This document shows, piece after piece, positions 1 to 64,000 of a stretch of DNA of 64,000 nt. A program made the position numbers and the translations under genes. The first letter of the stretch is position 1. The number at the start of each line of letters is the position of its first letter. The notes under the pieces were generated by a model, which had not been told where the DNA came from, made no database searches, and was given only the letters and a program-made list of their open reading frames with translations. Origin of the DNA: Rhizaria sp. SCN 62-66 (taxonomy: Eukaryota); assembly GCA_001724265.1 (NCBI GenBank), contig MEDY01000064.1:1-64000 (forward strand), given 5' to 3'.

Positions 1-1
1 C

Positions 2-178
2 TACCGCCGCCGCACCTACCGCGCTCACGGCCGTATCAACAAGTACGAGTCCTCCCCCTCGCACATCGAGCTCTACCTCACTGCCAAGCCCCAGGCTGTT
101 GCCCGTGGCCAGCAGGAGGGCAAGGGCAAGAAGGTCGGCAAGAAGCTCACTTCTGGCGCTACCGTCTCCGCTCTCTAA
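2..178 (+). CDS. RPL17: 60S ribosomal protein L17 (uL22), 3' end, partial
   Basis: Frame 2 reads [27 protein letters not shown]...SAL then TAA (176-178). [18 protein letters not shown] is the eukaryotic uL22 signature. Not in the ORF track because its start lies outside the window. Confidence 0.95.
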
Positions 179-1123
179 GTGCTTTATCGTAGTCGTAAAA
201 GTAGTGTAGTAAAATACATCTAATGCAGTTGCAAAATCATCCCTTTTCTCCCCTCTGAGCTGAGCTGACTGAGCCGACCGACCTGACCGAGCGCTGCTAT
301 GTTTAGTAACGCTCTCTCGCACTTACGCTCTCGCGATGCTGCTTGAAATACGATATCAATGCAATATATGACCGTCATGAAATGGTATTGTTGATGAATT
401 GAATGTGTATTTGGAATGGTTTCTTAATGTTATCAGAAAAAAAAGGATTGGATTGGTTGCTTAGAGAATGTACAGACAGCGCTGCGCTGCATAGCACGGG
501 GCGCGCAACGCGGCACACACAAACACAGCCCAGCGCTGCAGAGCAGAGCACGCACAGCAGCATAGCACGCCCAACAGCAGTGACAGCAGCCGCAGCAGCT
601 GTGAGCGACGATGTTGTGCGCGCGCAAGTGTGCACGTGCGCATCATGATGCGGTCGCGCGGTACGCGCAAGCGTCGTTTCGTTCCGTTTCGCTTTGTTTC
701 GCTTCGGCGGCGACACAGTGTACTGCGTGGTCACTCGTAACGCACCGCCGTGCCGACCGACTCGCCAGTGCAAGTGGGCGCAAGAGCTAGTGACGTGTAG
801 GAGGAGCGGAGTCATATCTTTACACTGCGGACGACACGACTGCAACACACAGTAGAACATGCAGGTTTGTTGAACTGCGACTGTCTTATTACGACTTACT
901 AGATAAAAAATAGCACTGCGCGACAGCACCGACATAGCTGTTGTCGCTGCTGCCGCACGTGTGACTTAAACTATCCAGATCAAATGTTATGATGAGTTAT
1001 GGTGATTATAATTTGTTTGAAGACTAAAGAGGTGCCCCGCAATAGCTCGCCAAGAGCGTTGCTGTTGCGCCGCATTGCGGGACACACGCTGCGTCGCGCT
1101 GCACGCGGTGCGGACTGCGGGCT

Positions 1124-2887
1124 TTACTTGCCGAGGAAGCCGCCCTCTGCGCGGCGCGGGTCGTAGGTGAAGCCCTCGAAGGCCTCCTCGGGTCCGCCCA
1201 TGCCGGCGGCGAGCGCCGAGGCCGGCACGACGGAATCAACCACGGGCTCGGACGTGAAAGTGGGATCGTAGTTGGACGCGTCGTCCTTGCCCTGCACGCG
1301 CGGCTTGTACGCCACGTCGATCTCCTTGCGCATGAGGCGCTCCCAGTCGAAGCCGGCGTAGAAGGGATGCGCTTTGAGGTCCTCAACGTCGTTGAAGGAG
1401 CCCAGGCGCTTCTCGGGCGTGCGGTTCAGCAGCGCGACGATGATGCCCTTGCAGTGCTCCGAGAGGTAGTGCGGGAAGAGCAGCACGCCGCGCTGGATCT
1501 TGACGTACATCTCGTTCGGGTTCGCGTCGTAGAAGGGCGGGATGCCCACGGTCAGTTCGTAGAGCAGGATGCCCAGTGCCCACCAGTCGATGGCCTTGTC
1601 GTGGCCCACGTTGGCCACGATCTCGGGCGCCAGGTATTCAGGCGTGCCGCAGAACGTGTGGGCCTTGGCGCCAACCTCCATGTCCTTGCTGAGCCCGAAG
1701 TCGGTCAGGCAGACGTGGCCGTCCTTGTCGAGCAGGATGTTCTCCGGCTTCAGATCGCGGTACACGTAGCCCAGCGCGTGGAGGTGGCCCAGCGCCAGCG
1801 CGATCTCGGCGATGTAGATCTTGGCCACCGACTCGTCGAACTTGCGCACGTTCTTGAGGTGGAAGAAGAGCTCACCGCCCGTGTAGTAGTCGAGCACAAA
1901 GTAGAGCTTGTCCTTGCTCTGGAACGCGTAGCGCAGCGTCATGAGGAATGGGTGCTGCAGCGCCTCGAGGATCTGGCGCTCAGCCTTGGTGTGCTCGACT
2001 TGGTCGCGCGCCGCGATCGCGCCCTTCTTGAGAATCTTCATGGCGTAAATCTCGCCCGTTGCGCGGTGCCGCGCCTGCATCACCTTGCCGAAGGAGCCGC
2101 GGCCGACGACCTTAAGCAGCTCGAAGTCCTCGATGCGCACCTTGGTGCCTGCGCCGCCACGGCTGCCCACGCCCACGCCCGGCATCACCGTGATGCGGTC
2201 CGCCGCCTCGCCCTCGGGCGCGCTGTGGCCAAGCTCGTTCAGGTCGTCCTCGTCGTCGCCAGACTCGGCGCCGCCGCCGGCGTTGTTGCCAGTCTTGCCA
2301 CCGCTGACGCCGTGGCCGCTGCTGTCGGCGCCGCCGCGCTGCGCCATCTGCGCGCGGTCCTCCTGGTCCGAGTCCTCGAGCCCATCGGCGCCGCCCTGCA
2401 GTGCGAGTCGGCGGCGCAGCTCGGCCTCGCGCGACTGCTGGCGCGCCATCACGCGCGTCAGCGCCATCGACTTGAGGTCGGGCGCGTCGAGCAGCTTCAG
2501 CGGCAGCTTCTTGCCGCCCGTGACGGCCGCGAAGGTGCGCGCGAGGAAGCCCGCAATAGCCTGCTTCTGCGCGGACTTGTAGCGGTAGTCGTACTCGTCC
2601 TGCACGTGCACCACGAACTCCTCCGACGCGGAAGACATTGACAGCGCGAGCAGCGACGAGATGGAGATGCGGCGCTTGAGATTGTAGTTGTTGGGCAGCA
2701 GGTTGTACATGCCCTTGTCGGTGATGAGCAGAATGCGCGTCTGCTCCTTGTCCTTGCGGTTGATCTTGGTGATAAGGTCGGAGAAGATGATCACCTCGCC
2801 GGGGCCCTCCTTCTGCAGCAGCTTCTGCACAGCCACCACCTCGGACAGGCCCAGGTGGTCAGCGCGCTCGCTCGGGTCTACGCTCAT
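1124..2887 (-). CDS. AGC-family (Akt/SGK/S6K-like) Ser/Thr kinase with N-terminal myosin-I TH1-like domain
   Basis: 587-aa ORF ending in TAA. Kinase motifs [23 protein letters not shown] and [12 protein letters not shown], plus C-terminal hydrophobic motif FEGFTY. The N-terminus ([31 protein letters not shown]...[14 protein letters not shown]) resembles Myosin_TH1. A pyrimidine tract plus CAG just upstream of the ATG suggests a 5'UTR intron. Confidence 0.92.
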
Positions 2888-3531
2888 GGCCCGGGGTCAC
2901 TGAGTCAGAACAAAAAAAGAACAAGAAAAGAGCAGGGGTATCGTGAGAAGGAAGAAACGGTTGTTAAACAGAGCAAACCAGGCGAGTATGCACAGTAAAG
3001 AGCAAGGAGGCAAGGTGGACGATGCATACGAAACGCCATGCATGTCATCGTTTTTGTCGGATACAAAGCCATGACAGGTGTTAGAGAGACATGGAGCGCG
3101 ACATCTGCTATAAAAGCGCATAATATACACAACTCATCGCGTTCATCGCACTAGACAAACGTATTTGAGACATAAAGGCTATTTCAAACGGAGCTTAAGA
3201 GACTGGTGGTGAGCTCTTGGGACTAACTTAGAGGCTCCTAAAGTACCGTGTCCGCGTCGACAATTGCCGTGAAATGCAAACGAAAGTAAACCCACTGCGT
3301 GATGTCCCAATACCCACTCATATAACACCCACCCAGCGTCGTTTTGACCACCTTTGGGCTCGGATACTGCCTGCTTTGAAGTCTCTCTCGTTCGTCCTTC
3401 TCACTCGTCACTGACCGTCACCGACTTTTTCAGAACCTCCGCACGCTCCTCCTCGCTTGAAGAGTGAAAAACGGACGTCATGACGGCTTCCGAGTTTTGA
3501 CTGAAGCGTCCTGATCTATTCGTTATTTACA

Positions 3532-6500
3532 ATGGTACGTATTTGAACAAGTATATCCTTTGTTTATTCACCGTTGATTTTAATTATACACTATGATTTG
3601 CCGTATTACATGCATGTATTCTCTCCGCCCTAACCACTCACAAACCACACTGCTTTTGTCCTGCCCGTGGTCCTCTGTCTCCACCATGTCACAGGGCTGT
3701 GGTTGCAGTAAGCCCGACGTGGAAGAACCCAAGGCGGTTCCGAAGCCCAAGGAGGACACGCGCGAGCGCGACCTGCTCTACGCACGCCTGTCGCCCGCCG
3801 TGGCGCGCAAGTACTACATCAAGCAGCTGGTCTCCGAGGCGGCACAGTACCCCAACCTGCTGCTCGACCTCGCGCGGCCGAACCTGCTCTTACAGGAGCT
3901 CACGGGGCTCGACGTGCTCGGTAATGACGAGCTCTGGCATTGGCTGCCCGCTGCGCTCGCGTTGCGTGTGTCCGACATCACACAATGCTCCACCGCCGGC
4001 CCCGTCCCGGCGGCCTTCCCACGCGCATGGCGCCGCGCCATCTCGGCCAACGCGCTGCCCTTCCCCGTCTGGTCCGCCAACGACCGCGCGGACCTGCTGC
4101 GCCCGCTTGTGACCAAGGCCGCGGACGAGGTTGTGCGCCGCGGCGGTACGGGCCCTGGCGCTCAGGCGCAGGCCTTCGAGCTGCCCCACTTCCTCGCACT
4201 GCTCGCACGCTTCGCGCAGTCTCCGCGCGCGCGGGCGCAGGCGCGCGCCGTCGCCGCCTACGACGCCTGGCTTGCCGAGCGTCTGGTGCAGTTGGGCGCG
4301 GCCAAGGTGTTCGACATCCCGCCCGCGACGGGCTACGGCAACCGGCCGCCCGTGGCCTCTGCCGCCGCCGCCGCCGCCGCCTCCGGCTCCTCCGGCAGCA
4401 ACGGCAGCGGCAACGGCAATGGCGGCAGCAACAAGATGGTGCCGCGGCCCGCGGGCGGTGCCGCCGTGGCCCCAGCGCCCCCCGCGACCACCGCCGCGGC
4501 CGGCGCCAGCAACACGAGCAACGGGGCCAACGGCGCCGCCCCAGCGTCCGAGACCGACTCGTCCGCTGCTGCGGCGACCGGCGCCGCCGCTGCGACGGGC
4601 GAGCTGGTGTCGAAGCTGCAGGCGGCGTGCGCGCGCGGCGACTGGGACGCGCTGTACCTGCTGCTGCCGTCGCACGCGTCGCGCCTGCTGTCCGCGCCCG
4701 TCTTCTCCCGCATTCTCTCCTCGCTGGGCGAGGTCGAGTCCGCCGACGTGGTCTCCGTGGCGCTGTCGGCGAGCGAGCCCGAGCGTGAGCGCGCGCTGGC
4801 GGCCACGGCCACGGTCGCGCACTGCGTCACGCTGCGCTCGCGCGTGCTGCTGACGACCTACACCACAGTGCTCGCGCTCATCACCGACGCCGCGGGCGCG
4901 CCTCTCGGCTTCGCCTTCCCCGCGCTCGTCGGCAAGCAGGAAGAGCCCGTGCCACGCGCCGTGGCCGCCGCCGCGTCCGCCACGGGGGGCGCCGCGCGCC
5001 GCTTTGGGCTGGTGCCGCGTCTGGGCGAGGTGGCTTCGCACCACCGCCGGCTGACGTACTCCGTACCGGCCGGCGAGTCTGTCGTCGTGGGCTGTCTGCT
5101 GCCCGCGCCCAGCGCCGCGCAGTCGCTCGACTCGGTCAGCCTCGTCTGCTCGGACACGCGCTTCCGCTCGCTGACGCTGCCCGATCTTGCGCCGCACGCG
5201 GCCGGCGGCAGCGGCGCGTGCCTGCTCTTCGCGCGCGGGCCCTGCTCCGTCGCGCTCACGCTGCAGTACACGCACGTGCCGCACCAGCTCGTCTACGCCT
5301 CGGCCGACGCGCTCGCCGCCGCGGGCGCGCTGGCAGACCCCGGGGCCGCCGCGCTCACCGCCGCGCCCCCGCGCTTCGCGCACACGTTTGCGCACGCGCG
5401 GCCGCTGCCAGGCCAGCAGTCCGCCGCCTTCGCGGGCTGGCTGCGCGGGGCCGGCCAGCAGAGCCTGTCGCCCTCGGCGCCCGCCGAGACCGTGGTAGCG
5501 ACCGCGCGCGCAGTGTTTCTGCACATGTGCGGCACGCTCTACGCGCACCCGCTGGCGCCCGCCGCGGATCACGTGGGCACGCTCGTGTGCGGGGAGCACC
5601 TCCCCACGCCGCGCGGCGACGACGACGAAGACCACAAGGCTCTCGTCATCGCGCCCGCCGCCGCCGCCGCAGCGGTTGCTGAGAACAACAACAATAACAA
5701 CAACAACTCGTCTTCTCTCTCCCCTGTCGCTGCCTCTGAAAGCAACAGCGCCGCTCCGGCTGCTGCTGCTGCTCCTGCTGCTGCCCCTGCTGCCGCGTCA
5801 TCTAGTGCTGCTTCTGCGTTCAGCACCGGCTCCGCTGCTGCGGGCGAGCGCGAGGTTTGGGCGCAGCGCGTGGGCGGGCGCGTGCCGGTGCGGCCTGAGG
5901 CGCTGCCGACCATCTACGCGGCGGCTCTGCGCGCGCTCAACGTGCCCGCGCGCCTGGCCACGGGCTGGGGCTACACGCTCGTGCAGTTCTTCGTGCCCGG
6001 CGTGGGCTGGCCTTCGGTCGACGCCGCGCTGCTGCAGCCCGCGCTGTGGGGCTCGACGCACCCCGCTGACCCGCTGGGCGCGCTGGGGCCCGCGCCGCTG
6101 CTCGACCTGGCGCTGCTCGTGGCAGACTCGGACGAGGGCGCGCTGCAGCTGGCGCAGGCGCGCGAGGCCAACGAGCTCTTCCTCACCATGGTCCACGCGC
6201 TGGGCTCCGTCGACGAGGTCTTCGCAGACCTGCTAGCGCCCGAGCTGCAGGCCGCGCTGGGCTCCGTCGCCGCGTCGCCGCTCGCGAGCGCCACGCCGCG
6301 CGCCGCGGGCCGCTTCCTGACCGAGGAGGCGGCCGTGCGTGTGCACCCCAGCGGCGATCGCGCCGTGGTGCGCGTGCCCTGTGCCGCGGGCGGCAACGTC
6401 TACGTGTGGACTCTGCGCTGGGCCAACTCGCTCATCACAGAGCTCAAACTCCAGGTCCTGCAGGCCGCTCACATCGCCGCGACTGACAAGCGGTACCTCG

Positions 6501-7192
6501 AGTCGCAGCAGCAGCAGCAGGCACAGACGCAGCAGCAGAAGGGCGGCGCCAAGTCCGCGGCCGCGCAGGGCCAGCCCGGCGGCGCCCCCGCGGCCGCCGC
6601 GTCCTCGGGGCTTTACTCGCAGCACGGGCTCATGATCTCCCCGCGCGCCAGCGGCAGCATGGGCCCCGGCGCCGCAGCCGAGGCAGACGCGGGCGCGGCC
6701 TCCGCCGGCGCGGGCGGCGCGAGCGGCAGCGAGTTCGAGCTTAAGTTCCACGGCACGCCCGGGCGCGCGTTCCCGGTGCCGCAGTGGGACCTGGAGCTGG
6801 CGGCGCTGCGGCTGTGGCGCGAGCGCGTGCTCGAGCAGTCGCTGCCGTACAACTGGATCACCGCGGCCGCGCGCGACGCGGGCGCCGTGAGCGACGCGAC
6901 GGCTGAGGCCACGGCGCGCCCGCCCGCGCCCGTCTTCCCCAAGGTTTTCCACCGCTCCGGAGGCCTCATCTGCTGGCGCCTCTCCGGCGGCGCTGCCGAG
7001 GCCGAGGCCGGGTCCGGGGCTGCCGGTGGCGCGGGCGCTGACGCGTCGGTGCAGCAGCAGGCGCAGCAGGCGCAGCAGGGCCGCGGGCAGTGGACGGAGG
7101 AGGACCTGGAGGAGGCGCCGGGCCGCGTCGAGCCTATGCCGCGCCGCTACCTCAGTGACCACGTTCCCGCCGCGCCCGTCATTAACGGCTGA
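3532..7192 (+). CDS. N-myristoylated/palmitoylated protein with a degenerate transglutaminase-like domain (~1,166 aa)
   Basis: ATG 3532-3534, intron 3535-3694 (GTACGT...CCCTAAC...ACAG), exon 2 3695-7192 ending in TGA. Splicing gives MGCGCSKPDVEE. Region ~5881-6028 (IYAAALRALNVPARLATG...VQFFVPGVGWPSVD) resembles the transglutaminase-like core. Confidence 0.75.
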
Positions 7193-7734
7193 GCTGCAGG
7201 CGCAGCTCAATGGACTGAGCGACTGAGCAACATACTAGGGCCGCGTTACGTTACATAGAACACAACTTGCGGGCCGCGAGTGGTGATTATCACTGAAAAC
7301 TTATCTCATTATTCAGATTGCGAGTAATACAAATAACAATGAGTTAATTTCGGAATAAATCCGTGTCATTTTGTATTTGTATTGTTTCTTTTTAAGCTTG
7401 GTTATTCAGCGTTTCACTGATATTTTCAGATCTACGACTCGTTTGTTTGCTGTGACATCATTGACGATGGACGTCACACAGAACGCTGTTGTGACGGCGC
7501 CCGCTCCACGCAGGCGCACTCACAGCAGCGCATTGCTCATACGCGCATTCGTTGCGCACTCTATCACTACGTTACTATTTCCAACTGGACAGGAGCCGTA
7601 TTCAAGCAGACTCATCGCCGTCGTCGTGGTCAGCGAGATTGCAATTATCGTTACTCTCGCTCTCGATCTCGCACTCCTGGTTGGCCTTGGTTTTAGCCTT
7701 GCCGCGCGGGGCACGCGCCGCCCGACCGAGTGTC

Positions 7735-10700
7735 TCAGTTGGCGCGTGCGCTCCTGGCACCGCGGCCGCGTTTGGTCTCGCCGGCATCGGCGTCGGCCGC
7801 CTTGAGCGCCTCAGCCATCTGCTCGACCTCCGCGGCCGCGGCCTCCTGGCGGGACTCCACGGCGGCGTCAAGCCAGCCGCCCAGCGCCTTGCCGGGGCCC
7901 TCGGCACGGGCGGCCGCGGCGACGTCGGCGGCCAGCTCGTCCGCCGCGGCCGCGGCCACGGGCGCCGCCTTGAGCGCGCGCACCAGCAGCCCGCGGCTCA
8001 TGGCTGTGCGCGCGGCGGCGTCGACGCCCGCGGCGCGGCACGCGGCGGCCACGGCGGGCGTCGCGGCGGCCGCGGCCGCGGGGCCGCGCGCGCAAGGGCG
8101 GCCGCGACGCTGGGCGCGGTGGGCTGGAGGGCCTGCGCGGCGAGCGCGACCTCGGCAGCCAGCACGGCCAGCGGCGTCACGGCCGCGGCGGGCGTGCCCG
8201 CGAGGGCCAGGTTGTAGTGCGACTTGGCGAAGACGACGGCGCCGGCGGGGCGCGCGGGCAGCGTGTTGCGCACGGCGGGCGCCGCAGTGCGGTCCGCGAC
8301 CAGGTGCAGCAGCAGCTGCAGCGCCTGCGTCAGCCGCGCGGGCGCCTCGGCCGCGGCGCCGGCGTCGGCGTCCGAGACGGAGGCCGCGACGAGGGGCAGT
8401 ACGCTGTGCGCGAGCATTGCGGCGTGGTCCGACGCGCCCACGCCGCGCGGGTTGCTCCACAGCGCGGCCGCGGCGTCGGTGTCGGCGGCCGCAATGGAGT
8501 CGCTCGTGACGGCGCCCGCGGGCAGCGCCTGCGGGGACGCGTAGGCCGCGAAGAAGACCGTCAGCGCCTGCTTGCGCTTCGAGTCCCAGCTGTTGGCGCT
8601 GATGTTTGCAGTGTTATCCGAGCTGCTGCTGCTACTGTTGTGCATGAGCGCGAGGAGACGGCCGAGCAGACGCGCGGTGTCCGCGGCGGGCACGCGGTCG
8701 TAGAGTAGCGTCTTGCACAGCGCCTCGGTGGCCGCGAAAGACAGCTCCGCGGCCGCGGCCGGTGCGGCGACGGCGGCCAGCAGGAAGTCCGGCGCGAGCC
8801 TCAGGTCGCGCGGGGCGGCGGCGGCCGCGGCGGCCACGGCGGCCAGCGGGGGCGCGAAGGCCCACTCCTCGAGCAGGACAAGCGCGGCGCTGAACTCGGC
8901 CTCGCTGAGCCGGCCCTGTTGCTGCGGCTGGCCCTCGGTGTTGGCTTCGACCCCGTCCGCGGCGTCCAGGGGCGCGAGGCCGGTGAAGGCGAGCAGCACG
9001 TCGCCGACGGCGCGCACCGCGGCCGCGGCAACGGGCGCAACGGGCGAGCGCGCGGCGGCGACGAGCTCCGCGAGGTGCGTTTTGACTCGCGCGGCGTCGT
9101 TGTCGACGAGCACGTGCAGCCCCAGCGCCTGGACCGCGGCCGCCTCGACGGCCACGGAGCGGAAGCCCAGCGCGCCCGCCAGCACGGGCCGCACGGCCTG
9201 CGCCAGCAGCGTGCCCAGCGCGGGCTGCGTCGCCGCCGCGGCGCCGCGCGCGTGCGCGAAGACGTCCCGCGCGACGTCGAGCAGCCGCAGCCAGCACGCC
9301 TCCTCGAAGCCGCTCTGCTCGCGCAGCTCCGCCTGCGCCGCCGCGGCGGCCGCGGCGTCGCCCGCCTTGGCCGCGGCGGCGGCGCGCGCGGCCGTCTCGC
9401 CGCGGACCGCGCGCTCAGCTTCGAGCGCGGGGTGGCCCCCGGGCGCGAGCGTCGCCAACACCGACTCGACGACCTGCCCCAGGCACTCGACGATGGCCGA
9501 GGAGGAGGTCATGCGCTCCGCGAAGCGCGCGTGCGCCAGCGCGTGCGCCTGCGCGATGCGACCTGCGCGGCCCGAGCCCGCAGCGGCGCCCGCAGCCGCG
9601 GCAGCCTCGCGGCGGCGCGCGAGCGCGGCTTCCCAGGCGCGGTAGCCCGCATCGGCGGCGTCGACGGGCAGCACGCAGCGCAGCGCCGCGATGACGAGCG
9701 CGACCGTGTCCGCGGGCAGCGTGAGGTCTTCGAGCAAGTCCAGTAGGAAGTCGCGTGCGCGCGCCACGCCCGCGGCCTCCTGCGCGTCGGCGTGCGCCAT
9801 CCCGCGCAGCAGCTGGTGCAGCACGTAGCTGTCCGCGGCGGCGGCCGCCGCGGCGGCGGGGCCCGCGGCGGGGTCAGCGGCGCGGAGCCGCAGGTAGACC
9901 TCCGTGAGCGTGTCGCAGAAGGCGCGCGTGGAGGGCAAGAGGTCATCGGCCCAGGCGGCGTCGCGGTGGCGCGCGCACTCGGTCGCGCTGCGGTGGCCCA
10001 CGGCGCCGCGGCCGTGCGCCAGATCCAGCAGCACACGCCACAGCAGGGCGCGGCCGGGGGTCAGCGTGGCGGCCGCGCAGGGCAGCCCCAGCGCGGCGCG
10101 CTTGAGCAGGCGCGCGCAGGCAAGGTGCGCGACCACGGCCTCGGCGTCGGCGGCCGCGGCGACGGGGCCCAGCGCGTCAGCCAGCGCCGCCGCGTCGTCG
10201 TTGAGCTGCGACAGCCAGTCGGACAGCAGGTGCGTGGTCGCGGCCACCACGGACGCGTCGCGGTCTGACACGCCCGCACGTAGCACGGCCGCGAGCGCGG
10301 GCGCGCCAAGCGCGGGCAGCAGCAGCGGGAGCTGCGCACGCAGCGTGGCGAAGCAGAGCTTGCGTACAGCGGGAGCGACATCGCGCGCGTGGCGCACCAG
10401 CAGCGGCAGCGCGGCGGGGTCGCGGCCGACGACGGCGACCACGGCGCAGCGCACGTCGGCCGCGGCGTCGGCCTCGAGCAGCGCGACGAGGCGCGCCGCG
10501 ACGGGCTCGCTGTCCTTGAGGCGGCGCAGCGCCTTGACGGCGGCTGCGCGGACCTCGGCGGCCGCGTCGTCGGTGCGCACCAGCAGCGCGGCCTCGATGC
10601 CGTCGTAAACGTCGTCGTCAATCTCGGCGTCCTCGGGCAGCGCGTGCAGCGCGCGCCCGATGAGCTGGCACGCGTGCGCGCGCGTGGCCTTGTCCGAGGC

Positions 10701-11084
10701 GGCCGTCTTGGCGAGCAAGTGCTTGAAGCACCAGGAGCGAGCCTCGTTGGTCTTAGTCTCGTCGGGCGACGCGCGCGCGACGAAGGTTGACACCGCGGTT
10801 GCAATCGAGTCAAATGAGTCGCTCTTCTTGCCGTCAGCGGCCAGCACAAGCGCGAGCGCGTTCTAGAGCGCGGTCAGGAGCTCCTCGGGCGCCTCGGCGT
10901 AGAGGCGGCACAACACAGGCACGGCCTGTGTGTAGCCGAGGGGGTCGCGCTGGCACGCGGAGAGCGCGGAGACAACCTCAACCACCACGGAAGACGGGGT
11001 GAACTCCTCTGCGGCATCGGGAGCTGGCTCAGCTGCAGCAGCCGGCGGCTTCGCGGCAGCTCGGGCACGAGAAACGCGACTCAT
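7735..11084 (-). CDS. NCAPG: Condensin I subunit CAP-G (NCAPG/Ycg1), HEAT-repeat protein
   Basis: Track ORFs 10863..11084 and 7998..10847 share a frame and are separated only by TAG 10863-10865. CAP-G-like segments: ASDKATRAHACQLI, EIDDDVYDGIEAALLVRTDD..AEVRAAAVKALRRL, RDVAPAVRK, ATEALCKTLL, KQALTVFFAAYA. The C-terminus appears to continue in another frame after ~8090, ending in TGA 7735-7737. Confidence 0.8.
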
Positions 11085-11812
11085 GCCTGCTTAGGAATAG
11101 TCAGTTGGTTTGGGCAGTTGAAGGAACGGAAAACAAGGAAGCCAACGTCAGAACGGAAAAATACAATCAATTATTGCTTAAACATCTCTCTCAAATTTAC
11201 GATTCAAAAATCAAATGACGATTATACTCACTCAGCACAGAACCAACTTCGGCACAAAGATCGAGCCTACCCTCAACGGCTAGTAGTTGTTTCATGGTCA
11301 GTCAGTCACGGACCGAAAAACTGGTTGCAGTCTGGCGGACAGTCCCAAACAAAAACCCGATTATGCGAGCGCACCGGGCCAGCATTTCAACACGGGGAGC
11401 GCGGCAATGTCGCCAGGGCGGTCTTATGCTACGATGGGACGGTTCTACGAGGAGGATTGCACGCTATACAGTCTATTGGGGCTTTATGCGGGGCTTGTGT
11501 GGTGATTAAACTGCCCTTAACACAGAAGTCGGAAGGAGTCATGTCCATCACGTGGGCCCGCCATGATGAGCCTCTTTTGTGGGTGCAGAACCAAACAATA
11601 TTGCTGTGCGGAATTGCGTTTTTATTTCACATGCCGTAGCTTGCCTAAAATCGGATGTATTTTTTCACAGCGTCTCTGTTATGACGTCAATATCCCTCTG
11701 CTGACCCCCCTCCCACACTTTCGTCATCCCCCGGTTTCTGTCTTACCTTGCTCTCCGCGCGTCTTTTGCGCCTGCTTTTGCACTTGTTCTGAAAACAACA
11801 GGCACCACCTCG

Positions 11813-13120
11813 ATGAGTGAGCCTGCCACGAAGTCGGCCGCGCCGGCGAAGAAGGACCCCAACTCGTGCGTGATCACGATCAGCGACCGCGTCTACGACC
11901 TCACGCAGTGGGCGCCCAACCACCCGGGTGGTCCCCCGATCATGATCTACGACGGCCGCGACGCCACCAACGTCTTCCAGGCCTTCCACTCTGAGGGCGC
12001 GTACAAGGTTCTCGAGCGCTTCCCCTCGACGCCCGCGCCGCCGCGCGCCAAGAAGGCCGGTTCCGAGGCCCTCAAGGCCTCCAACGGCGGCCAGACGGTT
12101 TGCCTGGACGCCGTCAGCGAGGACTTCCAGCGCTTCCGCGCGGAGCTCGAGCGCGACGGCTTCTTCAAGGTCTCGCCCTTCTGGTTCCCCACTAAGTTCT
12201 TCACCACCGTCGCCTTCCTCCCGCTGGCCATCTTCCTCAACCTCAACGGCTGGGTGACGCTTGGCGCCGTCGTGCTGGGCATGATGTGGCAGCAGCTGGG
12301 CTGGACCTCGCACGAGCTGCTCCACCACTCGGTCTACGTCAACCGCAAGTACGGCAAGTACTTCGCCTGGGTCAGCGGGCCCGTGCTGCTGGGCTTCTGC
12401 AGCCACTGGTGGAACGACCGCCACAACTCGCACCATGCGGCGACCAACATCGACGGCTCGGATCCCGACATCGACAACCTGCCCATGCTCGCCTGGTCCG
12501 TTTCGGACGTCAACCGCGCGACACCCGAGCAGCGCAAGACGATCAAGTACCAGCACATCTACTTCTGGTTCATCCTCCCGCTGCTCAACCTCATCTGGAA
12601 CCTCAACTCGGTGCTCTTCATCCGCGACGAAATGATCAACTCGCGCTACAAGGTCTACCGCGACGAGTGGAAGGCTGAGGCCTTCGGCATCGCGCTGCAC
12701 TACATCTGGCTCTCGGCGCTACTCTGGTTCACGCTCCCCTCCTGGGGCGCCGTCGCCTGGTTCATGTTCGTGGCCAAGATCGTCGCCGGCGCCACGCTAG
12801 CATTCGTCGTCTTCTTCAGCCACTACTCGTGCCCCAAGCTCGACTTCGACTCGGACGCTGGCGAGAACTTTGTCGCCATGCAGCTCGTCTCGACGCGCAA
12901 CCTGACCCCCGGCGTCATCACTGACTGGCTCTGCGGCGGCCTCAACTACCAGGTTGAGCACCACCTCTTCCCCACCATGCCGCGGCCGAACCTGTACCGC
13001 TGCTCGCTGCGGCTGCGCGAGTTCTGCAAGAAGCACAACCTGCCCTACCTCTGCTCCGACTTCATCGAGGGGCTCATGCAGGTCCGCTCCTTCCTCAAGG
13101 ACATCGCAGACATGGCCTAA
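11813..13120 (+). CDS. Front-end fatty acid/sphingolipid desaturase (cytochrome b5 fusion; delta-6/delta-8 type)
   Basis: 435 aa, no introns, TAA stop. Cytochrome b5 motif HPGG, histidine boxes HELLHH, HNSHH and QVEHH, and hydrophobic TM segments. Regioselectivity cannot be assigned from sequence. Confidence 0.95.
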   Translation: MSEPATKSAAPAKKDPNSCVITISDRVYDLTQWAPNHPGGPPIMIYDGRDATNVFQAFHSEGAYKVLERFPSTPAPPRAKKAGSEALKASNGGQTVCLDAVSEDFQRFRAELERDGFFKVSPFWFPTKFFTTVAFLPLAIFLNLNGWVTLGAVVLGMMWQQLGWTSHELLHHSVYVNRKYGKYFAWVSGPVLLGFCSHWWNDRHNSHHAATNIDGSDPDIDNLPMLAWSVSDVNRATPEQRKTIKYQHIYFWFILPLLNLIWNLNSVLFIRDEMINSRYKVYRDEWKAEAFGIALHYIWLSALLWFTLPSWGAVAWFMFVAKIVAGATLAFVVFFSHYSCPKLDFDSDAGENFVAMQLVSTRNLTPGVITDWLCGGLNYQVEHHLFPTMPRPNLYRCSLRLREFCKKHNLPYLCSDFIEGLMQVRSFLKDIADMA

Positions 13121-13199
13121 GCGCGCCGCCATAGCGACAGGCGTCCCGGCGCCGCCCGCGCGCGTGAGCGACCAGGCAGCCAGCTTTCACTGCGGCCGC

Positions 13200-13244
13200 G
13201 TGTGCTCTGGCGTGTGCTCTGAGTGTGCTCTGAGTGTGCTCTGA
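13200..13244 (+). repeat. 11-bp tandem repeat (GTGTGCTCTGA)x3 plus one degenerate copy in the desaturase 3' region
   Basis: Read directly from the sequence, 80 nt after the stop codon. Confidence 0.85.
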
Positions 13245-13717
13245 CGTGTGCCGAATTCGTCACTTGGCGCTCGAGTACAACAGCGACAACACACGCTAAG
13301 GCGCTGTGCTGTCTTATCAACACCTACAACTCATGAGAGTAACATAATCATATCACCACAAATAACATTTTATTTTTTATTCAAGCAATCTAGCAATTTC
13401 TTATTTTCTTCGTACTCTGCATTCACCAGCCTGTCTGGCGACAGAGACAGAACACACTTGACTATTTTACCATTTTCTTACTTAATGCAGGGCAAGCTGC
13501 CTTTGTTTAATTGAGGAGACGCGTGACTTGTGTTATTGCTCCATTTCTAGTGCGCATATCCAGATCGCGGACGTAAGAGTGCTCTTTCCCCAGTGGCGGC
13601 CACTTCTTTTACACTGGCGGCGTTCCGGGCCGCGCAGTTTGCTGCGCACGGTGTGTCTGTCACTGCAACACGCTGTGTGCCGGGCGTCATACAAAACATG
13701 TGTCTTTTTTCCATTAC

Positions 13718-13762
13718 AACTTGACCACCGGAGACTGTAACTTGACCACCGGAAACTGTAAC
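13718..13762. repeat. 21-bp tandem duplication AACTTGACCACCGGARACTGT x2
   Basis: Two adjacent copies differing at one base, in the spacer between convergent genes. Confidence 0.85.
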
Positions 13763-14010
13763 ATCTCACCTTTTTCTGTTTCCTTCCATGCAGAAAAAAT
13801 GGACATATCACACTGCTAATGAGCCATTTTGCATCATAACGCATTCTGTATGAGTTAAATCTAAGTATATTTGGTGTCTGGTACGAAGTAAACATGAACG
13901 AATACATAGCATCTGGCCACACAACAGGACAACAGACAAATCACTGCTCCAACAGACTCGCTTCGTGTGCGCTTCCATTGAATCAAATACAGACGTAGCC
14001 TGGGCCAGTC

Positions 14011-15848
14011 TCAACCGCGGCTGCGGCTCCGACTGCGGCTGCCACGGCTGCTCTTGCTCTTGCTCTTGTCACTCGAACGCTCACGGTCACGGTCACGGTC
14101 ACGGTCACGGTCACGATGAGACTTGTTGTCGCGCTTCGCAACCGGAGACCGCGAGCGTGACCGCGAGCGTGACCGCGAGCGTGACGGCGAGTTTGACCGT
14201 GAGCGCGACCGCGACCGAGAGTCGGACATCTTGCGGGAAGGCTTGACTTCCCGCTTGTCCTCCTTCATGACAGCCGAGCGACGCGGGGGACTGCGGCTGT
14301 CGCGACTGCGGCTGCGGCTGTCGCGGCTGTCACGACTGCGGCTGTCGCGGCGGTCGCGGCGGTCGCCGCTGCGACTACGGCTGTCGCCGCGGCTGTCAGT
14401 GCGGCTGCGGCGGGGCGGACTGCGGCTGCGGCGAGGGGGACTGCGGCTGCGGCGGGGCGGACTGCGGCTGCTACGACGCTGCCCCTTCTCTGCACTCGCC
14501 TTATTACCAGTGCTGCTGCTGCTGCTGGCGCCGGGCCAATCCTCCTCGATCTCGGCGGCGCGGCGGCGCACCCAGTCGCCGTCGCTGGGCCGCGCCCCGC
14601 CGCCGCCGTGGACGCGGTCGCTGGAGCGGGGGCCGCGGAACACAGGGTAACGGTCGCTCGGGGGCTCCTGTTCGCGGTCGCTGCGGTCACGGTCGCTGCG
14701 GTCACGGTCACTGCGGTCACGGTCGCGGTCACTGCGATCGCGGTCGCCATGGCGGTCGCCGCGGCGCTCCTGCGGGCCCCAGCCGTCGCCCTGGTCGCCG
14801 CTCTGGCCGCCGCCGCGCGTCCTGCCGAAGTTGCGTCCGGGCCGGCCGGTCGTCCAGCTGGCGCTTACCTCGTAACCGTGGCTGTGGTCGTGCCGCGCCA
14901 GGTAGCCCGGCCGGTCCGCCCAGTCGCCCCCCGACGCGCCGCGCCCGCGCCCCGCCGCCCCGCCGCTGCCGCCGCTGTTCCCGCGCGGGGCGGCGCGGCG
15001 GTCGGCGCCGGCGCGGCCGACGAGCTGGCGCTGCAGCTGCGCCAGCTCGGCCTCGATGGCGGCCACGTCGACCCCCGCGACGTCCGCCGCAGAGCCAGAC
15101 AGCGCGGCGTCCAGCTGCGCGCTCAGCGCCGCCATGCGCGCGTCCGCAGCAGTCAGCAGACTGTCGCCGCCGTTCTGATTATTGTCGCCTTCTTTGTCAC
15201 CGCCGCTGCTGGTGTTGTTGTGGTTGCGGCGGCGGCTGAAGAGGTCGTCGAAGTCGGAAGAGCCGCGCACGCCGAGCGCGTCGCGCATCCCGGCGACCGC
15301 GCCGCGGTGGTGCTGCTGCTGCGCGGGCCCAGGACCGGCGCCGGCGGCAGCGCTGGGGGCGGGTAGCGCGGTGCTGAGGTTGGCGAGCAGACGCGCGCGC
15401 AGCTCGGACGTGCGGCGCTCAATCTCGGCGTCGGCCATTCTGCGAATAAAATCACACAAAAAATACAACAATACACCAAAGAATGAGTGGAAAAAGCAAA
15501 AATAGAGCGTTGGTGAGCTGGCGATAGCGTGGGGGGTGAAGAGGACCGTTAGAGTTGTTGTCATGAGAGAGCGAAATGGGAGGAATTGCAGGGGATAGAG
15601 ACGTACTTTTTCTCGCGGAGCTCATCCTCAAGCTCGGCAACCTTAACTTCAACCGCACGCTTGCGGTTGTGCTCGAGCAGCTCCGCACTGAGCTGCTTGG
15701 GCGGCGCCACGATGCGCTTCTCTTCGCCGAAGACACTAGACCGCACAGCGCCCGACTTCTGATGTTTGCTGAGCGTGCTCAAGTTGCGCTGCACAAAACC
15801 GCTCGTACCAGAGCCCTTGGCCGTCGTCAGCCCAACGTTGCCGTACAT
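14011..15848 (-). CDS. CWC21: Spliceosomal protein CWC21/SRRM2-like (cwf21 domain plus RS/RD-rich tail, ~556 aa)
   Basis: Exon 1 15848-15607 starts MYGNVGLTTAKGSGTSGFVQRNLS and contains LLEHNRKRAVEVKVAELEDEL. Intron 15606-15440 (GTACGT...GCAG). Exon 2 15439-14011 has EIERRTSELRARLL and RSRSPPR/RDRSD repeats, ending in TGA. Confidence 0.9.
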
Positions 15849-16188
15849 ATTTCACTGCAACAGACGGAGTGCGTCAGATGGAACAAAATCTCGCAAAACC
15901 CGGTTCACCTCATGACCCCCACACGGGCCTTTGCCTGTTGGCCAGACGAGGTTACGGAAACCGTTTGTGGCAGGAACCGCTTCAACTCGATATTGCGCTG
16001 TTTCAAATACAAATTCGAAAATGAAGCCTAGATATGTATATTAACTCAGGTAATCCTCTAGATTATTTGGTATTCAACGGTAAAAAGCCTTACTATAAAG
16101 CTGGTATCTTTGCGACACGAGGCCGCAGAATTTGTTCGGCGACTCATAAGTTCCGCCCACAGTTCATTGACGCCTCGCAATACTGGTC

Positions 16189-16817
16189 TCAGTAGCCGCC
16201 CTTCTTCTTTTCCCAGGAGAAAAACGTCTTCTTGTGCCGGTCAATGGCGCGGATGCCGCCCTCGCGGCCGCCGTCGACGGCCCTGTCGTATACGGACCGG
16301 TACGCCTGAAGCGTCAGCGCTGCGCCCGATGGCAGCGGCACCGGCAGGCTGCCTGGCGTGAGCGGCCGCACGGGCCGCGCCGTCGCCGCCAGCTGCTGCA
16401 GCTGCGCCGGCGAGAGCTCCGCGCGCCGCGCCTCAGCTTCGGCCCGCCGCGCCGCGGCTGCCGCAGCCGCCGCGGAGGGGTCGTTGTAGGGCGACAGCGC
16501 CGCCCACGCCGCCTCGGGCCCCCACTGCGGCTGCGGCTGCGGCGCCTGAGACTGCGCATCCTGCGAGCGCGCGCTGTGCAGATTGGCGCTGCTGCCCGTG
16601 TTGGCGCCGTTGCCGTGAAGGCTGCGAGCTGAGCCTGAGCCTGAGCCAGAGCCGGTGGCGCTGAGCCCAGCGCGCTGCAACAGACTGCCGTTGCCGCTGT
16701 TGCCGCTGCTGGAGCTGGCGCTGGGCCTAAGCAGCGAGGAGGAGGACGGGGACGCGAGGCCAAAGCCGGAGACCGAGCCGCGACCGCCGCGGAGGCTGGC
16801 GCTGCTGGAGCCGAGCC

Positions 16818-16866
<49 letters not shown>

Positions 16867-19800
16867 GCGCTGCTGCTGCTGCTGTTGCTGGTAGGCGCGC
16901 AGCCGCTCCTGGTGGGCCTGGCGCTCCGCCGCAGCCGCAGCGTCCGCGGCCGCCGCAAAGGAGAGATATTCGTCGAACGCGTCCACGCGGTCGTTTTGGC
17001 CCTGAGCTTGCGAGGGCTGCGGCAGCGGGGGGTGCGACTGCCGCTGTTGGTCGTGGCCATAGTACTGGTCGTACCCCCCTTGGCCCTGTTCCGGCTGCCC
17101 CTGGGGCTGAGCTGGAGCAGCAGCGGCGGCGGGCGCGGCCGTGAGAGTGAACAGGGTCTTGTCGTCCCAAGCTGCGGCGCCCGGCGCGCTCCTGTCCCCC
17201 GCGCCACTGCGCGCGCCAGCGCCAGCGCCAGCGGTAGCGGCGTCGCGGTCCGCGTCCGCGTCGGGCAGCCCCAGCAGCGCGAGTCGCGACTCCGACTGCG
17301 GCAGCGGCAGCGGCTGCGGCGCGGTGTCGCGGCCCTTGCCCCGGCCGGTCCGGGGACCGCCAGAACCAGGGCCAGCGCCATGCTGCGAGTGGGGCTGCGA
17401 GTGGGACTGAGCAAGTTGCGCCTGCGAGCGCGCGGGCGACGGTGACGGAGAGCGTGACGGAGAGCGAGAGAGAGCCCGCCCACCTGCAGCGCCGGTCTGG
17501 CGGCGGCGGCGGCGGCGCTGCTGTTGCGCGAGGGTCAGCGCGGACGACGACTGCGGCGGCTGCAGCACGGCGGCGAGCGCTGTCGGCACCGGTGCGCCGC
17601 CGGCCGGGGGCACCTCGGCGAACCCGGGCCTGCGCACCGCAGACTGCGACTGCAGCTGAGACTGCTGCAACTGCGACTGCGTCTCGTCTTGCCAATGCAC
17701 TTGCGGCTGCGGAGGCTGCTGCTGCTGCTGCTGTTGCGCGGTGTGGTGTGCGAGCACGGCGGTCAGCGCGGCCTTGCTCACGGTCACCAGCTCGCTCAGC
17801 ACCGCGCCGCCGCCGCCGCCGCCGCCGTCTCCGGCCGCCCCGTCCTCCGGGTCCGCGGCGCCCGCCGCGCCGGCCTTGTGCGCGCCGTGCGCACTGCCAT
17901 GAGGGGGCGGGGCGGCGGCGACGGGCGCGACGGCGACGCCGGTGCCCACGGTCACCAGCCCGCCGGCCGCCCACGCCGCGCCCAGGCCAGCGCCGGCGCC
18001 CATAGCAGCGCCAGCTCCGAGATCAGCATTGCCTGTGCTGGAGGCCGTTGCGTGCGTGTTGGCATTGGCGTTGGCGTTGGAGGGCGCGAGCGAAGGAGCG
18101 CTGCCGAACGAGAAGTAGCCAGGCACAGGGCCCGCCGCGCTGCTGCCGCCAGCGGCGGCGGGGGCAGAGCCTCGCGCGCCCCAGTGCGCGCCGCTGAGCG
18201 GCACAGCGCTGCCAACAGACTGCGACTGCGGCAGCGGCTGCGGCTGCCGGGACAGAGCCTGCGCCTGCGAGGACGCCTCGGCCTGCAGTTGCTGTTGCTG
18301 CTGCTGTTGCTGCTGCTCGGCCTGGAAGCCGGCCAGCACGGCGCCGATCGAGGGGAACGCACTGGCGTCGGCCGTCGCCCCCACGCCGAGTCCAAGCCCC
18401 AGCGCCAGCTCGCTGTCGCCGTCCGTGTCGCCGTTGTCGTCGTTGTGGCCCTCAGCGTCGGCGTCGTCACCGTGCGCATGCCCGGCTCTGCCCGCGCGCG
18501 CCCTGGCGCGGGCCCTGGCGCGGGCCCTCTCGGCGGCCTCGGCCTCAGCGGCGGCGTCCAGGTCGTCCTGCTCGTGGTACGTGTACATGGCGCCGTCCAG
18601 CAGCGCCCACGCCGCGCGTTCGCCGGGCAGCGCCGTCGCCGACGCGCGGTACGCCTCCTGCGAGGCCGTCAGCCGCGCCGTCGACGACGTGTGCCCCGCG
18701 GCCGCAGACGCCAACAGCGCCGCCGCGGAGGCAGACGGCGACGCGCCGGGCGCGCCAGAGCCGGCGCCGCCACTGGCGGGACCCCATTGCTGCAGCATGC
18801 GCGACACGGCGGCCGCCGCGGCCTCGCCGGACAAGCCGTCGTCGCCGGCCTTGCTACCACGCGCACCGCCGCCGTTGAGGCCACTGCTAACGGAGCCGGC
18901 GTCGATGCCCGCGGCGGCGCGCGCGCGGCGGCGCTGCTCCGTCTCGCGCTCGCGCTCGCGCTCCTTGCTACTCTTATCGTCGCCCCTGCCGCCGCTGCCA
19001 TCAGCGTCGGCCTCAGCCTCAGCGAGCGCCATCTCACTCGCGGCGTGCGCGCGCGCGCGCGAGTGCTCGGCGTCGCGCGCGCCGCCCGCGGCGGCCGTGG
19101 CGGCGGCCAGCTCGCCGCGCGCCCAGCGCGAGAAGTGCCCGCCGCCGGGCCCGCGGCGCGCGGCGCGCGCGGCCCGCTCCTGGCGCAGGCGCGCGGCGGC
19201 GACGGCGGCCTGCGCGGCGAGTACCGAGGCCAGACGCTCTACGCGCGACTGCCCGAGGGCCGCGCCGCAGTCGTCCGCGTCCTCCGAGTCGGAGTCTGAG
19301 GCGGTCCCGTGGCGGCGCGCGCGGCGCGGCCGCGGCTGCGGGTGCTGCTGCTGGTGCGCCGACTGGTGCGCGTAGAGCTGCTCATATGTGCCTCCGTGGC
19401 CGTGGCTGTAGCCGTGGTGATCGTGGTACGGGTGGCCGTGCGCCTGCCCCTGCACTTGCGCTTGGGCGTAGAGCGCGCATGGCGGGATCCCGCCCAGCGT
19501 GCCCGTCTCGGCCCCCAAGTCCGCGCTGATGCCCGCGGCTGCCGCGGAGCCTGCGCCGAGCCCGGCCGCCGTGACCGTGAGCCCCGTCGCGGCGGCCACG
19601 CGCGCGGTCACGCCCCGCCAATCGGCGTCCGCCGCGCACAGCCACTCGGCGTCCGCCGCGCTCAGCACCGCGGCGCCGCGCGCGCCGCCTGCGGCCAAGC
19701 TCGGGACCGAGGCGGAGGCTGAGCCCGAGTCGGAGCCGGGGGCCCCCATGGCGGCGGCGGCGGTGGGCGTCTGCGGCGGCAGCGGGAGCGCGGCGCCGAG

Positions 19801-22791
19801 CCCCAGTCCGAGCGTGAAGACGGACGCGTAGCTGGCCTCCTCGCGGGCCAGCTCGCGGCGGCGCTCGCGCTCGCGGGCGCGCGCCGCAGCCTCCGCGGCG
19901 GACTCGCCGCTAAGCTTCGCGCTGCCGCTGCTGCGGCCGCCGCCGGGCGACATCGGCGAAGTGGGGGATATGGTGGAGCGACAAGTGTTAGCATTGTCGT
20001 CATCGTCGCCGTCCTCGACGGTCGCAGCGTCGTCCAGCGAGGCGTCCTGGTTGTTGTCACCACCATCGTCGTAGTATTCCTCATCGTCGTCACAGTCGTC
20101 GTCATCGTCGTCGTCATCGTTGTCGTCGTTTTCGTTGCCGACATACAGCCCGGCCTCCGCGGCGGCAGTCCTAACGGCGGCGCGCGCGGCCCTAGCCTCG
20201 GCTTCGGCGTCAAAAGCCCGCGCCTCGGCCTCGGCCGCGCGGTCGTCGTCGCCCGCGGCGCCGCGCGCCTCCCACCGCGCCACCGACACGTCCGCCGCCG
20301 CGCGCGCGGCGACCGCGGCGGCACGCAGTTTGCGCCATCGCGCGCGCTTCCTGGCCACGCCCGCGGCGGCGGCGGCGGCGGCCTCGGCCGCGGCGTGCGC
20401 GGCGTCGCTTCTGCCGTCCAGGTCCCCGCGCGCGCGGCCCTCGGCCAGCGCCGCGGCTGCCGCAGCCGCGGCCGAGCGCCGCGCGTGGGCCGCGGCGGCG
20501 CGTACGACTAGCGCCAGCTCGGCCTCGGCCTCCCTCTGCGCGCGCTGCTGCTCGAGCCCGCTGCCGGCTCCAGACGCGGCAGCAGCAGCAGCGACGCCGG
20601 CGCTGCCGACCACGAGGGCGCCCGCAGCGGTGCGCCGGCCCAGCCCAAAGCCGCCGGCGGTGGAGGCGATGGCTGGAGGTAGTCCACTGCCGAGCCCGGC
20701 GTGCCAGCCGGTGCCCAAGCCCGTCGCGGCTGCACGGATCGTGACGGCGTCCGCCGCGGCGCGTGCGGCCTCGGCCTCGGACTCAGCGGCGGCGCGCCTG
20801 TTGCGCGCGTCCGCGGCGGCCGCGGCGCGCTCCCGCTGTTGCTGCTGCTCGCGGGCGACGCGGTCGTCGCGCCGCGCCAGCAGCTGTGCGTTGCGCGCGC
20901 GGCGCACTGCGGCCGCCTCCGCCGCGCGCGCGGCGTCGGCGTCGACGTCGGTGGCCACCGCAGCGGCCCGCGCGCGTCGCCGCTCCGCCAGCCGCGCCTC
21001 GCGCTCCGCCGCGGCCGAGGAGGCGGCGGCGGCGGCGGCGGGCGAGGCGAGCGGCGTGAAGGCGTCGGGCGGGGTGGGCGCGAAGCCGCGGCCCGCGGGC
21101 AGCGGAAACACCACGGGGCCGCGCGCGGCGGGCGACAGCGGCGAGGCCAGGGGCGAAGCCAGGGGCGTCGACGCGCCCGAGCCGGCCGCGGACGCGCCGC
21201 CGCTGGCGGGGCCCACAGTCGCCGCCGCAGGGCCCGCGCTGCCGCTGTTGCTGCGGCTATGACGCGCTGCGCGGCCCGCAGCCGAGGAGGTATTCGTGTT
21301 GATGACGCTGCTGCTGCAGCGGCGCGCGCTGCCGCGGGCACTGCTGAGGAACGCCGCCGTGACGGCCGCGGCGTCGGCCTCGGCTTTGGTCAGGGCTGCG
21401 GTGGCAGCAGCGACCTCCGCCTCGGCCTCAGCAGCCTCCGCGTCGGCCTTGGAGTCCCCTGCTCTGGTGGGGCCGCCGCCGCTGGCGTGCTGCTGCTGCT
21501 GTTGCTGCTGGAGGCGCTGCTGGAGGCGCGCGCGCTCCTGGTCCTGCTGCGCCTGCTGCTGCAGCAGCTGCTGCGCGCGCTGCTGCTCTTCGTACTGGTG
21601 CTGCATCGCGTTGGCAAAGGCGGCATGCACGGTGCGCCGCAGCCGCTGTTGCTCCGTCTGCGACAGCTCATCGACGAACTGCCGCACCCAGCGCTGGTTG
21701 CTGGCCATCTGGCGCACGCTGTCGACCTCGGCGGCGGCGGCGGAGCCCGCGGCGGGCGGCCGCCAGTGCATCCGCGAGAGCGGCACGCGCGCAGCGCGCC
21801 GTAGCGCCGCGCGCGAGGGCGCCGGCACAGGCCCGTCCGCGGTCGCCACCGTCTCCATCTCGGCGCCGAAGCCCTCGCCGCCGCGGTCCGCCGCGCCGGC
21901 GCCGGCGCCGTGACAGTGGCCGAGGGCGGGCGCGTTGGGCAGCAGTAGGCGGGCTGCCTGGTCCACGACCGCGCGGTCGCCGCTGGCCTCAGCGCTTTCA
22001 GCGCTAGAGGGCCCCCTGCGCGCCCTGCTGCCCTTGACCGGCGCGTGCTGCTGCTAATGACGTTGCTGCGCTGCGTTGTTGTTGCCGGCGCTGGCGTTGA
22101 GGTGTGCGCGGCCGGCGGCCTTGTTCTTGGTGGTGGCAATGAGGCGCAGCAGCCGCTCGGCCTCCTCCGAGAGCTGCACGGGCGGTGCCGCGGGCAGCGA
22201 TAACAGCAACGCGCGCACGGGTCCGCGCCGGGCGCCGGACGCCGCCAGCATCAGCGACGATGCCGCCTCGTTCGTGCCGTCCGCGTTGTTGCCGGTGCCG
22301 TTCAAGTTGCTGAGGTTGACGGAGCCGGGGTCAGGCGCGACGGGGGCGTCTGTTTCGGGGTCCGGCAGCAGCATGCGGGCACGGTCGAGCTGCGCGGCGT
22401 GCTCCTGCAGCAGGCGCTCCTGCTCCTGGATGTGGAGCGCCTGCTGTTGCTGCTGCAGTTGTTGCTGGCGCGAGTCGTGGCGCAGCGAAGTGGCGCGCAG
22501 AGCTGCCGACGATGAGGCCGACGACAGGCCCGGCAGCGGGTACAGCGGCGCCGCGACCGACGGCGACGCCGACGACAGCAACAAGTGCGCGCGCGAGCCG
22601 TGGTGGTGGCCGTGCGCGTGCAGAGTGTGTCCGTGTGGGGCCGCGGGACCTGCGGGGGATGCGGCGGCGGCGCGGGTACCAGAGGTCCGGGGGTTTTGCA
22701 CAAATGCGGACTCGGATGAAGACACAGTGGGCTGCGGGAGCGCGAACGCAACGCCAGTGCCACCTTCGGAGGGCCCGATAAAGGAAGACAT
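16189..22791 (-). CDS. Large low-complexity/coiled-coil hypothetical protein (~2,200 aa), read through an in-frame TAG
   Basis: Track ORFs 22054..22911 and 16189..21966 are in one frame, joined across TAG 22054-22056 (AAQQRH*QQHAPV). Likely ATG at 22791, after a CAG acceptor near 22815. Rich in polyQ and polyA; ends in TGA. No recognisable domain. Confidence 0.65.
16819..16890 (-). repeat. (CAG/CAA)n coding trinucleotide repeat, polyglutamine
   Basis: Long CTG/TTG run on the + strand, with one interrupting Arg codon. Confidence 0.9.
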
Positions 22792-23552
22792 TGTGGCACG
22801 ACTCGGACGTGCTCTGCAGTGAGGTTGGGAAGTAGTGGAGGAAGACTGCATCAAGAGAGGAGGCGACGCGAAAGGAACGTTAAGACAGAGGATGAGGATC
22901 AAGCCTGGCACAAAAAACTTAATCTAAACAGCATAATTAGCAATAAAATCAGTATGAAACCTTTGTGAACACTCTCTTGTCGAAGCCACAGACGCGCTGC
23001 AGAGCTGCAAAGATGGTGGTCGGTTACGCCTCAGGTCCAATCTGACGTTCGTTGGACTATACATTGGTGGACGTATTACCACACTTGATTTCCTCGACAA
23101 AACCTCGCCAGATTGGACTAGTTTTTGAACATATTCATGTAGAGCTATGCTGATGTATTATTCCATTATGATTCCTTTTATACCACCCGTGTCGTTCTTT
23201 TATTCTTGCCGACTTGGTGCCTTGCCGATCCTGCGCTCAACCGCTTACTCCCTCAACGAAAAGATGCTCAAAACAACTTTTATTTTCAATACCTGTTTTC
23301 ATCATGGCCTGCCTGGAATAAATTACAGCGGATCTCGGTATTTTTCGCCGTAGGCCTTTGTTTGCATCCTTGAAGGCCCGTTTCGTGCCGTCTCTCATTC
23401 CCACCTCGCCTCTTCTAGGATCTGCCGCGCGCGCCGCGTCTGTCACACCCGCCGCCGCCGCCCCGTCCGATCATTCCCGCTTCGGCGCAGGCCCCGGCGT
23501 CTCACAACTAGGTTCTGCGCCCGCGGGCTATTCTAGCTCGTCTCGCTCCGTC

Positions 23553-26500
23553 ATGAGCAGCCACAACTTCATCCGTCCAATCTCTGAGCTAGCCAAACAG
23601 CAGCAGCACCAGCAGCGGCCCCCGTCGCCCGCACCCACAGCGGCGTTTTCACTTCCTTCCTCTGCAGGGAACGCCAATTATGGTGCACCACATGCTTAGG
23701 CTCAGGCTCAGACACGCCCGTTCATCAACGCTGCGCCCCCCAGTAGCTTCGGCCCCCGTCTCAGTACGAACCCACTGGGCGGGACCGCTCTGAGTGGAGA
23801 CTACCTTAGCCGCAGCAGCAGTAGCAGCAGTAGTTGTTACAACAATCACCCCATCTATTCCGCCTCAGGCCGCACCACCCCCGTGTACGCGCTCGCGGGC
23901 ACACACGGCGCGGGAACATACGGTACAAACGCATACGGCGCGGGCGCTTACGGCGGGAGCGCACACGGGGCTGCGGCGCCCCGCACGGTGACGCACTCGC
24001 GCCCTACCCGCGCCCCCGGCACCCCGGTCGCCGTGGGCCCCGGCACGGGCGCTGGCGCTGCCGCCAGTACAGGCACTCGGCGCGTCAACGTGCATCAAAC
24101 CGCTAGCAACGTGGGCGTGGGCGGCGGCCGCGCCATCCATGCGACCCCCGGCACACGCACCGGCACACACGTGTTGGGCCTAGCTCTCGGCGGCGCGGCA
24201 GGCGGCAGCGCGACCGCCAGTGGTGCGGTTAACGGCAGTCGCGGCGGCAGTGGCAGCGGCAGCAGCAGCAGCAGCAGCAGCGGGGCACCCCAGCGATCGG
24301 CGTCCACAACCTCCGGCCGGCCGCTGCTGAATCGTGGCGGCCTTTCCAGTCCCACCACCACCAGCAGCATCAGCAGCGTCACCAGCAGCACTCGCGGCGC
24401 TGCGGCGGCCGACACCGCCGACCTGGGCCAGCAGTTCGAGCAGTTTAGCATTTCCGCGCCGCAGCAGCGTGCCCCCACGCCGGCGCCGAGGCAGCAGGCA
24501 CAGCAGGCGGCGAGCGGCCGCCCCGGCAGCAGCGATTGCCCCGGCGGCAGCAGCAGCAGCAGCGCCGGCGCGATCAACAGCGTCAGCAGGGGCGACGCCG
24601 CTGAGACCCCTAGCGCCGCCGCAGTGGCCGCCGCCGCCGCAGCCAGCCGCGCCATATGCGCTGACAGCTCCAGCTCTAGCTCCAGCTCGAGCGCGAGCGC
24701 GAGCGCGAGTGCGAGTGCATTGGCGAGTGCGAGCGCGCCCGTGGTGTTCCGGCGCCCCTGCGGCCTGCGCAACCTGGGCAACACGTGCTACTTCAACTCG
24801 GTGCTGCAGGCGCTGCTATGCGCGCCCGCGCTCGCGCTCGCGCTGCCCCGCGCCGCCGCTGCACTGCCCGCGGGTCCCGAGCCGCGCGCCGCACTCTCCT
24901 CGCGCTACAGAAGCTCGCTCTACGGCCGCGGCGACGGCGACGGCGTGAACGAGGAGGCCACGAGGGGCGGGCTCGCCCGCGCGCTGGCGGCCCTGGCTGC
25001 GCAGGTCGCCCTGCCCCTCGCCGACGGCGACGCCGCTGCCCCGGGCGGCGCTGACGCTGGCGCCGACGCCGGCGCCGACGACGAGGCTGCGGGCGGGGTC
25101 CGCGGCCGTGGCGGGCACGGCAGCACCACTGGCAGCCTCGGCGGCGGTTCCAGCGCCCGGCGCGCCGCCTCCCAGGCCCCCGGGCTCGACCGCAGCCACT
25201 CAGCCTCGTCTGCATCCTTGTCCGCAGCGCGGACGGCGACAGCGACGGCGGCGACGTCGGCGGGTGTGCTGGACCCGGGGCAGGTCAAGGCGGCGGGCGC
25301 CGCAGCCGGCGTGTCGTGTCTTGCGGGCTTCGACCAGGAGGACGCGCACGAGTGTCTGCGCGGCCTCGTTGCCGCGCTGCACGACGACACCAACGCTGTC
25401 GCCGTGCTGTTCGCCGCGCGCGCGCTCTGGCCCCCCAAGCCGTTCGCCGGCCTCGGCGCGCGCCACCTGCGTCGTGCCTTCTCCGTCGCCCTGCCACCGC
25501 CCGCGCGGCTGCAGCGGCCGCCCGCGCTGCCCTACGCCGCGCTCGACGACGCCGCGGGCGCGGCCGAGCCCACCGAGGCGGCGCGCTGGTGGCGGCTGGG
25601 GCTGGCGCGGCGCGAAGCGTCCCCGCTCGCGCTGGCGATGGCCGGGCAGAGCGTGTCGACCGTGCGCTGCCTCGGCTGCGGCTTCGTGTCCCGCTGCTTC
25701 GAGCCCTTCTGGGATCTCTCGCTCCCGCTACCTCCGTCTCGTCCCGGCGCCGCAGGCCAGCCGGTACCGCTGGGGGACTGTCTGCGCGCGTTCGCTGCCA
25801 CGGACGTGCTACCAGCGGGCGCGTACCGCTGCGCCGCGTGTCACCGGGCCGGCCGCGGCGGCGCGGCGGGCGAGAAGTCGGTCCGCATCACCCGCCTGCC
25901 CGAGGTCCTCGTGCTTCACCTCAAGCGCTTCACCGCGCCCCCCGCGTCCTCCGCGGCGTCTGCGTCCCCCTACGCACGCTCACGCTACGGCGGCGGTTAC
26001 GGGGCTAAGGTGACGGACCCGGTGGACGTGCCTCTGCGGCTGTCGCTGCGCGCGCGCGGGCTGGAGCTGTTGTCTCCGCATGGCGCGCTCGCCGACGCCG
26101 CCGACGACGCATCGCCGCTCGTCTTTCCCGCCGAAGCCGCCGCCGCCGCTGCAGCAGCAGCGCGCAGCGGCGGCAGTGGCGGCGGCGGCACGTACTCGCT
26201 GGCGGCGGCGGTGCTGCACTCGGGGTCGACGGCCGGCGGCCACTACACGGCAGTGGGACGCATCGATGCGCCGAGGTACGCTTACAGAGATCGATTGTGG
26301 CGCTATACTCCACATTTGTGTTTTTACTTGATGTATTTAAGATTCATTTAATCAGTGTTTTGTTGCTGGGCATCTTCCCACTCATGCTAATCAATACTCT
26401 TATGTTTTTCTGTTCTTCTTGCTCTCCTCCCCGCACAGGGCCGTCGTGGCGGCGGCGCCGCTGCTGCCCGAGCGCGCCCTGCAGACGGCGCTTTCCGACG

Positions 26501-26775
26501 GCGCCATGCTGCCCACCACCAGCAGTAGCAGCGCGGGCGCGGGCACCGGCGCGGGCGGCTCTGGCGCTGGTAGCGGTGCTGAGGAGCAGCAGTGGTGGGC
26601 GTTCGACGACAGCCAGTGCTGGCCAGTCGAGTCGCTGCCGCGCTTGCTCAAGACCGTGGGCAGCGCGGGCTACCTGCTTGTGTACCAACGCGAGCCCACC
26701 GTCACGGGCGCGCCTACGGTCATTGCGGGTGACCGTGGGCAGCGGAGGGGCAGCGCCGTGAGCGCCAGTCTGTGA
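23553..26775 (+). CDS. Ubiquitin-specific protease (peptidase C19; USP2/8/21-like), ~1,019 aa; 5' end uncertain
   Basis: Cys box GLRNLGNTCYFNSVLQAL, QEDAHE, PFWDLSLPLP, LPEVLVLHLKRF and His box LHSGSTAGGHYTA. Intron 26276-26438 (GTACGC...ACAG) joins the last exon with WWAFDDSQ and AGYLLVYQR, ending in TGA. The N-terminal part continues in frame through TAG 23697-23699. The frame is also open upstream of the 23553 ATG, so a further 5' exon is possible. Confidence 0.88.
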
Positions 26776-26805
26776 GCGCCAATCTGTGAGCGCCAGTCTG
26801 TGAGC
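26758..26805 (+). repeat. 14-bp tandem repeat (GTGAGCGCCARTCT) x3.4 spanning the USP stop codon
   Basis: Read directly. The TGA of the second unit is the USP stop. Confidence 0.9.
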
Positions 26806-27244
26806 AAGCCTGTGACCGTGCGCTGCTGTGCCAATGGGCCTCAGCGTCGTCGACCGTCAGAAGTAATCACTTGCGTTGACAACTTTGACACGGGACAACA
26901 TGCGACTACACATTTTTCGAAATTTTATTTAGCTTTTGTTTCTAGAGAGACATACATAATTTCATGCATTTTTACAACAAACGACTTTCTCACGACTTTC
27001 TCAGCATACTCGTTATGTTACGAATATGACAACCTCGAATATGACAACCTTATTCGTTGTAAGAATGAATATTTATTGGTATGAGTTGTGACCAAACACT
27101 TACTATTGTTGGTTTGTGGAGAAATATATGAACAAAGCAAAATATCAAATAAAATTACGACCGACACGACTTCAAGGCGTTTGCGCACTCAAGGTGGCGT
27201 TGATCCCTCAGCACAGCGCCTTGGCACCCGCGGTGGCCGTGCGC

Positions 27245-28245
27245 TTAGAGCGCGTTAGAGGCGCCGCACTTGGCGAAGGCGCGCGAGAGGCCCTGCACGA
27301 TCGGAGGTCATAGTTACGAGAATAAAGAGAAAAAAAGAGAGAGAGTTGTGAGCAAGCTAACCAAAACAGATTGCAACAAAAAAATCAAGAAGTAACAGGA
27401 TGATGGCAATACATCCACATGTTTCCCGTGGGCGATATTGCGTTGGCGCGTACCTGGCAGGCGAGCGCGTCGTCCTTGTGGTCGGCCATGCACTGCGCCA
27501 GCTTGCCGCGGAGGTCGCCGCAGACGGAGCCAAAGGCCACCGCGGGCGGCTTGAACTGGCCCTCCAGCACGGACATCTTGGCTGAGAGGTCGGCCACCTG
27601 CGCGGAGGCGGCGGGAGAGAGCTCGGGCGAGAGCGCGTTGACGGCCTCGACCTGTGAGGGGGGAAATGTGACAAAACGCAGAAGAATTTGGGTGCTGTGA
27701 GGCATTGAGAGACGGGGATGAAAGGTTTGCAGAACAGTGAGCAGAGCGCAGGCTCAAGTGAACTGATTACACATGAGAATGCAGATTTAGCAAACGTGTC
27801 CTTGTTTTGAGCGCGATCCGCGTCTCGACAACGACAACGTCGTCGCATGAGACCTCGCGGACGGACCTGGGCGCGGATGGCGGCCTTGTACTCGCGCGTG
27901 CGGCGCTCGGCCTCGGCCACCTCGTGCTTGTACGCCGCCGCGGTCTGCAGAATCGCCTCGCCGCGGGCGGCGCGCGCCATGTACGAGCCGCGGGGCTGGG
28001 CGACAAAGACGGCGGGCGCGGCAGCGGCGCGGGGAAGAGCAGGGATGGAAGCCGTGCCGGCGGGCGTGGCGGCGTACTTGCGGTGGCGGTCGACGAAGAT
28101 CTTCGTCAGGAAGGGCGTGTAGTGAATGGTCACTACGCGGGGAGAATAAAAACAAGGCAATGGGTTGATTAGCAGGGCTATATGGGGAACATAGGCGAGA
28201 GAGAGTGAATCAAGGTGGGACGAGATGGGACGTACTCTCAGCCAT
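27245..28245 (-). CDS. C-terminal twin CX9C (CHCH) protein, MIC19/CHCHD3-like, 173 aa
   Basis: Four exons (28245-28236, 28132-27867, 27651-27454, 27292-27245) with GT-AG introns total 522 nt. The product has a helical middle and ends CGDLRGKLAQC-MADHKDDALA-CQGLSRAFAKC-GASNAL, then TAA. Splicing completes the second CX9C exactly. Confidence 0.8.
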
Positions 28246-28906
28246 CTTGGAAGGGATCAGTGCTGCGGGCCGGGAGGGGCGAGGCGGGGCGGGGCTGCTA
28301 GGCGGACGAGGGAGAGTAAGGAGTGGGGTTTGTAGTACGTCGGAGAGGAGTGATCACAAGGAAGAGGGGATCATGTGATGTTGCGAGGGAGAAAAGAGAG
28401 AGACGGCGTGGTGTTCGGAACATAGGTGGGAGAGGTGAGACTTTCGCGAGGCATAGAGTGATACAAAAAGTTTGCCAGACAATATCATTTAATGAGCAAA
28501 TACTTTCGACACTTTTCTCAGGGTTGGTTCGTCTAAATCGATATTGATCGAGCACAATGTCCACTTAACGATTCTTTAGTCTCGCCGCAGCGTCACATGG
28601 CTGACAGCGATCGCCACAACGCCTCGTGACTGGAAGGCTCCCTGGTTCCAATTTTGCAGAGACATATCTCACATCCCTGATCGTCACCATTTGATTAGAA
28701 GGCATTTTTTGATTTAAACACATTGCCTTGATATGATATTTCAATTGTGTTCTGATATCACTCGTTATTCCTACCTAGGGCGCAAATCGGAGCCCTGTCT
28801 TCAGAAACCGTTGTGTCCTTCCTGCACCCTCTCTTGCCTACGGGCAGCGCTCCAATCCCTTACCATCTACGCTCTTTTTCTTAGCTACTCAACACCACAT
28901 AGACAG

Positions 28907-30412
28907 ATGCCTCGCGCGCCCGAGCCCGCCTTGGCCTCGGAGGCTTCGTCCAACCCTGCAGCGGCGGAGACACTCAAATCCGCCCGCGTCCCTCACCCAG
29001 CGTCTTCCACCTCGTCATCGTCGTCGTCTGCGGCGCCGGCATGCGCGGCGGTGGCGACCAAATACAGTGAGCCGTACACACACCAGGTGGACGGCCTGAC
29101 GTGCTCGACATGCCACGCTGAGGGCGACCCGCTGCGGCCGCTGCTGCTGGAGCCTTACTTCGGCCACCACGTCGGCGACCGCGTGCGCCACTACCGCTCC
29201 GGGCTGCGCGGCACCGTCGTGTGGCTCTCCAAGGACAAGACGCACATCCGCGTCAGCATCGACTCGGCGCCCATTCCGCGCGGCGCGCGCCCGGCCTCGG
29301 CGCCACACGGCAAGGGCGGCGGCGGCGGCAAGGCGCAGAGCTTTCCGTCGGCGGACATCTTGCACTTCGGAGCCAAGTTCCTCCCCACGGGCTCGCACAT
29401 CGACAACACGCGCGCGGGCGTCATCAGCGAGACGATCCACAAGGAGGACGCCACGCGCGCCGCGCCGCGCGGCCCCGCGCCGCCGCCGCTGGACAAGGCC
29501 GGCGTTATCGCCCATCTGCCGCAGTCGGCGCGCGCGACGCCGCGGGGCGCGCCGGACCCGCTGCGCGCGCGGCGCATGCACGGCGCGCTCAAGGTCGGCG
29601 ACCGTGCCGAGGCAGCGCTGGACGTTGCGGCCGCTGCGACGCCGCGCGCGCCCGCGGGCAGCCAGGGCTACGTGAACCACTCAAACGCGGTCGACCCCAT
29701 CACGCAGCTCCCGCTGCAGTTCCCGCCGCGCCCGCTCCCGCACCAGCAGCAGCACGCACAGCAGACGAGCGCGGGGTACGGCCCCGCGGTGGCGGCGGTG
29801 ACAAGCGCGGTGGCGGGCGCACCCCGATACGCGGCCGCCACGGCGTCCTCGGCGAGGGCCGCGCAGACGCCGCGCGCGGTCACCGCTGCGGGCAACGCGG
29901 CCCGCTACGACGGACTGGCGGGGCGGCCGACGCAGGCGCAGGGCCCGGGGCAGGGCCACGAAGGGCAGCAGCAGGTCTGGGTTAAGACGCTGGTGCCGCG
30001 GGAGCTGGTCGAGGCCCGCGGGCTCAAGGCCGCAAAGGGTACGTAGGGATATTTCACGCCATTTCTGCGTCAGTTGTCGATATGATATGTCACAAGTATT
30101 TGCCTGAGTCTTTTTCTACTACGAACTTTTTTTCTATTTTTAAATCTTCTCTCTCTCCATGCCGTGCGTCGCTGCGCGCGATCGTTCCCCGTCGCGTCCG
30201 CAGACGGCGCGCTGATCCTGACCCCGCGGACGTCGGCGGCGCTGCTGCCGGGCGGCGGTGTGGGCACGCCCCGCGGCTTCGGCTCTTCCTCCACGCGCCC
30301 CATCTCGGCCCGCCCCGGCAGCTCGGGCCCCGGCAGCGGGGTCGGCTCCGAGATCGGCTCCGCGCGGTCCGCCAGGGCGCAGGAGCTCAACAAGAACACC
30401 GCGCTCTGGTGA
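28907..30412 (+). CDS. Hypothetical protein (~446 aa) with a CxxCH motif and a KOW/SH3-like segment
   Basis: Exon 28907-30038, intron 30039-30203 (GTACGT...GCAG), exon 30204-30412 ending in TGA. Contains CSTCH and HVGDRVRHYRSGLRGTVVWLSKDKTHIRVSID. Codon usage matches neighbouring genes. Confidence 0.7.
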
Positions 30413-31164
30413 TACATCGTATGTGTTATGCATCAGGTCAAGCGCTGGGCGACGCGCGCGCGCATACTGCCTCCGATGTGAGCACAGTTTTATGCAGAAT
30501 GATGTGCATAACAAGTACATGTTATTCATACTTATAGACGCTGACTTGAGTCGTGCTGCAATTTTAGACTGGGCCGTTCAGAGTCACGGACACGCCCTGC
30601 TCTGACCGTGGTTGTTGACCACATATGAGTAACGTACGTATTAAACTCGCTCGTGCATGTGCATGTACTCTCGTCATGGAATAGCTTGTGATTAGCTTAC
30701 AAATAATTACGAGTACGAATATGTAGTAGTTTGGCCCCTGGCCCACTGGAATATACAGGACTCGTAACCTCATAAAGATTCAAAATTTAGAGCTTAACCT
30801 GTGCTATTTTATGGGTGTCTCGTTCTGATGCAGACTTATTTCATTCAAGGCGAGCTCCAGGTTTTCCACACAAAGATAAATGTGCTGGTTCACTGATCGT
30901 ATATATATTACATTATTGTACTCGTAATATGTTCTGTTTATACCGGTATTCTACCAAGCGCTTTGAAAAGTCTCTTTCTTATCGCAATGTCTACCTCTGT
31001 CTCATCATCTTTTCCTTCTTCCAACAGTCTCCATGTTTCGCAACTTGGGTTGTGCTTGGACAGTACTGCGATCGCTAAGTCATCGGCGGCACAGCACCCG
31101 ATGGTATCACAACCTCAACGCACGCTTGCCACCTCTGTCACCGCCGCTGCTGTTAACCCTAAAG

Positions 31165-31364
31165 TAGTATAGGTATAAAGCGGACTATGACTCACTTGGG
31201 TAAAATCTCACCATCCATGCTATTTACACTTTTTCTCAATTCATACTTTTCAACCCCCCCCAAAAACTCAGTGACTTCATATGTCAACCCTCACACACAT
31301 TGTGAGATTTACACATGGTGAGATTTTACCCAAGTGAGTCATAGTCCGCTTTATACCTATACTA
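31165..31364. mobile_element. Non-autonomous MITE, 200 bp, with perfect 50-bp terminal inverted repeats; probably hAT-type
   Basis: 31165-31214 (TAGTATAGGTATAAAGCGGACTATGACTCACTTGGGTAAAATCTCACCAT) is the exact reverse complement of 31315-31364. Flanks are CCCTAAAG (31157-31164) and CTCTAAAG (31365-31372), a 7/8 match as a putative 8-bp TSD. The interior is non-coding and AT-rich. Confidence 0.88.
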
Positions 31365-31832
31365 CTCTAAAGTCCGTGTCAAGATGGGCGCAGCCAAGCT
31401 CGTCGAGGAGCAAATCGGCGTGACGATGTTTTTCAGGCGATCGGTCTGGTCGTGACGTACGAGTCTATAATTTTCGGCTTCGTCAAGCTGGCGCACAGGG
31501 CTGACTCCAAGCTGGACACGATGGGGGGCAGGTTCGACGCCACGAACGCGCGCGTCGATATTAATATGACCACCCACAGCGCCCGCAAGGCAGACAGGAG
31601 CGACTAACCCAAGGACATTCATTTTTTGGAACCGACTGAGCAAACGCGTGTGAATGGATGGATTGCTTTTGCAAATGCTTTTGCCGAGCATTTGTGGTGT
31701 GATAATGTGAATACAGCCCGCTTTAAGAATGACCAAATGTATTCGAAGCTGTATGAAGATGGTTTGTCGATGACGACTATAACGAAACCTTACACACTTA
31801 TATTTGAACTTATGATAAACACCTAACGTTAC

Positions 31833-32280
31833 TTACATGTAATTACATGTGTACATGTACATGACAGCACTAGCAGAGTTCCTCCGATTAACAATGCGAG
31901 ATTTAACAGCAGCTATACAGATACGCTTTGAAACAGCTTGGAGAGTAATTTGAGTTGTTCCAAAACTGGAAGTTGCGCCAGCTGCAATAAGTCCCAGATT
32001 TAAAGACCAATGTGACTGCTGCTTCATAGTATGTATTACCTGGGGATAGGGTAACCCAGCCTTGGGATCAGTAAGAGCCTTAGTTACATAGTCAACAGGC
32101 TTGATAAACCGACAGTACATATCAGGAGATTGATTAAAGACAGCGGAGGTGCACTGGGGGCCACCTGTAGCACAGCTGGAAAGTGCAGGCATGTAATTCA
32201 AGAAACGATTCCACTCTTGGTTGAACTGGATAGAGACGTGCATCTGGCGAAGATTACGAAACGCGGAGCGTGAAGACGGA
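31833..32280 (-). pseudogene. Fragment of a virophage-like (Lavidaviridae-type) double jelly-roll major capsid protein gene
   Basis: Translation AFRNLRQMHVSIQFNQEWNRFLNY...VFNQSPDMYCRFIKP...LPYP...LIAAGATSSFGTTQITLQAVSKRICIAAVKS follows the order of central virophage MCP motifs as I recall them. Composition and codon usage are AT-richer than host genes. Not verified by search. Confidence 0.55.
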
Positions 32281-32699
32281 CAGTTAACTATCTTTACTAT
32301 ATTAATATCTTGTTTGTTTGATCGTGTTTTCGCTATTTGTGATGGCCTTTTGCTTCGTGTCTCAGGCAGACAACACGCGTACACACATGTACAGTACCTT
32401 CATTCCAGAATCAGTTCAATGGCCGTCGTCGTACGTACGAAATTGATCATGATGTTTCTCATACCCACGCAACTGTATTGTCCCAAATAATACGCATTTT
32501 AACATTTCTTATCATTATTGCTTCTTCCAAATCCATCCAGCAGCTCATTGATGCATTGACTAGAAGACTCGGTGAAGAAATAACATACTGTATCAGGTCT
32601 TTCGCTTTCCATTTCGACATGTGGTGGGGAATTTTGTCAATGTGATTCGACACAAATCAGTTGTATTGTTGACATTTCTCAACAAGGACAACTGAAAAC

Positions 32700-35600
32700 A
32701 TGTTGGTACGTCTACTGTGTTATTTTGATATCTTGTAAAACCTGCTTCTATCGCGTATGCCAGGAGCCGAGTTTCATCCCACCCCACGTCGCCTCATCCT
32801 CAGAAGATTCTTTCATTTCTCTCGCCGCTCACTTTCCCCACAGGGTGTCACGACAAAGGCTACCAGCCAGATTGACATCGGCAACGTTCTTACCGACTAT
32901 GTCAAACAAAACTACTCCCCTGAGGACGGTACGTGCCATTTCCACCTCACATTGTCTCTTTTGTCGATTTAACTTCTCACCGTGCATCGCCATGCATTGC
33001 ACACCGCTCACAGCCACATTTTCGTTTGCCTTATGTGTTTTCTCTGCCCATACTCCGTGACACACCACTACTCATCCACAGCCAAGTCCATCCAGTCTGG
33101 CTGCTCCGCTCTGAACTCGCAGCGCGCAGCCTTGCTCTCGGCGCTGGACAGCAACGCGTCTCTGGCCGACTACAAGGCCGCCTTCAACGCCTACATCGGC
33201 TCCTTCCACCTCGCCACGCGCCGCTTCCCCTTCGGCGACGACGCGCGCACGGGCTTTCTGGGTCACCGCCTGGGCAAGCCGCGCGCCGTGCACATCCACT
33301 TCACCTACGTCGACGCGCTGTGCCCCGCGAACCAAGCCGCGTCGACGGACCCGCGCTACGAACTCTGCGCGCAGGTCTTCAACTATGCCGCGCGGCTCTC
33401 GCGCGAGGCGCTGGCCGCCAAGGCGCGCCCTGAGGGCGGGCTTAATGACGCCTGCAAGCTCTTCCGCGAAGCGGCGGGCGCGTTCGACTTCCTGGCCCAC
33501 CCCAAGCTGGTGATGCCGCTGCCGGTGTCGATGGACATCACGCCGCCCGTCGCGGCCTTTTTCGCACAGCTCATGCTTGCGCAGGCGCAGGTGTGCGTCT
33601 TCGAGAAGGCCACGCAGAACGCCTTTTCGCCCGACCTCATCGCCAAGATCGCGGCGGACGCGCACGCCAAGTTCGCTGTGCTGCTCCAGCGGCTGGCCAA
33701 CGACTCGCTCGCCGTGTCCGCCACGGGCGGCATGTCCGTCGGCAAGTACTTCGCCGGATGCACCTTCAAGTGGGCCTCGAACGCGCAGCTGCAGGCAGGC
33801 CTCTACGCGGCGCAGGCCAGCTACTGGATGGCGCGCTCACGCTTCGAGGCGCGCAAGTGGGGCGACGAGATCGGTTACCTCCGCGTCGCGCTCTCACAGG
33901 TAGGCACACAGACACGCACATCTACGCGCAAGGGAGAGAACGTGAGGATCACGTGATATATTTCATATGTTGGTACTGATTTGTATGATTCATAGATCGA
34001 CTATGCTCGTCTTCGTTGTTTTTATCTTACCGCGACCGTTTCCTTTCCTTTCTCTTTCCCAATTGATCATTACGTTCCTCTCCCCTCGCCAGGTCGAGGC
34101 GACTCGCGCGTGCGACGGGGCAGTGCGCCTGGGCAACCCTGTTGCGGTGTCCCAGCGCGACGCACTGGCCACGTCGATCCGCGCGCGCCTGACTCAGGCC
34201 GAGCAGACCAACAGCACGGCTTACTTCGACGGGATCCCCGACTCGATGCCCTCGGTGCCCGCGCAATCGATGGCTACCATGGTCTCGTTCGACGAGGCCT
34301 GGGCCGCTGCCACGGGCTCGGCGACAGACGAGTTCCGCACGCTCGTCTCGCCCGAGGAGCGCGCCGCCGCTGCCGCAGTCGCCGCGGATCTGGGCAAGGC
34401 CGCCTCCGCCGCCGCCGCGGCCGCGGCCGCCAAGACTGCGGCCACGCGCGAGCGCCTCTCCGCGCTGTCGCTTCCGACCGCGCTGGACCTCTACGAGCGC
34501 GCCGCCGCCGCGCCCGCCGCTGCCGCCAGCGCCGCGGCCAAGCCCGAGGGGGCGGAGGTACCCGATGAGCTGTGGGCACGCGTGTGCGAATTCAAGACGC
34601 AGGGAGGTCTCGCGCAGCTGCGCCGCAGCGCCAAGGAGCTTGAGGTACGCAAGTGACACTGTCATTATCTTATATTGCGATGACTTGATCTACATGTTCA
34701 ATGTGATAATTCCTCCCTCATATCCAATGTCCACACTTTCACGATGTTCGACTCTTGCTTCTCTCTCTTTCTCTCCACATCTGCCCCGTAGGCCGCCTCG
34801 TCCGACGCGGCAGCGCGCGTGGCGTCGGCGAAGCAGGCGCTGGCGAACGAAGCCGCGGGCGACGCCGCGATGCGCGCCCAGTTCCAATCGCGCTGGCAAC
34901 GCTCTGCCTCGGCCCCGCTGAGCTCCTCGCTGACGGACATGCTCGCCGGCGTCGAGGGGCTGCTGGCCGACGCCGCGGGGGTCTCGCGCGCGGTCATTGC
35001 AGACCTCGCCGCGGCCGAACCCGCGCTGCAGGCGCTCGATGCCGACCGCATCACCATCGCGCGCGCGCTCCCGAGGCCCGCGCCCGTCGCGGCGGGCGGC
35101 GCGGCGGCTGGCAAGCCTGGGGCCGCGGCGGCCACGGCGGCGGCGGCGGCGCTGCGCAAGGCCCTTGACGCACTGACGGCGCTGCTGGCCGAGCGCGAAG
35201 CCCTGGCCAGAACTGCGCTCGCCGCGGCGGGCGTCGAGGGCGACGCGCACGCCGACGCGCACGGCGTCGCCGCGAAAGCGGGCACACCCACCGCTGCTGC
35301 TGGGGCCAGTGCGGCCGGGGCGAAGCTGGACGTGCTGGGCCGCATCCACGCAGGCGCCGAGGCGGGCAAGGGCCGCGAGACGGTCGCCGCGGACCTGGCC
35401 GCCGAGCTCGCCGCGCACACCGACAAGCTGGCCGCCGTGGAGCCCCGCGAGGCGGCGCTGCTGCAGGAAGTCGAGTCCGCCAACGCATCCTTCGTCGCGG
35501 CGACGACCGCGTTTAGCGCGAGCGGCGGCGGCGGCGGCGGCGCAGGCGGCGACCCCGCGCTGTCGGCGGCGCTGGGGGCGCTGTACGGCGCTTGCGACAC

Positions 35601-36135
35601 GGCGGCCAAGCTGCGCGCGAGCCTGGACGAGGGCCGGCGCTTCTGCGCGGACCTGCAGCGTGACACGCTGGAACCGCTGCAGCAGCGCGTGGGCGACTTC
35701 GTCATGGCGCGCGACATCGAGAAGCGCGTGCACATCGAGGACCTGACTGCCGCGCTGGGCGCCATGGCCGTCACCACCACGCCCTCGGGCGGCGCGCCCG
35801 GCTCCAGCAGCCTCGCGGGCAGCGCGGGCAGCGCGGGCTTCGCGAGCCACGGCAGCAGTGGCAGCACCAGCGGCGCTGGGATGAACAACAGCTACAGCGG
35901 CGGCTCGTACGGCGGCGGCAACAGTGGCATGAGCAACAACAACAGCGGCGGCTACTACGGCCAGCAGCAGCAGTACGGCAACAGCGGCAGCTACAACAAC
36001 CAGCAGCAGCAGCCACCGCAGCAGTACTATGGCGGCTACCCGCCGCAGCCGCAGCAACAGCAGCACCAACAGCCTTGGGGCGGCTACAACAACAATAACA
36101 ACAACAACAACGGCGGCAACCAGCAGGGCTGGTAA
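32700..36135 (+). CDS. BRO1-domain ESCRT accessory protein (ALIX/Bro1-like), ~934 aa
   Basis: Five exons: 32700-32705, 32844-32928, 33082-33899, 34093-34644, 34792-36135 (2,805 nt, TAA). Bro1-like motifs YELCAQVFNYAA, ACKLFREAAGAF, LMLAQAQVCVFEKA and WGDEIGYL. V-domain-like LDEGRRFCADL. G/N/Q/Y/P-rich tail. Confidence 0.88.
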
Positions 36136-36548
36136 TTGAACGTTTTTTGTCTGATGGTTGTTCGCGACAAGAGTTTCAGGAATGTTTTAATAACGAAAGA
36201 AGAAATGACAAAACAAACAATCAATGTTTAGCAGATGATGATTTGTAATCGTATGAGAACTTTATACATGACATTAATACAGAGTTAAATTGAAAGCGTG
36301 TATTGTTGTTGCTAGTGTCGACGCGAAGAACGCGTTGAGTCATGAGTCATGAGTTGGTGCTCACCTTCGTGATGAGTCCACGTGTGCAACAAGACACATG
36401 TCACATTTCTTTTTAAAATTACTATATACTCGTAGAAACAAATTATTTTGAAAGTCGAAAACACAGCGTATATGAATCGCTATGTTAATATGAGCACTCG
36501 CCGTCGACGGTTTGCATTTGCTTACCACGCAATTTCGCCCACATCGCC

Positions 36549-39500
36549 TTACCAGCGATTGCCGGGCCGTAGCAGTGTGCCACCGCCGCCGTAGGCGCCG
36601 CCCGCCTCCTCGTCGCGGCCCGTGCCCACATTCGCGCCGTACATGGACGCGCTGTTGCCGCCATAGCCACCACTGCTGCTGTAGCCGCCGTTGGCATATC
36701 CGCTATTGGCGTAGCCACTGTTGCTGCCGCCGTTGCCGTTGCTTCCGCTGGAGCCGCCGTGCAGCTGCCGCGACGAGAGCCCTCGCGTTAGGCTGCCCCC
36801 AAACGCGGCGCCGCTGCAGTACCCGCCGTACGAGCCGTAGCCACCCGCGCCGCCAGGGCTGGCACTGGCGGCCGCGGCCGAGGCGGGGCTGCTCGCGAAG
36901 AGGTTGTTGTTGTCCCCCATTGGCGCGAGCGTGAACGCGTTGTGCGTGTCGGCGAACACGGTGACCGTGAACGCGGCCTCTTCCCCGGGCGTGTAGGTCG
37001 CGGGACACACGGTCAGCAGCGTGCCTGCGGGCACAGGTTCCGAGAGCACGAGCGACACGTCCTGCGAGTGCGCGAACTTGGTCATCTTGCGCGGAATGCT
37101 GCCGTCAGCCGTGAGCCGCTGGCCGCCCGCCGTGGCCACAAAAAGCCCGATCGCGGGCAGCACGCGGCCCTGCACCTGGCCTTGCTGCTGCTGCTGCTGC
37201 TGCTGGGCGGGCAGCGGAGACTGCTCGAGCAGGAACTTGAGCCGGCAGGGCGCGCGCACGGCGACCACGAACTGCGGGTTGCTGGCGACGCGCTTGCCGC
37301 CGCCGCCGGCGGTGCCCTGCGCCTCGAGCCAGGCGCCCGAGACGCGGTCGAAGGCGGGCCACTGGCGGCGCTCCTGCTCGGCCAGGTCCGTGACCGTCAG
37401 CGCGGGGTCGTCGGAGTAGATCTTGACGGTGAACATGTTGTACTCGCGCGGGTCCAGCGTGGTGACGATGAGCGTGTACGGGTGGCCGCCGTCCGTGGGC
37501 TCGAGCCAGCCCTCAACCATGCGCGTCGCCGTCTGCGAGTACGTCAGCTCCATGCGCGGTGCGCCGGTGCGCAGGTACCCGACGCGTTCGCCGCCATTGT
37601 CGTACAGCGCACCGCCGATGTGGTGGTAGCTGCCGCCGGAGGCCGTGCGCGTCACGCGCTGAGTCAGACACACGCACACGCGGCACCGGCGCGTGACCTG
37701 GATGCCGTACTGCGGGTTGTCTTTGAAAGTGGGGTGGTTGGCGCAGCCGCCGGCCTTGGCGACGCCCCACTGGCCGTGCAGCACGAGCCCCGTGGTCCAG
37801 ATCGCGGGCGGGAACATGCGGCACACGAACATATGCTCAAAGTGCAGCACGACGTCGCGCATCGCCATCCAGAACACGCCGTCTTTGCGAGACTCGACGT
37901 TGAGCTGCTGCCGCAGCGCCGGCGTCCACAGCGCGCTGCCGTCGCTCCAGTCGCCGTCCCACTCGTCGGAGCCGTCGCCCCAGGGGTTGAACAGCTTGAC
38001 GAGCTGCGCGCCGCCGCCCGAGGGCAGCGCGACCTCCTGGAGGTCGAGCACGGCGTAGGCGTGGCCCTGCTGGATGCCGTGGCGTGACTCGTGGTGGGAG
38101 CCCATCGGCGTGCCGCACGCCAGCAGCGAGCCCGTGCGCAGCCAGTCAGCCAGCTGCGCGAAGAAGCCCGCCGCGTTGACCGGCGACGAGAGATTCTTGA
38201 GGTAGAAGGAGCTGGACACGCCACCCGTCAGGTGTTGTAGGCCTTCGCTGGCGAAGCCGCCTGCGAGCGCGTGGTAGCCTCCGTAGAGCTTGGCAAAGGC
38301 TTTTTCGAGCAGAATCGGGTACAGATCGTTGCCGGTGCGCACAAAGCAGGGCTTGACGGCGCGCCCGCTGCCCGGCTGCACGTAGAAGGGGATGTAGTCG
38401 TCCACCGTCACCAGCACGGGCTCCCCGTCCTGGAACAATCGCACGGTGTAGCAGCCGCTGGTGTTGGGCCGGCGCGTCACCACGGCCTGCAGCAGCCGCA
38501 GCGGCGAGGTCGAGACGGTGGCCAGCGATGCCAGCACCCAGCAGTCGCCCAGGTCGCCCTGCGCCATATCCTGCGCCGTCACGGGCGGGCTGAAGACGCG
38601 GCGGCCCGGGAACGCCTCGCCCGCGCGCCGCCACTGCACCACGAGCCCGGCGCCGCGCGCGGCCGACTCGACCTCGTGCTGCGCCGCCGCGCCCAGCGCG
38701 CGCGCGTCGGGCGGGAACGCCGGGTCCGTGAAGCGCGCGCCGCGCAGCGCGGCCAGCGCGTTGTCGGGCGGCGCCGGCACCACGCGCTCCGCCTCGGCCA
38801 GCTCGGACTCGGTTAGCAGCGGCCGGTTGTAGACCTGGAACGCGAGGTTGTCCACGCGCAGCTGCTCCGCCGAGAGCGGGATGTAGCTGCCCGCGCCGCC
38901 GGGCGCTGCTGCGGCGTCAGCGAGGGCCTGTGGCGCGGTACCAGGGCCCGCGACACCGCCCGCCGCGACGGCAATGCTGCGGAGGCGCGCGCGGACGGAA
39001 GCCGTGGCGGCAGGGTCCGCGGACGGCAGCGGACCGTGGTCGCGCGTGGCCGGCAGCAGCAGCGCGGGCGGCGGCCCCACGCACAGCACGCGCTGCAGAC
39101 AGGGCAGCGAGACGGCGTGCGTGCTGTGGTGGCGCAGGCGGCAGTACGCGCACACCACGGCGTTGCCGCACGTCGCGCACACGAACGCTTCCTGCCACAA
39201 CCGCGGCAGCGAGTCGGCACTGCCTTCATTTGCATTCGCACCATTGGCAACAGCGTTCGCGCCCATGGCGGGCGACGAAATAAGGCCCTCCTGGAAGAGC
39301 CGGACCGCGTGCGCGCGCGTGCAGCCGCCGCCGTCGGTCACCGCGCGACAGGCAAACACTTCGTCGTTGCGCTTGGCCTCCTCCTGCGCGTGCGCCATCT
39401 CCAGTGCGGCCCGCTGCGCGCGCAGACGCTGCTGGCGCTGCCGCTCGGCCTCCTGCTGCTGCGCCAGCGCTTGCGCGCGGGCCTCGCGCTCGGCGCGCGC

Positions 39501-42500
39501 GAGCTCCTCCTGCTGCCGCTGCAGACGCAGCCGTGCCGCGGCCTCTTCCTCAGCGCGCTCGCGCTGCAGCTGCTGCTCGCGTAGCAGCTGCTGCTCGCGG
39601 TCACGAGCGCGTTGCAGCTGCTGTTGCTGCTGACGCTCGCGCTGCAGCTGGATCTGGCGCCTGTGTTCGCTCTCCTGACGTGCAAACGCCTCCATGCGGG
39701 CGCGCGCCTGGTCTTGACGCGCGCGCTCCTGCGCAGCCTTCGCCTCAGCTTCAGCACGGCGTTCTGCCGCGACAGCTGCCTCAACGGCCGCAAGCGCGCG
39801 CCGCTGCTTCTCGACGGCCTGCTTGCGCTCAGCTTCCTCCGCGCGCGCCTGCTCCTCAGCCAGGGCGCGCATGCGCCCTTCGGCTTCGTCGACGAGCGCG
39901 CGGGCGGCCTGGTCGCGCAGCGCGCGGCGGCGGCGCTCGCCGTGAAGCTCGGCCTCGTCGCGAACGGCGCGCTGCACGTCCCGCTGCGCCTCGGCCGCGG
40001 CGTGCGCCTTGTAGAGCGCGGCCAGGCGCGCTGCGAAAAGCGGGTCCTGTGCGAGGCGCAGCCGCTCCGCCTGCGAGATAGAGTCGACGTCGGGCACGGC
40101 GCTGCGCAGCACCTGCACCAGCGCGGCGTTCTGCAGCGCGAGCCGCGCGTGGTGCGCATGCACGACCTCGACGGCGACCTGCGCGTGCACGGCGGCGGCT
40201 GTCTGCGCCAGGCGCGCGTGCGTGGCGTCGAGCAGGTGCAGCAGCGCGAAGGCCTCGCGGCGCGACAGCCAGCGGCCGCGGAAGCGCACCTCGAGCAGCG
40301 CGGGCATCGCCGTGCGCGACAGGCGCGCCGCCGCGCGGGCCGAGATGGGCACGCGCACCGCCGCGGGGCGCTGCGTCGGCGACGGAGCCGGCACGGACGT
40401 TACTTGCTGCTGTTGCTGCGGCTGTTGCTCTTGCGGATGCTGCTGCTGCAGATGGGCGGCCATGTTGCTGCCAGGGGCAGCAGTGCCAGCAGGCGCAGGC
40501 GCTGCACCTACAGAGGCCGCGTTCACAGGAAGCGGCGCGGTGAGAAGCATGGTGCCCTTGGGCATCGGCGGCACAAGTCCTCCACTCGCACTCGCACTAG
40601 CCACCGCACTGGCGCTGCTGCTGCTGTTGAGCGTAGGGCCGTGTGAGGCCGATGCGGGCGCAGGGGCAGGCACGGAGAGCGGGATTTGCCCTTGCGCCTG
40701 TTGTGCGCTGTCCTGCACAAAGCTAACGCCCGTAAGCGCGTTCGCGTTACTACGGCTGCGATTACGGTTCCCACGCCTGTTATTGAAGCTGTAGGCCCAC
40801 ATCGGCGACGAGGCAGGCGCGTCGGAGCCGGCGCCCGTGCGCCCGGCGCCGCCGAGCGGGCCTGCACCACGCCACTGCCGGCTGCCGCGCGTCCTGCCCG
40901 CGCCCGCGGCGGCGGTTGTCGCGGCGTCGGCGAGCGCGAGGTCGGCCTGCTGCTCGCGCGAGCGGTCGCAGCAGACGGCCGTGAAGAGCGGCGGGATCGC
41001 GGCCAGCAGCTCGTCGCGCGCGCGCGCCACGGCGTCCGCGTCGAGCAGGGCCGCGTCGGCGAGCGAGCGGATCGAGACCTCCTCGACGCTAGCATCGGCT
41101 CTACTGATGTCCACCGCTGCGCCGGCCGCTGCTGAGCCAGAACTAGAGCCCGCGCCGCCGCCCCACGCGTCGGCAGCAAAGTCTGAGTTGGCGAGGCGGA
41201 GGCGGAAGCGCGCCTCGGTGCGGACCGCGGCCTCCGCGCGCGAGAGCAGGAGCTCGGTCTGGCGCTGAGTCAGCTGCGGCGAGTGCAGCCAGCGCGACAG
41301 CGCCGTCGTCTCGTCACCCTCCAGCACCGGCGCGCGCGTCGGCGGCGGGCGCGTTACTGCAGCAGTCGCCGCAGTTTTTGCAGCGGCGCTAGCGTCGGCG
41401 CTTGCTGTGGGCTGGTTGAGCGTTGATGCGACTGCAGTCATTGCACCAGCGGCGTTGTCGCCGTCCTTGCTGACGTCCGCGTTGTTCGCATTGCCGACGG
41501 TGTTGTCGTTGGTTTGCGGGATCGCGGAGGGCACAGTCGCAAGCATACCGAGTCCGACGTCGTGGGATCCGTTGCTGCCATAGTAGCCGTCGCTGCCGTC
41601 GTCGTGGTAGTCGTCGTGGTAGTCGTCGTCGTCGGTGTCGTCGTGATCGTAGTCGTCCTTACGCTCGTCCCGGCCGCCGCCGTAGTCGTCGTCGCTACCT
41701 CCACCGTTGCCCTCACCGTCGTCGGCGCCGTAGTCGTAGCCGCCGTAGAGCTCTGCGGCGCCCACGTCGCTCCACTGGACGCCACCCACGCCCGCAGTGA
41801 CACCCACGCTCGCGCGCGGACCCACTCCGCCGCGAGCAGCGCCGCCGTGAGCAGCGCCATCGTGAGAGACGCCACCACCGCTGGAGAGCGTGCTCGCGTG
41901 GCCGTCGCCCGCCGGGGCGCCGGGCGTGCTGGGGCGGCCGATGCCGCTCAGCCCATCGAGAGCGCCTGTGTAACCGCTGGGCAGCGCGGGGGACGCGGGG
42001 CTCGGCGGCACCAGGGATCCGGCGCGAGAGCTGCCGCTGCTGCCAACGGACCTGTTCCCATTCCCGATACTGCTGCCATTCGGCGGAGAGGAGCCCACCG
42101 CGTGCTCGCCGCCTCCAGTCGCCGCGATCGGCGCCCGCAGCGGCACTGGCACCTCCTCGGGCAGCGCGGCTGCTGCAGCGACGGTGGCGGCGGCTGCGGG
42201 CGCGGAGGCGGCCAGCGGGTCCGCGGAGGGCCGTCGCGACTGCGAGCGCGAGACGATGCGGGACGAGGGCCCTACGGAGCGGGGGCCGCGCGCGCCACCG
42301 CCGCCACCAGCAGCGGCAGCAGCAGCGGCGTCGCTGGCGCTGTTAGCGCCGAAGGTGGCCCCGGGGGCGGAGATGAGGACGCCCGTGCCCACCGCGGGCG
42401 CACCGCGGTCGTCGCCGTCGTCATCGCCATCGTTGTCGTTGCTGTGGGCCTCAGGGTGGCCGAGAGCGGCGAGCGACGGAGGCCGGGGCACAAAGCTGCC

Positions 42501-44967
42501 GCCAGCGCCAGTACCGTGACTATACGCGCCGGGGACCTGCAGCAACGACGCCGTCGCAGTCGCCGAGGCAGGCAGCGGCGGCGGCGGCGGAGGCGGCGGC
42601 TGCGGGGCCCGCACGGGGCTGCGGCCGGACGCCGACGGACCGCGCGCATTAGCACTGTGGGTGCTGTTGCTCTCATCGCTGTTGGTGCTGGCGGAGGGCA
42701 GGGCAGGCAGCGGCGCAAGGAACGTCGGCGCGCGGCTGCGGGGCGCGGCGGGAGTGAAGTTGGCGTTGGGATCGTTGTAATAAGTCACGTGAACAGACGA
42801 TGAGTCGGTCACAAGGCCCACCGAGTAGCCCAGGCCCTGGTCTTCCCCTTGGTTCTGCTCTTGCTCCCGCCCATAACCAGGTCCAATACCAGCGACAACG
42901 CCCTGAGAAAGCGGTATATGCGGCGGCGGCGGCGGCGGTGGCGGCTGCGGCGGCGCTAACGGCCCGGGACCGGCGCCATTGCCGGGCGCAGAGGCGTGCG
43001 CACTGGCCGGGAGCGCGAGGGTCGAGCCGCCGAGCACAAACCCCGTCGCGCCATCGCCCGCGCCGACCGCAGTCACGACGGGCTCAGGCACGGGGACCGC
43101 GATGGAGCGTGCGATGGGCAAATGTGCGAGCAATGCGCGAACCTGCGCGGCCCGCAGCGCCTCTGCAAACTCTGGCGAGTCGGGTCCGCCGAAGAAAGTG
43201 ACAGCCGCGGCGAGCTCGGAGTTGACGCTGTTGCGCCACATGAGCAGCGAGGTGGCGAAGTAGAGCAACGCGACCGAGGACACGCAGAGCCCCGCGGTGG
43301 GCGGCGAGATGAAGTACGCGGCCACCACGCCCCAGATGTAAACGATCGCGGTGAGCGCGAGCGGGAGCAGCACGCGGCCGTTGCGCAGCTGCAGCGGCGA
43401 AACGCGACCCGTGTTGGCGACGTACTCAAACACGGGCAGCAGCGCCTTAGAGAAGAAGAGGCCCGTGACGCGCAGCGAGTCGCGGCCCCACATGAGCGCC
43501 TCGCTAGCGCCGCCCTTGCCGCCCGCCGCGGCAGAGTCGGCGCCCGCCTGCGCAGCGGAGCCGGAGACGGCGGCCGAGGACGGCGTGAGCGCGAGCAGCG
43601 AGCTGTCGGTGTACTGGTCGCCGAAGGTGTAGAGCATGAGGATCAGGAGCGCCGTGAAGAGCACGCCCCAGGAGATGCTAAAGGCGATGAAACCCGAGCT
43701 GCCGGATACGCTGGCGACGACTGCAAAGCCCAGAAGCAGCAGCAGCAGCGGCGCAACCGCGCGCAGCGGCGTGAGCGACGGGAAGCGCGTGCGCAGCCAG
43801 GGCCAGAGGCGGCGCACGGCCAGCGGCGTCGCCGACAGCAGCGTGACGGCAAACAGCAGCCCAACGCCGATGATTACGGGCTTCACGAGCACCGCAACGG
43901 CGATGAGCGCGGCCATGACTGCAAGGTAAGCGAGCACGAATGCGCCCGTGGTGGTGTGCGTGACGCGGCCCTGGTCCAGCCGCAGCTTGCGCGTGGCGAA
44001 GACGAGCGCGACGACAACGACGTACCCGGCGGCAACGAGCACGGGCCAGATCGCCGGCGCGCGGTGCGGCGTGAGAAACCACACAAACAACGACGCGGCA
44101 ATAACGACAACGTTGAGCGCGACGGCCGTGGCAATCTCTGCGGACCACGCGCTGGCGTAGTACCAGCCCTCCATGGCGAAGAGCGCCGAGGGCAGCGCGA
44201 GCAGAAGCGCGGCCAGCAGCCAGCCGGGCCACGCGTGAGCGTCCCCGAGCACGATCGGCAGCGCGGACGTGACCGAGAGCGCGAGCGCGGCAAGCAGCGC
44301 GGCGCAGACAAGGTAGTCGCGCCTCGGGAGCCGGCCGCGCAGCAGCGAGCGCGCGAAGGGCGCCAGCGGCGGCGAGCGGTGCGCCGCGGGCGCGAGCAGC
44401 TTGTACCCATTGTCGACAATGAGGTTGTACGCGGCGTAGTCCAGCAGAACCACGGGCGGCACGAAGAGACAGGCCGTAAGCACGATAATCGAGGTCGTGA
44501 GCGCGTAGAATACGGCGCCTGCAGCGATGGCGGCGCCGTACCACAGCGCGGCCAGCACGGCGACGCGAAGCGACAGCCCCGCGGGGGAGTTGTCGTACAG
44601 GCGCTTGAGCGCGAAGCCCGAGAGAAAGAGCGCGACGAAGAAGAGCGCGGCGACGCCGGCCATGGATTGCGAATGCGAGTCGAGCACGACGATCGGGGGC
44701 GCGGACGAGTAGTGCGCGGCCACGGTGCTGGCGAGCATGCCCGCAGTGAGTAGCAGCAGCGAGATGACGTCGACGTGCCGCCGCAGGAATGCGGTCGCCT
44801 GGGCGCCGCAGGAGGGCTGCTGTGCGCCGCCGCCTTGCTCGCGCTGCCGCCGCTGCTGCTGCTGGTACTCGCACTCGAGCTGCTGCTGCTGGTGCTCCTG
44901 CTCCCGATGCAGCGAGTGCCGGTGCTGCCCACCGGGGCCGCCGGTCGCCACAGCCGCGGCGCCACCA

Positions 44968-44999
<32 letters not shown>

Positions 45000-47243
45000 A
45001 GGTTGATATTGCTATTGGCTGCCAGGCGCAAGAGCGGGCGAGCCAGGAGCGCTGCCGCCGCCGCTCTGCGGATTAATGCCGTAGTAGCCGCTGCCGTAGC
45101 CGCTGGCGCCGTGGTTATACAGCGGGCTCGACAGCTCGTGCTCGCTGACCGGGCTCGCGTCAGCCTCGGAGCCGTTGGCGCTTGCGGAAACAGCGCCCCC
45201 GCCGATGTTGAGGTTCAGGTAGGAGCTCGAGGTCAGCAGCGGCGGCGGGGCGCCGGCGGGCCGCGCGCGCGGGCGCGGGGGCAGCTTCGGCGGCGACTGC
45301 GACAGCGGCAGCGGCGGCGGAGGTAAGGGGCCGTTGCCCGAGTTTCCGCTACCACCGCGGCTGCCACGACCGAGGCCGAGCGTTGCGCTGTTCACGTCGG
45401 TCGAGGCGGAGGTTATGGGTGACAGGCAGTCGATACCGCCACCGATTTGTTGATGCTGTGCGTGTGGGCCCTGCGCCTGTGTGTGCGACTGTGGCGTGGC
45501 CCAATGTCCCGCACCCGCGCCCGCAGCAGCGCCGCCGGTGCGGTCAGCGCCGGTTGAGTGCATCGCAACGACAACAGGTCCTTGTCCGCCAGTGGCGCCG
45601 GCGTTAGCCCAGACACCACCCGCAGAAGTACTACTATTGTTGTTGGGCGCTGTGTCGTCGATATCGTTCGTGTCGTTGTTGTTGAAGGCCTTGGCAAACA
45701 CAATGGCGTCCAAGCTCTCGAGCCCCAGCAAACGGCCCTCGTCCTCATCTTCGGCGTCGCGGCCACGCTCGCTGTCTCCGTCGTGTTGGTCTTGAGGACT
45801 CACTCCACTGCCGAAGCCAGCGCCCGTAGGCCGCGCACCGGGCTCCTGCTGTCCTTGTTGCATGACGCGACCACCAGCAGCACCAGCGCCGCCGCTGGCA
45901 GCAGCGTCTGCCTCAGATCCCTGAGGGTGTGCGAGCTGGTTGCTGTTGTTGCGGTCGCGTTCGCCGAGCTTCGTCGCGCGGCGGTGCGAAGCGACGCGGC
46001 GCACGCGGTCACCGCGAGCCTCGCGCCAGGCCTGCTGCGCGCCGGCAAGCGAGGGCGAGGTCAGGATCGCGCGCACGGTCTCGGCCGCGGTGCGGGGCGG
46101 GAAGCGCGTGCGTACGAGTGAGATGGAAAACACGGCTGCGAGCAGCGCGTACGTGAAGGCCTGGCCGACGAAGTAGTACTCGTCGCCGAACACCACAAGC
46201 AGCACGCGGCACGCGGCGAGCGCGGAGACGGCAACGGGCACGGAGGTGATTTTGCCGGCGTAGCCGCTGAAGAGCACGCACATGTCGAGCACCATCACGG
46301 CGGCAGCGGTGACATACCCGGCGTTGAAGGTCGCCAAGTGCTCCGTGTCATCCGCGTCGCCCGCGGGGTCGGAGCCGTCGGTGGCGTTGCGCGCAAGCGC
46401 GGCGTGCACGACGAGCGCGTACACCCACAGCAGCACGAGCGACATGAGCCAGGACCCGACGGCCTTGGCCAGGCGCGCGGTGCGGCGGCGGTCCGCGGCG
46501 GCTGCGCGGCGAGCCGCCAGCGCGGGCGCGGCCGCGGGGACGGGGTCCGCGCCGCCCACCAGCGCAGGCGGTAGCGCGGAGCCGTAGGGCGCGGCGAGCG
46601 AGGCCGCGGCGGTGGCGGAGGCGAGGTCGGGCCAGCACGAAGTGAGCAGCGCGGGCAGCGTGCGGTACACTCCCGGGTAGTCTTTGTAGTCGTAGGCGTT
46701 GAAGTTGAGCAGGATGGACACGGAGTACGCCACAGGAAGCATGTTAATTGTGAGAAAGATGACGCTTAGACTGGTGAAGGTGCGCGTCTGCGTGATGAAC
46801 GCGCTGAGGATCTGGAAGGCCACGAGCAGCGCGCCGGCCAGAGTCAGCAAAACGCGTGGGAACAGCGAGAGCGTGTAGCCGTTGAAGTGCCAGTGTGACC
46901 AGGCAAACATAGCGAGCAGCACCGCCGTGCCAATCATGAGCAGCGAGAAGCCGTACATGGACGGGAAGTCGCTGTTGGCGAGCGCGGTGCCGCCCCAGGC
47001 CCACAGCAGCGCGAAGGGCGAAGCCAGCGTGAGCCAGACAGCGATCGAGAACCAGGGCGCCCAGCGCGCGAACGCGGCATCGGACACGCCCAGAAAGACA
47101 AGCCAGCGCGCAGCCATACGGATGTTGCCGCGGATGCGTGAGAGCACCATTTGCGCGGCGATGGTCAGCAGCAGGGTGGGGAGCCCGAACTAGAGCAGGT
47201 GCAGCCCCGCCTCTGCAGACCAAAACTCGCGCACGTGCACCAT
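36549..47243 (-). CDS. Giant multi-transmembrane calpain (TML/DEK1-like), ~3,564 aa, read through two in-frame TAGs
   Basis: One frame from ATG 47243 to TAA 36549, interrupted only by TAG 47190-47192 and TAG 45012-45014. Many hydrophobic TM helices in two blocks, a coiled coil and a CxxC...CxxC...HH zinc finger. CysPc domain with QGDLGDCW (Cys ~38541), GHAY (His ~38061) and NPWG (Asn ~37986). Two C2L-like domains (GQWGVAKAGGC...NPQY; GAW...TAGG...NPQF). Confidence 0.88.
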
Positions 47244-49607
47244 TGCGGCAAGCCGCGCGGCCGGAGCGGCGCCAGGCAGACAGAAAAAAGGAGAGAAGGC
47301 GTGGTGTGGTGGCAACGCGTGAAGAAAGGTCCGGAGAAAGCGGTTGGGCGGACCGAAATAGGAACCAACCTGTGGAAGGTCAGACGGGAGAGAGTCAAAA
47401 GGAAATGCGGTTCAAGTAGTTAATGAGCAGACCAAACAAAATGAATTTCTGTTTACACGTAAAGAAGTAATACTTAATATCAAGACACTTATCAAAACCT
47501 CTTTCTACGACGAAGCACATGCTTACTGCTTCGAATACCATGCTGCGTCTCCACAAAGTTGAAGTGGTCCGATTTTAAAGCTGACCTTAAGCACGACGGA
47601 CCGATTTGTGGTTGAGACGTTTAGTATCAATTTAGGCAGACCATATCAATGATACTGACGACAAAACTTTGAAAAACAATCGTTGACAACTTGATTTATC
47701 TATGAATTATGCTATTAGTGTCTTTGCATTCTATGCGCTTCATCAGTATCATTCCAAAAGAAAGCTTGCGTGAAACGGGAGTTGCAGATAGTAGCTTGTT
47801 TTACTATAGAGAATATGTATCAGCGATTCTAACGAGAAACGAAGTAAAGAGATAACAGGAACAAACAACAAATCGTTTCTAAGAAACGGAGGAGAAGAAA
47901 ATCATCAACTAGCCTACAAGAGGCCGACATCTAACATAACAGATCAAACAAACAAGATAGTATAACAAACATAGATACAGAGACCATATCAGAAACGTAA
48001 CATCAGCACAGACAAGATAAGAAGAGATACAATGAGCGATACAAGAGAACCTAAAAGGCACAGACACTAATGCCAACACGAACGTACAAGCACACCAAAA
48101 GACGCGCGACAAAGAACGAGAGAGCTGGCGAGAGCGTAGGTACGGAGGCACGATGACACACAGTGCAGCGACAGAACTTGAGCAAAGCTCAGTGCAAGAA
48201 TCTACGAGCGACAGAGGCCCTAAGGCCTCACACCGTGCTAAGTCGCAGCGTCGCTCGCTCGCTCGCTCGCTCGCGCGCTCGTCTGTTTAAACGTGCACCA
48301 TCAGAGTGGTTATCGCCACGAACGGAGACAAGTGATCAGAACACTCGACGTACGTTGTGTGTGGTTGATGCCGCAACGATCGCTGTAGCTAGTGCAGCGA
48401 CATGAGTCGTTTCCCTCTCCCTCTTGCATCCACACTCTCTCGCCACATAAAGTACAGGTGCGTTCGAACATACACACGCAGGCACGTACGACAGCATAAG
48501 AGCAGCAGCAGAACAGACACGGTCGTACGCAGTCTAAGGATGATAAATGAATGAATGAAATATATATCATGGAATTCAAATCACGTCACGAATAGTAGAA
48601 GTAAGTAACGACACGAGCACAGTGCCACCTGTACAGGGCTGTACAAGAGCAGAACAAAGCAGGCTAGGCCGGGGGTAAGCGAGAGAGAAGTGAACATGAG
48701 GCGAAACGACATAACACGCGAGTCAAGTAAGAAGACTTGAGGTCGTTGCATTGCATTGCGTTCTGCGGGCAGCATTGCATACGAACGTATCAGCACGATC
48801 AATGGACACATAGAGCAGATAATAGGTGATGCTCTCGCGCACTGTTGTCGGCGACGGCTGACCGCAGAAGACTCGCGCAGTCGCTCTCATTCTTGGCCTC
48901 GCTATTGCAGACTCACACGCACAAATTAAGCACGTCTGAGTGTAGGACTGTGAGAGGCACAGTTGTGGAGAGCTTGTTGTTCCATTGTTCCACCGAGAGA
49001 TGATGACAAGTTACATTAAAAAGAAAGACAAACCGACAAGCAGACTACAGGGGGGAAGAGGTCAAAAATATTTTAAAGAGAAACGAAAAAAGAGAAGAAA
49101 ACAAGAGTGGCATGAGAAAAAATTTTCGAGAAGACAGTAGCGGATCACAGAAACGGCCACTGTCGTCCCGTGCTACTGTACTTAGAGAGAGGGAGACCGA
49201 CGGGCACGAGCTACCTTCGCACCAACGACGTGGCTTCGTTGCTGCGATAGAGTTGATGCGTGTGTCTCTTGTTGTGTCGTACTTAAAGTGACTCTCGTAA
49301 GGTCACTTCGGGAAAAAAAACGTGCTTTAAAATTTGCTAGACACCAAGTCGTGAGTGGGATTCACGACGTCAACAATGATTTCAGAGTAATGTTACGTAC
49401 TACTAGGCATTCACGCGACTACTCTCAACGGGCAGCTCTGCTCTATACACAGCTCTTCTCTCCCTTAGCGTCGCTTGCGAGGCAGCGTCACATAGTCGCA
49501 GTGACAGCAGATTCGAAGAGCAGGAGCGGGAAACAGAGCAGAGCTGAGCGCCGCTAACTCGAACCCGCTTGGCGCTTCAGGTGCGGCGTCTGCGGATGCG
49601 TGGGGGC

Positions 49608-50936
49608 TTAGTTCATGCCGGGCATGTGGGGCACGAGCGCGTCGACGAACTCCTGCAGACGGAAGGTCTGGCGCACGTAGGGCCGCACGTCCGAGACGTC
49701 CTTGAGGTGGCGCAGGAAGGGGATGAGGTTGAGCAGCTCGCAGTCGTGCTCGTCGTCAAACCACGACTCGCAGGGGATGCCGTTGTCGAGCTGGAAGCCG
49801 AAGGCCTGGAACGAGTTGTCTACAATGACGACCTTGTCGAGCGGACGGCCGAGGATGTTGAGGTCCTTGAGGTAGTTGCCCTCGACGCACACGCACGAGT
49901 CGCGGAACACGCGGTGCGAGATGTACTCGTTGCGCGGGTCGATGATGTTGAGCAGAGAGTCGGCGTACACCTTCTGCGACGCCGTGAAGATGACGACCTC
50001 GAACCACTGCGCGACCTGCTTGAGGAAGTACTCGAGGTGCGGGCGGATGCGTACGTAGACCTCATAGTCGACGCCGTTGAAGTTGACGTGGAACGTGAAT
50101 TCGGGGTTGTCGATCGGCTGAATGGAGCAGTGCACCAGCGTCTCATCCAGGTCCAGCGCCAACGTCACGGGCGGCGCGTTAAGCGACTTGCGCGGGATCG
50201 GCGACTTGCGCGGCGTGGGCACGGCCACCGAGAGCGGGCCCAGTTGCTTGATGAAGATGAAGGGGTCGTACTCCTCCTCTTCAGGGAACGAGTCGTCGCC
50301 CATGTCCTTGCGCAGCGTCGACAGCTTAATCTGTCCCAGCGCATTCTTGTGCTGCAGCGCGCGAAGCACGGCGTTCATGCTCGGCGGGCTGTATGTGTGG
50401 ATCGGGCCCTTCTGGATCACGGCCGTCGACGGCAGGCGTCGCTCCAGCGGCCGTACGTCGTCTAAGATGCTGTCGGAGACGCCCACGGCAGCGTCGCCCG
50501 CGCTCTTGCCGCCGCCGGCGGCCTCGTCGTATTTGGGCGAGAAGAGCGCAGCGCCCGAGCCGCTGGAGCGGGCGCCAGCAGCCGCGCCAGCGGCTGCGCC
50601 AGCGCCAGCGCCGGAGGCGGACCCTGTGCGGGACTGTGAGGAGACCGCGGCGGGCGAGCCCATCGCGGCGCGAGCAGCAGAGGCGCCGGCAGGCGCGGGC
50701 GCGGCGGCCGCAGCGGGCGCGGCAGCGGCGCCGGGGCGCCCCGCGGCGGGAGTGGCCCTGCCGCGGCGCAGCGCTGACGCGATTGGCGAGTCGGGCTCGG
50801 CGTAGGGCGAGGCAGCTGAGACCGGTGTGGCGGTAGCGCCGTAGCCCGTGCGAGCCGCAGCGCGGTTGGGCGTAGCAGCAACGGACTGAATCAGGGTGTT
50901 GCCGCCCGCGGGGGCAGCGCCTGAGCGGCCGAGCAT
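49608..50936 (-). CDS. CTDSPL2: FCP1/SCP-family CTD small phosphatase (CTDSPL2/SCP4-like)
   Basis: 442 aa ending in TAA. DPFIFIKQL, catalytic LALDLDETLVHCS, VYVRIRPHL, FEVVIFTASQKVYAD, FRDSCVCVEGNYLKDLNILGR, VDNS and DNGIP. Confidence 0.9.
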   Translation of the reverse strand: MLGRSGAAPAGGNTLIQSVAATPNRAAARTGYGATATPVSAASPYAEPDSPIASALRRGRATPAAGRPGAAAAPAAAAAPAPAGASAARAAMGSPAAVSSQSRTGSASGAGAGAAAGAAAGARSSGSGAALFSPKYDEAAGGGKSAGDAAVGVSDSILDDVRPLERRLPSTAVIQKGPIHTYSPPSMNAVLRALQHKNALGQIKLSTLRKDMGDDSFPEEEEYDPFIFIKQLGPLSVAVPTPRKSPIPRKSLNAPPVTLALDLDETLVHCSIQPIDNPEFTFHVNFNGVDYEVYVRIRPHLEYFLKQVAQWFEVVIFTASQKVYADSLLNIIDPRNEYISHRVFRDSCVCVEGNYLKDLNILGRPLDKVVIVDNSFQAFGFQLDNGIPCESWFDDEHDCELLNLIPFLRHLKDVSDVRPYVRQTFRLQEFVDALVPHMPGMN

Positions 50937-51731
50937 TCTTGTGGAGGGTGCCGACGGGTCTGGGCAGGCACTTCACGCAAGTACCCTGTTCCGCGAAAGC
51001 TAAAGTGTGAGGCGGGGGAAAAAGGTGAGAGTTACGTGCCCTAACGAACAAGGCCCGTGTAGAGCAGACGCGCAGTGGTGCGACGGGTGCGGGCTAGAGG
51101 TGTAGAGTACAGCAAGTGAGTTGGACTGTGGTAAGAACGAGGTCTGCTCGCTTGGGAGAGTGGCCTGCGTACTGCGGGGAAACAAATAGGCGAAGAAAAA
51201 AGACGTTATATGCAGGTGTTTAATATGGCTTAAGGCATTCCGCACACTCAGGTATCCACTCAGGCCCTCGAACTGGCACCACAGCCAGACCCAATAGAAT
51301 GAACAAACGGTTAGCTCAAAAAGGCACGAGGCGCCACCTGAAAGTGGGGCTGCGTAAAGCAGCATGACCATGGACAGCAGTGCAGCTCAAATATTGCATT
51401 GAAGACTGAATATCTAATTCTAAGGTTGTAGTCTTATATCTAAACTGCCCCACCAAACGGCACAATTCGGCATTTTCCGATTTCCTCAGAGGTCTGTCCC
51501 ACCGTTATCGCTCGGAAAGCTAAGCCGCTCGGTGTGGGGCCCAAGTGACCGTGAGCAGGCACTTGCTCGCAGACTTGCAGCGCAATTATATACCCCTTCC
51601 TGATCACCAATATCGGATTTGACCTTGTTTTGATACTGTCAACGCACTGAAATATTTTAACACATAATCATACTTTCTGAAGTATCACACTCACTCCGCG
51701 CGCCACACCCCTGCTTACCACCTCAAAGGCC

Positions 51732-54013
51732 ATGAGCGCTCCTTCCACCTCTCACCCGGAGGCGCCCACACGCCCAGTTGCGTCCCTCGCGTCTGTGACC
51801 GCCCCGGATGCTTCCATGGTACCCGCTGCAGTTGCCCCTGGTGCGCTGTCAGAGGAGGACAAAGACATCAACAAGAAGTTCGTGCTCTCGGCCGTGGGCA
51901 TGATCGCCGTGCTGGGCACCCTCGGCCTCGGCGTCGGCTCCAAGCTTGGCCAGATGTGGGTCCGCAGCTTCGTTGTCTCGCTCGACGACGAGAAGGTTGC
52001 CATCAAGAAGCCTGGACTTCTTGCGCGCCTCTTCAGTCCTCCCGACCTCGGCCCTAACGCCCCCGCCGTGACTACAACGACTGCCGGGTCTGCTGCGTCA
52101 ACTTCTGCGACTGCGTCCGTGTCCGCGTCTGCTGCGACGACGGCAGCACCGCAGCCCTCCGCAGCCACCGCCGCCGCGTACGGCAACTTTCGCCGCAAGC
52201 CTGTGCCCGGCGCCCCCGCTTCTGTCTCCGTGCCAGCGGCCGCCACGCCCGCCACGACGATGATGATCGCTGCCGCCAACGCCACCGCCGCGGCGCCCGC
52301 TGCGCCCGCGTACCCCGCCGCGATGGGTCCCGCGCTGCCCCCCACGGGCGCCGCTGCCGCTGCTGCCAGCGCCACCGCTGCGCCCGCAGTTGCCTCCGCC
52401 CCGCGCGCGATGGGCCCCGCCGCCGCCGCCGCCGCCGCCGCCATCGCCCGTGCAGCCTCCTCCTCGACCGCTGCCGCTGCTACAGCCCCTGCCGCCCCTG
52501 TCGCCGTTGCTGCGGCGAACACAGCCACCGCTGCTGCTGTGGCTGCTGGTGCTGCTGCTGGCGGCGGCGGCGGCGGTGGCGGTGCGCCGATGTGGCTGTC
52601 GTCGACGCCGCCCGCGCACACGCTCACCTACAGGCGGCTGCCGGAAGGGCCGCTCAAGACTTCGGTGCAGGTGCGTAGTATCGGTGCTATCTTTGCGTTA
52701 TTTGCAGTATTTTATGGTTAATCCTGCCAATCATATTTAAATCAACGCTTGATGAAGAAACATATATGGTTTATGAATGCGTATATCTGTTTAGCAGCGC
52801 CACCTCACCTCCCTCCATGCTATGCCCTGACTTTCTTCTGTTCCCTTACCATTCCTCTCAGGCGGAGCTGATGGCTTATGGCGCGTCCCGCGCGAAGCTG
52901 GCCTTCCTTTACGGCACGGCGCTCGCCGTCACTGGATTTTCCCTGGGCACGCTGGGCGTGTGCTACTGGCTTGACGTCTGGTCCTTCCCGGCCTTCGCGC
53001 GCCGCATGCAGGCCGAGGTGCCGTCCATCATGCGCGCCGCGGGCGCTAGGGAGCTCTTCGTGCGCCTCGGCTTTGCGCCGCCCGCCGTCCTTGTCAGCGG
53101 CGCAAGCGATGCCGCCGACGGCGAGAGCAGCAGTGTCAGCAATACTGTTAGCCCGCGCGCTGGCCAAGAGGCCTGCGGCTCCGCCGAGGCCGCGACGCCT
53201 GTGGCGGGCGCCGCGAGCGCGCTCAACGCGTGGGCCCGCGACGCCCGCGCGTCCCTGACATCCCTCAGCGCGCGCGTGCTGCCGACGCTGGGCTCCGGCA
53301 CCGGACTGGGCCGCGGAAAGGGCGTCTCGGCCGAGCGCGCCGCCGCCGACGCGAGCGACGCGGCCGCGATGGACCGATTGGACGACGTCGCGCTCGAGGC
53401 GAGCATCACCGAGACGCTCGAGGCCTTCGCTGCGGGCGACGACGCGCCCAAGCGCAGCCGCAAAAGCAAGAGCAGTGAGGGTGGCGCTGATGACGGCGGG
53501 AGGAGCGAGAGTGTCTGGCGCCGTGGCATCAGCCGCATGACGGCTCTCGTGCGCGGCGGAGACGGCAACACGAGCAAGAGTGCCGCTGCTGTCGCTGCTG
53601 ACAGTGCGAGCGACGACGCGAAGGACCTGGCCGAGCTTGCTGCCGCTTTGTCGATCACGCCCTCCGATGTGACTGCTATCGCCCAGCCCCAGCCCCAGCC
53701 TCAGGCGCCGCCTCGGTCTCAAAACGACCAGGCTGTTGCCATTTCAACCAGTGCCAGCGTTTCCAGTTGCGCGCTCTCTGACGCCGGCTCCGTCTTGAGT
53801 GCTGCCGGCGCTGGCTGGGGTCTGTGGAGTGCGTGGGGCTGGACGCGGGACACCGCTGTGTGGCTCGTTTGGGGTAGCCCCAAGGCGACCGACGCGGCCA
53901 CTGGCACTGGTGCGGGCGTCAGTGTGAGGGTTGGAGACGAGGATGTTGCTGCTGCTGTCTCCGGTGTTGGCGCGACTGCCACTGGGACGACGACAGGGGA
54001 CAGTAAGGCGTAA
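51732..54013 (+). CDS. TMEM242/DUF1358-like mitochondrial membrane protein with Ala-rich expansions (~696 aa)
   Basis: Exon 51732-52670, intron 52671-52861 (GTGCGT...TCAG), exon 52862-54013 ending in TAA. Two TM segments: FVLSAVGMIAVLGTLGLGVG and AKLAFLYGTALAVTGFSLGTLGVCYWLDVWSFPAFARRMQ, the second resembling the TMEM242 core. Confidence 0.6.
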
Positions 54014-54348
54014 GCGAAGCGGGGCGTACACATCATGCTCCCAACATAGGAAATGAGAGTTATCTAGTCAAACCCCGAAATTATTTAATTTAATATAATC
54101 CTGTCATAGAAATAAATATTGACACATTTTGTATTATTATACGTTTTTACCATGAAGTAACAACAACATGTTGCGCTAAGTATCACTTGTAGATTCAAGT
54201 CTGCTCGAATAGTGAATTTCAAATGGTAATAAGACAAAGGAGTGTAAGAATATGACGGCGAATACGTTGCCGAATAAATAATGTTAATATATAGAGGTGC
54301 ACATTGTCAAGTCGCACCACTTCTACAAGAGAAACGGACGCTTAATGT

Positions 54349-57300
54349 TTACTGATCCTTCTTGGTGGGCATGGCGGCGCGCGCAACGCCGCCGCTGGCC
54401 CTCTTGAAGAGGATCTCGTCCCCGGTCTCGAGCGCCGTCATCATTTGCTCTAGCTTAGAGGTGCCGATGTTCGATAGCGAGACCTCGCTGGCGGCCACGA
54501 CGCGCGGGAACGGCTCTCGTAGCGCCACCGCGTCCGACGTGTACACGCGCGTGCGGTCGCTGTACCCCTGCGTGCCGCACATCGCGGAGAAGGCCGCGGA
54601 CTGCACCAACACCTGTGTGGTCTCAGCAGCGCGGGCAGCGGACGTCGAACCACCGTTGGGAGCCACGGTCGCAGTGTCGTTCGCAGTAGCAGCGTCAGTC
54701 GAGGCAGCGAGCGCGGCCGCCTTAGCCGCGGCAGCGGCGATCTTGTCGGCGCGGACAGGCGCGACCAATGCGTCGGCGTTGATTTGTGCAGCCTCAAACG
54801 TGAAGGCCGACGCGGCGCCGAAATGCACGGCGCCGACGCGCGTGGTGTTGGACGTGGTAACGGCGGGCGAGCCGCGGTTGACGAGCATGTGCGTGAGCGC
54901 GTCAGCCAGCGCGGGGTGCATCGGCGACACGCCGCCCTGGGTGCAGAGCCGCACCAGCGCACGCGTCGTCGATTGCGTGTGCAGCGTAGAGGTCTGGTGG
55001 ACTGAGTTGGCCATGACGGCGAAGAGCGAGGTGGCCTCGGCCATGGCGCCCGCGTACGCCGTCAACAGCGAGCGCAGCCGCGCCTCCGAAGCCGCAGTCG
55101 CGGGGGACACACCGCCACAGACCGCGGCCGCGCCCGTCAGCGCGCGCGGGGCCGCGGCGATGAGTTGGCTGTACACGCCCGACTGCGGCAGCGGGCTCGA
55201 CGAGGGCGCCGTCGCGCTAATGAGGGGCGCGCGGTAGATGCTCGCGTCCTGCTTTTCAGCCGTCTTGGCCTCAGAGTTGGTCGCGGCGGCGCCGGCGCCG
55301 TTGATGTCCCCCATCAGGGACATGAGCGACGGCTCGTTGTCCAGCTCCTCGTCGTAGCCCGCAGCGCCAAGCGCGCTGTCGGTAACGGCGGTAATCGCCG
55401 CGACATTGGAGCGGTAGCGCGCGCCCATGACTTGGCGGGCGAGCGCCACGGTCACCACGGCCTCGCATTTGCTCATGCGGCGCAGCATCGGGTTGTCGAC
55501 CTCGTCCGACTGCGTCTCCGCGTCCACCTCGGCACTCCGCGACTGGGTCTGCGACTGGGCCTGCGACTGGAACGGCGCGGTGTTGGCGAGATGCGCGGGG
55601 GCGGACTGGCTGGACTTGCCAATGACCACGGCGACGGGCTTGAGCGACGGCGAGTCAACCACGAACGACGCCACGCGCAGTGCGCGGCGGGGTTGGTGCG
55701 GTACGTCGCTCCGAGTCTCACGCTGGCCCTGGCCCTGACCATGCATGTCGCTGCCATTGCGAGAGCCGGCGGGGCCGCGCTCGGGCAGACCGCTGGCGTC
55801 GTGGTCGCCATGGTCCTTGATGCCGATACCGCCGGCGGATTTGCTGTTGATGCTCGCCGCGCCGCGGGGCGCAAAAGACGATGCCGCGGCCGCCGCGAAC
55901 GACGGGCGCGGGCGCTGGAGCTGCGTCTCGGGCTTGCTCTCAGACTTACTCTCGATTTCGCTGTCGTTGGCGCTGCCGTCGGAGCCGCGAGCGAAGGGAA
56001 AGTTGCCGCGCATGGCCGCGAAGGACGCGCTCAACGGTTCGGGCTCCTGCTCCAACAGGCGCGCGCGAGCATTGGCCGCGGCGTCAGCGGCGCGTGCGGC
56101 GGCTGAGCGTGGAGCAGGCTCCGCGGGGGCGCGGGAGGCCGCCGAGGGGATCAGGTCGAGGTTCACGCTGCGGCTGAGCACTGCGCCAACGCCAGCAGTA
56201 GCGGACACGTCAGTGGCGCCAGCGCTGGTGGTGCTACCGTTGAACGCGGCCTTGGTGGCAGACACAGCGGCGTTGAGGCGCTTGCGGCGCGCGAGAGCGG
56301 CCGTCTCTTCCTCGTTGCTCAGCACATTTGTATTGCCGGCGTTGGCTGCGGCGGCAGCGGCGATGCGCGCAGCGAGACTGTCACTGCCACGGTCACTGTC
56401 GGCACGGTCGCCGCTGCGGTCGCGGTCGAGCCGCTTGCCGCGCATGGCGCCCGAGAGCGCGTCAAGGCGCGCGCGCGCGACGGCGGCGGCGAAGGCGGTC
56501 TTGGTCGCGGCCAAGCGGGCAGCGACGTCGCCGCCCGCACTCAGCGCCGAGGAGCTGGCGCTGGCCGCGGAGACGGCGTCGGTGACGGCGGCGGCGAGCG
56601 CGGCCTCGGCGCGACTGCCGCCGCGAGCCTCGCGGGGCACGACCGCCTGCACCCACGACGACGGCGGCGAGCCCCGGAGATTAAGCACCGACTCGCGGGC
56701 GTCTTCGCTACTGCGGCGCGTGCATACGCTCACGTCGTCGACCAGCCCCATCACGTAGCGCAGGTTGCCCGTCACGGCCAGCGGCGCAACGGTCACGTTG
56801 CTCCCCGCCGTCGTACTCTGGGCGCTGGTGTCGGTGCGCAGGTGGTCGATGATGTAGTTCCACATCTGCTCACGGCTCTGTGCTTCGGCCACAGCGGCCG
56901 CGCTCGTGTCTGCGCGTCCCACGCTGGCAGCCGCGGCGGCCGCGGCGGCGTCGACCGCGGCATCGGCGCTCGCGTCGTGCGCGCCCGTGATTGCAGCCGC
57001 GGTGAGCGGGCGGTGTAGTGCGACAACGGCGGCCACGGCCGCGGGCGACTGCGAGCGCGCCGCCTCGGCCGCGGCGGCCACAGTGACAAGCCGCGCCACA
57101 GTCGCGTCCGCCGTGTACGGCGCAGCGGCGCGCGGCTTCGTCTCGGCACTCGCGCTGGCGGCGGCGACGGCCGCGTCCGCGACGTCGCCGGTCTCGGTCT
57201 TGGGCGCGAGCGCGGCGGCGGGCAGCGGGCGCATGGCGAGCGAGTCGACCGAGCCGCGCGCGGCGGCCTCGGCCTCGGCGTCGCGCAGCACGTCCGTGGC

Positions 57301-60300
57301 CGTGCGGCGCAGCGCGCGGAACTGCGCCGCGAAGGGCGCCTGCGCGGCCGCGTCACGCGGCGAGAACGGGTTGAACGGCACGGGCGACGGCACGAAGGGG
57401 TTCGCCAGCACCGACAGCGCCGCCACGGCCGCGGCGCGCGCGGCATCCTCGGACACGGACGTCGCGCGCTGCACCGGGGCGCTAGCGCCGTCGGCGGGGT
57501 CGTCGAAGAAGACGCGGCCGTGCTTGCGCGTCGCGGCCTCGGCAGCGGCGGCGGCGGCCGCCACGGCGCGGGCAGCGGCCGCGGCGTCGTCAGCGCTGGC
57601 GTAGCGCTCTGCGGCGTCGCTCTGCTGCGCGGCGGCCATCAGCGCTTCCATCTGCGGGTCGCGCATCGACAGCGGCGTCACGACGGCGGCCGCGGCGAGG
57701 GCCTCGGCATCCGAGTCGCCCGCAGCGCCTGCACTCAGCGCCGCCGGGGACGTCATGTCGACGCCGGCGTCGAAGTGCGACGAGAGCCGGTCCAGCAGCG
57801 AGCGCGGCTTGTCGCCGCCGTCGGTGCCGGAATCGGCGAGGGACTGACGGGGAGACGAGCCATGCAGCGCACCGTGGCCGCGGCCGTGGCTGCTAGCGCC
57901 ATAGCGGGACTTGGCGCGGGGCGCATTCTTATGGGGCGGAACGGGCTTGGTGGTGGCCTCGGCGTCACTGGGGTCTCCATCCTCGGCAGCGCTGATGCGC
58001 TTGCGCTCAGCATCGAGGTACGCACGGCGCTCGATGAACTGCGACTTAAGGTAAAACACGCGCGAGAGCACGAAGGGCGTGGCGTTAGCCGAGGCCACCG
58101 CGGCGGCGTCGAGCGAGCGCTGCACCTCGTCCGTGCGCCCCCCGCGCGCCGTGAAGAGCGCGCGGCGCACCGCGGCCCATGTGAGCGTCGAGGGCGTCAG
58201 CACCACGCGGCGCCGGCTCAAGAAGTCGCACCGGGCCTCAACCGCCGCGCGGCGCGGCTGCTTGTCCGAGGAGTGCACGGGGGACGGGAGTTCCGGGAGC
58301 GCGACCGAAGGAAGCCGCAACGGCGGCACCGGGGTGATGACGCCCGTATCGACCGCGACGGCGAAGTTGTTGTCCTTGGCGGCCGCCTCGATCATGGTGC
58401 GCAGCGCCGCGAGCCGCGCGGTGACGAGGTCCACCAGCGCGTTGGACGACACCAGCTCGCCGATTGAGTTGTTGTGGATCTCTGTCGCCACCAGACTGCG
58501 CAGCGCCGACGTCGTCAGCGGCAGCGCGGGCGCCAGCGTGGGCAGCGTTGCCGCCGCAGCGCTGGCACCTTGACTGCTGTAGCTGCCATTGCCATCCTGC
58601 CACGCCGCAGCCGAGTCGCACTCGGGACCGAAGAGCAGCGCGTCGACCAGCGCGGCGTGCGCCAGAGCGCGCGCGCGGCCAGCGGCGTCCATTGCGCGCG
58701 GCCCCGCGGCGGCGGCCTCGGCGGCGGCGGCCTCGCGGTCGCCCTCACTGGCGCTAGCGACCATGGGAGCAAACCGGCGGCGCAGCGCGGCGTCGCGCGC
58801 GGCGCGGGCCTGGTCGGCGGCGGCGAGCAGCGCGACGGCGTCATTGGCGGCGTTCTCGCGGTGCTGGCGCATCTGCACTGCGCGCGAGCGGTGGTCCAGG
58901 ATGAGCCACCCGTGCACGACCTGGCTCACGACTCCGGGCGCGTACGCCGACGTCATGCGCGTCGAGCCCAGCAGCGCCGCCGCCGGGGTCACCGCGGCGA
59001 ACTCGTCGCCGTAGCTGCGCGCGAACAGCACCGTGGTCGTCGCGGCGCTGCTGTTGACGTCGGTGTCGGCAGCGCTGAAACTGGCTTCCCCCGCATCGCC
59101 CATAGGAGAGAGGGCGGTGTCGTGGCAGTCAAGCAGCGGGGACGAGTCGGCCCAGTGCAGCGCGGCGGCCGCGGCCGTGGTGGCGGCGTCGGCTGAGGCG
59201 TCAAGCGGCACCCGCAGCGCCGACGTCACGGCGTCGATGAGCAGCGCCTTGCCAAGCTTGAGGTCGTGCGAGATGCGGTCGCGCTGCGCCCGCTCGTACG
59301 GCGCACGCGCCGCGAAGGCCACGTCGGTCCACGCGCGCTGCTGCTCATGGTCGTCCTGCTGGCCCTGACCCTGGGTCTGACTGTGCGCGATGACGCCGGC
59401 AGTGCTGGGCGGGCGCGGCGGCACCACGTTGACCATGTTGCCCGCGTCGCGGCGCAGCAGCGAGAGCGTGCGCGCCGTGAACCAGTCGTGCTCGCCGCCC
59501 GTCGCGTCGGGCGCGGCCGCCACGAGCGCAAGCCCCGGCGCGACGGCCACGCGCGCGCCCACGCCGTGGTGGGGCGCCGCGCGCATCGCCGACAGCGCCG
59601 CCGCAGTGGGCGCGTCGGCAGCGGGGTCAACCAGGCGGTGCGCGAAGGCGGCCGACGGCGCAGCGCCAAGCGTGCGCTGCGCCCACAGCGCGGTGACGCT
59701 CATCGCGAGGCGGAAGCCGCGTTTGAGCTCGGCGGCGTGGTCCGTCAGGGACGTCACCACGGCCAGCGGCGGCGGCGGCGCGAGCACACGCACGCGCACG
59801 GGCTTCGCCATAGCGGCACCGCTGTTGGCGTTGCTGCCGACGCTGTCACCCGCGCTGGCGGAGGTGGAGACGAGGTCTGCGGGCACCGCCGCGGCGGCGG
59901 AGGCGGCCCAGGCGATCGGCGCCGTCGCGGGGGTCACGCCCTGGAACATAAGCAGCTGGTCCACCGTGAGCTTGCGCGCCGCGGCCTCCTCGGCCGACTC
60001 GTCCTCGGCCAGCATCGCGGCCGAGGCGGCGGTGGCCGCGTCGGTGCCGCCCACAGGGCGGCGGTGTGTGGCGGCGAACGAGACGTCAGTCATGAGCCAT
60101 TCGACCGGCGCGGTCAGCGCGGTGCCCCAGGGCAGTGCGCGCGCGGCGTCGCTGAGCGCACGCAGCAGCGCGGCCGTGGCGAGCGGCAGCGGGTGGCGCG
60201 CAACGCCCGCGGGCGAGCTGACGTCGGTGTGGCTGAGGCTGTGCGCGGCCGTGACGTCGGCGTAGAGCGCGTGCGCGGCGTCGGACACGGCCGGCAGCGC

Positions 60301-63300
60301 CGTCGCCGACGCGGGCTCGCGCAGCGCGGGCGCCGCAGACTGCAGCAGCGCGGCCGCGATCACACCGGCGCGCTGCAGCGGCGGCAGCGCGGCGGTAGCG
60401 GCGAGCACGCCGGCGGCCTCGGCGGCCACGCGGGCCTCGCCGGCGACCTCGAGCGCGGCCGCATGAGTCTCACCGCTGCCACTGCTCTTGGTGGAGCGCG
60501 CGAGGGCAACGGCGGGCGTGTAGACCCTGTTTTGCCGGGCTGCGAGCATGGCGTGCGCGAAGTGCGCCTTGAACCCCACGGCCGAGACGCCGAAGCCTGC
60601 GGGCGCGTACGACGTCGACTGCGCCGCAGCCAGCGCCTCGGCCAGCTCCAGGTCCGCCCACGTCACGCGCGTCGCCAGAGAGCGCGTGGCGAGGCTGAGC
60701 AGCTCGGAGCCGTCGGCCAGAGTGAGCGCGCGCGCGGCGGGGAACGCGGCGCCCGGCTCGGCCACGCACCAGGTCCCCAGCACCACGCCGCCGTACGAGT
60801 CAAACGGAGTCCCCTCGGAGCTCGCGCTGTTGCTGTTGCTGTGCGCGGTGTTGGTGAGAGAGTAGATCTCGCGGAAGACCGAGGGGGCGAGCACACTCAG
60901 CGCCTCCGCCTCCGGGAACGGCGCCGGCACTGCGGCGGCCGCGGCGACTGTGGCCGTGGCGCGCACCAGGGCGGGTGCGTCCACGCCAGTCTGCGCGGCG
61001 GCGGCCGCGGCGGTGGAGGACGCGTCAACCGGCTCGCCCAGGGCGGAACGCGACAGCAGCGGCAGCGCGGCGGCGATGGCGGGCGACACGCGCGCCTGCG
61101 TCACAACGACATCAGCGTTGTTTGTGGTGGCGCTCGCGAGGGGTAGGTGGAGTCCCCAGACGCGGGCGCGCGCAGCCTGAGCAGCGAGAGCAGCGAGCTT
61201 GGCGGCGCGGCCGAGCGGAACGAGCCAGGGCAGCGCCGCGGCGTGGGGCTCCAGCGCGCGCAGGGGCTGCGCCGCGGCGCGCACGTGGGTGTTGGCGACC
61301 GCGTCCGCGATGGCCTTCTCCACGGCGACGACCGCGGCCTCGGCGGCGCTCGAGGTCAGGTAGCCGGGACCCCTGGCGCCGCGCGCGGGGCTGCTGCTGC
61401 GACCGAGGTCATGCGCCGCCGCCAGCGTCGGGTGGCTGCCCGCGGAGTCGCCAACGGCGGCGTCCGTCGCGCTGCTGCCGCTGCTAGCGGCCTCGTCGGT
61501 GGGGGCCCAGGCAGAGACCAGCGCGGCGGTCGCGGCGGCGCGCTCGGCGGCCGTGGCGGAGGCCAGGATGATCTTGGCGTGCTCCATGTTGCGCCGGTTG
61601 CTCGGGAACATCGCGCCCATCGCGCCACCCGTCGTCGCATGGCTGTTAGCAACATTGGCGTTGTCTGCGGTGGGACATGCGGTGAGGAGCGCGGGCGAGA
61701 CAGCGGCGACCGCGGCTGCGTCCACCTCGGAGGCCGACACGGTGGCGGCCATAGACCGCGTGAGGCGCCGCGAGAGGTGGCTCGTGATCTGGCTGACGAG
61801 CTCGGCGTCGCCGTCGACGCGGAATAACCCGCGCTGCACCACGGGGCTCCCGCCGGAGACCGGCACGTTCAACGAGTCGGCCACCACCGCCGCGCCGGTC
61901 GCCAGCGCGCGCGCCACTGCTGGGCTCGCCTTCACCTTCGCATCCACAGTCGCGTCCTCATTAGTACCGCTGCCGCGGGTTTTGGCCACTTTAGCGTTGT
62001 TCTGCGCCAACATGACGGCCCAGAGCGTGTTGGTATGCAGGTACGGCGACACGAGGCCGTAGCTGACCTGCAGCGCAGGGGCGGCGTTGTTGTGCGCGCT
62101 GCGCTTGGCGCCGATGATGAGGTTGCCGTCGCTGTCAAACTCGGGCTCCGCGCCGTTGCGACTCTTGCTATATTCGTCGTCGTTGTCGTTTCCGTTTCCG
62201 TTGCCAACGTCATCGTCGAGTTCATTCTTGTTCTCCTTGCTTGCATCCACGCCCGCGTTGGCGTCAGCGGCACCGACGTCGTGAGTCGAGGCGCGTCCAT
62301 CCCACACGCCAGCGGCGCTGCCGTCGGCGTTGACGTCCGCGGCGCCGACGAGGTGCGAGTCGGTGAACACGAGCGGGTCTGAGCCCACGCGCAGCGCCGA
62401 GGCTGGCCCGCGCGCGGCCAGAGGGTCGTGTTCGTCGTAGCGCGTCAGCGGCCGCGCCATGGCGCCCACGCCGGCCGCATAGAGCCGGTGCAGCGACAGC
62501 AGGCGCGCGCGGGCCAGCGCCGACTCGGCCGCCACAGCGACGGGCGCGGACAAGTCCGCAAAGTCGGTGGGGCTAGTGCTGAGGGCGGCGAACAGGCGCG
62601 CGGCGTGCGACGCTGTGGCCCATAGCGCGCTCTGGTCGGCCTCCGCGCCGCTGCTGCCGCCGCGGCGGTTCTGGGCGACTGCGGCGCCGGGCGCGCCGAG
62701 GAAGAGACAGGCCGCAAGCAGCGTGTCGGCGCTGACGCCGAGACGCGCGACCGAAGGCAGCGCGGACCACACCGCGCGCAGCGCCGCTTGCGAGGGCACC
62801 CACCACTGCGGCGACGCCACCAGCGCGCGCGCAAGCTTGGCGGGGCTGCTCTTGGCGAGAGAGGCGGCGAGGGTCGCGCAGTCAGGCGCATAGGCGCGCG
62901 TGATGGCGATGGCGTGGAGGGCGCCCAGCACGCTCTTGCGCGCGCCGCACAGCGCCACAGCCGTGTTGCCCAGGCCGATGAAGAGCGCGCTGGGCACAAG
63001 CGGGGCAGCGTCCTCGTCGGCGCCGCTGCTCGCGGGCACCGAGCCCTCGGCGACGCCCTCAGCGGCCGTGGCGTCGGCGTCGGCGGCGGCCTGAGTGCGC
63101 GCCTTCGCGGCGCACGCGGCGGCGCGGCTGGCGACCGCGGCGGCGGCGGCGGCGGTGCGCAGCGCAAGCGTTACCACGGCGTCGTCGAGGCGCTCGCCGG
63201 GCAGCGCGGCGGCCAGCGCGGGCGTGACGCGCAGCGGCGACAGCGGCGGCTGCAGGAGCGGCGCGAGCGCGGTCATCGCCACGGCGTGTGGCCCGGGGAC

Positions 63301-64000
63301 CGTGTGCGAGGTGACCGCGCTCAGGGGCGCCAGCGGCGGCGGCGCGCGCGCGTGCGGCAGCGACGCCACGACGTTCTGCGCGGCGAGCAGCAGCGCGCCA
63401 GCGGCTTCGGCAGACAGAGACACCGTCGTCGCCGCCAGTTGGCTTTGCGCGGCGACTGCCACAGAGACGAACGACTGCGGCTGGGGCGACTGAGCGCTGC
63501 GGAGCGTGGCTAGGTCGTCGACCCAGGCGCCCGAGAGCGCGCGCGAGCCGTCGAGCACCGCGGCGAGGGCGGCGGGCGACACGGGCGCGATCACGCCCGT
63601 CGCGGGGCCCGGGGCGGGGCTGTTGGCGGCCAGGTACAGCGCGGTCGTGCCGGACTCGCCGACCATGCCGGCCGTGTCGGCTGCGGCGGCGGCGGCCGAG
63701 GCGGCGCGCGGCAGTGGCGACGACAGCAGCGAGACGAGGTAGCTCTCGACGGCGTTCTCACTCTCCGTCTTCTCGCCCTTGTGCGCGGCGGTGGAGCTCT
63801 TGCCGTGGGGCAGCGCGACGCCGAGCAGCGAAGCCATGATCGCGCAGTCCTGGCCGCGATCCGGGTGCGCCGCCGCCACGGCCGCGAGCGCCGCCGCGGG
63901 CGCGACGCCGGCGAGCGCGGGGGCGGCGAGCTGCCGCAGCATGTCGGCCAGCACTATCTGCGCCGCCATCTCGGGCGTCAGCGCCGCAAGCGCCGCCGGC
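54349..64000 (-). CDS. Very large Ala-rich protein (>3,200 aa, 5'-partial); possibly a highly divergent RNA polymerase largest-subunit homologue
   Basis: Uninterrupted frame from the window edge to TAA 54349-54351, with host-like codon usage. That it is coding is well supported. The product call rests only on weak collinear motif resemblance (see findings). Confidence 0.6.
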   Translation of the reverse strand, partial: PAALAALTPEMAAQIVLADMLRQLAAPALAGVAPAAALAAVAAAHPDRGQDCAIMASLLGVALPHGKSSTAAHKGEKTESENAVESYLVSLLSSPLPRAASAAAAAADTAGMVGESGTTALYLAANSPAPGPATGVIAPVSPAALAAVLDGSRALSGAWVDDLATLRSAQSPQPQSFVSVAVAAQSQLAATTVSLSAEAAGALLLAAQNVVASLPHARAPPPLAPLSAVTSHTVPGPHAVAMTALAPLLQPPLSPLRVTPALAAALPGERLDDAVVTLALRTAAAAAAVASRAAACAAKARTQAAADADATAAEGVAEGSVPASSGADEDAAPLVPSALFIGLGNTAVALCGARKSVLGALHAIAITRAYAPDCATLAASLAKSSPAKLARALVASPQWWVPSQAALRAVWSALPSVARLGVSADTLLAACLFLGAPGAAVAQNRRGGSSGAEADQSALWATASHAARLFAALSTSPTDFADLSAPVAVAAESALARARLLSLHRLYAAGVGAMARPLTRYDEHDPLAARGPASALRVGSDPLVFTDSHLVGAADVNADGSAAGVWDGRASTHDVGAADANAGVDASKENKNELDDDVGNGNGNDNDDEYSKSRNGAEPEFDSDGNLIIGAKRSAHNNAAPALQVSYGLVSPYLHTNTLWAVMLAQNNAKVAKTRGSGTNEDATVDAKVKASPAVARALATGAAVVADSLNVPVSGGSPVVQRGLFRVDGDAELVSQITSHLSRRLTRSMAATVSASEVDAAAVAAVSPALLTACPTADNANVANSHATTGGAMGAMFPSNRRNMEHAKIILASATAAERAAATAALVSAWAPTDEAASSGSSATDAAVGDSAGSHPTLAAAHDLGRSSSPARGARGPGYLTSSAAEAAVVAVEKAIADAVANTHVRAAAQPLRALEPHAAALPWLVPLGRAAKLAALAAQAARARVWGLHLPLASATTNNADVVVTQARVSPAIAAALPLLSRSALGEPVDASSTAAAAAAQTGVDAPALVRATATVAAAAAVPAPFPEAEALSVLAPSVFREIYSLTNTAHSNSNSASSEGTPFDSYGGVVLGTWCVAEPGAAFPAARALTLADGSELLSLATRSLATRVTWADLELAEALAAAQSTSYAPAGFGVSAVGFKAHFAHAMLAARQNRVYTPAVALARSTKSSGSGETHAAALEVAGEARVAAEAAGVLAATAALPPLQRAGVIAAALLQSAAPALREPASATALPAVSDAAHALYADVTAAHSLSHTDVSSPAGVARHPLPLATAALLRALSDAARALPWGTALTAPVEWLMTDVSFAATHRRPVGGTDAATAASAAMLAEDESAEEAAARKLTVDQLLMFQGVTPATAPIAWAASAAAAVPADLVSTSASAGDSVGSNANSGAAMAKPVRVRVLAPPPPLAVVTSLTDHAAELKRGFRLAMSVTALWAQRTLGAAPSAAFAHRLVDPAADAPTAAALSAMRAAPHHGVGARVAVAPGLALVAAAPDATGGEHDWFTARTLSLLRRDAGNMVNVVPPRPPSTAGVIAHSQTQGQGQQDDHEQQRAWTDVAFAARAPYERAQRDRISHDLKLGKALLIDAVTSALRVPLDASADAATTAAAAALHWADSSPLLDCHDTALSPMGDAGEASFSAADTDVNSSAATTTVLFARSYGDEFAAVTPAAALLGSTRMTSAYAPGVVSQVVHGWLILDHRSRAVQMRQHRENAANDAVALLAAADQARAARDAALRRRFAPMVASASEGDREAAAAEAAAAGPRAMDAAGRARALAHAALVDALLFGPECDSAAAWQDGNGSYSSQGASAAAATLPTLAPALPLTTSALRSLVATEIHNNSIGELVSSNALVDLVTARLAALRTMIEAAAKDNNFAVAVDTGVITPVPPLRLPSVALPELPSPVHSSDKQPRRAAVEARCDFLSRRRVVLTPSTLTWAAVRRALFTARGGRTDEVQRSLDAAAVASANATPFVLSRVFYLKSQFIERRAYLDAERKRISAAEDGDPSDAEATTKPVPPHKNAPRAKSRYGASSHGRGHGALHGSSPRQSLADSGTDGGDKPRSLLDRLSSHFDAGVDMTSPAALSAGAAGDSDAEALAAAAVVTPLSMRDPQMEALMAAAQQSDAAERYASADDAAAAARAVAAAAAAAEAATRKHGRVFFDDPADGASAPVQRATSVSEDAARAAAVAALSVLANPFVPSPVPFNPFSPRDAAAQAPFAAQFRALRRTATDVLRDAEAEAAARGSVDSLAMRPLPAAALAPKTETGDVADAAVAAASASAETKPRAAAPYTADATVARLVTVAAAAEAARSQSPAAVAAVVALHRPLTAAAITGAHDASADAAVDAAAAAAAASVGRADTSAAAVAEAQSREQMWNYIIDHLRTDTSAQSTTAGSNVTVAPLAVTGNLRYVMGLVDDVSVCTRRSSEDARESVLNLRGSPPSSWVQAVVPREARGGSRAEAALAAAVTDAVSAASASSSALSAGGDVAARLAATKTAFAAAVARARLDALSGAMRGKRLDRDRSGDRADSDRGSDSLAARIAAAAAANAGNTNVLSNEEETAALARRKRLNAAVSATKAAFNGSTTSAGATDVSATAGVGAVLSRSVNLDLIPSAASRAPAEPAPRSAAARAADAAANARARLLEQEPEPLSASFAAMRGNFPFARGSDGSANDSEIESKSESKPETQLQRPRPSFAAAAASSFAPRGAASINSKSAGGIGIKDHGDHDASGLPERGPAGSRNGSDMHGQGQGQRETRSDVPHQPRRALRVASFVVDSPSLKPVAVVIGKSSQSAPAHLANTAPFQSQAQSQTQSRSAEVDAETQSDEVDNPMLRRMSKCEAVVTVALARQVMGARYRSNVAAITAVTDSALGAAGYDEELDNEPSLMSLMGDINGAGAAATNSEAKTAEKQDASIYRAPLISATAPSSSPLPQSGVYSQLIAAAPRALTGAAAVCGGVSPATAASEARLRSLLTAYAGAMAEATSLFAVMANSVHQTSTLHTQSTTRALVRLCTQGGVSPMHPALADALTHMLVNRGSPAVTTSNTTRVGAVHFGAASAFTFEAAQINADALVAPVRADKIAAAAAKAAALAASTDAATANDTATVAPNGGSTSAARAAETTQVLVQSAAFSAMCGTQGYSDRTRVYTSDAVALREPFPRVVAASEVSLSNIGTSKLEQMMTALETGDEILFKRASGGVARAAMPTKKDQ

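Follow-up and report, generated by a model that had tools for sequence, protein, structure and literature searches.

A virophage capsid gene fragment in a protist chromosome points to the host of a virophage lineage that appears to tolerate in-frame UAG

Introduction

Does a short, AT-richer open frame in a protist chromosome record past exposure to a virophage, and what can it tell of the virus that left it? Virophages depend on a giant virus, and host ribosomes translate their genes. The window analyzed here, a stretch of 64,000 nucleotides from Rhizaria sp. SCN 62-66 (contig MEDY01000064.1, in an assembly of 714 contigs and 34.9 Mb), contains such a frame, which an initial annotation read as a decayed insertion of a virophage major capsid protein (MCP) gene. 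Endogenous virophages and Polinton-like viruses (PLVs) are well known in protists, and in Cafeteria, whole endogenous elements of the mavirus type are able to reactivate (PMC10214139, in part). Degraded elements have been described as well (bioRxiv 10.64898/2026.10.13.758929), in a text whose available part mentions neither genetic code nor stop codons, resolvases or protelomerases. Because virophage fossils in protists are already known, the fragment alone would be a modest finding; the new part is the code, with a virophage lineage that appears to share that of a UAG-reading protist.

Results

Identity and extent of the capsid fragment

The minus-strand frame is open over 31836-32399 and encodes 188 aa (Table 1). 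By tblastn, its MCP-homologous part covers 31896-32255 and at most 31860-32264, for a length of 120-135 codons, beside the ~130 aa first estimated; the first 47 and last 20 codons of the frame are without clear MCP homology. The non-host composition noted from the letters is borne out by a GC of 0.45 and a GC3 of 0.40, versus 0.68 and 0.92 in the adjoining host BRO1 exon. All four motifs quoted in the initial annotation lie inside the frame, the Sputnik counterparts given with them are present in the alignment to PDB 3j26, and the fragment does run into TACATG repeats. Set against the relative P0004 (617 aa), its core matches approximately residues 250-368 (about 245-381 at maximal coverage), so the window holds about one fifth of the gene and falls short of a full-length MCP with about 550-620 aa and both jelly-rolls. 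Strands mapped from a model of P0004 place the fragment at the end of the first jelly-roll, the linker and the start of the second, a placement in which it would comprise no complete jelly-roll domain.

Table 1. Coordinates of features in the window and of the palindrome on metagenomic contigs
Feature	Position	Strand	Basis or detail
Host condensin subunit Cnd3	8001..11090	-	Pfam Cnd3; in-frame TAG 10863-10865
MITE-like element, 55-nt inverted arms	31160..31369		Related copies on at least 8 other contigs
Dispersed repeat	31620..31829		88-94% identical to stretches of C477 and C480
Stop-to-stop frame holding the MCP fragment	31833..32399	-	TGA before frame; TAA at 31833-31835
Four TACATG copies past the 3′ break of the fragment	31834..31863		Starts at 31834, 31844, 31852, 31858
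Virophage MCP fragment (core)	31896..32255	-	tblastn, hhalign, Pfam, strands from P0004 model
Host BRO1/ALIX gene exon	32973..33953	+	Pfam BRO1, E 4e-38
Host calpain-family gene	36552..47411	-	In-frame TAG 45012-45014 (poly-Gln run) and 47190-47192
24-bp palindrome	L067:799-822; L062:2720-2743; L066:3447-3470		Downstream of MCP

The proposed virophage-like identity is upheld by sequence and profile comparisons. Three full-length MCPs (P0004, P0024 and P0026) match the fragment at 52-59% identity by tblastn (E 2e-43 to 4e-37), and hhalign against a 19-sequence MCP alignment from which the fragment was excluded returns a probability of 99.2% and E 7e-20. Alone, the fragment matches Pfam MCP_V20_C weakly and below the cut-off of 27 bits (E 0.033, 14 bits) and has no match among PDB sequences; a word-indexed protein search for longer relatives (0 of 508 candidates) and a scan of the viral contig collection found none. 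A longer copy in the same genome, on contig C681, is 50% identical to the fragment over 131 aa and when searched directly also had no PDB match. An exhaustive phmmer search with this copy gave 19 matches, one of which is the copy itself (P0003) and two of which (P0013 and P0021) were dropped as unrelated repeat proteins by Pfam; 15 of the remaining 16 fall in Sputnik MCP Pfam families at E < 0.01, with P0007 and P0008 exceeding the PF21915 cut-off. The 19-sequence family profile has Sputnik V20 (3j26, E 2e-39) and the mavirus MCP (6g45, E 1e-14) as its only significant PDB sequence matches.

The double jelly-roll fold was tested on the full-length relative P0004 rather than on the fragment. 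Its AlphaFold2 model (617 aa, mean pLDDT 69.8) has 3j26 as top Foldseek match (E 2.7e-26, TM 0.59/0.71), followed by mavirus 6g43-6g45 and then PBCV-1, so the structural check suggested at the outset likewise leads to Sputnik. A Polinton-like or giant virus is a very improbable donor: the double jelly-roll is common to all of these viruses, but the Pfam and PDB sequence matches lead to virophages, the top five fold matches are Sputnik or mavirus, ahead of PBCV-1, and the penton of the lineage described below is of the Sputnik V18/19 type. In a FastTree tree of 25 MCPs (midpoint root, without reference virophages, and with the short pieces L063a, L064 and L067 left out), the fragment falls with support 1.0 inside one clade with P0004, P0022, P0024, P0026, L062, L063, L065, L066 and C681. 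Together, these comparisons confirm that 31896-32255 is an internal piece of a Sputnik-type virophage MCP gene.

Linkage to host DNA

The fragment sits in intergenic DNA upstream of BRO1. Ten of 13 listed sequencing runs contain the stretch or part of it; they are bioreactor, wastewater or microbial fuel cell metagenomes or are unlabelled, and no RNA run is listed among them. We compared the locus with four runs from studies other than its possible source (X2, X4, X5 and X9). In X2, a single 1,500-nt contig spans 31749-33248 with no differences and joins the fragment to BRO1; one X4 contig covers 32106-32851 with no differences, X5 has pieces over 31794-31944 (no differences) and 31921-32217, and X9, which is probably DNA, covers only 31456-31600. 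The fragment is physically linked to the host BRO1 gene, and the X2 contig substantiates the earlier claim that a virophage MCP fragment is integrated in a protist chromosome.

An assembly chimera of a co-occurring free virophage and a host contig would suit a genome this fragmentary, and related viral contigs do occur in the same runs, but three other studies have contigs that extend over one or both junctions with no differences, and the free-standing metagenomic relatives match the fragment in short pieces at no more than 65-81% identity; we regard this explanation as largely refuted and extremely improbable. Further contigs in X4 and X5 share 37 nt with the fragment and then run on. Read by eye, the loose end in X5 looks like an intact MCP continuation, and in X4 the word depth, which is no measure of copy number, is 64.9 for the 37-nt-match contig versus 3.8 for the host locus.

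No inverted repeats bracket the fragment, and the dispersed repeat at 31620-31829 has no match in the viral contigs. The MITE-like element, whose left end reads TTAA then CCCT, a piggyBac-like end, was rejected as the terminal repeat of the fragment since it is present on one side only; TTAA near both junctions is too common to count as a target duplication. A 78-codon plus-strand frame at 31371-31607 has a host-like coding score, ends in TAA, faces the MCP fragment and has no Pfam match. When six viral or virus-bearing loci were compared with the window by tblastx, clustered matches appeared only at 31.5-32.5 kb, and outside this cluster were many low-complexity matches from the host part of L060 and six stray matches from L062 and L066; these six aside, no other viral genes were seen within the 64-kb window, and MCP, penton, ATPase and protease are not present in one element at the locus. 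Mavirus-type provirophages (EMALEs) are whole elements with terminal inverted repeats and an integrase, and the locus has no such element.

Decay of the fragment

Eleven of 47 columns that are invariant in eight relatives are changed in the fragment, including a proline invariant in all 19 sequences of alignment A2. In a leave-one-out control, which is biased in that most relatives have a close partner, 0-2 of 47-49 columns are changed in seven relatives and 6 of 53 in P0022. Pairwise dN from the fragment to its relatives is 0.34-0.41, versus 0.29-0.43 between other distant members. Because the control is biased and dN is barely higher, part of the long branch of the fragment may be viral, and the firm evidence for loss of function is the truncation. 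The decay proposed in the initial annotation is therefore clear from truncation and only moderately evident from substitutions.

With no complete jelly-roll in the modeled placement, no capsomer should be possible from the fragment, and we infer that the locus has no function. Co-option by the host, as an expressed 136-aa protein from the first Met or as RNA acting as capsid decoy or silencing template, is improbable. All 120 homologous codons are open, with an in-frame Met near the start, and the identical sequence occurs in runs of several studies; against this, a frame would stay open by chance with P 0.55-0.85 after 15-60 random substitutions, so the open frame is no sign of selection, conserved residues are lost and no whole domain is present.

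Virophage genes elsewhere in the genome

A search of the assembly for intact copies, also proposed at the outset, was made with MCP, penton, ATPase and resolvase and found no intact copy of the lineage, yielding instead broken pieces of all four genes. Short-read assembly can collapse multi-copy whole elements, and the absence of an intact copy is thus not proven. The same-lineage pieces lie on four other contigs (C681, C240, C561 and C292), each truncated, frameshifted or deleted. The C681 MCP is 66% identical to P0004, misses the first 183 residues, is broken near its C-terminus and adjoins an S74-type tail that is joined to a ubiquitin repeat gene of the host; C240 holds a frameshifted ATPase piece (64-70% identity), C561 a 5′-truncated penton (83%) and C292 a resolvase piece (74%) that bears a deletion. 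A second MCP lineage, 22-23% identical to P0004, is found at contig ends on C344 (L060:7173-9999) and C649 (L061:4902-7634).

Several further features accompany these pieces. On C681, a multi-copy host repeat ORF ending in ubiquitin (L003:1-3596) contains two in-frame TAGs and continues, without a change of frame, into a peptidase S74 chaperone tail of virophage type, and a perfect 26-bp palindrome (L003:5398-5423) lies just upstream of the truncated MCP. C344 has a phospholipase A2-like gene (Pfam PF08398, E 4e-9) upstream of the second-lineage MCP, and C480 and C477 (L006 and L007) have a repeated kinase-like cassette beside the repeat that they share with the window.

The donor virophage lineage

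Six of 34 pattern matches in a metagenome collection encode relatives 65-97% identical to P0004. One of these contigs, L067, packs six viral genes or gene ends into a compact block of 5.5 kb without host DNA, in which the MCP 3′ end faces a penton, an ATPase, a protease, a ResT/TelK-like resolvase and the end of an S74-like gene. The resolvase match is above the cut-off (E 2e-16). Below the Pfam cut-offs are the penton (PF21507, E 2.8e-5, Sputnik V18/19-type), a weak P-loop ATPase (AAA_22, E 0.021) and the C48-like cysteine protease of the lineage (E 0.0013). Virophage genomes are defined by four core genes, namely MCP, penton, ATPase and protease (PMC6905037, in part), and L067 has all four, each below its Pfam cut-off.

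In three of the six contigs a perfect 24-bp palindrome lies downstream of MCP within a longer imperfect inverted repeat, and is a candidate resolvase target or hairpin-telomere site; the host genome also contains pieces of the palindrome-bearing repeat, at 93-100% identity. No tRNA gene was found in any of the six contigs. One of the six metagenomic MCPs (L063) has a frameshift and a TAG in the L064 MCP replaces a conserved Trp, so some of these relatives may be decaying insertions.

The host genetic code

We surveyed about 474 kb of the 34.9-Mb host assembly. Among 53 apparent gene ends, 29 are TGA, 21 TAA and 3 TAG, and in-frame stops with coding DNA on both sides comprise 8 TAG, 1 TGA and 0 TAA; a looser setting gives 13 TAG, 2 TGA and 1 TAA, including some wrong-frame or pseudogene sites. 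The 189 candidates from a first host-frame filter were antisense shadow frames and were discarded. TAG is very rare in the host, with 13 candidate sites versus 3,694 CAG in 125,686 training codons. Two genes of the window have in-frame TAGs (Table 1), and that of Cnd3 lies inside the stretch aligned to PDB 5oqr, nine residues from the alignment start. The calpain-family frame comprises 3,620 codons; it has numerous hydrophobic, membrane-like stretches, carries a calpain catalytic domain and domain III repeats at its C-terminus, and presumably resembles membrane-anchored DEK1-type calpains.

A pattern search recovered, as one of four matches, a host tRNA gene that has a CTA anticodon and a run of T behind it (L111:1489-1561, minus strand; C84 about 76008-76080); searches by family and with two Gln tRNAs had no CTA tRNA among the 63 of 506 candidates scored. 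In-frame UAG, depletion of UAG at gene ends and a CUA tRNA, as in nuclear codes with reassigned UAG, thus all occur in the surveyed DNA, and UAG is probably decoded as sense by the CUA-anticodon tRNA. The evidence on the residue is divided. The tRNA is 64% identical to host tRNA-Glu(CTC) versus 45% to tRNA-Gln (24 isoacceptor types seen), and acidic contexts and a Glu at the second penton TAG in Sputnik and C561 also favor Glu; Gln is favored by poly-Gln contexts and by the ubiquitin paralogs, 10 of 10 of which have CAG. Paralog columns at TAG have Gln in 4 of 14 cases and Glu in 2 of 14, the context score changes between Gln and Glu with the setting used, and Glu is also favored by the kinase-like cassette of C480 and C477, in which one copy has TAG and the other, by eye, GAG. 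We consider Glu an evenly balanced call, and Gln nearly so. The rarity of UAG and the Glu-like CUA tRNA may indicate a young or undescribed nuclear code.

In-frame TAG in virophage genes

The six metagenomic contigs, which are not independent of each other, contain 9 TAG, 0 TAA and 0 TGA in 3,938 codons of their core genes (here MCP, penton, ATPase, protease and resolvase), where random nonsense mutation would give TAG in 54-59% of cases (P 0.007-0.009). Addition of two genes upstream of MCP raises this to 18 TAG, 0 TAA and 0 TGA in 4,945 codons (P 2e-5), a count biased by the fact that the ends of the two upstream frames are set by TAA or TGA. The homologues P0041 and P0042 align across the TAGs of the two upstream genes, one TAG near the resolvase end could be a real stop, and the first penton TAG is the exact end point of three distinct database proteins of 66 aa, which occur on 8, 5 and 2 contigs. 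Judged from these genes, the virophage family seems to read TAG as an amino acid, as its host does.

The fragment in the window has 10 Gln codons and no TAG, and TAGs in the genome's own viral copies, which may be mutations, occupy Glu/Asp, Trp, Gln and hydrophobic columns. The TAG of the C681 MCP was rejected as proof of a shared Gln code since the near-identical P0022 has Glu there, and Gln at TAG columns in P0004, P0026, P0029, P0038 and P0042 was not counted because these proteins may be automatic TAG-as-Gln translations.

The fossil could instead come from a standard-code lineage, with the contigs being decaying endogenous copies in the host or its kin and their TAGs chance mutations that are tolerated or unexpressed. 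This would fit TAG columns that a single mutation often separates from Glu, Trp or Lys codons, the single MCP frameshift, and non-coding parts of the viral contigs that are 93-100% identical to host-genome repeats. It is nevertheless unlikely, given the absence of TAA and TGA, expected at 41-46%, from the internal stops (9 in core genes, 18 in total), the same penton TAG position in three sequence variants, and the compact six-gene block of L067 without host DNA.

Discussion

The locus is very probably a non-functional virophage MCP fossil and, as such, a host tag for a UAG-tolerant virophage lineage. Past exposure to giant viruses, as first proposed, would follow from the dependence of virophages on them. 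In the explanation we favor, about 360-400 bp from the middle of a virophage MCP gene was joined into host intergenic DNA upstream of BRO1, most likely by illegitimate end-joining of viral DNA or through erosion of a larger insertion; the lack of terminal repeats and integrase at the locus and the single broken genes spread over five contigs point to imprecise entry rather than an integrase. The fragment ties to this host a lineage with MCP, penton, packaging ATPase, cysteine protease, ResT/TelK-like resolvase and S74-type fibre tail, which appears to tolerate in-frame UAG because the host that translates its genes probably decodes UAG with a CUA-anticodon tRNA.

The fossil thus gives a host to a virophage clade and offers a match in the genetic code of virus and host that can be tested. 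With standard gene callers the viral genes end at TAG, which gives 66-aa pentons and split MCPs, so such viruses will be missed or called broken; from the code, hosts can be predicted and the giant virus looked for. A more ambitious and rather doubtful reading is a living virophage lineage that uses the UAG=Glu code of its host (a tRNA-Glu-derived CUA tRNA, with UAA and UGA as stops) and whose linear genome would end in hairpins made by a protelomerase on the conserved 24-bp palindrome; if true, UAG adoption would lock the virophage to its host and demand a giant virus that copes with the code.

In the accessible literature that was searched, the only recoding found in virophages was the virus-borne ochre-anticodon (TTA) tRNA of clade 22 (PMC6905037, in part), and no virophage with a protelomerase was found by title; the MCP lists in the PMC6905037 supplement may already include these contigs. 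Reassignment of UAG only is to Gln in Iotanema, Hartmannula and Trochilia and to Leu in Rhizaria exLh and some phyllopharyngeans, and UAG=Glu is combined with UAA=Lys in the ciliate PL0344 (PMC10553269 and PMC11687900, both in part). The host resembles these nuclear codes in having UAG as sense and a CUA tRNA, from the closest relative of which the residue was called, and differs from them in keeping UAA and UGA as stops and using UAG very rarely. If the residue is Glu, UAG=Glu with UAA and UGA stops would be absent from the combinations in the available parts of PMC10553269 and PMC11687900.

Among known virophages, Sputnik is closest: its MCP V20 (3j26; PF21915 and PF22031) is the best profile and fold match, with the same motifs across the domain boundary, the lineage penton matches PF21507, and the mavirus MCP is the second-best match of the family. 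Unlike Sputnik, however, the lineage has in-frame TAG and a ResT/TelK-like resolvase, and V20 has only 16% structural identity to P0004. As with the mavirus-like elements of Cafeteria, virophage DNA is found in the genome of a heterotrophic protist, in several insertions and from more than one lineage, whereas here the lineage is represented by single broken genes and the locus has no terminal repeats or integrase. As in clade 22, virophages are linked to stop-codon reassignment in a host, but where that clade has a virus-borne TTA tRNA, the lineage described here combines in-frame TAG in viral genes with a CTA tRNA of the host.
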